From Pelomyxa schiedti (taxonomy: Eukaryota > Protista > Evosea), in contig JAHLWZ010000681.1 of assembly GCA_020536535.1 (NCBI GenBank), positions 1 through 48,695 on the forward strand: a stretch of 48,695 bases of DNA, given 5' to 3'. How positions within the stretch are numbered: position 1 is the stretch's first letter; the number at the start of each line of letters is the position of its first letter. Positions 1 to 48,695 of this stretch are shown in pieces. Below the pieces are notes generated by a model. It did no database searches and was not told the DNA's origin. It was given only the letters and a program-made list of their open reading frames with translations. The position numbers and the translations under genes were made by a program.

Positions 1-499
1 CCACACCCGAGTTTTGCGCTTGCACTTGGGACTAGAGCATGTCTTGTCTATCGACGTCGCCTCCAACCACGTCTGGCCGTGGCTCATTTATCTACAGGCA
101 AATCGATGTGTTGCCTGGTTGGCGCGGCACCGCTTCCCCAAAAATTTTGATGTCTTGGCCAAGGTTTAGATGGAAAATAGCAGGATAGCCCTGATCGTCT
201 TAGGCGATGGGTGGAGCTAATTGAACTGCGTTGACAAAAAGACCAGAAACATCAAGCACCTACATGTGCTTCCTGTTTGATTTTTATGTCATTTTTTCGG
301 TAATTACTTCGCTGAACATGGTTTTTTGGGCACCAGTGTCATTCCTTTCCTTGCTTCCTTTTCAAATTAAATAATAAAAAAACCTCGCGACGAACACTTC
401 GAGATGGCACGTAGCAGAGCCCTATGACATTCCTCATCTAACGTGAGATCTTAGAGCAAGACGACACAGGCAACTCCTGCGGCACCCCCGGCTCCCCCG

Positions 500-1699
500 A
501 TGTTGGTGGAAATTCAATCGGCGTTTATGCCCCCAGCCGCTATCATTAAGGCGATTGAGTCTATTGGAATCTACAAAGTTTGCATCCCCGGTCTTTGGTT
601 TGTTAGAGAATGACAGTTTTTAGGCGAGGCAAAACTACCTCCGGATGTTCATATTGGCCTTCATGGCTGGTGTCTTTATAGCTATCGGTGGAATGACAAG
701 TATTACATTTGGAAAGGGCATCCCGAATTCTGATCCTGGTGCCCAGAAGTTCGCCTATGGGTATTCCAATGATGAAATGTCAAGTTCTCATTTACAACAG
801 AGCAGTATTTCCTGTTGGTCTGATTCTTGTCAGTCTGTGCGGCTCAGAGCTTATCACAGGCAATTTTGCTTGTCTGATTCCTGGCTTGTATAACAGGAAA
901 CTGGCGTGGTACGAGGTGTTGATCGCATGGTTTATTGTTTACTGTGGAAACTTTGTGGGCAGTCTTGCTATGGCTTACTTTTTGGCATATCAAACCGGCT
1001 TGTTCATAAAAGATCCTTGGTTGGCTTCCGTGCAAGCCATGGCCGAGACAAAAGTGAGCATGCGGTTTGGTCAGACATTTCTAAGTGCTATGGGGTGCAA
1101 TTTTCTTGTATGCCTGGCTATCTTTATGGTCACTGCGTCTAAGACAATAGTGTGCAAGGTGTTCGTTATCTGGTTCCCCATTATGGTACTTTCCTTTTAT
1201 GCTTCTTTTTTCCCGTAACAAGCCCGGCAGGCCTTCGCCACCATTGGATTTGAGCATTGTGTTGCAAATATGTTCCTCATTCCCTGTGGGATGCTTTATG
1301 GTGGAAATGTAACATTTGGGCAATTCATATCCTTATTATTCCCCTGCGTCATACCAATTTTCAGTTGCCTTAACTCTGAACCACATAGGTAAAAATATTG
1401 TTCCAGTCACATTGGGTAACGCTTTCGCTGCTATCTTCTTTGTGGCCACAATATACTGGTTCATATGGGGCATGAACCCCAGGACCACCCCAGCACCCCC
1501 CAAACCAGTCGTTACCGTTACTGAGGAACATCACAGCGATGACGACGGCGTAGAGTTGTCTGTCAGGCATCATCACCACCACCATCACCACCACAACAAG
1601 GAACACCACCGAAACCCACGACGCCACACTGACGGAGGGTCAGACCGCTCCTTCTCACGTTCCCCCTCCCCTTCTAACTCTGGGAGTGGCTCATCCTAA
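500..1699 (+). CDS. Formate/nitrite transporter (FNT family), 5 exons, His-rich C-terminal tail
   Basis: Spliced translation gives FILAFMAGVFIAIGG, AVFPVGLILVSLCGSELITGN, GNFVGS, AMGCNFLVCLA, GFEHCVANMF and KNIVPVTLGN, all hallmark FNT motifs. Three GT-AG introns plus one AT-AC intron restore the frame. Start ATG at 500 is approximate. Confidence 0.93.
1327..1384 (+). other. AT-AC U12-type (minor spliceosome) intron in the FNT gene
   Basis: 5' end ATATCCTTA; branch-like TTGCCTTAAC at 1365-1374; 3' end CCAC. Removing these 58 nt joins GQF|IGKNIVPVTLGN in frame. Confidence 0.85.
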
Positions 1700-1825
1700 T
1701 CCACCCGATCCCACACTTCCACCAAATTCACTACTACAATTACCAAACAACAAGCTGTGCTAAAATAACATTTTCTTTTACAAAGTACTATGGCGTTGTG
1801 AGTTATTTGGTTACAGTTGGTTTTT

Positions 1826-3029
1826 TCAGTGCATGTCCACAGTTACTCCTGCATTGGAATCAACAGGGGGTCCTGCGTTGGGCTCAGATTCCTCTTCTAC
1901 AGGAGGAACAAGTTTGGATGCAGAGAAGGTTTTTAGTGAGACCCCATTGATCTCAGCCCACTTTGAGAGTGTGTCCCAGTGAAAGGGTGTTATGTAGACA
2001 AGGGGTCGCTTGCTTATGAGAAGCTGTTCTGCTTCCTGTAAGGAATGACATACGCCGCTTTTAACAAGTGCGGCGGCTAACACCATGGCGCTGCGGCCTA
2101 CTCCATAACTAAGAGTGGGCGATGAGTGAGCTTGTTTTTGAAAAAAAAGCAAAGGTTCACACACCAGCAGTGCACGAGAACACCACGGCCAGCTTCTCGC
2201 TGGGCAATTACCCAGTCAACAGCAACGTCCAGTTGCGCCAGGGAGGGTGCTGTGCCGTCCCATGTTGGAATGCACAGAAAGTTCTCCCAGGGATGTAACT
2301 GTGGTAATTCGCATGTCATATCAAGAACGCTGCAAAAAGGTGCTTGGGATATGGAGGCACCTGGCTTACTGTGAGTTGCAAAAGGTTTATTGAAGTTGTA
2401 CCTGCTTTGCCAAGGAGGGGCTTTGGACAATGCAATACGGTATCAAATCTAACAAAAGCTGGGAAGCCACCGAGATAGTAACCGTCGTGAATCTCCGAAA
2501 TGACGGGAAAAGAAGGGCGTCTTATAAGACGAAAGCTATTTTGAAGAGATCAGCATAATCTCTAAAAAAAACCAAGACACTCACAAGAAGATGTAACCGA
2601 GGTGAATCATCATCCAGGGCCACCAAAACAAGGGAGCCCATAAAGGCATACTTCCATCCACCCTCTTCCTAAAACAAGAGTCAGAATCCAAAATACAGTG
2701 ATAATAGAAACTACATATTTGGAAAAAAAAAAAGGTAACTCCTACTGCTTACCCCATCACACTTGGCTTTTTGAAGTGCATTCCAAAGAGAACAAAGAAC
2801 CACACAATTGACCAGTGCGCCATCATCATCGAGGCCGCCATACGCAGGAAAGACACATACGAAAATGAAAAATACGACACCAACCCTAAACGCATGTTAT
2901 TCATTGTTGTTTCTTTCGGTTACGGAACAAAAAAAAAAAAATAATAATAATAATAAAAATACCAAAACCAATAGCGCCCAGGGCAACACCAGGCTCGTGC
3001 AAAAGTGCATAAAACGGAAGCTTCCCCAT
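1826..3029 (-). CDS. Membrane-anchored dual-specificity phosphatase (YnbD-like), multi-exon
   Basis: Spliced motifs GKRVDGSMPLW, YYLGGFP, VLDMTCELP, CIPTWDGTAP and catalytic HCCYGVGRS (HCx5R); hydrophobic N-terminal segments. Confidence 0.85.
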
Positions 3030-3367
3030 TACAGAGACTCGTTGTTTCCCCTCAACAACCACGTGTTTTTCTGATTTTTTGCAATTTACCACGATACAGA
3101 AACAATCATTTCGGCAGAATTACAACTGCTAAGAACGTAATTTGAGGAATTACAATTGATCAAGTCCTTGGTCTCCCTTGCTTTCAATCCGGCTTCATCG
3201 ATGGTGTCCCGCGTCTCCAGACCCCACCGCATTCAGTGGGTTCTTCGCGTCCGCAGTTATGGGGAAGGAGGTGCTGGGGAGATTGTATTACCATTGGTAC
3301 CCTGGATCTGGTATATCTTCGGAAAAAAAACAGAAATGTACATTTTTATTTTGGTTGTATCTTTTCT

Positions 3368-4797
3368 TCACCAACTGCTGACAATCCCAACACAGGACAC
3401 CATCCCGGCGGCTTCCAAATTTTGGTTCAGCAAGTTGTTGTATTTACCATTGCGCATGTATTCAAGCACTGAGGCCGTTCCCTGATCAGCATACGATGTA
3501 TGTGAGTATGTTGATATCAGTGCTAAATATCTCTTTGGTGATTCGTCAGTTCTTGAAACCGTGGTGCAGTTTGGTTGTTGTAGTTCAGACACTTTGAAAA
3601 ACAGCCGGCCGGGGACTTGCACAGTGTTGAAATAGTGGCGGAGATTGCTCATGCTCATTTGGGGTGTGTATTCGGCTGAGAACCAGACCAATCGCACAAC
3701 GACAGAGATTCCTTCCAGAAAGCCCCAATGTAATTAGTTGGTTACAAACTAATTGGGGAGTTTGTGGTTGGAATTTTACCTGCGGTTATTGTTGTGTAGG
3801 TTACTGACCCCTGCTGAGCTGGTAGTCGAAAAGGGGAGTGCTGATGATGTTGCTGTGGGTACTTTTGATTTTGATTTTGTTGTGGGCTATGTTTTGTAAG
3901 TTTGTTGTTATTGTTGTGGTTGTTGTTGCTGCTGCTGCTGCTGGTGTGGTTGTTACTGATGGGTGTGGTTCTCCATTGGCTGAATAGAGGAGAGGTATGG
4001 TTATTTTGAACAAGTGACAATGCCTCTGAGATTTGGGGTGAAACTATCAGAGCATCTATTTGATCGCAATTCGGAGTGGGTATGGGTATGGGTATGGGTA
4101 TGTTTTTGGGTAAAAATTCCGTGGGCTTTTTCCTCGAAATTCGTGATTGTATTTGAAAAGGTGTGCTCGAAACTATCAAGGTACATAGATCCACAATAAG
4201 CCACACTGATGCCGCGTTCATGTGCACTCTGATTTGAGTTCGTTTGTTCGTTGTTCTTTTGTAGTAGAAAGAGACGGAGCAATTGAAAACCTTGATGAAG
4301 TGCACATTCCCCTTATCTCGAATTTATATTCAGAAACAGGACTGTTATTGGGTAAAGGCGTAGGAGCCCGGTGTGTTGCAGTAACTTTGATTGGTTTTCC
4401 ATATTCACAAATTTTGCATGATATTTCTACTCTTTTTGAGCCATAAGGTATTGTTCAAAAGAATACCGTCTAATGTCTGCCAAGAGCAACATTTTGCCTG
4501 CACACAGCTAGCACAAACCTGCTCATGGGTAATTCCTTCACGTTCTCTCCAATCTTGGCGAAGGAGAAGAGTCATCTAGTAGTTTGCTGTGAGATTCCAC
4601 AACAGAAACAATGTAATGTGAGTGTTACAAAATGTCGTGCATGACAATTCTTCAAATTCGCATCGACACACCTCAGAAGTTGTACGTGAAGATATACGAG
4701 GGGGAACAATGAGGGAAGCTATCAAGGAGGTACCAAGCTGGTCAGGCGAAGTCCCCGTTGCGTCAGAACGCTCCAAGTGGTCCCTCAGATTGGACAT
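3368..4797 (-). CDS. Hypothetical protein, putative CudA-like/Ig-fold DNA-binding domain followed by N/Q/H low-complexity region
   Basis: Exons join via GT-AG introns: MSNLRDH...VCASCVQAK...FEIRGMCTSSR|VHMNAASVWLIVDL..VSSTPFQIQSRISRKK, a low-complexity tract, then GISVVVRLVWF. The 3' end is uncertain and the family is inferred from recalled motif similarity only. Confidence 0.5.
4078..4101 (+). repeat. (GGGTAT)4 tandem repeat
   Basis: Read directly; encodes IPIPIP in the minus-strand gene. Confidence 0.9.
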
Positions 4798-5204
4798 CCC
4801 TTTCCCTTTCTACACCACCAAGACCAACAGGCCTTTGTTTTTGTTTTGTTGTTTGTTAACTTTGCCTTTGTGTTCCTAGTTCGAAAAGGTTTTGTTATGG
4901 TCGTGATCGCAGCACAAAAGAAGAAAAAGGAAACGACGCACGAGGTTCACTCCGCTCGGATCCACGTGATGCGCTTCGGCAGGTTTCAATAACGAAAGTT
5001 ACTGAAAACAAAAAAGATTTACGAGATCCACGATATTCATTCCAGCTAAAAGAAACAAAATCAACACGTCCATTCCTCCTGTGTGATGTCTTTTTCAGTT
5101 CGTTTCATTCTGAGCTGCTCAATCTCTGAGAAGGTGACTCCTCAACAAACGATCAGACAGTCAAAGAGGAAAGATCGTGATTCTTTCTGATAAACAATTT
5201 ACTG

Positions 5205-6107
5205 ATGGCGTGCGAGGGGGCCGTAGTTTCGTGGACAAACCCACCACCAACATTCGAACCACCTCTTGTTAAAGTCGAACAGAGTGAAGCAACGAAAACA
5301 ATTGTACATTGTCCTTCTAGCCTTTTTTTTAACCTTTGTTATTCTTCTCGTTGCTTAGGCACATGAGATGCTCTTAACACTCATTTTTCTTAACTTATTA
5401 GACTTTGCGGAACCCCTTTACAGCTACTTCTGCTCCGGACACTGATTACTGGCAAAGGACACATTACGGGTTCCAGCATGACAATGGCCATTTTTTGCAC
5501 ACTCAACTAAACACTGCATATGTGAGTTCATAGTCCTAACATTACATGATTTCTTATGTTTTCCCTACCGCAGTATCATACGAAAATGCAGCTACATGTG
5601 TCTTGGACACCAAAACATCTTTACGACCAAGCGGGTTTGATGATCAGGGTATCAGCAGATTCGTGGATAAAAGTCTGTGTAAGTGAAGTCCAACGTTCTT
5701 ATCAAATGTCAACTCGTATCCCCCATTTTAGGTTGAAGCCGGCGGTGGAGAGGAGCCCACCAGGTTTCATTCTTTTTGGAAAAAATGTTGTTGCTATTGC
5801 TAACAGGTCCAACAGACTGGGCTGTGTTGTCACGCGAGATGGATTCTCTGACTGGTCAACGCAGGACTTTCCAGCCACCCAGAATGAGATAATGTTCCAG
5901 ATTGAGCGCGAAGGTTCCAGCTTTGTGATATCATGGGCAAAGCATCCAGCCACACCCACGGAACCACCAAAGTGGTTCCAATTGAGGGTTGCTCATCTCC
6001 CCATATCTCCCACTATTCCAGCCTTTTGTGGTCTGTTTTTGTGTGCCCCTAATCTCGCTCCTGGGTTCGCTGCACAATTTCATTCCTTCTCCATCTCAGA
6101 GTACTGA
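5205..6107 (+). CDS. DUF1349 / Ree1-like protein
   Basis: TDYWQRTHYGFQHDNGHF, YDQAGLMIR, WIK, RLGCVVTRDGFSDWS, QLRVAHL and GLFLCAP; GT-AG introns restore the frame. Confidence 0.85.
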
Positions 6108-6179
6108 GGAAACAACTAAATTGTTACGGCTTATCAAAAGCTTTAAATTTTCTTTTAATTTATCAGTTTCATTACTTCC

Positions 6180-6803
6180 ATGAACCAAGAGGAGGGCGGT
6201 TCGTACACAACTCGACCGCCGTTCGAAAAGAAGTTTGTTAGTGACGCACCAAATTGACTACTACTCAGCAGCTTACCTTGCTTGCACAGGTTCAGAAGTT
6301 CTGTCATTGGGCCAGTGCTGCAGGAGTATTTACGGGGAAAACTTACGGGTGCTGTGTACGACCCTGAGAGGACTCCCTCTCTCACAAAAGAAATTTCGGA
6401 TGACATAAAAAATATACTCAAAGGTATGGCGAAGATGTAATGCGGTGTGTGCATTGCTTTAAATACAGGCACATTAATAATATTCTAAATTATCCAACTT
6501 TTATTTTTTAAATTCTCGCAGGATACCCTAAATTGGAGAGGTATAAATATGTAGTTCAGGTCATTATTGGAGAGCAAAGAGGGGAAGGTGTTAAGTATGT
6601 CTGTTTCTATCACTACTGCACCTCAGTGAACATAATTTGCTAGGGTAGCCTGCCGATGCTTCTGGGACTCGGATACAGATGCGTATGCTAAAGAAACTTT
6701 CATAAATGTTGGCTCCCTCTTTTTTTTGGGTTCTTCTGTTAATAACTTCCTAAAGGATTCCATATTTTGTGTAGCCACGGCATATGGTGTATACTACTAC
6801 TAG
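6180..6803 (+). CDS. TCTEX1D2: Tctex1-family dynein light chain, TCTEX1D2/DYNLT2B-like (5 exons; not in the ORF track)
   Basis: Spliced: MNQEEGGSYTTRPPFEKKFRSSVI...ISDDIKNILK..ERYKYVVQVIIGEQRGEGVKVACRCFWDSDTDAYAKETFINDSIFCVATAYGVYYY*. The YKxVVQVxIGEQRGEG and RCFWD motifs are characteristic of TCTEX1D2. Confidence 0.92.
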
Positions 6804-7017
6804 TCTTGTACAAAAACAAAAAAACCTTGCAAAACAATTTCACACTGAAAACCAACGCTCGTATTATAACATTAGCACCAATTTTTCCAGCAAGTTTTGT
6901 TCTGTGATTTTACTGCAAGGTGGACAGTTGTCCAGACAACAAGAAAACCAAACAAACAAAATCCTCTTTTTTTGTCTCTTTTTTGTTTTGTGCAAAATTG
7001 CTATGTAAAGTACAGTT

Positions 7018-10000
7018 TTACATGTTGGCATGTGAAATAACTGCTTGTTGTATCTCAGCACTGAGAGTTTTCACGTTTCTCTTGATTTCTTCTGGGATTC
7101 CAGTAACCCCTCCAGTGATTAGGAGAGTAATATCGTTCACTGGTAACGGCATACAACGAACCGTTTGGTTTACCTGCACAAAAGTTACCTCAAGTAAATC
7201 ACGGAATTCAAACAACTCTAAGGCTTTGGTTAATTGCTGTCAAGCCCATTACTCCAGTCAAGTTATCATCCCAATAAATAGTGCTTAGTGCTGTATTCAA
7301 CTAATGAAAGCGTTACAACAGGAAAAAAAGAATAGGGCAACCTGTAATGTCTTGGAGAGGGCAATAGCGCCATTGTTTCCAAATTGGTGTCCAGAAATGT
7401 CAATTTCATTCATGGATTTATTGTGTGCCAGAGATTGAATAAAGGGAAGAATGTGCCTGCCTAACTGTTGTGTATTTTTGGGTCCTCCAGCCATTTTAAG
7501 AGCTGTTGGTTTTAAATGCGGGGAAAAAGGACTGTAAGGCATACTTTCAATTGGACAATCAGACGCGGCTAGTTTACACATCGCTTTTATCATTGCATCA
7601 CGCTTTGAAGCTTTACTGAAGCCAAACGATGAGTTGATGTTCAGGGAATTCAATGTTGTATTTATCAGAAGACCCTCAACAAGGAGCGTGATCCCATCAT
7701 CACCCTTTCAGAGAAAGTCAGATTTTACAAACTTTTGGACTAACCAGGTCGGAATCCGCAAGGTCAATGTGAGTGACACCAGTAAGCTTTGGTGCTAGGC
7801 AGAATTAGGAATTAGAATTGCCATTCCAATTAGCATTGTGTCTTACCAATTGTGTTCAAGAGCTGTGCGCCAGATATGGGAATTGAGTTGGTAGATACGT
7901 TGAGTTTCATACTTCCTTCTTTTGGGGTGGCTTGAAGAATATCCTACAAACTTAAGTTCTAAAAATATGGTGACAAGTATAAACCTGAAGAACGGCATGA
8001 GTACCAATAGATCCGCTAAGATTTAGCTCCGTCAAAGTTCCCATTAATTGTGTAATATTACTGGATTCTTCAATTTTGGACATCTTCACTGTAACATGTT
8101 GAAAACAAGAAGGACTATTAGCAGCTTACATGCACCAAGTTCTAATGTTGTCAGACTCCTGCATCCCTTGGCAATGGAAGAGAGTAGATTCATCAACTTT
8201 TGGCCTGTCACAGAGGTGTACCCAACATTCAAGTATTTCAAAGTGTGCTGTCCTGAGGCTAGCCATTGTGATATTTGTGTTATTGCGTCTCCAAACCGGT
8301 TATGGGAGATGTCAAGTTGGCATATATGACAAGAGCCCTTCATCTAAAATGTAACATTAGTTTCCAACCACTTTGGGGAGGGTTGTTAAACTTTAAAAGA
8401 ACTGAAAAGGGCAGTAGCAAAGCTAATCCACGCTTTGGTATTAGAGCAAATGTTCGACATATTCAGCGAGATGATTCCTTTGGGAGCTTGGGTTGAGACA
8501 AGGTACAGGCCCAATGCTGTGAGGGCTTTGTCTTCCAGGTAATTGTTATCACTGATATCGATTGACTCGATAATGCACTGAAGAACATTAGGCCATAAAA
8601 TTTCTAACATAAGAGACTTGTTGATTGTTGGCCATAGCTTCAAAAAGTGTAGTAAAGCCACGATCAGAGAGGGACACGTTAACAAGTGATAGAGATGTAA
8701 GTGTGTTATTGAGTCTTAACATTTCCGACAGTGCTCCAAGGGCTTTGTCAACCTTGGTATCTTTAATCACCAGTGATAAAAAGTAGGAATTGTGCCTAGG
8801 AAAACGTCACTACGACGCAAGCAAAGAGAGGAAAAACCATATGGCTTGCAAAATGGGAACAAGGTAAGATGTTGCTGTTGCCATTAGTGATGTAGCAACG
8901 ATATTTGTTGGTTCTTCCACTTCATCTATTGGGGGAATCATTTTCTAGAGTCCGTGTGGGGATGAATACCAGAAAAGAAACAAGAAATATCAAAGTTTCG
9001 ATTGTTGGAGTACAAGTTTTCAATGTCCCAACATAAAGACGAATTGACAGGCACATTATGATAATTGCACATTGCTTTGTATGTGCCAACAAAACCACCA
9101 CATATTGCAAGTCCAGGAGCGTCAATAGTCTCGATCCTTAAAGGGAATGAAAAAAAAAGGTTTGGTCCCAATTCTTTGCCTTGACACAGGAGTGATATTC
9201 AGCTTAAATCGGAATTCCTCTGGTATACCAGAGAAGTTATATAAGAAAGCTCGCCTGATACAAAAAATGATTTCATCAGCTTGATCAGTTTCTCCCGAAA
9301 TTTCAAAGCTTTTAAAGACAAGTTTAACCTAAAAAGGGACATATCAGAGCCACCGATACAAATATATACCTCTGTTGGAGTGTTACTGCTTAATTCGACA
9401 AGATCTAGGGAATGCCCCTCTTTCAGTAACTTGACAAATGTTAACAGAGATAAATATCAATGGAGGCAGAAAAACCTTGCCACCCTTCTTCATAGTGAAA
9501 ATTCTGTTCATACCAATGATAAGTATGATTTTCTTGACGACAGATTTGGTTTTAGATATCGTGAGCCATCCTATGTAGGAAGCTTCCTCCTGCCTCTGGG
9601 TAAGCATCTCCTTGACATGCTCTGATTTGTTTTAAAAAAAATCCCAGAGAAGAAAAGAAAGTACTTTGTTCAGCAGCAGCCAGTGTCGAAGCAAATGAAA
9701 CCTTGCTAGAATACGAACCTAGTGCATCTATTTTCTCCTCTAGTTCTATTACAGTTTGTTTCAGGAATCTTTGCTTAGAAAGATGCAGAGATACCTCTTC
9801 TGTCCACTGTAACGTGCGTAAGCAGTGCAACCTTATGCTGTGAAAGTAGCATATGCAAAAGATGCAAATCTTTTACACTTACAACACAGAGGTCTGAATC
9901 TAAAAGAAAGTGACTTCAGAGATTACGTTGTTTACTGCACACCAATGACAAGATTTGTTGATGTAGTTGAAGCAGCTGCTAGAATTTGTTTGAAATACCC

Positions 10001-11570
10001 GTGCAAGACAGGTGCCTTTTCCGTAATATAAGCATTTAGACATTGCATAAACGCCTCCTTTCCCTTGAATGTGTTACCATTCGAGAGGTTCTGTGTTCAA
10101 GTTAACAAGAAGTATAGGAGCATTGAGGTGAAAGTAAACCTGAAGCACTTTCGTTATGAGAATGAGATTTCTTCGAGTTTTTGGAGATGCAGCCTTTCCT
10201 TTTGGAAGAAGGCCATACTGCTCTGGTGAAAAAATCGGAGGGTTAAAGTATCTGTTTGGGTATATAAGTTCATTGTGTAGTACAACAAATGAGAAAACCG
10301 AAGCATGAGGAAACTGCCGACAATGGGGAGGAAGTTGATGTCCGGGTAATACTGCTTTGAAAGTTCGGAAAAGAACAGTGCAATTATCCTGGAACGCGGG
10401 AAAAGGGACTATTAGGAGACCATAGTACGATATGGGTCATTATTATACTTGATTCCTGGAGGCATTTTGTCGATGTTGGAGGTGGATGTGAGCTTGGTCA
10501 GGAAACTTTCAACTTTAGCAAGAAGAAGACTCTTATTTGTTTCAATCTCCTCTGGATTTTCGACCTTACTACAACGAGAAACATTGAGCACAGATAGCAA
10601 TAATAAAAACGGACCTAGGGTCAACTTCATAGGTAAGTTTCCTGTCAGTTATACAAATCTCGTGCAACGTGGGGCCAAGAATATCCGTAAGGTATTTGCT
10701 GCCAACTTTTCCTATGTACAAGTTGAATAATTGCAATGCCAATGTAGGTTTTTTCCTCACTCAGATAAGATTTAATGATTTTCGTGGCAATTGAATTTTC
10801 TCTGAATAAGGAACCAGGGTAGGATGCTGAATGCTGTTCAAATTCCGCTTGAATAAAATAACGAACAAAACTGTGAATTGTCGTTAGTATTTTTTGTGTT
10901 TGGTTAGGAGGAGAGCAGGGATTACGGCAAGGTAGTGGAACGAGCAAACGTCATTGTTAACAAAGAATCTGCAATGTCTTCCCATTGATCTTTATTTTCG
11001 CACAAGTTGAAAAATTGAGGCAGAACGCTTTTTGAGAAACAGGTTAATTACTTCGTAGTATATTTTGACCCATAAGCGTCCTCCCCTCTCAACCCCAAAC
11101 ATTCCCAAAAAAAAAAAACCCACAGGCTCAAACAGGCCCCCACAACAACACGAACAATCCCATAACACACTCCCACTCATCACACGCGCACACCTAGGAC
11201 ACTTTGTGATGAAAAAGTGGAAGATGTCCTGCAGCAAGTCGCTCTCCCTGGGGCTGTACATCAAGTTGCCCTGCTGTTGCTTGTCCACCGTGGTGTCCGG
11301 CACCGTCGACGTCCTCGTCGGCTGGTAGAACACCACCGTGCGTCTCTTGTGGCTCCTCTCCTCCGCGTACGCCGTCGTCCCGCTCGGCGTCGCTGCTGCT
11401 GCCGCCGTTGCCGTCGCCGTCGCCGTGGCTGCGGCTGCTGCTGCTGTCGAGGAGGACGACGACGAAGTGGAAAGGGCCGATGAGGACGGCGACGAAGACG
11501 CCGAGGAGGAGGACGATGTGGGCTGCTGCGTGGTGGTAGATCCAAGGACCGAGGCTGAGGGACTGGACAT
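7018..11570 (-). CDS. RasGAP domain fused to CARMIL-type PH domain and leucine-rich repeats (>20 exons)
   Basis: RasGAP: SLFRENSIATK, LMLR|YFNPPIFSPE, RRNLILITKVLQ|NLSN. PH: KKIILIIGMNRIF. CARMIL linker: CGGFVGTYKAMCNY..LCWDIENLY. LRRs: LTSLSL, IDISDN, LDISHNRFG, IDISGHQFGNNGAIAL, and MPLPVNDI at the end. One junction between GAP and PH is ambiguous. Confidence 0.82.
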
Positions 11571-11947
11571 TGGTGTCTCTTGGGAACAATTGTTTTTTTT
11601 TTTTAAATACGTCGCGCGTGTGATCAACGTTCCAGTACGGTGTTTTCGCGGTTGGAAGCAGATCTGATCCAGCCGACTCCTACACTGGAAGCCTGGAATC
11701 AGGAACTCTCCACCCTAGCATCAGTGCACCCATATCGATCGCTATGTATAGCGAGAAACCAAGGGAGGAGCTGTAAGGTGGGAGGTTGTTTGAGCATTTC
11801 AGAGGAATCAAAAGCGAAACATTGGGATCTCCGTTACGTGAACGCGACAAACAAAACAGAACAAAAGAAAAAAAAAAGAACACAACTATAACCAAAGACA
11901 CTCGCACGCCGGCGGTGCTACTACATATTACGACTTTTATTAAATAA

Positions 11948-13235
11948 ATGGGTCAACTACTCGCTCACTTGATGCACCATGACGACGCTGCCCAGATCTT
12001 TATCGATTTTGAAAGTATGGTCACCTTTTCATGTGGGTGTTTTTAAAAATCCGGTACAATAGATGCGACACCGGCCCCTGCCGAACAGGCTCTATGGCAA
12101 CAGATTCATGATGTTTTGCAAACTGGGCCTACTATCTTGCAGAAACTCATAGAATACGTAGGATGCGAGCAGTGGATTTATGCTGTGCGTCACATTCGCA
12201 AATAATTTCCTCTCAAAAACATGCAATTTACTTTTCACAGGCAATTCAAAATCCCAATCCTGAAACCGAAGATACAGCTTGGAACAAGGTTCTTCCAGCA
12301 GTTGATCAACTGCAAGAATTTTACGAATTCTCTCTTTTACTTGGTATTCACTCATTTGTTGTTATTTTTTCTTATAATTGCAGAACAAAGCTTCCCCAAG
12401 CTCCTGGTTGCGCTTTGCAAAGATGACCCAAAAGCCAGCTTGTCTAACCAACAGGCACTTGCCAAGCAATTGGGTGATGTTTTCGATTTCGTGCTTCGAT
12501 TTGACGACGCCAAGGTAAAACAGAATTCTCGTGTGGTTGTAACCTTGGACTAGATGGTCAATCCAGCTATTCAAAACGATTTTTCGTATTACAGAAGAAC
12601 ACTGAGCCGCATGAAGTTGTCAAAGAAGGATCTCAACATCAAGGTTCGTGATGAGCTGGCTAATAGAATGTCTCTGTTCTTCGCATATCCCACTCCAATG
12701 ATGAAGGTACTGCTTTAAATCCTGTTGCCACTTCCTTTACATCATTTTTTCTCCCAAAAGGTTTTATCCGAGACCACAGCAAAGTTTCTAGATGCTAATG
12801 CAACAGTACCTCGTGAAAATGTAACTCAAGCACTCGGTCACATGGCGAACATTTGTCTGGACATGGTGGATAAACGACGGTATTGTGAAAACGATTCTAC
12901 TCCCTTATTTATACTGTCTTATGGTTTTCCCCCCTAGATTCACCTCCAATGACACCAACATGTTCTGTCTTCGCGTAATGACTGGTGCAATTATCCTGTA
13001 TGATCACGTTTCTGAGAGTGGTGTCTTTACCAGGCGGTCCCCTGTTAATGTAATTTCTTCACCTTGTTAGCAGTCAACTTACACAAATTAGATCAAAGGT
13101 GCTGTACAAGTTCTCAAGGCCTATTCAACATCCACAACAACATCCACTGATGGTCTAGTCAACGCACTTCGGTTCACCACTGTACATCTAGCCGACGCTG
13201 AGACACCAGGCTCCATCAAACAGTTGTTAGCTTGA
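11948..13235 (+). CDS. CYRI: CYRI/FAM49 (CYFIP-related Rac1 interactor)
   Basis: MG start (myristoylation); [73 protein letters not shown] and LVNALRFTT. Confidence 0.95.
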
Positions 13236-13338
13236 ATTAATAACAAAAAATCCTGCACTGTACACACTACTTTTTCGTTTCTTGGTTTTGGCAGAAATTG
13301 AATTTTCTGCCCAAGCCAAAAATTGGATTTGTGTTCAT

Positions 13339-15681
13339 TTAGTTTTGTTTTGCATGTGGGGATAGGTAAAATCGCCACAGCACAATAAAACCAATCACAG
13401 ACAGAACAATGACAACCGCGATTGGCACTACTATTGCTATGATCAGTGCACGGGTGGTGATTCCGTGTGTTGGTGGATAGGTAATATCAGTCCGGTCTAT
13501 GACGTGGTGTGTCATTGAGGTGGATTGATAGCCAGGGGGGGCAAGAGTCTCGAATGCTGAATAGGTTTTGGTTTTGGGTCAAGTGATTACTGTATTTGAG
13601 GAATTGAGAGTGGTACCGAATTCTTGGTACAGGCGGCCTCCTACCCACACGTCGCCGGGCACGCTACTCATGGATGTTACTATGGTAATGTTTTCACTGC
13701 CTATCATTTGGCCTTGGGTGAGATTGACTGTCAGGAATGACTACCACGCAAGGAAATGAGAATAAATTAATGAAAACGGTCAGGGAAAGAGGAATTAACT
13801 GGTCTGGAGAAGCTCACAAAGTCGTAGAAAATCTGATGAAGGCTCCAAGTTGTGTTGAGGGAAATTTTAAACTAACGAAGGTTTTAGTGTGAGTAACTGT
13901 GACGGTTACATACCTGTGGGCCAACAAGCCAATAATTGAAGTCATAGGATGGAGTGGAGGGTGTATAACGGTACGAACAGTTCAGCTTCAACTGAAATTC
14001 GATGACTTCATCCAAATCTTCCACAACAAGGCATGTGTGGTCACCATTCAAAACAGAATCGCTCTCACTTACAGTCTATTTACAAATAAGAATTGTGCAA
14101 TATGACACAGTAACACACGGGTTGGACAAGCGAACAATTTGAAGGAGAAAGGACTTCCAGGGAGCAACTAAAAGGGGACTGTGTTTCACATATTGAGCCC
14201 TGATAATCCTCGGGGCAGGTGCACCAAGTAATATTTACATTTTGGTAGCAATAATTGCTGCAAGGCACCTAAGTGGGCTGTCAAATGATTTCAAAGTAAA
14301 CGGGAGCATACACACTGAAGAGGTTACAGAGGCAGTGCATACATTTGGGTCACACTCTAGCTGGAGAAAAGTTATGATTAAACAATACAAACTTCTGGAA
14401 AATCTCACAGTACCTGCAACGTTTCGCACGTTGTCCATGGCGAATCACAAGTAACCTGGGTAAAATAAATCGCAATAGGAAAAAAAGATAACGCAAATAC
14501 CTCCTTAATTTCACATCCTGTATTATTTATCTGTGTGGTTCCTGACACACTCACAAGTGAGTTGTTACAAAAGACCTATCGATTGATATAAACAGGACTG
14601 AAATATATAGAGCCTAAAAACCTGTTGCTCTGAGCACTTGAAGCCATACGACTGATATCCAAAAGAAGTGTGATCACTGCATTGTATCTTGGGAGGGATA
14701 GATTAGAAAAGATCTTAATGTAAAGTGGGATACCTGAACTGGGTTCGTGGCCAAGCTCCCTCTTCTGTTTGAAAACTGTACTGATCAGAAGACAAATGGG
14801 ATTGGATATCTTACTCTGAGGATTGTACAATTGTTGACTTGGTGTTGCTCACTTAAGTTGACATGTAACTGGTTACATATTAACTGTTTGAATGTGTAAG
14901 AAATCCCCAATATCAAACGGGGGAACAACAGAAAGAACTTCACAAGAATCAGAAAAAAGGAATCTAGCAGTAGTTGAGGTATCTCTTGACACTAGAGAGC
15001 CATTGCAAACCATCTATGCTCTGGTTGTTAGATTATGAAGAAGTATGAACCTAAATTTTTTTAAAAAAAGGATATTCACCTGATCGACATAGCAATATGC
15101 CCCAGAGCAAGAATACTGCAAAAAAAATCTATAAGAACACACTAGCCAAAAAAGGAAAAGGATACCCTGTTCTGTACACTCCACAATTTCACGCCTGGAT
15201 AGCAATCAGGCTGAGTCTCAGTCGAATCGGCGCCACCACCTTGGCTTGCGCCTGCCCCACCCGTGTCCCCGCCTTCACCATTATCATCATCAACACAGTC
15301 TTCATCTTGCTCCGAGTCGCCGTCCACGGTGCGAGTCTTGCGCCCCTGCACCAGCGATGCCAGAGTTGCTTCCCGTGGCCGAGACCGAGACTGCCCCCCA
15401 GCAGCAGCAGCAGCAGGGGAGAAGGATGCCACGGACCTGGCGACCGCGACGGCGGCGCGGGAGGACGACTGGGCCGCGGAGGCCAGGCGCAGCCACGCGG
15501 GGTCGTCCAGCGGGCCCCAGGACGAGGCCGAGCGCCACAGCCATACGCACCCGAGGCAGCACGCGCACAGGCACAAGCACAGGCAGCCGGCGGCCACGGG
15601 GCGGCGCCAGCCCGCTCCCCCCTCCGTCGCCAGGCGGTCGCCGCTGGCCATCGGTGTAGTTGTGGACCCACTCGGCCGCAT
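13339..15681 (-). CDS. Cys-rich membrane protein with EGF-like module and C-terminal transmembrane helix
   Basis: N-terminal hydrophobic segment; repeated xCN-starting exons (MVCNGS, LICNQL, VFCNNS); CTCPEDYQGSICE (EGF-like); C-terminal LIIAIVVPIAVVIVLSVIGFIVLW. Start codon uncertain. Confidence 0.6.
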
Positions 15682-16464
15682 CCTCTTCGCGGTTGTTCGT
15701 GCAGAATGAATGTGATCAGTGATACAGTGGTGGCCAAAGGGCACTCTGGCAATCCCGGAGATGGAGGTGTCCACCCTTGCGGAGTGAGGGAAGTGGGTTT
15801 TGGACAGAGGAAGTGGGCGTGATCCACCACTTGTGTATGTTAAGGGGAAAAAGACTGGTGTTGCTGGTTTTTTGTCCTGAGGCTAACTCAAACATCTGCG
15901 GGAAGGGCAGCTGGACAGGGAGTTGATATTCGCGCTGACGAGAATTCGGGCCACATCGGTTAGAACTCCTGCCTTTGGAAGATATCCTCCTGTTTGCGCC
16001 TGTCACCGAGGAAAAAGCAACTGTGAATTTTGGTTACACAAACGACAACAAGTTTCATCAACTTTTGAAGCAACAAAACCGGGAAAAGCGCAACAAAAAC
16101 ACAAAAACAAACAAAATAAAAAAAACCGAGCAGTACGATGTCGAAGAGGGGTGGTGCGTCGCAGATCTTTTTGTTTCATTTATTTCTCTTATTTCCATTG
16201 GCTGGCTGTTGTCATCACTCATTTGTTGCACTTGTCACCCACAACTCATCTGGCATTAGAAAAAGCTCCGGCGACTGAAAAAGACGCCAAAACAGCGACG
16301 ACTACTACGACTTCCAGTTTGTGCCAAAATAGAAACGAACACAACTACACTTTGTGTCAAACCAAGCACTCGCAAGACATGTGCGACGCAACCGCTCGCC
16401 GCCAACACATTCACTTGGCACACTCTTTTTATCACATCGCTCTTGTGGACTATAATCTGACTAA

Positions 16465-17937
16465 ATGACAGCGTCAGCTTCAGACAAGAAGGGCGCCAAG
16501 GCCCCGCCTGCTGACTCTAAGCCAGAAAAGGCAGACGCCAAGGCTGATTCCAAGGTTGGCGACAATTTACCAAAGAATTCGCTCTTCTTGCTACACTTCA
16601 CGTGTTCCGTATTGTTTTAAAAATAAATAGGCCAAGAAAGATGATGCTAAGCCAGCAAAAGAACCTGCCACAAAGTCGTCATCCAAAACTGACAAGACCA
16701 CTGGGAAATCTGGCAAAAAAGCCGATAGTGATAGTGGAAGTGACAAGGAGTCAAGTGAGAAGTCTAAGTCAACTAAAAAGCCAGCCAAGTCCGACAAAAC
16801 AGAGAAGGGGAAGGACAAAGCCGACAAAGCAGAAAAAGGTGATGGGGAAAAGGCTGCACCCAAAGGAAGGGGAAGAGGCGGTGCGCAATCTTTTTTTTTT
16901 TTCTTTCTCCTCTCATCTTTCTCTAGGTAAAAAGAAGAAACCAGCTGGTCCCCCAAAGCCCAAAGTAAAACTAACCGAGGAGCAAAAGAGAGAGCAGAAA
17001 AAAAAGCACCGAGAGAAGGAGATTGCAAGGCTGAAAGAGGCTCAAGGTAACCTGTTGCAAAATGTTACTGAAGGCCGTATTCCTAAGCCCGTTCGCAAGG
17101 TTAACTTCATTCAACCCAATCATGCCTAACCTCCAAAAATAGTTGAGTCTGTGCCCCAGTAAGGAAAATCCTCAGGGATACATTGATGTCACAGTAGATA
17201 GCGTAATTGTTCTCCCATTGTTTTTTCTTCGCCCTAAGAAAATGTAGAAGGACTTACCAAGGTCCCCACCAAGAAAGACGAAGCCAAGGACAAGGAAAGC
17301 AAAGAAACACCACAAACACTCCTCCTCCAGTGAAGAAGAGGAAAAACCCAAGAGTAAGAAGCACCATCACCACCACCATCACAAGAAGAGTGATGACGAG
17401 GAGGAAGAAGATAAACCCGCCAGCAAAGCAGATAGTGAGGCACTCGAACCCGAGAAGCCCGAAGGAGCGGCTTCAAAGGGGAAGACAAAAAAACCAAAGA
17501 AGGAGGACGCTCCCGAGGAAGCTCCGGAAAAGGAAAGTTCAGAGGAAGCTCCCGCTAAACCTGAAAAACCCAAATCGGCTGAGGCTGCCCCAGCTGACAA
17601 AACTGTAAAGGATGCTCCCAAGGCAGACAAGGCCGATAAAGCAGATAAGGCGGACACAAAAGCTGATAAAGCAGATAAAGCAGACAAGGCGGACACAAAA
17701 GCAGACAAGGCTGACACAAAAGCAGACAAGGCGGACACAAAAGCAGACAAGACTGACAAAGCCGACAAATCAGACAAAGCCGATAAAGCTGATAAGTCAG
17801 ATAAAGTACTTCCAGAGAAGCGAAAGGAACCGGCGAAGGCCCCAGAGAAGTCCGACAAGCCAGAGCCACCCAAAGAGGCCGCACCCGAGGAAGAAGCTAA
17901 ACCCGGCGCTGCTAAGAAGCCAAGAACCAAGTCCTGA
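16465..17937 (+). CDS. Lys/Ala/Asp/Glu-rich low-complexity protein with ADK repeats
   Basis: ATG at 16465 (MTASASDKKGAK); four GT-AG introns; the final exon reads ...KHHHHHHKKSDDEEEED...(ADK/ADTK)n...KKPRTKS*. This frame is missing from the ORF track. Confidence 0.75.
17623..17805 (+). repeat. Coding tandem repeat GCnGAyAAr / GCGGACACAAAA (ADK, ADTK units)
   Basis: Read directly: gcagacaag gccgataaa gcagataag gcggacacaaaa and further copies. Confidence 0.9.
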
Positions 17938-18250
17938 AGGAACTCACAAACATACACAAAAAGCAGCCACCCACTAGTAGTAGTAGAAAAGAACAACAAG
18001 GTGTAAGTTAACGCCCCCCTTTGTGTACAGGAAGGCAAAGGGGAAAAAAAAACAATTGTCTTTTACTCTTTGTTTTGTTCCGCAGAGCTACTGGTGCCCC
18101 TCCCCTGTCATCTCTGAATCTTTGTTCTAAGAATCGAATTCGATTTGATTTTGATTTTAGCTTTCAACGATCTCTACTAACAGCCAGCTTCAAAGCCGGT
18201 AAAAAAGAAAAAAGAATAAACCAACAAGGGCGCGTCATCCATCACGACCA

Positions 18251-20983
18251 ATGCAACCGTACACGAGCGACCCACAACCTGTCCCACCCGTGGGGTCTGA
18301 GACCGCTGCCCCAGTCCAAAACGCAGCGCCCGTGGTGCCTTACTTCGGGGTGCCTCTAGGGCGAGTTATGGGAGCGGACGGGGCCCTCCCCGAGCCTGTC
18401 GTGCAAGTCCTCTACGTGCTTGAGTGTTGTGTTCCTGCTCAGGAAGATCTGTTCGATCTGTCAGCAAACACACCCAACTTGGCCGAACACCCCAAACTCA
18501 AGGAATTACGTCATGCATTTGACACTGGTGTGGAAAATCCCTTGGCTGAGGTTCTAATTCTTACCTTCTCTTCAACCCCTGCCAATTCCACGTTTATTAA
18601 TGAATATCTTGGTTTCTCTCTCTCTTTTTTTTTTTCTCCCTCCCTCTGTGAATATGGCAGGAAGGTGATCCACAAGTAGTTGCAGCACTTCTTGTTTTGT
18701 ACCTTCGCATGCTGCCACATCCAGTAATACCTCCAAAGTACTACTTTACTTATCTGAGGCTTTCAGCAATTCCATCTCCTTGGGCAAGATTTAGGCAAAT
18801 GAGAGTTTTGACAAACAAACTGCCTACCATTGCGAAAGTACTTACACTCCGGTTGCTCAACTTCTTGCACTCCACTGAATTGGACAAGAATAAACTAGCA
18901 GGAGTCTTCTCCAAGTACATGCTGCGTCCAACTTTGGAACTGCCTCCTGAGCACATTCCAATCCCGCAACCAGTCAACAGAATTATTGCTGACATGATAG
19001 AGCAAGCTGACTATCTTTCCCTTTCTATGGAAGAGCCTATTGTTACTGACCCTGCACCCCCAGCTGAACCTCCTAATGAGTTCAAGCTTGTTGGATTTGC
19101 CATGTACGATTTTGATGGTCAGGGTGCGTAATAACTTTCTTGGGTTAATTCATGCCAAATGCATCCAGGTGCTTCTGGTGTTCTTTCTTTCCATGCAGGT
19201 GATCGTATACAATTGATCAATGCTTATCAAGATGATTGGCTAGAGGGCATAATTAACGGTTCTCCTGGATTTGTGCCATCTGGATATATAGAACTTATTC
19301 CAATGTCTCCCCCTAATCCCACTGGACGTGGTGGCAAAGTGCAGGGTACCCCTCCCCCTATGCCCACTGCCATCCCCCCTCCAGTGTCCATACCATCGGT
19401 AGAACCACCAATTTTACCCCCGGTCTCTCCCTCACTATCTCCTACCCCAACACAGCTCACTCCAGCTCCAATTCAACCCACTCCTACAGTAATAGAGGAA
19501 CCCCCAGCTACGTTAATTCCATCGGAACCTATTCCATTACCACCGGACCTCCCAGCCATTCCACTACCTCCTCCCATGCCCATCTTCCCTCCAATCGATA
19601 TCCCAATTGACATTCCCAATTTACCAGCTCCAATGGCCCCAGCGCCTCCTGCACCAACTCCAAAATCTGCACCCGCCCAGGCACCTACCCAAACTTCGCA
19701 AGCACCAACGCCAACTCCACAGGCACCAACACCAACTCCACAATCATCAACACCCCACTATCAACCACCTCCACCACAACCAGTGTATAATCCTACAACA
19801 TCAACTTATCAAACATCATCACAACCCACTCAATATCAGTCATACCCAAGTACCACACAATTATCTTCAACGCCACCACAACAGCAAGTGCAGGTGCAGG
19901 TGCAAGTGCAAGTTCAGGTCCAACAGCCCCAACAACAGCAACAAGGGGTACCTCCACCGCAACTCACTCAGCCACTGAATCAATCACAGTCCCTTACAAT
20001 TGAATATCCCCATGCTCAAGTGTCTACAAGTGCAGCCGACGCTGTATGTAACTTTTGACAACTTTCCCTCCAACTAAAACTTCCATACAAGAATTATGAG
20101 CCCCTTCCTTCAAAGGCGCCTCCTCCAGTGAGCCACAAGACACCCGGCAAAGTTCCAAATCCCGATGAGTGTGGGGAGAGTAATCACATCGTAGTAGTTG
20201 TTGGAAGTGGTGGTGTGGGTATGTTTGAGTGTTTTTATACTTGCAGTTATTAATTCTTCTAGGAAAATCCGCTCTTACAATTGCCTTTGTACAACATAGT
20301 TTTGTAGAAACATACGACCCGGTATATGTTCCATCGGTTCTTTTTCTCATCAACTTATACACTACTACAGACAATTGAGGTATTGAGCACAGTTTCATTG
20401 AAGTTATTGATCGAACTTCCAATTAGGACTCTTACCGACAGCAAGTCGTTGTAGATGACGCATCAAGTGTTTTGGATATTCTTGATACCGCTGGTACATT
20501 TCTCGTTTTATCTTGCTATTTTTTTTTTTTTAACCAAATTCTCCACTAGGTCAGGAAGAATTCAGTGCTATGAGGTAGAAGGCTTATTTTCCCCTTTCTC
20601 CCATAATTACTCGCTAACACCGTTAACCAAGGGACAAATACATGCATACGGGGCACGGCTTCATCCTCGTTTTCGCGCTGACTTCAGCCTCGTCGTTCCA
20701 CGAAATTCCCGATCTGCACACCCACATCCTCCAAGTCAAAGACGCGGACTTTGTGCCCCTCGTTCTCGTTGGAAACAAGTGCGATCTGTACGACCAAATA
20801 GAGGTTAGCATAGCCGACGCGACCAAGTTCGCCCAGTCGATCAACGCGCCCTTCTTCAAATCCAGTGCCAAGCTAAACATCAACGTGGATGAGAGTTTCC
20901 ACCAACTTGTGCGCATCATTCGCCAGCACCGCGCCAAACAAAACACTGGCAAGCCAAAGAGAAAGCTATGCCGACTACTCTGA
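18251..20983 (+). CDS. Multidomain protein: RhoGAP-like (no Arg finger) - SH3 - Pro/Gln-rich linker - Ras GTPase with CAAX
   Basis: RhoGAP: FGVPLG..LPEPV..EDLFD..VAALLVLYLRMLPHPVIP. SH3: AMYDFDGQGASGVLSFHAGD..DWLEG..GFVPSGYI. Ras: GSGGVGKS, YDPTIEDSY, DTAGQEEF, NKCD, SAK, C-terminal CRLL*. All joined by GT-AG introns. Confidence 0.88.
19885..19920 (+). repeat. (CARGTN)6 coding repeat giving (QV)6
   Basis: caagtg caggtg caggtg caagtg caagtt caggtc, in the frame of ORF 19159..20058. Confidence 0.85.
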
Positions 20984-21182
20984 GGAAAGTGTCATCCCAC
21001 AATCGAACCTGAGTACAACCACACCCACAAAGGATTGAATCACCTCCCACGTGTAATGAACTAACAAAATTTTTTCGTTTGTTACTAGATAAGGCATCTC
21101 GATCTGCTAAATCCCCGTCAAGAATGACAAGGGGCATGTTCGATTGCCGGAAATTAAAACGTATTAATTAAATCTGTCTGGG

Positions 21183-24100
21183 ATGGCGAGCAGTGATGCC
21201 ACAGCGTCTGCGGCAACAATGTCGCGTAGATCTGCGGCGCAACCGCACTCGGCAGTGGAACGTGCATTTTATGCTGTGGCATCGTGGGTTCCTTCGCCAA
21301 AGGGCGACGACGCCACTCCCGAATCTCCTTCGCCGGCAGCCCCCAGCGCGAACGGGAACGGAAAACGCATTTTGGGAATGCCCAGAATCATCGCCACTGT
21401 GGTGGGCGTAATGCTTTTTGATTTGGGCCTTTCCATCGGCCTCTACAAGTTATTCGAGCCGGCGCGGTGCGGGGCACTTGCAACCGTTCTGCAGGAAAAT
21501 TATGGGAATGGAACACTCACCTCCACCACGACGGCGTATGTGTCAGGGCTGCAATCTTGCACTGATGATTTGGCAACGGATAGCATAATCCGGTGCTTGG
21601 CTTTGGTCGTTGTGTTGGCTGGTGCATGGCTCTTTGCGAGACACCCACAATTTGAACAGTTCCTTCCAGCAGACGTGGACCTGGAGGCTGCTGAAAGTGC
21701 TACAAACAAAAAAACTGGACAGGTACCTACTGGACGCGCGGCAAGGGAACGATTCCTACTTCAAGATAATGAAGACAAAGAAAGAATGCTGGAGGAAGAA
21801 GAAAGGGAAGTCGACCCTTGCACCCGCGCAGAGCGGCTTCGAAGGAGTGCCGTAGTGGCCGCCGACCGGCGGAAGAGATATGCACTAGGGTTTGCATTTG
21901 TAACTTGCACAGTATTTGAAGTCTATGTGGGGATCAAGGCAGTGGTTTTTGACTTCACTTCAGTTGTTCTCATATATCGCCCCCACGTTTAACTGACTGG
22001 TTAACAGGAAAAACTTCAAGCGGTGCAGTTTTGCTTAACTGTTCTTCTCATCAACTTGGAGCTATTTTTTGTATTCAGTGCCGTGGGTTACCTTACCAAA
22101 GATAAAGGACACCTTTTCCCACAAGTACACCATCACCCACTATTTTATGACTACTCTGTCGCTGGGCATAGATGTGAGATTCTTAAACAATGTTATGCTT
22201 TAACAACTTACAGGTGATTTTTGTGGCGGGAGAATAAGGGAGTCCTATAGATGTAATCCTTGTGACTACGACTTGTGCATGTTCTGCTTCAGGTCATCTC
22301 TATGGGCAACAACACCTAATTTCTCAATATCAAATAGAAAGAAAGACAAAAGAAAAGGAGAAAATCAACTTCGGAGTGATTCAGGGGTAAAAGAGACAGA
22401 ACGGCCGTCCAATTATCAGTACCTCACTCGAACCCTCTCTTTCGCGTCATCGAGCACAACCTTGATAATGGGGGCGTTTGCTTTCTTATTGATCTCATCT
22501 CTTTGTCGCCTGCTAACACCCAAGTATGTGGTCTGCTGTCCTGTTCCATTATATCATAGCTTCTGCGTAGCTATCAAGGTCACATCATTGACAACGTGGT
22601 GAAGACTGACTTCGAAGCATTTAAATATTGTATTTTAATGTACATTATCGTTGAAGTTATTGCTGCAGTTTTCGGATCACTCCGTGGCATATGCTTCAAG
22701 TACTCGTCTCCTACTAGAAAAATGTAAATAATACTAATAACAATTAGCATTGTCGCCAGTAAAATCGAAAATGGAATCCGCAACCACATGTTCAGCTCTG
22801 TTCTTATTCAAGATATTGCCTTCTTTGATGGTACAACTTCTGGTGAGGTGACCTCACGCTTGTATGGAGATACTCTTGCCATGGTAGGACCTGCCCAAGG
22901 AATCTTGAGGTGAGATCCCCTCTCTTTTTTCACAGTTATATTTTATCTTATTTATCTTTTCCATTGTGCAGTGAGCTCCTTACCAATGTTATTACCCTTG
23001 TTGGTGGGTTGATAATGTGTCTGGTGACCTCCTGGAAATTATCTCTTCTGGCATTCACAACCATTGGCCCCATTTTACTCATAACCAAATTGTATCTCCC
23101 CGCAAACAATCTTCCAACTCATAAGCAATAGTTATGCTAAATGGTCCCGGCATGTCACGAAGTGAGTTGCCATCTCCTTTCTTCATCTAAGTTGATCCAT
23201 TTTCCAAGGGAGATATGGGCAGCTCTGGGTGATGCCAATGCTGTTGCAGTGCAAGCCATATCCAACATTCGTACTGTGCGAGCTTTTTCTATGGAAAAAA
23301 GAGAAATTAAAGCTTACGGCATGGCTACTTCGGAAGCACTCTCCCAGAGAGTAAAAGTTGTCATCTTACCTAAACATTCCCTTTAACCAAATTCTGCCTA
23401 GGAAGCTATTTTTGGTGCTGGTGCTTTTGCAATCACTAATTCTGTTGATTTGGCAGTCGGCATACTTCTACTGTGCTATGGAGGTATTGTTGCCATGAAC
23501 GACCCGTCCAAGTATACTTTTAAAACAACAAAACCTGCTCCTAATTCAAATAACTTCTGCAAGACTTTCAGTTGGAAATCTTATTACCTTCCAACTTTAT
23601 TGGAACATGTTGAATAACAGCTATAGCTCCATTGCAGGCCAGATTTCTGCCATGGTGCGTGCAGGTGGAGCTGCACAACGGTTTGCACCTCTTAACGTTC
23701 TCTGTCAATGCTTAAAAACTCATAGTGTCATGGGGCTCCTGGAGAACCTCCCTGACATTGACCCCGACTCCGGGATTAAGGCCATTAACCTTGAAGGTTC
23801 CATTGAGTTCCGAAATGTACAGTTCTTTTATCAAATGCGACCCGAAAATATAGTTCTGAAGGATGTCTCTCTTAAGTGTGTCGAATGCTTAATTTGCACA
23901 CCTCACTCTCAATCAAGGATAGAAAGGGGTCAAACATGTGCTATTGTGGGAAGGAGTGGAAGTGGAAAGACAACCCTAATTAACTTGCTTATGCGCTATT
24001 ACGATACTCGAGGGGGTACAATCTTGATTGATGGAGTCAGTCTAAATGAGTGGAACCTGAGAAGTGTTCATGCCCATATGGGCTTAGTTTCTCAAGTACG

Positions 24101-24828
24101 CTGGTTGACGTTGTATGTGATTAACCACGATTGTAGGATACACAACTGTTTTCTGGGACTGTAGAAGAAAATATTGCTTACGGAGTAGAGAAATATACCG
24201 CAGAAGAAATGATTGAAGCAGCGAAGCTTGCAAGTGCACATGACTTCATTTGTGAGTTCGAGGATGGCTATCAAACCAGAATTGGAGAACGTGGAGCCAG
24301 AATAAGGTTTTTTTTATAAGCGAGAGCTATATTTCTACTTAACGATATGCCAGTGGTGGCCAAAAACAACGCATCGCCATTGCTCGCATGCTTCTGCGGA
24401 AACCAAGAATTCTTCTTCTGGACGAAGCCACAAGCTCTCTGGACACAGAAAGTGAAGCACAGGTTCAAGCAGCAATTGACAACCTTATCAAGGTCCGCTA
24501 TTGCACTGTGATCCTGGTTGCTCATAGGATATCCACAGTTGTAAACGCTGATATCATTGCTGTACTTTCCTTTTATTTAGTAAACTACTCACAGCAATTA
24601 GGTCATGGACAGCGGCCGCATAGTTGAACAGGGTAACCACGAAGTAAGTGCCTCACCCTTGTTTATTTAGACTAACAGAAAACCCAACAGAGTCTACTTG
24701 CACAAGGGGGAGTTTATTCTCTTCTAGTACGGAGGCAATTGGTGCGGATGAGCAACACAATGCCGGAGTCCAAAGGGGAAGCAGATATTATTGACAACCT
24801 GCTCGCAGCCACCAAAGACGAACACTAG
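21183..24828 (+). CDS. ABCB (TAP/ABCB9-like) half-transporter with N-terminal extension containing a Cys/His finger
   Basis: [14 protein letters not shown]; Walker A GRSGSGKT; Q-loop LVSQ; signature [13 protein letters not shown]; Walker [12 protein letters not shown]; H-loop VAHR. All introns are GT-AG. Confidence 0.93.
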
Positions 24829-25035
24829 GCTGTAGATACCCCCCCTTTGTTGTTTTTGGCAAAAAATAGAAAATAGAAAAGAGAAATTATTTCTAAATTC
24901 CATCGTTTATTCTGAAAAAGAAAAAAAAGAAAAACGTCGTGCCAACGTTGCCAAACACCGTCAGGAAGAAAAACGGCGATGGATCCTCACAAATACAACA
25001 AACAACAAACAAACCAAGCAAAAATAAGACAAGCA

Positions 25036-25766
25036 ATGGGTGCCTATATTGCCAGGATGTTTACAGGCGCATCAGAAAAAAGGATTCTGGTTCTTGGCCT
25101 AGACGGTGCCGGAAAAACTACTCTGCTCTATAAATTACATCTAGGTTTGCAGTGGTCCTATCTTATTTTTTACTTTCCCCCCAATCATTGCCAGCGAAAC
25201 CAACTCTTTTTTTCCTGCTAGGCAAAGTAGTGGCCACAATGCCTACTATTGGGTTTAATGTGGAAACTGTACAGTATGACAACAGACTCAAATTCACCGT
25301 GTGGGATATTGGGGGCCAAGATAAAATCAGACCTCTCTGGAAACTCCATGTACTTTATTTACCTTACCCTTCAAACAAACACTGAACACTCAAAAGACTC
25401 AATTTCGCCCCCAAACTTACTCAACACCCTCAGTTTGTCAACACTGATGCAGTCATATTCGTGGTTGATTCCACAGACACCCCTCGGTTTTCTGAAGCCA
25501 GCGAGGAGCTGCGCTGGATAATGTCATGTGAAGAACTTGCCGGCGTCCCTCTGCTGGTCCTCGCCAACAAATGTGACATGGCCTCATCACATTCCGCCAA
25601 CAGAGTTGCTGTTGCACTTGACATGCACAAGCTGGACCTTGACAGCAGAACTGACACACCGGCTAAGGTGTCTACAAAGCACAAATGGCACATACAAGAG
25701 TGCTCTGCCCTCCGGGGCTGTGGCGTGGATGATGGCTTGAGATGGTTGGCCAGGCACTTGGCTTGA
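25036..25766 (+). CDS. Arf/Arl family small GTPase
   Basis: MG start; [32 protein letters not shown] and ECSA. Confidence 0.93.
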
Positions 25767-25874
25767 ATCAAGGCATCATGTATCATGTACATATTGTACT
25801 TGGACTACCAACGTTTGTAATAAGTATCAGCCAATTTCAGAAAAAGCAAGTTGTTTGGAACGCACTTCTTTTTT

Positions 25875-28704
25875 TTAGGGCAAAAGGACAATAGGGTCAC
25901 CTATAGCAACAGAGGAAGGTGGTCCTTGAATGTTCATAAGGGTGCCAAACATGAGACCACCATTAATGCGACGGAATGTTGCAAGGGTTCGTAAGGGCTC
26001 TGCGTAAACGGTTCCAGTCTGAGGGTCAATGCAAGTCATGGTACACCTGCAAGATGTCAAAACTCCTTCGTACCAGATTCACTCATACCGATTGCATAAT
26101 CCTCCGTGAGATAGAACTAGGTTCTCACCAATTTTGATTGTCTTCCAGTTGTCTTCTTGAAAAGGCTCTCCTCCACTTATAACGATGTTGGGTCGGAAAC
26201 TGTGCGGTTGTTAGGTTTGTCCGTGAATCAGGAGTTGCACACTTTCTCATGTGAACAGTTGAAAGGGCAGCTTCAGGTAATCTCGACCTCAAATCTCGTA
26301 GACTTTCGTCTGATATAACAAGGAAATTGGCCGAGTTATGTGCTGTAGCTTCTCTGTAACAAACTTAGAAATAAAAAAAAACCAAGTAGGAGGAGAACGA
26401 CTTGTTTCCTGTGTGAACGGAAGCACGGACAAACTTACAGCTGCATTTCAGAAATGAAGAGAGCCACGAAGAAGCAGATTCACTGCCGAGTATTAGTATG
26501 GGTAATTATATGCTATTCTCACTTTATGACGGCGTCAGTTTCGCTCAAAGGAATTATCAGGGGTGCCATCCCTGGTGCCTCAACCCTACACAAAAGTGTG
26601 AGCAAAGAAGGTGCAACACAAGTCGAACCTCAGGAGATTATTTTCAAGGCTTATTGTTGTGTGAATAAAACACATAGAAGGAAGTTTTTTCTGGATGAGG
26701 GGTCTATTGTCTGCACCAACGATAACCCACTCTCTGTCATACAGCAACCCTTCGCTTCCACATTGCCACCTTGCTACTGCGAACCCAGCACAAGACTTAA
26801 TTGGGTAGACGTAGATCGCAGAAACACGTAATTCGTTAGCGGGCACTGGAGAAAGGAGCAGCCTTAAATCCGGAGGTGTGGCAGGTGGGTTGGGAAATTT
26901 GTCCTCGATAAAGTGACTTCGTATGACAGAAACAAGTTTATCAGCCTCTGTATTGAGCTTTAATGATCTCCAGTACAATGCTTTCAACCTCTCTTGGTAG
27001 AACACCAGCCAAATGATGCACGGATAGCACCTGTTGGTCTACCTTGTACTAGATCAACTCCATCCATCCAACATACATGACCGGCCTGTGGGGAACATAA
27101 GGGGAAGGTGAAATAGACTTTACGTACCTTCCAGTTTTGGAGGACTTGTTCGGAGGTTAACCCGAGAAAATTCTGACATGCACCTGGGTTACACATACAC
27201 CCTGTGCGCAGTAACACGCCGTTCAACTCGCAAACCCTTCCAACTTCTTGATGTCCAACAAAAGCCCCTGAGGCTTGTTTCACTGAAAAAGTCACAACAG
27301 GTCCCTGCCTATTGCATTAAGGCGTTTTGTGTTGACGATCGCAATGCAAGATGAGTACTTGTGAATGTCTCTTTCAGACAGCCGGCCCGCAAATACGCAA
27401 ACAGGGGAACCATTCCAATGCTTCAAAGAAGAAAGTTCATCATACAGATACATCGCCAGCTGGTGAGTGTGTAGGTCCAATGCTTCAATTCCCCTAACTG
27501 TGTTTCCTCCAAACTCTATGGAAGCACCATTGATTAGTCTCCATCCATGTCTCAGTGCTGCAATAGACATAAAAGAAGGTGTCCCATCTTCTAAACTCTC
27601 CGGGATGGATTCTCTCAACGCCACAAAAGGGGAATCCCATAATGCGGCAGACACTGTGCCACCACCAAAATATTTCTTCTTCAGTAAACGGGATGCACGT
27701 TTATGTACTATGAGTGCTCCCAAACCTGTGGGGTACCTGTTGCATGAAAAAGAAACGGAGTCAGAAAGAATTGTGCCTGCCTCTAGTACCCAAATATTTT
27801 ATAGAATGAGAGGGTCACAAAATCAGCCATGTAGAGTGACAGATCTAATTTCGAATGGGGAACAAAGGCTGCAGCATCCAGTAGAACCTTATTGAAGTCA
27901 GGTTAATTTGTTTTAAAGATAACTTCTACTTTGAAGGAGGGAAGGGCACTGTGGAGACGGTTGATGTCCTGGAGGTCATATCTCTCACCAGAAAAGTTGC
28001 ATTCTTGGTAATTTTAGCATAATAGAAACATCGTAACCCTAATACCAGCAATAAGCACAGCAAGATTGTTTGTACTTTCAAGTGTAGCACTAGTAGCTGG
28101 CACAGAATTGGATGTCAGTGTGTGGGTACCTTGCACTTCTGTGAGAGTTGACTTGGGGCACAAAGACTCTATCAGTGTATCTATTGTCTTGTGTGAACTG
28201 ACAGAGGCACCAGCGGCAGTGGCGTAAGCCCTAATGCCAAGTGCAGAATTGTGTGGGAAGTGAACAAAAGCTAAATTGGATCTCTCAGTCCACGGGAAGC
28301 ACTCTCCCACAAGCTTAAGTGCCGCAGTCGTTCCTGAAACAGAAAGTGAGAATAGAAAACGGAAGGTGAATTCCAACAAGGGTCCGTCGTGTACCAGAAG
28401 TGAAGATAACGTCGTAATCGGCAGGACTTGCGTTAAATTGCTCCAGCACAGAGACGCGAGCCCGCGCGATTTCCTCGGCGCATCTGGGTGACGTGTGAGG
28501 GTTCGCGAACAGCACTGTGTTTGCACTCATATCGCGCGCGAATGCGTTGATTTGCTCGATACCGGGAAGGGCACTCCCGGTGTTGTCTAGGTAGAACAAC
28601 TCAGAGCTATGAACAACGCCCGAAGATCTCCCATCGTTGCCGGTCTCTGTCGTACAACCAGATCTCCCGTCGCACGGTGTATCCCCCACAACGCAACAAC
28701 TCAT
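25875..28704 (-). CDS. MOCOS: Molybdenum cofactor sulfurase (PLP-dependent NifS-like domain + MOSC domain)
   Basis: [39 protein letters not shown] (PLP Lys), [21 protein letters not shown] (persulfide Cys), [22 protein letters not shown] and FRPNIV. Confidence 0.94.
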
Positions 28705-29028
28705 TTTTACGGGAATGCCAGGCGAAAGTGCAAAAATAACTTAGATAAGAAAAAGGGCTGTCACCATCGGTTTTATCATTCTATCCGTAAATATGGCACT
28801 GGTGGTGATGCGCACAACTGGTCAGCCTGCACTACGTTACGAGGGCGTCAAATGAGCACCATGATCGATTTCCAGGCTTGGGATTGCACTTTGGCCCAAT
28901 CGAGTTCTGAGGCGATGTTTGGTGCTTGGCACATTAAAACCCCTGCCGTGCATTAAAAAAAACAAAAAAATTTTTTAGAAGTTTTGTTAGCTGACATGGT
29001 CATTTTTTTTTTCCCCTTTTCGTGTGGA

Positions 29029-32000
29029 ATGGACATGCAGCGGCAGTCGAGCTCTACGGGAGTTCGCTCGGTAACTAAGGAGATCTCATCGTGTGGAAAT
29101 ACGTCTGAACTTCGAGCGCCGGACGTGCCGATGCAAACGACCCAGCCGAGTTGTGGTTCCTCGCAGTTGCCATCGAGAAGTAGTGCCACTACCAACACTT
29201 CGACGATGCAAGTTGTTCCGAGTTCAAACACTGGCAAACGGGACCTCACTGCCGGTAATTTTGACCAAGAAGGTTGAAATAGCTTAGTAAATACTCGCGC
29301 CCACCGTTTTCGTGCAGGTCTACTGTTCTTGATTTTGCATTATCTTCATGGATTGGGACCGCCTCCTTCCAACACTGGGGCAAATGAACCCAGTAGGGAC
29401 ACACTGAGTGAGGTTGTTCAACTTTTAACCTCCGTTCTGGAAGGAAGTGGGTACCTCCCAAAGAAACATTGGTGGGACAAGACACACTTATTGTCATATC
29501 AAGAAATTGTACCAATAGCATTCATTATTTCTTCCATTTCTCACTCCCGCAAAAAACAAAAAAAGGCTAAAACCAATTCCCATATTCCCAGCAACTATCT
29601 AGAAAGGATCATTGAAAAACTTCAAGAAACACATACCACCAACTCCAGCTCCCCACATCCACATAAAGTTCACTCAGTTCTTGCTCATGGCCGAATGTCC
29701 CTTGTTCCTCTGCAATCAAGTCAACACCCACGAGTAGTCCCCCCGCCAATAAGTATGTGAGGAAACTCTTGACAGAATTACAACTTCCTCTTTTGAACAG
29801 ATAAGTTTCTTGTATACAGCCAAATTGGTGGAATTAACAGAAGAAGGCAAAACACTTCGAAACAAGTCCACTCTTTAGTGGCAGCAAAGTACAAGAAAGT
29901 GAGATAACTTCATTCCTTAGTATCCTCTCACTCTCTTAGCTTATTTCTTTCTGTGGGCACCGAGCTCCCATTTATTGCCTGAAATTTGACCCCTGTGGAA
30001 CAAGAATTTTCACTGTAAGTTATTTCTTGTACAACTAAATGGAAGTTCAAGAAACTCAAAATACAACAGGGTGCTGATGACTTTTTGATTAAAGTGTGGA
30101 ATGTTTCAACAGGATCCCTTGTAAAGTCACTACGAGGGCACATAGTATGCTGCTCAAAGTCCCTTTTCATCTCAGAAGTTTGTAGGATGTCATATTAGAT
30201 ATGGACATCAATTGGGATGGAACTCTTCTTGTGACAGTATCTAAGGATCGCATATTACGAGTTTGGGATTGCACGCCTTCAGGCCAATATCCTTGCATAT
30301 ATTGCTGCCGTTCATCTTCTCCCTATAGTAGCGTTCTATGGCGCCCTCCTCCTATAATTCCCAGTTCCTGTGGTGTGACTGGTACTCCCTTATCGTGGCC
30401 TTCAAATTCTACATTCCCAGTGATGATAGCAGCTTGCTCAAATCGTGGGCAGTCTGAATTAATTCAAGTTGGAACCTTCCGCCTCAATTCATTTCCTTCA
30501 CCAGCTTCATTATCCCACAATTGCAGTATTGCTCTTCCTGCAATGACAGGGGCTGAATGCGTACATGAATGGCAACAACCTGGTTCTGTTACTGTAGTCA
30601 CCCCACAGTCCAAGAGATCCTCTCCCACCCACATAAGCTTTAGCTGGGACGGACTGTACTTACTTATTGCTGGTTCTCCTGTTTCGATTGCCAATCTACA
30701 AAATGGCGTAAATGTAATACAGACAGTATATGAGGTCTCACAATCTGAGTGTCAAACAAAAAGAGGTGATTCGATATCAGTGTGCAAGGCTGGTGCCAAA
30801 CACAACTTCCTACCTAAAGATTCCAACCATTAAACAGTTCGCACACCACGCGTACAAATTTCTTATTGGCTATACCTCTGGTGAGATGTTGGTTTACCAG
30901 CTAGATTCGAAGACAGGATCTTTTATTGGAAAGACATGTTTGTTTCCTATTTGGTGTTTTGTATCACTGTGTTGTGGAAGCTGTTCGCCAAAGCGGAAAC
31001 ATCTATCTGAATCTAATTCTATAATATCCAGTGAGCCCGCTTCCTACAGTTTCTGTAAGCCAAAGGCGCTCCCCTGCAGCATCTTTCTCCAAGAAATCGA
31101 AAGGCTTGAGGGCTTTGTACGCCATATGGAACTCTGATGATAGTTATGTAATCTCGTCTATGTCAGACAAGTCAATAATTGTACATTCCTGAAACTTCTT
31201 ATTTAACATATAACTAAAAGAAAGGTCTGGAGTGCGTTCACAGGAGAAATCCTTAATGTGTTACAGGGACACTTCGGTGACTCCTATGTATTAGATCATC
31301 ATCCACTGTTCCCAGAGCAGTTTATAAGTGGTGCCTACGGTTGGTATTTTCTTTGGCTATTCTTCGAAATAACTTCTAGCAGATGGAAAGATCGTTTTAT
31401 GGGATCTATTCCAAAAAAAACCCTTGAGGGAATGGTCAAGGTGATCATATTTCTGGAGTTTCTCCTTTAACATAAAAAGAAATGTAGATTCAGTGAAGTT
31501 CGAGATTTATGATGGTTCTTTTTCAAGAGATGGTATCCAATCCAGAACTTTTTTTTTCTCCCACCAGCTACAGGCAACTTCTTCGCTGTGTCTGACAAAT
31601 TTGGAATGGTTAGTATTTTTTGATATATATGTCTCATTGGGGGTGGAAAAAAGATAACAATCTATGGGTTTTCGGATATTGATAAGTACAAGAGAACCCC
31701 ACGGCAGCAATTTTTGGCAGGTGAACATGAACTCGTTGAGTTCGATGAAAACTATCAACCATTTGACCGTAATACCCATGTATCCTGTGCTCTCCATTGG
31801 TCTTATTACTCATCTGCTTAGCTCGCTGTGTGGGATTCACCACTTGGCGTCCTTGTTGACCTTGACCTAAAACCTTATAAAATTCCACTTCTTCGTACGC
31901 AATAACAATAGTTGCTGTATTCTTAAATATTTGAAGAGTCATATGGTAATAGCGATGAAGCAGCAACAGCAAGGCTCATTCTTACGTTGCGTACAAAATA

Positions 32001-34236
32001 TTACCGTGTCTATCTCAACTAGTCTTAGGATTGCCCTTAGTCCGGAAGAGATTCTCGATCCTTCTGACGATGAAGAAGTTGGTTTTAGCGTGTTAAATTT
32101 GATCTTAACACCCTTAAAAAGCCCTGGGCCCCAAGCCGAAGTACTAGGGCAGTAGATTACAGTACAGCAACAGTTTCTTCTACGGAAAACAACAATACTA
32201 GTCAACCCCAAGAACCTTCACCGGCTTTAAGGCCCACTCGCCTTTCACGGAGACTTAGAGGGCAACTACCTCTCCAAGCTGGGTTGGATGACAATGATGA
32301 CATATGTGTTGTAAGCAGCAGCGCGGATGAGGCTGTGGAAGACTTCCACATAGAGGGTGTTCCAAACGAAAACACATCGAGTGATGGGGAGAGCTTAGGT
32401 TCTGTTTCTCAAGGCTCAGAGGGAGGAGGTATGGTGACAGCAACGAGAAGTCACTACAAACTGAGGGATAGACATGCAGCTAGAAACAATGCCAGACACA
32501 AAAAGAAAGAATCAGAGGGGGTTGACACTATATGCACTCCAGAAGTAGAGGGTGCTAGTACTGTGCATACTAGCTCCACAGATACTACAGGTAAACTCGA
32601 AATGCAACTGAACACTCAGATAAAAATTAAAAGAAAATTTAACCCATCCTTTTTTCCCTCCCTTAGGCCACAATCTCAGACCAAGAAGGAAACAAAAGCG
32701 ATCCCTGGATCAATTAGCTCATTATTCACCACCTTTGGACACTACATCAACACAGTTGGAGCCAGCACCCACTCCCCCCCTTGACACACCTGGTTGCGCA
32801 ACAGTAGATCCACCTATTTGCACAACGATACAGACAAGCATAAATAACACTCCGTGCACCCCACAGCTGAATAACGTCACCACAGATGCCAACACTAAGG
32901 TATTAAACACTGCAGCCCTTGCACCATCAATCCAATCCACAAGTAGTTCTACAAAACTTAGGTAAAACGTATACTTATGGCCAAGCCATCTAATTTTTTG
33001 ATGACCAGATTAATTTTACCACTCCTGCCTGCTGCTCCAGATTTGCCTTCATGTACCACGAAGACATCAGACCCATTGCGCGCTTTTACCCCAACTTTAT
33101 CTGTTGTCGAGCCTCCAACCACACTCCCATCACTCTCGAGTTTACTCCAGCAAATTCAGCAGCCTAACCGTTTTGGATTGTCGTTTCCTACAATTCAAAA
33201 GATTGAACCATCTCTAGGAACCAAACTCGGTTTCGGAAATGCAGCCATAGCCCCCTTAAGAAATGAAAAGCCACACCAAGCCCAGTTAAACAACACTCCC
33301 ATACGAAATGAAAAACCACACCCAATACAGTTCATACCCCCACCCCCAGTAAGACCACCCGTTCTGCCTCCCACAGAACGCCTTCCTAACAGCCAAGGGA
33401 GTGGAATTACATACCCCAACATATCAGATATATCAGAATACGGAACTTCAAGCCCAGCAATCCTCGAGCCAGAGTATTCACCTTCCCCCCTTCGTGCTTC
33501 AAGTTCAGAAGAAGCCCTAAAAGACAGGACTCACAGGTAATATGCTTCAAAGTCATTTTACACCTAAAACCTTCGTAGTCCATCCCCTGAGAGGCCACCA
33601 ATATCACCTACCTGCCCAGTGGTTGAAAGTGACTCAGATGAGAGTTCAAATGATTCATTTGATGACCTTCGACCAAAACCAAAGCTCACTAGAACATCAG
33701 GTAATTCTTTTAGGAATATTTGAAGATTTCTTTACACTCCCCAGGTTCTCGGGATGTGTCAACCTCACATAGTGCCCTCAAAATTGTCATTCGGCCACAA
33801 CCAAACGCAGGTCAATCCTCTGCACACACACGGCCCCTTGGTCCTCCTGCAAATTTCACCAGAAAGGCACCCCAATCGTACCTCCTGCGCCCCCGTACGC
33901 GACGCTCCTGTTTTGAGCATGCCGAGAACCCGGACATAGAGACCGACATTAAACCACATGGGGAAGATAACCCCACAGACACAGTAGATGATGGAGAGTA
34001 CTCTCCCTCAAACCGTTCACACAAAAAGGAAACCACAAGCAGCCATTACAGTAGCAGTGCCAACGAATACACAAGCAACAGTGAAGATGACTACGACCAA
34101 CACAACAGACCCATCAGAAAGCCACAACAAGACACTGGACACAGTTACAACACAAGATTGAGACCAAAGGTACACAATCTATCCTGCACTGTCCTATCAT
34201 CTCTCTTAATCTCGACCACAGAGAAGGCACCCATGA
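29029..34236 (+). CDS. BRWD/PHIP-like WD40 repeat protein with long low-complexity C-terminus
   Basis: N-terminal LLFLILHYL..GP / LPKKHWW..SYQE resembles the BRWD N-terminus; GHRAPIYCLKFD..IFTGADDFLIKVW..LRGH; GHFGDSYVLDHHP. No bromodomain recognised. Last exon approximate. Confidence 0.85.
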
Positions 34237-34351
34237 TTACACCGAGCAAGATGTTGTACGACTTGAACTTGTGAATTTTGTGTTAGTCACGAGTTTTTTT
34301 TTTTGTTATTAAGCTGTTAAATACTTTGGCGGTATTTATTCCCCAAACACT

Positions 34352-36421
34352 TTACTCCACTTTATCTTGGTTGTTTGGTGGGGTGGCTGAATTGGCATCA
34401 GTCCGCTGAGCCTTATTGCCGTTTGCATCCAGGTGTAGTATGCGAGCTGGTGAGACCAGCTGCAGGCCTGCAATAGCTACAAGCGGAAGTAAGGCCTGTA
34501 ATAAAAAGAGTAAGGTTTTTTAAGGACTCACAAAGGGTGGTGGAGGCAACGTACCACAAACCAAAGTGAACGCCAGATTCTCAAGGAAGGACCCAGTTCA
34601 AGAAGAATGAAAGGAGAAAACGCGAAGCCAATGTATAGCCCTAGCAGTACAGCACAGGCCAAGTCGTAGACGGGCTTCCATCTTAGCCATATTGCTACTG
34701 GTCTTATAGTCCTCCTATTCTGGGGTGAGGTTCGTGCAATTGTGTGTATGGCTACCTTAGAAGTCTGCCAAGGTATTGAAGCATAGCGGTATATGCAAAT
34801 GACAAGTAGTAGCCAGGATACACCCCATGCCAAAAAGCACTTAGCATGAATGTCTTATGAATGAGTTAAACACAAGTGGGCACTTGTAAGAAAACAATAC
34901 CCAAAATGAGGATATGGCTCCACTGTGCCCATTAGAAGTCAATCGCAAGTAGCAGTAATTCTTTAGCCAGCAGGCAGTCGAAGCATTCCATTTCTCGGCA
35001 AGGATATGTGTGGACTGCGCGGTTTCCGTCTAAATTTCGTTGTGAGTAGTAAAACGGACGAAGAGTTTCTCACCTCCCAGAAGTGGTTGTTCGTGATTCT
35101 ATCCCAAGATTTTACCTCACCAGTTGAGGTGTATCCGTTAAATCCAAAACCTGACGCAACAAAAGCACCTTCAGCCAGCCACCATCCTATATACAACCTA
35201 GCCACTGCTTAGCGATTGATTAGTTAGCAAAATTTTACCTTGCTCTGTAGCAAAGTACCATGAGATACAGTATTACAACTTTTATTGGAAATACTTTGTC
35301 AAAGAAACTCTGATAGTGAAGCAAGCTGTGTTTTTTTTAATTGTGTAAAACTATTGGGAACCAATACCTTGGAGGGAAAAGATATGTAAGAGCGAGGAAC
35401 GGGGCACAGCACAATGCTCTAAGGAAGGCCTGTTGTATTTTTTTTTTAGTAAAAACCTTGTAAAGTAGTGGTTTGAAATACTCGGAATGCAGCTGCCTGT
35501 GTGGAAGGAATTTGGGGATTTTTATCGTCATCATGTTTCCTAACAAAGTGAGAGGTGTAAAAGTGTTGGTCCATACTTGAAGAGGGATAGGTTTATAAAG
35601 GCAACATAGTCCTTAATTTCAAATGCAGGGCCACCAAGGAATCCAGGGAAGAAAAAGATGAAGCCATAAAACTCAAGAAGTGTTGGCATATGCAATAGTG
35701 CGTGGTCTTGCCAATACTGATACTTCAGTTTCTTGCCCTGCAGATTTTTTTTTTTTTTTTAAAGATGCATTTAGCGTTATTGATAGCTCACCATCTTGAT
35801 AGCATTCCCATCACTCAAGTTGAAAGCATATGACATTAATTTGATAGTTACAATCATTTGAGGAGCTAACAAGGATTTAGTAAGGGTTGAATTGTTCATG
35901 AATACCAGTGAAGTCAAGAGCCCACACAAGGTACCCTGTGTAAGACATATTTAGTTGCTTTCTGCTATTTGTTTAATTGTCGTCATACAGTTCCACATTC
36001 TATAGAAGTGACTGCAAGTCATATAGGCAATAGAAAATATGGAAACAGCAGTTGGAATGATATTGGGTGGCAAAACTGAACACTGTGCACAGTAAATTCT
36101 TAAACACCAGAGGAGAAAAAGGCAACCATGATGTATACAACGGTCGAAGAAAAGAAGGCATGAAACCATCCAAACGGTCCCAACAACACAATTGAGGTGA
36201 GCACTCCAAAAAAGATCTGGTCTCGTAAGGTCACAAGCCGAGGGCCAAAAATGAAGGGGAAGAGGAAAAAAGCACAGGCAAACCGAGTACAAGTTCCTTA
36301 TAGTTGGGTTGCGTATATGAGAATGCACAAATGCCAGAGGATACGCAGCCATCACAGACAAGAACCCAAGGACCTGGTCGCGCGGCGCCTTTGCAATCAA
36401 CGCAGAGATCGTGTCAAACAT
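34352..36421 (-). CDS. MBOAT lysophospholipid acyltransferase (ALE1/LPCAT3-like)
   Basis: YIGWWLAEGAFVASGFGFNG, WDRITN, WNASTACWLK, SAFWHGVYPGYY (catalytic His); multiple TM segments. Confidence 0.92.
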
Positions 36422-36747
36422 CTCCTTATGTTGTCTCACGTGGCTCTACTACGGACAGATTTTATTTACTTGTGAGTTTTGACAGTGCACAAATCTGCAA
36501 GCTTCGGAAGAATTTGGGGCACACCCCGAATAATTTTATTTTGTAACGACTGCAACTTTGTGGCGCTGAAGACCGTGAATCAGCAGGCTCTGATCAGAAG
36601 TACCACTGACAGTGAGCGGCCCCGGGTGTCACCTTCATACTCATAACTCAGAATTGTGAGTTGGGGCCACGTAGTAGATGGTTTTCAGTTCCACGCGTTT
36701 TGGGAGTTGAACCTTCGCCGAACCTGGAAACTTGATTTTGCGGGCGG

Positions 36748-39700
36748 ATGGGGGACCAACCGCCAGCGACACAGGGGAGTAGGACGAGCAGCAGTGACGT
36801 GGAGGAGGCGAGGGTGCAGGAAGCTGTGGGGGTGATAAGGAAGAAGTTGGCAGGCGCGAGTTCCCGGTCGTGTGGTTCCAGGGCTGAGGGGTTGGTTCTG
36901 AGAGGTGTTAGTGTGACTGCGTCTGTGGTTTCGTGTTGTGCTGAGGTAGGTGTCCCTACTGAGTAGGTTTTTTTTTTTTCCCCCTTCTTCTTCTGCTGCT
37001 TCTTCGTATTTACCAACAAAGATATGCATTTTGAATGAGTATGTGAATGAAAGAGACTCACCGGTTGAGGCAATGTCGTTTAAAGAGCTTGGCAAAATGA
37101 AGATTTTGCTGATCGTTGAAATAGATTCGAGTTCCCTCTTCCAGTGGAGATGGCCATTTGTGGTTTTACAGCTTCAGTTAATGGGAAAGAAATTACCGCT
37201 CAGGTGCCGCCATTGTCGTTTACATATTAGTATGACCAGGATTGTAGATTAAGGAGAAAGAGACCGCATTTGGGGTTTATGATGACGCGTTGGTGTGCCA
37301 GTCAAACCCTTTGTTGTTTTGTAACAGTTCTTTTCAGGCATCCGGTCACGGCGCCTTTTTGGCCGAGGTTACAAACACTAAAACTACCACCGAGTTTAAA
37401 ATATCCGTTGGAAACCTCCCACCGCACCAGTCTGCGAAATGTGGGATCTTACCCTGTACCACACTCCACTGATTCCTTTTCAGGTAAATTACAGTGCGTT
37501 CTCCAACTAGAAACTTTGAAAGATGAGACATTGTTCTATATTCCCAAATCTGTTTTCCCAGGCACTGTCCCAGTAGAAATTGAAGCTACTTTCTCGTCAC
37601 CACAGGGAATTGTAAATATTAGTTGTCCAACACATCGGCCACTTTTGGTAAGTAACAATGGCTGCTCTGCCCTCGGATCTTTACCTGTTTCACTCAGATA
37701 TCGGACGCAAGCTCGGGCCTAAAGAAATTGCATTGGAGTTCACCAACAGGTAGCAACATTTGATGACTGCTTCTAAATATTTCCAGGAATATTGGGAAAT
37801 GACTTCATATGTGTAGTATTCCATGAGAAGCCACATATACCCACCGCCGTTGTTGAGACTACCCCTGATAAATCATCATGTGCTGCAATGGTAACATTCT
37901 ATCCAGAGTGGTCCAACCTCAATTCCGATTTTCTGGATCCGATGACCGAAATCATTTTCTTACTGGATCGGTGGGTTGGGCTCTAGTGTGACTTGGGTTC
38001 ACTTTCGTAAAGATCTGGCTCAATGAGTGGATGTTCCGGAGGCAGATCAGCAATCTCTCTACTGGCAGAAACTATGCTCATGCTACTGCATAGCCTTCCT
38101 TATGGCTGCCTTTTTAATAGTGGGTCATAAGTATATACGCATCAGTTGACTAGCCTCAGTTATTGGGTTTGGGTCTTCATACGAGCGATTGTTTCAACAG
38201 AGCATTACTTACAATGATGAATCTTTGTCTCAGTCCATTTCACATGTTTCTGGTCTGCGAGCAAACTTGGGGGGGACAGGTTTCATTCATGATATTGAAA
38301 TATGCCTTATAATACACCAGACTTACATAGTCCTTTGTCGTTTATTTTCAATCTCCCCGAAGATATCAACTTCCCTAGACAGGCTCACATTTACTTCCCA
38401 ATTCAATTTCTCACTTTCTTAAAAGATATTCCTTTTAACCGATGGAGATGTGGAGAGGAAAGAACAACTAGGAAGTTTGGTTCGGCATAATTCCAAGTGC
38501 TCTCGAGGTGAGAAGATTATTGTTATATCATCTAACTCTGTGTATTAGTTTTCACATTTGGCATTGGTGGGTCTGTCAACAGGGCACTAATAGAGGAGAT
38601 TGCCTTTGCAGGAAGAGGACATCACGTCATGATACCAGACTTATCTACAATGAAACATAAAGTAAAAAATCTCGAAAGAAGTACATTTCAGATGGACACA
38701 GGTAATGGAACAACTCCAACGGGCTCTGGAGCCCACTTTAAAGAACTTGCATGTAAAGTGGCCTTTCTCTGTTCGTCAAGCACCTTCTAGACTCAGGTAA
38801 CCATGTAAGTAAGCACATTTAACACCTTCCAAAAGGCCAGTCTTCAATGGTGAACGACTGACAGTGTACGGCTTGTTAAATGATTCTGTAGTCTCACGTG
38901 AACCAGTTGATCTTATTCTGGAGTGCATAGATCCAAATGGAAAGGCTGCCAAGTTTACCGTCCCTATCAACTCAGGTTTTCGTTTGTTTTGCGACACCTT
39001 TAATTAAATTCTTTTAGAGGCACGTACGTCTGGCGTTTTACTCCACAGACTAGCAGCAAGAGAATTAATAAGGCACTTACTATTTATTATCTGGGGCGCT
39101 AATTTCTTCCAAGAGAATTGGAAGATGACCCACTGGCAGAAAAACGTCATTCTGTGGAGTTATCACTCAAGTGGAATGTCGTTTGTAACGGGACCGCCTT
39201 TGTGGCAGTAGAGCATAGGTACGTGTAGCACCTTTCATCAATTCACATCGTTTTAGACCTGGCGAGGCTATATCAGAAAGTTTGACTCCATGCCGAGTCA
39301 ATGTGCAGTCCAGTGTTCAGCACTCTTCACCCACAACACCCACACCCGCCAAAATTCCGCCGCCCTCGATTCCGAGTACCCCACAACCCTCACCTCCTTC
39401 AAGTACTACTTCCCGGAGTGCTTTCAGTTGCTTCATGAATTGTGTTTCTAGGGGCACTTCTGACATAGGGAACAGTTATCAGGACGATCCAAATTCCTAT
39501 AGATCACCTATTACGTTAAGTTTACACAATACACTTTTTTCCTATTTTAATGTGCACAGGTGCATACGGCCTTATTCATATTCGGCTGACGGGAAAACTG
39601 TTCTGAGTTTCACAACAAGTTCCCTGGATGGGTCTATAACTTACTGGGGAGCCTCTCCGAGCCCCTTTCCGCCTTCCAATTCCATGCCAAGAATTACTCA

Positions 39701-40627
39701 AGAGCCGAACCCGGGTCCGCCCTCACAGAGCCCTGCCTGCTACACAGGAATTTCCGCGGAAGATGTAAAGACTTTAAAGGATGCACTTCTTGAGAGCACC
39801 CACAAAGAATCCCTACAACATTCAAACGAGCCTCTCTGTACCAATTCAAATGCAGCTTTAATCCCGGACACTGCACCCCCAAATCCTCCACGTCAAGAAC
39901 CCGCAGAGAACCTCATTCAATCAATGTGCAGCTCCCCAGCTTTCCTTGCAGGCCAGTCCATAACACAAACCCCGCTCATAGCTCAGCCCCAAGCATCGGC
40001 TCTCTTCCGAAGCAGAGCCCAAGAGCAGAGCCAAATTCCAACTCCGGCTTCAAAACCAACACCAGCTGTAAATTCAACACTGGCCCCGCCAAGTATTACA
40101 CAACCCAACACACCTGCAGTACCACAAACTCTTGACCAGGTATTAGCCCCGCTTCCCATTCCTCATTTTCTCACTAATGGCACATTCACTAGTTGATGCA
40201 CCACACAGCAATGAACCAGCGCGCCAATGGCTCATGGGATATTGCCACCGCCCTTCTGGTGCTCTCCTGGGGCAAGTCAAGCACTAAAACTGTAAAAGCA
40301 CCGATAACAGCAACAGCAAACGACTTCATCACCCCTGCAATGCCTGGATTTGTTGCAGATATGGTCAAGAATCTTGCTAACACAAACCGGCCTGGTGAAA
40401 GTGCTCCAGGTGTAAAGAACATAGGTGCAGCGTGGATTACAGCAGTGGTTGTGGCCTGGATCACAACGTGCCCAGGGGATTTGTCATGGAAAGACCTGAT
40501 GAAGCTGATCCTGCAGAAATCCAGGAGGTTCGTTGCCAAGATTCTAACAGAGTGTGGGGCAACAGACCAACAGGTTATGCTGTTCCACACTCATGCCTGT
40601 GAGTTTGTATCCAATCTGGACACTTGA
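36748..40627 (+). CDS. VIT + vWA domain protein (vWA5A/ITIH-like)
   Basis: VIT: EAIFEFPLP..AICGFTASVNGK..YDDALASGHGAFL, VGNLPP. MIDAS: LLDRSGSM, FNIIGFGS, ANLGGT, FGIG. C-terminal WDIATALLV. The stop could alternatively be near 40703. Confidence 0.88.
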
Positions 40628-40922
40628 AAAAGTAACAAATTGTTTTTTTGTTTTTTAACCTGTTTTTACGAAGCAGATAGAGCTCAGTTTCCCGACTATT
40701 TGATCGAGTGGAGAACAATCACGCCTCTGTAAATTGGTGAGCTAATTCTCACAGGTACCATTCAGCGCTCAAAGAGAAAATTTCGTTTCCATTCTGTGAA
40801 TTGGAACAACTTGGCATCCTAGCCGGGTGGTGTCACAGTTCGATAGAGACAGTTCGAATGGATGATGGAGATCTTTTGTTGCAGACTTTCATAATAAACC
40901 GTTAACGGGCAGATCTACGTCA

Positions 40923-42996
40923 ATGGCTACTGTGGTGGGTGGTGACAGTCGGTGGCAGGTGACCGTCGGGATCCCTTTGCTGAGCGACGGCGACGGGATC
41001 GTCGAATCCGTGGTGAGTTTGCGTGTCACACGGCCGAGTGACGGGAACAATTTCACCAGCACGTCCAACTTTAAAATGTTCGTTTTGGCTCGTCGTCTTG
41101 TTGTAGAGTTTGGCCTACTGGCTTACGTGCATCCAAGCGGCTACTTGCTTATCCTGTTGACAGTGCGTCCCCTGCTTTTAATCGGCGAAAAAATGCTGTA
41201 CTATTCTTTTAGCTAAGCTCAGCACAGAAATCTCAAAAACTGAAGATTGACCAACACAAAGATCTATTCACAGGTCTCCACATTGAACTTGTGAGTGCGA
41301 TACTATTTTACAGCCCAAATTACAAATGTTTACAGAGTGACACATCAGGAGACGAAAGCTCTGTGAAGCAGTTAATTGAGAAATGTTTACTCTTTGTGAT
41401 TCCCACTCTTCTATCTCATCACTCTGCCTGGATAAGAGTCTTTCCCTCATTCTCCCCGACTTGCTTATCATCTTTTAAGGCAGGTGACGCGTTTTATCCC
41501 TCCAGTGATATCTTTGCCACAGCTTCGAGTTATAAGAAACTGTCTGGATTCTCCATTGTTTGTTAGCATTTCATTTTCCCTGAATAAGTTACTAATATCT
41601 TTTCCTAGGTGGGCCTTTCGGTGGGAGAACTCCATCCCCTACAGTGCACACTTTGCTTTTCTTCGACGTGTAACCTCGCTGTTCCCTTGGTGGTACTGCT
41701 ACCCTCTCCCATGAGCGATTTGCCATTCTCATCTGAGCAGAGTGGAATGGAAAATGAGCCCGTGAAGACGCTCCCAAATTTGACAAGAATGGTTCTCGTG
41801 TCGCACAGCACAACATTCGAGAGTTGCAACACATCGTTTGTGGACACGGAAAAGGATTTAATTGACTACTGGTGGGGAAAAGTATGTTAGCTAATTTTAA
41901 CACATACTTTTTGACACATAAAAAAAAAGTATGCTTATCGCCTACCTTCCGATAGTCATGACTACTGGAGTACCAGGATGGACTATGACCGTCGCTACTT
42001 AACGTTTCTACGACATATATCTTCAGTGGAAATTTAATGTGTTTAGGTATCCTACTTGCTGCGTTTTCTCCACCATCGATAAGTTAGAGTACTCTCGATC
42101 ACGTTTCTCATCTCACGATATAACTACGGTATGTGCTTTATTTCAACACTTTTTACTTACTTATTGTTTAGTTGTTAGCAAACCTTAAATGTGGGGTTTC
42201 AGCACTATTTGATTTTGGCTGCTCAAGTCCATTGTCCTCCCAAAGCCACCGACTTCGGGAAAAAGAACCTATCTCCTGCCACATCCTGTCTCCAATTTCC
42301 AGCAACGGAGAGCAATAACAAAAAAGAATCGGCACTGCCAGCTGCCACTACACCATCTTCCCCTCTAATAAAACAACTTTCTCTTCCGTGGCTCGGAACC
42401 GGTTCAAAACAACACCCACAACCACGTCCAGCCCCACCCAAACCCCCCACTCCAGTTACTACTGAGCTTTCTGCAACTGTGAATAAGTGCGTTGTAATTT
42501 CCTCCAGTGCGGCACTCCCTTCCCGTACACCACCCGCAAAACCCACTGAAGACACTGGCTCGACTCATAAAAGTGCCCCAGAGAAATGCAACACAAATAC
42601 CAATTGTAGCCAGAGCGGTAAAAGTGCGCCAGAGACATCTGAACCACGGCCGCCTTGGCACCCGGCACTCGCCCCAGGTGCAGCCGTATCAGTTCTAAAA
42701 GGTCAGTGTTTCTTCCATTTGTAAAACTGGTACTAACTCTCAAAAGATTTCCTGAGGCAATACGGGTCAGTTCCCTCACCTCCATTGTGAATATGTTTTC
42801 TCACCCGCTCACTTAACGCATGTACAGACTGAAACTGAGCGGGAGAAAGGAAGAGTTACAAGCCCGAGTCATGGCACACTATACCCAATTGTGTACCACC
42901 ACAGCCACACGTTGTACTCCGGCAAAACGACCACCACCAAACCCAACAAAGCCCAAAACACCAACCAAAAGGGGCAGAGCCACAAGGGAGGAGTGA
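40923..42996 (+). CDS. DUF4708 (C18orf63-like) domain + P/T-rich linker + C-terminal SAP domain
   Basis: Spliced LIEKCLLF..SAWIRAG, KTLPNL and DYWWGK|YAYRLP..YLT|YPTCCVFS match recalled C18orf63 motifs; VSVLKDFLRQYGLKLSGRKEELQARV is a SAP consensus. Confidence 0.72.
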
Positions 42997-43253
42997 AGAA
43001 AAAGGAATTGTAAATTTGTTTTCATAAAAGCCTGTGAGGAAGCAAACAGCTGGTGTGGCTTCTTGGTAAATCATGTTTCTTATGGAAAGAAGAGGAGGTT
43101 TCCTCCACCGTCGTTGTTTCTACTACTCTGTGCGGAGCCATTAGCTGAAATTGGAATCAGATGGCTGATTAAAATAATCAACAGACCGGAACGCTGTAAT
43201 TTTCGTTGTCATCGCTCAGGATCGGCGGTCTGGTGTTTTTTTTATTCAGCCAG

Positions 43254-46200
43254 ATGATGAAGCTCGGTGCTGCTGTGGGGGTGCGTGTCTTTGTTGTAGG
43301 TATATTGCTCAATCAATTGAAAAAATTGCAGGCAGCACGTCGCCGAGGAGTGCTGGAGATGTGCGCCACCGGCTTCTTTGTTGCGATTATGGGATGGTCT
43401 GTTGTGGTGTCGTTCACAACGGGGATGTGGTTTCCTGCGTCTTCGTTCCACTCTGAGCCCTTCCAAAGATGCCCACAGAATGACTCCAAGTGCAACGTGA
43501 GTGTATTCCAATGGGCTTTTTCTACTGAATTTTGCAACTCATGCTTTGTGTAGGGGTTTTATGGTTTTGAGCGAGTCCTAATACTTTTTCTTGATGGATT
43601 CTCTTATAACGATGCCAATAAATACATACTTCCTGCACTGGAACTCTCACGAAGTCATGTTTTTCACGGTTTTATATGCTTTGTATACACATTCGTTTGA
43701 CACCTGCACAGTGCCAAATACACCACAAGAAACCTACGCTATACTTACAACCTATTTCTCTGGCCTCCCTGACACAAACGTACTTGGGCAACAAGTAAAC
43801 ACTGACAATTTCTTCTTTCAGATGAACCAATGTGGCTATAACGTACTTTGCCTCTAGATATTTTCAATGTGTTACTTATCAAATAGCTATTAGTTTCACT
43901 TCATGAGGCAAGGAGGCTTTTTGGGCAATATATTCACACTGACCCTCCTCCTAAAATGTTTGGGTCTCTGGGTCAGCCAGTCCAAAATGTATTTATATTG
44001 AAATGTTTCGTGCTGCTCAGTATTTGCAGTTATCAGAAATACTTGACGTAGTTAAGAGCAAGTCCCAAAGTCTGTTTACTGGGTCAACACTGTTGGATTG
44101 GGCTTCTCATCGATGGGAAAATGGCAAAGCTGACCATACTGGAGATGTGTTGAAAAATACCCTCAAAGTGCGTTCGGAAACATAGAAATTTAACAACCTC
44201 TCATAACATTGTTGTAGTACATGAGAGTGGTAAAAAGTTGGATTGATGATAATCCAGAGTACCTTCTTGTCATATTTAGTGATCATGGCCGCAACACCGG
44301 AAAATCACTGTCTCACAGCCACGGACCAGTTGCTGATGGAAATGAGCCTATTCTTGTTCTCTACTCCCCAATTCTCCAGCCTCAACGCGGGGGTAATTCA
44401 TCCAGTTGGATAACTCCAGGTAAGAGTGCTTCTCCTTTATACCAATAACCGAAAAAGAGGATGTCTCTCCCATTATCACTTGGTATTTCAAGTGTATTGG
44501 AATACCGGCATTATCTTGTGGCAGGTCGCATAGAAAAGGAAACTTATTAGTAATACTTGTTTTAGACTTTCCCCTGCTGCACTTCCGGAAAGTGAACAAG
44601 TTCAATTTATCGAGTAGGTTTAATTTTTCATAAAATAATCGTGACGGAAAGAGTAGACTTTCAGCAAATACTGAGCAGCTTCTCCGCCATTTGGAACGGA
44701 AGTCATCAATTTCCGCTATGCCTTATAGAACTGAGTTTTCAGAAATTAAAGCTCGAAGTCAAAACAACCACACAATAAGAGACCTTATAAATCTTTCTTC
44801 AGCCATCAGTGGTAAGACTTGTTACACACAAACAATGTTCTAAGTAAGTAGGTAAGCTGTTGCAAAGTACTTTCAGTTTTTGGTCAGTTTGCCTCAACTT
44901 GACTCTTGCCCTTCTTTCTCTATATAAAATCGTACAACATGACTTTGGGTCTATAGCTGGTAAACCTTGCCGTTCTGCCTTCTTTAACTTCAATCACAGG
45001 CTTCCTTCATAGTCTCAGCTCTCAATCAGCCCCAATTATGTCATTCTTGATATTTACATTCTTTTTCCCTTTTCTCCTATGTGGATTCAACTCTGCATTT
45101 GCCTTGCAACATCAGGCTGCTATTATTTATAGTGCAACCTTTTTCCTTCTCTTGATTCTTTTTCTGTCGAAGTTGCACGACAGTAATGGATTCTATGACA
45201 ACAAGGTACTTTATTCATCAAACCAAACCAACAAATAAATCTCAGGAAGGGCTATTTAAAGAAGGCACCAGAGTTGTTTTACTGGCTTTTTTCTTGCTTT
45301 CTGCCTCTATTTTCCACTTGGGACTTCCTCTCGTTTTAGATCTTTTAAATCTATGGTGGAAACGAGATTTCGCGATGACCAACCCTCCTCCGACTTTCTT
45401 TCTCATCTTTATGTTTGTCTGAGACTATCGGAGTTTTCCTTATTATCTTCCAGATATCTCTTTTACTTGTATAAGCAAGGCGGACCCAAAAAAACTATGG
45501 CATTTGCTTGTGCACCTCCAGTTATTGTTCTTGCATTAAGAGAGATTGTATACTTTTCTTCGTCACCTCCTTCTGGCAATAGCATTTATTTCTTTGCTTC
45601 ATACATTTGGTTGCTTTTTCTTCTCCCAGTGGCAATGGTATGAAAACTGATATTCACAAAATCTGTGGAATGAATTTTTTTTTTTCTGAAGGTTTTTGTC
45701 AAAGACCCTAACTCAATGCACATATGGCACCTGCCGTTGTGCTGTTCCATGTTTATGATGTATAATGGAATAGAACGAACTTCTCTTCTCTGCTTACAGC
45801 TTCCAATTTTTTACCTTGCTTCATCTACCCTTTCCAGACAGTCACATGGTATATGTTTTGATTTAGTTTAGTCTAATCGTACACAAGATACCAGCAGAGT
45901 CTTAGTCAAGCCACTCAGTCTTAAATTTTCCAGGCTGACTGTATTCAGTTTCTTGGGTCCGCATTTCTTCATATGAAAGGAGCTAATTTTCCTCTAGTTT
46001 GCTCTGCATATATGTTTCACATGCTGATGGGACACGGATTTGATATGATGGCCATACCTGTCTCAATAACAGGATTTGAACTCCTGGAAGATATAAATCC
46101 CAATTTGGTGGGATTATTACTATGCCTCCGCGAGTGGGGAACATTTATACTTGTCACAGCATTCATCACAACAATTCCACAGAGAACCTCATTACCGTCT

Positions 46201-46475
46201 GAATACACAAGCAATCTTCTTCAGGTTTTAAAAACCCACATCATGCTACTTTTCTATTTCTGATTGAAAAAAAAAAGGTGTGGAGACAAGTAACAGCCTT
46301 TGTGCTGATAGCGTACGTGTGGCACGAGATTGGGCAAGCCCTCAGCCCACGACTTGCAGACTTCATTCAGATCTTTGTAGTTATAGCCTTCTCTGTTGTC
46401 ATACTGGTGGCGCTGTTATTGTACAGCACTCCATCTCCGCTTGCGCGCCCAAAACACCCTCTACTCTCGGAGTAA
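43254..46475 (+). CDS. Alkaline-phosphatase-superfamily multi-pass membrane protein, GPI ethanolamine-phosphate transferase (PIG-O/G)-like
   Basis: N-terminal TM; lumenal DNFFFQM, ADHTG, LLVIFSDHG and SHSHG; followed by many hydrophobic exons. Start and some junctions uncertain. Confidence 0.6.
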
Positions 46476-46607
46476 ACACTGGTTGTCTTGTTTTGACACA
46501 TCATAATTAGAGTCAAACACGTTTTCCAAGAACTTGTTAATTTATTTTGCCAAACAAAAGCTGATTTTTCGCTTTTCTCTAAAAACAAGAGTTTAATCGC
46601 AAGGGAA

Positions 46608-47787
46608 ATGGCAACCACCGAAGAGGCGACACCGGCTGTTGTTGATACGACAACACAAACTACCCCAACTGCGACAGCGACGGCAACAACGACGCCGGCG
46701 GTTACCAAACCGCTCAAGGTTGTTGCATTCAACAGCAGCCCTCATCCTGTCAAGGGCAACACGGCGGCGATGATTGCGTGGATCTTCGAGGTTGTTTCTT
46801 TGTGCCTTTTTTTTTTTTTTTTGTAAATCTGAAATACGTTGTGAAGGAGCTGCAGAAACAAGGGGTCGAATGCGAGGTTATGAATATCGGTAATAGGCTT
46901 ACTGTTGGGTGCGGAGGATGCGGAGGGTGCTCCGGCAAAAATGTACGCTCATACTTTGTGGCTTGGGAAATTCATGTGATGCCACTATAGGCTTGTGTCA
47001 AGAAGCAAGATGGGGGCTGGATTAACGAGGCCTACCAAAAAATGCTCGAAGCTGATGCAATCATTCTTGCAAGTCCCACCCACTTTGCGGATGTCAACTG
47101 CGAAATGAAGTCTCTTATTGACAGGTGCGGAATGATCGCACTATGCAACGGTCGCACATTGAGGTTCAAGGTTCTTCCTCTATTCGATTCTTTACTGGTC
47201 ACTAAGCAATCCTCTNNNNNNNNNNNNNNNNNNNNNNNNNNNNNNNNNNNNNNNNNNNNNNNNNNNNNNNNNNNNNNNNNNNNNNNNNNNNNNNNNNNNN
47301 NNNNNNNNNNNNNNNCAACTGCGAAATGAAGTCTCTTATTGACAGGTGCGGAATGATCGCACTATGCAACGGTCGCACATTGAGGTTCAAGGTTCTTCCT
47401 CTATTCGATTCTTTACTGGTCACTAAGCAATCCTCTTGTAGATAGGGGCAGCTATTTCCGCCGTCCGCCGGGCTGGTTCTGTGTGTGCTTTTGATTCTAT
47501 GAATCACTGGTTCTTTATAAATGGTATGCACAATGCTTCAGTCCACCGCAAGTAACACATTGACAGGCATGATCGCTGTTGGCTCAACATATTGGAATTT
47601 GGGGATTGGTATGGGGCCTGGTGAGGTAGCCAGTGATACTGAAGCCCAAGTGAACATGCGTGACCTTGGAAAGAACATTGCTTATGTTCTCAATTGCATG
47701 AGGGCCTATGGTTCCGCAGTCGCCCGAGGCACCAGTCTATATCCCTGGCAGACATTAGCTACCTCGCCATCCATGTATCTGTTTTGA
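46608..47787 (+). CDS. isf: Iron-sulfur flavoprotein (Isf; flavodoxin-like NADPH-dependent FMN reductase family)
   Basis: AFNSSPH..GNT; Cx2Cx2Cx5C ([11 protein letters not shown]|AC); [22 protein letters not shown]; VRRAG; GSTYWN. Interrupted by an N gap. Confidence 0.92.
47216..47315. other. 100-N scaffold gap flanked by an identical 121-nt duplicate (47095-47215 = 47316-47436)
   Basis: Read directly from the sequence. Confidence 0.95.
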
Positions 47788-47944
47788 GATTGAAACAGAC
47801 TTTTCTTCTATTTGCACTTTCGAAGTGCTTCTTTCTCTCCAACAATGTGCATCTTATTGTATCACACGAAAAGCCAAAAAAAAGTGAATTGAGGAAAAAG
47901 GAGAATTTCTTTTATTTGTTCCAAATTGGTTTGGTCTTTCTGGG

Positions 47945-48632
47945 ATGGAAACGGCTCGTGAAGGGGCTTTGGCACTTGCTCTTTTCAGCCCAGCACCCTG
48001 TGAGGAAGCACCACCAACGCAGAGGCAACTCAATACCACACCAACCACACGGAGACCCAGCCAGTGTCTCCCAGCCGCGGGGTGTCACCGGCGAGGTGGG
48101 CCACGAATGCCGCCTCTGCCTCGTCTCGAACGGAGCACGCTCCGCACGCGGCCGCCACCAGGCGACGAGGTGGGATGCTGACAGCAGAAACGCACGCCGG
48201 ACCGCTCGTCTGGCCGCCACTCCACGAGCAGAGCCCCACTCCCAACGGAGCGCGCCACGCCCCCGCCGTCGTTGTCAAGTGTGGTGGTCCGTCCCGTCTC
48301 CCCCCCATGGATGCAAACGCACGATCGCAGGGATCCCTCGCTCTGCGCCGCTGCCCCGCCCCGCTGCTGCTTGTCACCCGCTGCCCCTGGAGCACGTCAT
48401 GGGGCTCTACCTCCGCACTGGCTCAGCAGCGCTCCCCTCGTGGCCCCCCGCCCCCTGTGGGGGGGGGGGGCAACTCCAGAGGCTTGTGAGGGAACTCCCC
48501 ACACAAGCACAACCACCCCGGAGGGTGATTGCGTCTGTGGGCACAAGCATGGAGCCGGAGGTTGCTGGCAAGTGGAGGAGTGGGCCCCTGCTGTTGGGGG
48601 GGGGTAGGGTATTGACGTGCTCTGGAGGGTGA
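47945..48632 (+). other. GC-rich region with overlapping open frames, possibly the start of an unidentified gene
   Basis: Sharp GC rise like other 5' exons in this window; no recognisable domain. Confidence 0.25.
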
Positions 48633-48695
48633 CATGGTCACAGGCACTAGAAACAAACAACAATTGTGTTGTTGATTAGTCTTGGTAATGAAAAG

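Follow-up and report, generated by a model that had tools for sequence, protein, structure and literature searches.

A putative U12-type AT-AC intron in a formate/nitrite transporter gene of Pelomyxa

Introduction

Near the beginning of the stretch of Pelomyxa DNA analysed here (48,695 nucleotides, referred to below as the window), the reading frame of a formate/nitrite transporter (FNT) gene is interrupted by a short segment that begins with AT and ends with AC. Is this segment an intron, which spliceosome would remove it, and how old is the site at which it lies? Minor introns have already been published for the genus. That is, 90 of them were predicted in Pelomyxa schiedti, relatively many among amoebozoans (Larue & Roy 2023, PMC10639083), so that the FNT intron is less new than the preliminary description of this DNA had assumed. 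In Mastigamoeba balamuthi and Entamoeba, both the minor snRNAs and the minor-specific proteins are reportedly missing (PMC8136499). In the present study, we analyzed the FNT gene, its splice signals, and its homologues.

Structure of the FNT gene and its product

We modelled the gene as five exons on the forward strand. The first modelled coding exon lies at 500-577, with an ATG at 500. The in-frame sequence upstream of this ATG (455-499, SKTTQATPAAPPAPP, within the region 404-499) resembles the N-terminus of the P. schiedti protein, and the 5' end of our model is therefore uncertain; translation may really begin further upstream, with an ATG at 404 and a short, possibly GC-AG intron that ends at 454. 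Intron 1 (578-623; GT-AG, 46 nt, phase 0) occupies a site that is also used at the two loci compared below, an orthologous locus on P. schiedti contig JAHLWZ010000953.1 (L003) and a metagenome contig (L001). Exon 2 (624-760, 137 nt) corresponds to positions 15-56 of the Pfam profile PF01226 and is followed by intron 2 (761-800; GT-AG, 40 nt, phase 2). Exon 3 (801-1185, 385 nt) corresponds to positions 59-185 of the profile with an E value of 1e-39 and is followed by intron 3 (1186-1230; GT-AG, 45 nt, phase 0). Exon 4 (1231-1326, 96 nt) covers positions 186-214, carries the conserved FEHC motif and ends in ..GNVTFGQF. The AT-AC segment at 1327-1384 (58 nt, phase 0) is modelled as intron 4, of the U12 type, from its motifs, the frame and the fit to homologues. 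Exon 5 (1385-1699) begins as IGKNIVPVTLGN.., encodes the last transmembrane helix and a His-rich tail, and terminates with the stop codon TAA at 1697-1699.

The product of this model has 336 residues. Exons 2-5 match PF01226 in the order of the profile, which places the protein in the FNT family. The profile is continuous across the join of exons 4 and 5, since its positions 217-240 match exon 5 from the third residue (that is, the profile resumes at about 215). Furthermore, FEHCVANM, which contains the central His of the FEH motif, and IVPVTLGN, which belongs to the PVTLGN helix, were aligned with all homologues. The protein resembles the pentameric anion channels FocA, NirC and PfFNT, and among solved structures Vibrio FocA (3KLY), LCIA (9V2A) and PfFNT (6VQQ) come nearest to it. 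Compared with these channels, the window FNT adds a long His- and Ser-rich C-terminal tail, which is also found in L003. In itself the protein is a normal FNT. Formate transport is its presumed function, and this would fit the metabolism of P. schiedti, which includes pyruvate formate-lyase (PMC10579272).

The two tails share a His-rich run followed by a Ser/Arg-rich portion (1565-1600 in the window and 11450-11600 in L003). The GC content of the coding DNA in these tails is very different between the two genes.

Splice signals of the probable fourth intron

The preliminary description had reported a 58-nt segment with a U12-like start, a branch motif and a CCAC end, and direct reading of the window sequence at 1327-1384 of the forward strand bore out each of these points. 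The termini are AT at 1327-1328 and AC at 1383-1384. The 5' splice site at 1327-1335 reads ATATCCTTA, and the extended U12-type signal [A/G]TATCCTT starts exactly at the first base of the intron. The branch-point sequence lies at 1365-1374 of the same strand and reads TTGCCTTAAC; within it, 1367-1374 is GCCTTAAC, which conforms to TCCTTRAY. The motif is followed directly by the final ten bases of the intron, TCTGAACCAC at 1375-1384, and so ends exactly 10 nt short of the end of the segment. The candidate branch adenosine is at 1372/1373, 11-12 nt from the last base of the intron, and the bases after the branch motif form no polypyrimidine tract.

Exon 4 finishes in phase 0 at 1326 (..GGG CAA TTC, encoding G Q F), and exon 5 opens at 1385 with ATA GGT AAA (I G K). 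When the segment is kept, the frame shifts and a stop codon is reached. Because ATA stands at both ends of the intron, five registers of excision yield the identical mRNA. Only one of these five equivalent registers combines AT-AC ends with ATATCCTT at the first base.

We next considered how often such a signal would occur by chance. RTATCCTT by itself is not enriched in the window, where 5 matches were found against 2.3 expected. In contrast, a composite signal, defined as the 5' splice site, CCTTRAY, 7-14 nt and YAS, is expected only 0.07 times over the two strands of the entire window, as estimated from 2000 first-order Markov simulations. The composite signal at 1327-1384 has both of its ends exactly on the junction that is fixed by homology. 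Such a coincidence is well beyond chance, and we therefore do not regard the signal as a chance event.

In order to compare this excision with others, we enumerated all in-frame AT-AC, GT-AG and GC-AG excisions around the site that leave the downstream frame open, which gave 68 candidates. Removal of 1327-1384 was the only one of the 68 that produced GQF|IGKNIVPVTLGN with a gapless match to 22 FNT homologues, bacterial FNTs among them; the joined product reads GQF|IGKN. The alignment of homologues, the enumeration of excisions and the Pfam profile all agree with the earlier claim that removal of the segment restores the expected FNT sequence.

Could the true splice be a conventional one, with the U12-like motifs present by coincidence? 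The GT-AG alternative named in the preliminary description, 1309-1388, did not hold, because it is 80 nt long and does not preserve the frame (the length of the resulting coding sequence leaves a remainder of 2 on division by 3). The GT-AG option that is in frame is 1301-1388, which removes ten residues (GNVTFGQFIG), and a GC-AG option, 1346-1388, puts ISLLFPC in place of IG. Both of these excisions keep KNIVPVTLGN, and TTTTCAG occurs inside the segment at 1358-1364. However, the ten residues lost by 1301-1388 are conserved in all 22 aligned homologues, and none of the homologues has an insertion where 1346-1388 would add five residues. In addition, a matching donor, be it GT or GC, is absent from this register of the L003 orthologue, whereas ATATCCTT is kept there. 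A conventional splice at either of these positions is, in our judgement, extremely improbable.

Another reading is that an AT-AC intron with the boundaries 1327-1384 is removed by the major, U2-dependent spliceosome. AT-AC introns of the U2 type are known, but they are rare, and they do not have the ATATCCTT and CCTTAAC consensus, both elements of which are perfect or nearly perfect in 1327-1384. The U12-like distance of 11-12 nt between branch and 3' end and the missing polypyrimidine tract also argue against removal by the major spliceosome, which we consider very improbable.

U12 introns favour phase 0 least, and 58 nt is short for an intron of this class; both properties count against the U12 reading. 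Nevertheless, all sequence hallmarks of the AT-AC U12 class are present, as the preliminary description had proposed, and a U12-like intron is found at the same site in the orthologue L003. We therefore think it highly likely that the segment at 1327-1384 is a true AT-AC intron of the U12 (minor-spliceosome) type, the fourth of the FNT gene. That it is excised in RNA, and that its excision depends on the minor spliceosome, are what we infer from these features.

From the established U12 pathway, splicing of this intron may be pictured as follows. The U11/U12 di-snRNP would bind ATATCCTTA and GCCTTAAC together, and at the 5' splice site U6atac would then take over from U11. The branch adenosine at 1372/1373 would attack position 1327. 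Distance from the branch would determine the 3' site, CAC|A, which lies 11-12 nt downstream; with a choice made in this way, AC in the window and AA in L003 would both be tolerated. Splicing would join ..GQF to IGKN.. and in this way restore the last transmembrane helix of the channel. The further suggestion of the preliminary description, that the intron could gate expression of this channel, is speculative, and we saw no sign of such regulation.

Comparison with the P. schiedti orthologue

The best protein match of the window FNT was KAH3743933.1, annotated as 'formate transporter [Pelomyxa schiedti]', with 90% identity over residues 2-236 of our model, that is, up to the junction. The next-best matches were two JGI proteins with about 62% identity, followed by two M. 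balamuthi proteins of EukProt. The window is syntenic with L003. In both, the FNT gene follows the end of a RING gene, a DSPc phosphatase gene of opposite orientation comes next, and a RasGAP gene lies farther along. Between the FNT exons of the two loci the nucleotide identity is 77-83%, and the lengths of the introns differ.

At the same phase-0 site, ..GQF|, L003 has an intron of 113 nt (11107-11219, corresponding to about 15925-16037 of the record). Its opening bases, ATATCCTTG, include the ATATCCTT start seen in the window, and after the intron the coding sequence continues as ATAGGCAAG.., which encodes IGKNLVPVTMGN. The intron closes, within 11200-11219, with TCCTTTAC and ten further bases, 18 in all. 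This motif is in register with the branch-point sequence of the window, the spacing to the 3' end is the same, and the motif is off the consensus by one base. The first eight bases of the intron and the CCTT.AC core are conserved in register between the window and L003, and the remainder of the intron could not be aligned. Thus, the splice signals have been conserved in the orthologue despite divergence of the intron body.

The terminus of the L003 intron is AA, and we read this intron as AT-AA. An AC end lies four bases after the branch motif and is in frame as well; we rejected it because it would add two residues that are absent from the homologues and because its distance to the branch motif is too short. 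AT-AA is the most frequent of the non-canonical endings that minor introns have in animals and in plants (PMC10639083).

The annotated P. schiedti protein KAH3743933.1 ends in ..GQF ISLNQHS.., and the residues after GQF are the translation of ATATCCTT and of what follows it. The protein stops at a TAG that spans the true junction (L003 11107-11223, about 15925-16041 of the record). The annotated introns of P. schiedti are all GT-AG or GC-AG, plus one GT-GG (PMC8887013). We read KAH3743933.1 as a read-through model that is without the last transmembrane helix and the His-rich tail, which an annotation with introns of these kinds only would explain. This model was built with transcript data, and the intron kept in it could reflect retained-intron transcripts, beyond the filter of the pipeline alone.

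That GenBank keeps the orthologous segment might also be taken to mean that the segment is not removed at all, so that the gene is a frameshifted pseudogene or a truncated protein is the normal product. However, the downstream exon is open and conserved for more than 100 codons in both the window and L003, including the last transmembrane helix and the His-rich tail. The two inserts are unlike in length (58 and 113 nt) and in sequence while the splice signals are retained, and AT-AC and AT-AA introns had no place in the P. schiedti annotation. We therefore hold it to be extremely unlikely that the segment stays in the messenger as the normal state.

In the region between the DSPc phosphatase and RasGAP genes, the synteny of the two loci is broken (3100-7000 in the window and 13100-19800 in L003). 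The window has there, among others, an open reading frame with a DUF1349 domain at 5556-6104, and L003 has a gene of 707 residues and a cyclin gene.

History of the intron site

The preliminary description had suggested that the FNT intron was gained as a U12 intron in this lineage. As the intron is common to the window and L003, it dates back at least to the ancestor of the two. Further evidence came from L001 (ENA metagenome contig, ERZ21831265 ctg80910l; GC 39%), which encodes an FNT homologue with 61% identity. All four intron sites are common to the window and L001. The window, L003 and L001 agree in the lengths of exon 3 (385 nt) and exon 4 (96 nt), from which it follows that they share the intron sites. 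At the site of the AT-AC intron, L001 has a GT-AG intron of 38 nt (4386-4423). Its GTGCGT.. start, CTAAT-like branch and ..CAGTAG end mark it as U2-type. The M. balamuthi model g11666 (P0002, EukProt) ends in ..PDF VWPLLL where the Pelomyxa intron sits, and as judged from this protein tail alone it probably runs on into an intron that starts GT.. at this position. With an intron at the same place in L001, we judge that the site is older than Pelomyxa. The suggested lineage-specific gain was not borne out: the same phase-0 site carries a U2-type GT-AG intron in L001 and probably an intron in g11666.

In a quick maximum-likelihood tree, the window and P. schiedti proteins were paired (support 100), with L001 as their sister (SH-aLRT 85). 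Together these three group with the pair of Mastigamoeba proteins and the two JGI proteins, and the branching among the three archamoebal groups is without resolution. The archamoebal FNTs fall inside a well-supported clade (99) of 18 long proteins, of which at least one other member is eukaryotic and intronless. We do not claim an origin of the FNT gene by lateral transfer, as the archamoebal proteins share this clade with another eukaryote. P0156 has an E2 enzyme and a CDC20-like WD40 protein as its neighbours. Two short FNT matches, P0151 and P0025, are bacterial fragments that adjoin formate dehydrogenase and were uninformative on introns.

Considering the U2-type intron of L001, the most likely history is that an older U12 intron was kept in Pelomyxa and converted to the U2 type in its relatives, the reverse direction being less probable. 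The two kinds of argument on the ancestral type point in opposite ways. That is, parsimony with two U2-type outgroups favours a change from U2 to U12, whereas known biology favours a change from U12 to U2.

The alternative is that an intron with these boundaries arose in the Pelomyxa lineage, either by a switch from U2 to U12 or by fresh insertion of a U12 intron. In its favour, L001, the nearest non-Pelomyxa homologue with DNA, has a U2-type intron at the site, the tail of g11666 looks as if it ran into a GT.. intron, and a U2-type ancestor is the simpler assumption for two such outgroups; for Physarum, likewise an amoebozoan, massive gain of U12 introns has moreover been documented. The shared intron site excludes fresh insertion. 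Against a switch, the direction commonly documented is from U12 to U2 (PMC10639083). M. balamuthi is without a minor spliceosome (PMC8136499), and therefore any ancestral U12 intron there had to be converted or lost. Furthermore, the Mastigamoeba state is taken from a protein tail only, and the order of the three archamoebal groups is not settled by the tree. An origin within the Pelomyxa lineage is thus unlikely, and retention of an older U12 intron is the history that we prefer.

Relation to known minor splicing systems

The FNT intron would require a working minor spliceosome in Pelomyxa, which would agree with the published minor introns of P. schiedti (PMC10639083). Those 90 introns come from the same genus-level lineage and belong to the same intron class as 1327-1384. 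The set was drawn from an annotation that holds only GT-AG and GC-AG introns, and for this reason an AT-AC/AT-AA class, including the intron at 11107-11219 of L003, is probably missing there. The true number of minor introns is therefore probably higher than the published 90.

With the canonical AT-AC U12 introns of animals and plants, 1327-1384 shares ATATCCTT, CCTTAAC at 10-12 nt from the end, the terminal AC and the absence of a polypyrimidine tract. It differs from them in being much shorter (58 nt), in lying in phase 0 and in being a predicted intron. Its host also differs, since it is an FNT channel gene and not a classic conserved gene with a minor intron.

In Physarum polycephalum, 5' sites of the form RTATCYTT and frequent non-canonical 3' ends such as AT-AA have been described; its branch motif is transformed to TTTGA, its U12 snRNA has co-evolved, and such introns number more than 20,000 (Larue, Elias & Roy, 10.1101/2020.10.12.336362). 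Physarum resembles the organism of the window in being an amoebozoan with short introns and 5' sites of the RTATCYTT type. In contrast to Physarum, intron 4 has the classical CCTTAAC, and U12-like sites are not enriched in the window. A Physarum source for this DNA, suggested by its short introns and U12 motifs, was rejected on account of the TTTGA branch of Physarum and the synteny with P. schiedti. The classical motif shows that Pelomyxa, judged by this intron, has not followed the route that Physarum took with its branch motif. The minor introns of Blastocystis are 42 bp on average, mostly AT-AC and enriched in phase 0 (PMC10639083). They are thus like 1327-1384 in being very short, AT-AC and phase 0, but they occur in an unrelated lineage, a stramenopile, with hundreds of minor introns per genome.

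A wider speculation is that Pelomyxa itself creates U12-type introns or converts others to this type, in the manner of Physarum but on a far smaller scale. The FNT intron would then be a U2-to-U12 switch at a pre-existing site, and a sizeable AT-AC/AT-AA class would have been missed by annotations, within Archamoebae whose other sequenced members are without a minor spliceosome. We consider this distinctly unlikely.

The FNT intron adds a clean AT-AC minor intron with comparative support to Pelomyxa, a genus among relatives that lack the minor spliceosome (Mastigamoeba, Entamoeba). It also presents one and the same site that would be U12-type in Pelomyxa and U2-type in a related archamoeba. 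The practical consequence concerns annotation: because no AT-AC or AT-AA introns were admitted for P. schiedti, the model KAH3743933.1 breaks off ahead of the last transmembrane helix. Knowledge of how minor splicing works is left unchanged by this intron.

Searches for transcripts, snRNAs and further U12-like sites

A spliced Pelomyxa FNT product was not found in the protein collection when exon 3, exon 5 and the Mastigamoeba homologue were used as queries. One search of the metagenome contigs with a degenerate pattern of the spliced junction gave no match. The pattern TTYGGNMARTTYATATCCTT proved too loose for the same contigs, as none of the 120 loci that it returned encoded an FNT by tblastn. 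Rfam models, applied at the gathering threshold and with E values up to 1, detected no snRNA in the window, minor snRNAs included, and no gene for the latter would be expected in 48 kb.

No second U12 intron was confirmed among the other RTATCCTT sites of the window. The ATATCCTT at 30287-30294 of the forward strand lies inside a long open WD40 (BRWD1-like) frame; it looks exonic and was set aside as a chance match. The site at 15068 of the reverse strand, with ATATCCTT at 15075, is placed 4 nt into a likely U2-type GT-AG intron (GTGAAT..ATCTAACAACCAG) that has a CTAAC branch. At 15158 of the same strand, GTATCCTT..TTGCAG (15165-15116) is a possible GT-AG intron with a U12-like 5' site, and a clear branch motif is absent. 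For the RTATCCTT at 35000 of the reverse strand, supporting context was absent.

The two reverse-strand sites within 15068-15165 are 90 nt apart and lie at the 3' end of a gene. Strong strand skews were also seen in the window at 16000-20000 and 32000-34000, with an AT skew of 0.39 at 16-18 kb and a GC skew of -0.28 at 18-20 kb. These skewed regions adjoin the RhoGAP and SH3 open reading frames and are probably low-complexity coding sequence.

Follow-up and report, generated by a model that had tools for sequence, protein, structure and literature searches.

A Ras GTPase predicted to be joined to a RhoGAP-like pseudoGAP and an SH3 domain in Pelomyxa schiedti and related amoebae

Ras proteins are normally stand-alone proteins of about 190 aa, minimal switches that are wired by separate proteins. 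A contig of the amoeba Pelomyxa schiedti (JAHLWZ010000681.1 of assembly GCA_020536535.1; all of its 48,695 nt are called the window) raises the question of whether Ras can also be built into a much larger polypeptide. The original prediction placed a RhoGAP-like domain, an SH3 domain, a proline-rich linker and a prenylatable Ras of this window in one gene for a protein of approximately 750 aa. That size was nearly right: the gene model contains 2277 nt of coding sequence, corresponding to 758 aa and a stop codon, of which only aa 577-758 form the Ras part, so that the stand-alone size of about 190 aa does not apply. The features of the model are listed by position and strand.

18251-20983, plus strand: whole coding sequence of the fusion, with nine exons and eight GT-AG introns.
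18251-18550, 18661-19123, 19169-20043, 20092-20218 and 20263-20321, plus strand: exons 1-5 of the gene model.
20371-20379, 20427-20493, 20550-20574 and 20632-20983, plus strand: exons 6-9 of the gene model.
18251-18550, plus strand: exon 1 (aa 1-100), with the N-terminus and the first half of the RhoGAP fold; FGVPL at 18344-18358.
18326-19089, plus strand: RhoGAP-fold domain, a predicted pseudoGAP (aa 26-243), recognised by Pfam RhoGAP, profile and fold; intron 1 lies inside.
18455-18457, plus strand: codon for Asp69 of the motif EDLFDLS, which takes the place of the arginine finger.
18551-18660, plus strand: intron 1, 110 nt, GT..AG; absent from the orthologue L001.
18688-18744, plus strand: motif LLVLYLRMLPHPVIPPKYY of the pseudoGAP, kept in the clade.
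19099-19317, plus strand: SH3 domain (about aa 247-304), in two parts around intron 2; Pfam SH3_9, SH3_1 and SH3_2.
19124-19168, plus strand: intron 2, 45 nt, interrupting the SH3 domain.
19318-20181, plus strand: low-complexity Pro/Gln-rich linker (aa 305-576); intron 3 lies inside.
19884-19923, plus strand: QV repeat in the linker.
20044-20091, plus strand: intron 3, 48 nt, GTATGT..AG, phase 0, between the linker exon and the Ras exon.
20098-20127, plus strand: conserved pre-Ras motif EPLPSKAPPP, just 3' of the intron 3 acceptor.
20182-20941, plus strand: Ras G domain (aa 577-745), spread over six exons.
20203-20270, 20313-20435, 20484-20557, 20774-20785 and 20864-20872, plus strand: G1, effector loop, G3, G4 and G5, respectively.
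20371-20379, plus strand: microexon of 9 nt for the effector-loop residues Thr-Ile-Glu.
20951-20980, plus strand: membrane-targeting tail, with the polybasic KPKRK at 20951-20965 and the CaaX box CRLL at 20969-20980; the stop codon is at 20981-20983.

The introns of this model are 44-110 nt long. Five intron positions, together with their phases, are shared with the orthologous locus L001, including those of the 9-nt microexon, which is found at 9827-9835 of L001, and the two protein models are collinear with 51% identity. The acceptor of intron 2 was settled by the collinearity with L001 and with transcripts of Mastigella. Another candidate acceptor, at 19198, would delete the conserved SH3 strand xxVLSFxxGD, and the position 19168 was chosen in agreement with the orthologues and with the consensus of SH3 domains. 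A pseudogene could be ruled out on the grounds that all exons are open, all introns obey the GT-AG rule, and none of the catalytic motifs is damaged. Across the whole window, scans for Rfam families and tRNAs returned no match, and Pfam yielded no informative match in six further long ORFs.

The link between the two halves of the protein depends on intron 3. The linker exon terminates with ...SAADA, its donor site is GTATGT (20044), the sole AG within the intron is at 20090-91, and past this acceptor the reading frame continues as NYEPLPSKAPPP...NHIVVVVGSGGVG. The sole in-frame stop, a TGA at 20056-58, is located inside the intron. No in-frame ATG was found between this TGA and the P-loop; an out-of-frame ATG at 20096 runs into a stop after 11 codons, and the first Met of the Ras frame occurs after switch II. 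This is in agreement with the original prediction, in which the frame passes through a 48-nt intron into a Ras exon that has no in-frame ATG of its own. An intron of the same phase is located 36 aa upstream of the P-loop in a paralogue (L007), compared to 38 aa in the window gene, and is absent from the mRNA-like contig L006. The conserved pre-Ras motif has its counterparts in EPPPPSKAPPP of L001 and APPSKPP of the Mastigella protein P0011. For the window gene, we infer the splicing of intron 3 from sequence and homology. Retention of this intron would give a Ras-less product of approximately 550 aa, and truncated transcript isoforms are present in Mastigella; thus, the fusion need not be the sole product.

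Relatives of the gene speak directly for a single reading frame. The initial search with the last Ras exon yielded seven candidates, one of which led to the orthologous locus L001, where one uninterrupted 637-aa ORF covers the RhoGAP-like domain, the SH3 domain and the linker and extends into the P-loop (...YIIVVVGSGGVG). A 59.6-kb environmental contig, L009, carries a complete fusion of 621 aa as a single intronless genomic ORF. Contig L006 (1979 nt, with a 647-aa ORF) matches the genomic L007 at 100% identity in eight blocks that are parted by seven GT-AG gaps of 38-44 nt, indicating that L006 represents a spliced mRNA. The full fusion is also encoded by Trinity transcripts of Mastigella eilhardi (EukProt EP01105, TRINITY_DN343_c0_g1), and the Mastigella protein was the sole match in word-indexed protein searches with full-length relatives. 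The same architecture is shared by three proteins of Pelomyxa schiedti (KAH3758015.1, KAH3744992.1, and KAH3744949.1), which are annotated as 'Ras GTPase' or 'ras family small GTPase'. The combination of RhoGAP, SH3 and Ras was confirmed by Pfam in eight distinct proteins, including three from P. schiedti, and the order of pseudoGAP, SH3, linker, Ras and CaaX box is identical in 10 relatives. Collectively, the ORFs of L001 and L009, the pair of L006 and L007, and the Mastigella and Pelomyxa sequences substantiate the proposal of one gene for all four parts.

The archamoebid relatives from Pelomyxa and Mastigella resemble one another in domain order, in the lost arginine finger and in the clade motif LPHPxIPPK, whereas their pseudoGAP regions are only 35-55% identical and their linkers differ in length and composition. 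A tblastx comparison of the window with related loci found no synteny in the flanks. One paralogue is adjoined by a pyruvate:ferredoxin oxidoreductase domain, and it is this neighbour, together with the closest homologues that bear a species name, which suggests an archamoebid-like affinity. No description of a fusion of RhoGAP-like, SH3 and Ras domains was found in a literature search. The architecture, which the original prediction had not recognised from characterised proteins, is therefore rare and apparently undescribed but not unique, as it belongs to a small family in several anaerobic archamoebid-type amoebae that is already annotated in public proteomes, yet uncharacterised. Intron-blind, ORF-based gene callers divide the orthologous loci into separate RhoGAP and Ras fragments, such that the family is easily missed in annotation.

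On its sequence, the C-terminal third of the protein is a complete Ras-subfamily G domain that is predicted to be prenylated. The last exon matches Pfam Ras (PF00071) with an E-value of 2.3e-24. The G1 motif, GSGGVGKS at aa 584-591, contains the equivalents of Gly12 and Gly13, the effector loop YDPTIEDSY (with Thr35) and the G3 motif DTAGQE (with Gln61) are both intact, and G4 and G5 are present as NKCD (aa 690-693) and SAK (aa 720-722). Gln, not Thr, at position 61 indicates Ras rather than Rap, and the solved structures nearest to the domain are those of R-Ras, R-Ras2, M-Ras, and K/H-Ras. Nine fused relatives show no variation in the residues of G1-G5 (including G, G and VGKS of G1), in Thr35 and Gln61, or in the CaaX Cys. 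In all 10 fused relatives examined for this tail, the C-terminus is a CaaX box with basic residues in front of it. By the established rule, a CaaX box that ends in Leu specifies geranylgeranylation, and the final Leu of CRLL hence predicts geranylgeranylation and membrane anchoring of the window protein. The G1-G5 motifs, Gln61, the effector loop and the CaaX box are thus as intact as had been claimed.

The N-terminal domain has the fold of a RhoGAP without its catalytic apparatus. Exon 2 matches Pfam RhoGAP (PF00620, E = 3.2e-9), and the family profile matched 43 RhoGAP/BH sequences of the PDB, the best with an E-value of 8e-16. An AF2 model of the orthologue's domain reached a pLDDT of 87.7, and the best 50 PDB matches in a Foldseek search with this model were all RhoGAP/BH domains, with TM-scores of 0.38-0.79 (normalised by target length). 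The column of the arginine finger, the Arg of G(I/L)YRVSG, was set by aligning the family profile to p190RhoGAP (5irc) and ARHGAP5 (2ee4). This position is occupied by D, L, A, S, T, or E in members of the clade, whereas canonical RhoGAPs in the same search have R. The Lys of LLKxxLRxLPEPL and the Asn of NLAxxFxP support the RhoGAP transition state; the former is replaced by V, L, or I in the clade and the latter is not conserved across it, whereas canonical RhoGAPs retain both. The absence of the arginine finger throughout the clade defines the RhoGAP-like domain as a pseudoGAP, which is predicted not to stimulate GTP hydrolysis by Rho-family GTPases. The original prediction had spoken of Rho-binding and not of GAP activity for the Ras fusion, which proved to be prudent.

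The SH3 domain (PF00018/PF14604) was detected by Pfam with E-values of 7.7e-8 for SH3_9 (exon 3) and 5.6e-5 for SH3_1. It retains the motifs AMYDF, DDWLEG with the ligand-binding Trp (19231-19248), and GFVPSGY with Pro and Tyr (within 19267-19299), and neither the Trp nor the Pro varies among nine fused relatives. Between the pseudoGAP-SH3 and Ras halves, the linker is a disordered, fast-evolving stretch of about 280 aa. The 276 aa scored (aa 301-576) contain 28.6% Pro, 12.7% Gln and 19 PxxP motifs, and neither length nor composition is conserved among the relatives. An intramolecular autoinhibition between the SH3 domain and PxxP motifs had been envisaged. The number of PxxP motifs in linkers of the family ranges from 0 to 19, and the linker of the window gene contains no SH3 ligand of the canonical classes I and II. 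As some linkers are devoid of PxxP, such autoinhibition is not a conserved feature of the family, and this part of the proposal is weakened.

A combination of these properties probably describes a self-scaffolded, membrane-anchored Ras switch that carries a non-catalytic cassette for binding or targeting, a reading drawn from sequence comparison. The Ras G domain would cycle between GDP and GTP at the membrane, driven by the usual exchange factors and GAPs, while the pseudoGAP-SH3 cassette on its flexible tether would bind partners without hydrolysis. The likely partners could be a GTP-bound Rho-family GTPase at the dead GAP surface and proteins with proline motifs at the SH3 domain. Binding of a Rho-family GTPase by the pseudoGAP is suggested by analogy with the finger-less RhoGAP-like domains of OCRL and p85 (BH). 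Such binding would concentrate the partners where Ras signals, or would bring Ras to the sites of the partners, and may in this way couple Ras to Rac/Rho signalling, as the original prediction had envisaged. Sister proteins combine the same cassette with a DH-PH RhoGEF, or with a WW domain and a tyrosine-kinase-like kinase, suggesting a portable module for input or targeting, for which Ras is one of several interchangeable outputs.

Other readings of the locus differ in what they make of the same evidence. Two adjacent genes, namely a RhoGAP-SH3-linker gene ending at the TGA at 20056-58 and a separate Ras gene downstream, could be considered given that the unspliced frame does terminate there and that intron-blind gene callers divide the orthologous loci in the same manner. 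However, the Ras frame offers no in-frame ATG upstream of the P-loop and its first Met comes only after switch II, the two genes would be only 48 nt apart compared to flanking intergenic spacers of about 200-315 nt, and the continuous ORF of L001, the intronless ORF of L009, the spliced L006/L007 and the Mastigella transcripts all join the two parts, which makes separate genes extremely improbable. It is also improbable, albeit not to the same degree, that the RhoGAP-like domain is an active GAP with a non-canonical catalytic residue, acting on Rho-family GTPases or on its own Ras. The RhoGAP fold and its LPxPxxP core are well kept, and finger-independent mechanisms exist in other GAP classes, of which RapGAP is an example. 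Nevertheless, the finger position is unconserved in the clade (D/L/A/S/T/E), the Lys and Asn that go with it are lost as well, and the invariant columns, which are mostly hydrophobic or Pro, offer no conspicuous polar residue as a substitute.

The dead RhoGAP fold might instead dock in cis on its own Ras, in the role of a decoy GAP or of a built-in effector and possibly aided by contacts between the SH3 domain and the linker. The N-terminal cassette would then mask or stabilise Ras in one nucleotide state, pending release by a partner. In at least 10 proteins, the same chain contains both a GTPase and a fold that binds GTPases, a catalytically dead GAP fold suits binding without turnover, and the element PPSK(A)PP just upstream of Ras is common to the window gene, L001, and Mastigella. 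Docking in cis nonetheless appears unlikely, in that the RhoGEF and kinase fusions of the same cassette offer no G domain for docking, the linkers of some members have zero PxxP motifs, and the fold class is RhoGAP, not RasGAP. The AF2 model of the full-length Mastigella protein, built on a nine-sequence alignment, was too poor to show contacts between the domains and gave no structural support: its pLDDT was 58, with values below 50 in the N-terminal half of Ras, and a fold search with it was dominated by Ras matches of high rmsd. A bolder and similarly doubtful extension regards the cassette as a lineage-specific, portable sensor of active Rho-family GTPase, wired in archamoebae to Ras, a RhoGEF, or a tyrosine-kinase-like kinase, the Ras version being a one-protein Rho-to-Ras relay. 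The dead GAP would then either bring Rac/Rho-GTP to Ras at the membrane or clamp the Ras domain of its own chain. If true, this relay would have no counterpart among characterised Ras proteins.

The self-scaffolded switch, the reading that we favour, can be placed among known systems by its parts. The fusion shares with the classical Ras proteins (R-Ras/R-Ras2, M-Ras, and K/H/N-Ras) the G1-G5 motifs, the equivalents of Gly12, Gly13 and Gln61, and the effector loop YDPTIEDSY, and with K-Ras4B a polybasic tail with a CaaX box; the Ras domain of the Mastigella orthologue scores 175-184 bits against classical Ras structures. In contrast to classical Ras, the fusion adds about 575 N-terminal residues comprising the pseudoGAP, the SH3 domain and the linker, and the Leu of its CaaX box predicts a geranylgeranyl instead of a farnesyl group. 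An inactive GAP fold, an SH3 domain and an extended tether, all of them adaptor parts, would thus be welded onto Ras itself, in a family that has been kept across several amoebae with all Ras catalytic residues intact. If the dead RhoGAP binds a Rho-family GTPase or its own Ras, the family would amount to a natural experiment in which crosstalk of Ras with Rho, or self-regulation, is hard-wired, and also to a simple system for studying the reuse of pseudoGAPs as binding modules.

The N-terminal half resembles in content the regulatory subunit p85 of PI3K, in which an SH3 domain is followed by a Pro-rich segment, a BH domain, a second Pro-rich segment and SH2 domains. The BH domain of p85 has the RhoGAP fold and binds small GTPases instead of acting as a classical RhoGAP. 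The p85 BH domain was matched both by the family profile (1pbw, E = 4e-7) and by fold (6d87), whereas p85 has the reversed domain order and SH2 domains, and has neither a G domain nor a lipid anchor. The RhoGAP-like domain of OCRL/INPP5B serves as a platform for small GTPases and peptide motifs and has the RhoGAP fold without the catalytic arginine, as does the fusion (profile match 2qv2, E = 5e-8; fold match 3qis). Unlike the fusion, OCRL/INPP5B is an inositol 5-phosphatase with the RhoGAP-like domain behind ASH, and it contains no SH3 or Ras domain. The GRAF/ARHGAP26 family and srGAPs also have an SH3 domain C-terminal to the RhoGAP fold (GRAF BH 1f7c, E = 7e-13), but these proteins retain both the arginine finger and GAP activity, carry a BAR or F-BAR module at the N-terminus, and in no case end in a GTPase. 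CRACR2A/Rab46, Rab44, and Rab45 are large GTPase fusions with a C-terminal prenylated G domain, in which the lipid-anchored G domain likewise comes after a proline-rich stretch and modules with regulatory or adaptor roles; they differ in having Rab-family G domains with EF-hands and a coiled coil on the N-terminal side. RLIP76/RalBP1 also brings a RhoGAP domain together with a Ras-family GTPase, though through an interaction in trans (PMC3852207), and Ral is bound there non-covalently, unlike the Ras of the fusion.

The fusion gene at 18251-20983 on the forward strand is of eukaryotic type, its introns are very short, and its model was built by hand from the sequence as follows.

18251-18550, + strand, exon 1
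18661-19123, + strand, exon 2
19169-20043, + strand, exon 3
20092-20218, + strand, exon 4
20263-20321, + strand, exon 5
20371-20379, + strand, exon 6
20427-20493, + strand, exon 7
20550-20574, + strand, exon 8
20632-20983, + strand, exon 9

All of its introns (8/8, 44-110 nt) are GT-AG, and the 2277-nt coding sequence gives a protein of 758 aa. Pfam searches with exon translations matched RhoGAP in exon 2 (E=3.2e-9), SH3_9, SH3_1, and SH3_2 in exon 3, and Ras in the last exon (E=2.3e-24). The motifs of the Ras portion are, in order, GSGGVGKS, YDPTIEDSY, DTAGQE, NKCD, SAK, KPKRK, and CRLL, and the Thr-Ile-Glu in the middle of its effector loop is encoded by a 9-nt microexon (20371-20379) lying between introns of 47-49 nt.

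The junction between linker and Ras is of particular importance. The linker exon terminates in ...SAADA at a GTATGT donor (20044), the next 48 nt contain a single AG acceptor (20090-91), and the reading frame then continues as NYEPLPSKAPPP...NHIVVVVGSGGVG. This intron 3, which we infer in the window from sequence and homology, has a length that is a multiple of three and holds the sole in-frame stop between the linker and Ras exons (TGA, 20056-58), so that its retention would end translation there and yield a Ras-less protein of ~550 aa. It is essentially excluded that two separate genes, rather than a fusion, meet at this stop. No in-frame ATG occurs from the TGA to the P-loop, and the Ras domain has no Met until after switch II; therefore, a stand-alone Ras cannot start here. 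As originally predicted, the Ras exon has no in-frame ATG of its own, and the nearby ATG at 20096 is out of frame and ends after 11 codons. In addition, the upstream gene ends at ~17937 and the downstream one starts at 21183, indicating that true intergenic spacers in this region are ~200-315 nt, not 48 nt.

The upstream neighbor (16600-17937, +) encodes a low-complexity protein very rich in Lys, Asp, Glu, and Ala, with tandem KADKAD(T) repeats at 17619-17806 in units of 9, 21, and 39 nt, and has no Pfam assignment. The downstream ORF (21183-21992, +; 269 aa), beginning ~200 nt past the Ras stop codon, also lacks a Pfam match; its sequence suggests hydrophobic segments, and it is unrelated to the fusion.

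The fusion can also be read directly at a related locus, L001, found through a 65%-identical ORF on a contig of ENA assembly ERZ21831265 with the last Ras exon as query. There, one uninterrupted 637-aa ORF (7805-9718) runs from a RhoGAP-like N-terminus through SH3 and a Pro/Gln linker to ...EPPPPSKAPPP...YIIVVVGSGGVG; linker and Ras P-loop thus share one exon, and no splicing inference is needed. The full L001 model (8 exons, 779 aa, C-terminus CIFL) is collinear with and 51% identical to the window protein, and the two genes have five intron positions and phases in common, including the microexon (9827-9835 in L001). By eye, a tRNA-gene-like sequence lies just 3′ of this orthologue (~10520-10600, -). 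The arrangement is repeated at four more genomic loci.

L003, fusion locus in an assembly other than that of L001
L005 and L007, two fusion paralogues in the same assembly as L001
L009, 59.6-kb environmental contig with the entire 621-aa fusion as one intronless ORF

With L001, this brings the fusion paralogues in ERZ21831265 to at least three, in an assembly whose introns are extremely small and differ little in length (35-44 nt). L005 adjoins a gene with a pyruvate:ferredoxin oxidoreductase domain, suggesting that the host is anaerobic. No synteny was found between the window flanks and the related loci.

Transcripts point in the same direction. An RNA-like contig of 1979 nt from a sequencing run (L006, 647-aa ORF) aligns to genomic L007 as eight blocks of 100% identity, and the seven gaps between them (38-44 nt) are all bounded by GT-AG, indicating a fused gene whose mRNA has been spliced. 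Of the introns removed in L006, one is in phase 0 with 36 aa between it and the P-loop glycine; intron 3 of the window is also in phase 0, at a distance of 38 aa. Trinity isoforms of Mastigella eilhardi (P0076, P0079, and P0077) comprise 401- and 416-aa products cut off in the linker and one cut off inside Ras; these shortened forms may represent either pre-mRNA before splicing or real isoforms that lack Ras. The original prediction that one gene fuses a RhoGAP-like domain, SH3, linker, and complete Ras is thus confirmed by the L001 ORF, intronless L009, spliced L006, and Mastigella transcripts.

Exon 2 was searched exhaustively with HMMER against 1.84 billion representative proteins; matches numbered just 68 at E<=1e-3, of which 26 reached E<=1e-10. 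Among proteins related to these matches, Pfam assigned RhoGAP+SH3+Ras to eight distinct ones, including Mastigella eilhardi Trinity transcripts (EukProt) and three Pelomyxa schiedti proteins labelled 'Ras GTPase' or 'ras family small GTPase'. The fusion is therefore genuine, conserved, and rare, but already in public proteomes. The architecture had been put forward as unrecognized among characterized proteins, and our literature search found no description of a RhoGAP-SH3-Ras fusion. The nearest named relatives are archamoebae. The fusion, a multidomain Ras, is not a one-off but a member of a small and conserved, as yet uncharacterized family in archamoebid-type amoebae.

The nearest matches of the Ras domain are R-Ras, R-Ras2, M-Ras, and K/H-Ras. 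Nine fused proteins show no variation in the P-loop glycines, Thr35, Gln61, NKxD, SAK, or CaaX cysteine, and a C-terminal CaaX box preceded by basic residues is found in 10/10 relatives. The switch is thus complete and conserved, with a predicted membrane-targeting tail.

The SH3 domain starts within ~25 residues after the RhoGAP-fold domain. The Trp and Pro of its ligand-binding site are retained, and neither varies among nine relatives. The window linker (276 aa, 28.6% Pro) has 19 PxxP motifs and no canonical class I or II SH3 ligand. Linkers of relatives vary from 109 to 303 aa and can be Ser/Asn/Gly-rich with zero PxxP, which rules out the proposed SH3-PxxP autoinhibition as a general family property. 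PPSK(A)PP, right before the G domain, is the sole short linker motif common to the window, L001, and Mastigella. Two tandem repeats in the linker exon, a 21-nt repeat (19681-19754) encoding (A/S)PTPTPQ and a short GTGCAG-type repeat (19884-19923) encoding QVQVQVQVQV, fit a fast-evolving, slippage-prone linker. Collectively, the data show one gene in which the SH3 is intact and the flexible tether is not conserved.

A family profile of the N-terminal domain aligns over ~190 positions with RhoGAP domains of known structure, p190A (5irc, E=8e-16) first, followed by ARHGAP5, ARHGAP15, and DLC1; the finger-less OCRL and p85 BH domains give weaker matches. Full-length structure prediction for the Mastigella protein was of too poor quality to judge domain-domain contacts; the AF2 model of the L001 domain has a pLDDT of 87.7 and a pTM of 0.81, and its best 50 PDB fold matches are all RhoGAP/BH domains (50/50). 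The profile alignment places the catalytic arginine of G(I/L)YRVSG at the position right after a conserved (D)LF, where the window has Asp69 and relatives have L, A, S, T, or E. Also missing are the Lys of LLKLY and Asn of NLA; canonical RhoGAPs among the weakest matches of the same search retain all three residues. The domain, whose clade motif is LPHPxIPPK(F/Y)Y, is therefore a pseudoGAP, and these losses show a fold predicted to be catalytically disabled. GAP activity by a non-canonical route is unlikely, as the lost residues have no conserved substitute.

The finger-less RhoGAP-SH3 cassette is also N-terminal in related proteins with a C-terminal DH-PH RhoGEF (P0028, P0030, P0031, and P0034), in proteins ending in a WW domain and a tyrosine-kinase-like kinase (P0027 and P0035, Pelomyxa KAH3732570.1), and in P0050, which has such a kinase and ankyrin repeats with no WW match. 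The cassette is thus a portable module at the N-terminus that serves three or more different outputs, and this reuse suggests an input or targeting unit for which Ras is one output among several. Docking of the pseudoGAP in cis on its own Ras domain is possible but less favored, since the cassette is also attached to outputs without a G domain.

In the favored mechanism of partner recruitment, the G domain would cycle at the membrane while the tethered cassette would bind partners and hydrolyze nothing, thereby co-localizing Rho-pathway components with Ras. The fusion bears on the evolution of Ras and Rho signaling and on pseudoGAP biology. By analogy with the RhoGAP-like domain of OCRL and the BH domain of p85, the partners of the cassette are probably a GTP-bound Rho-family GTPase and SH3 ligands.
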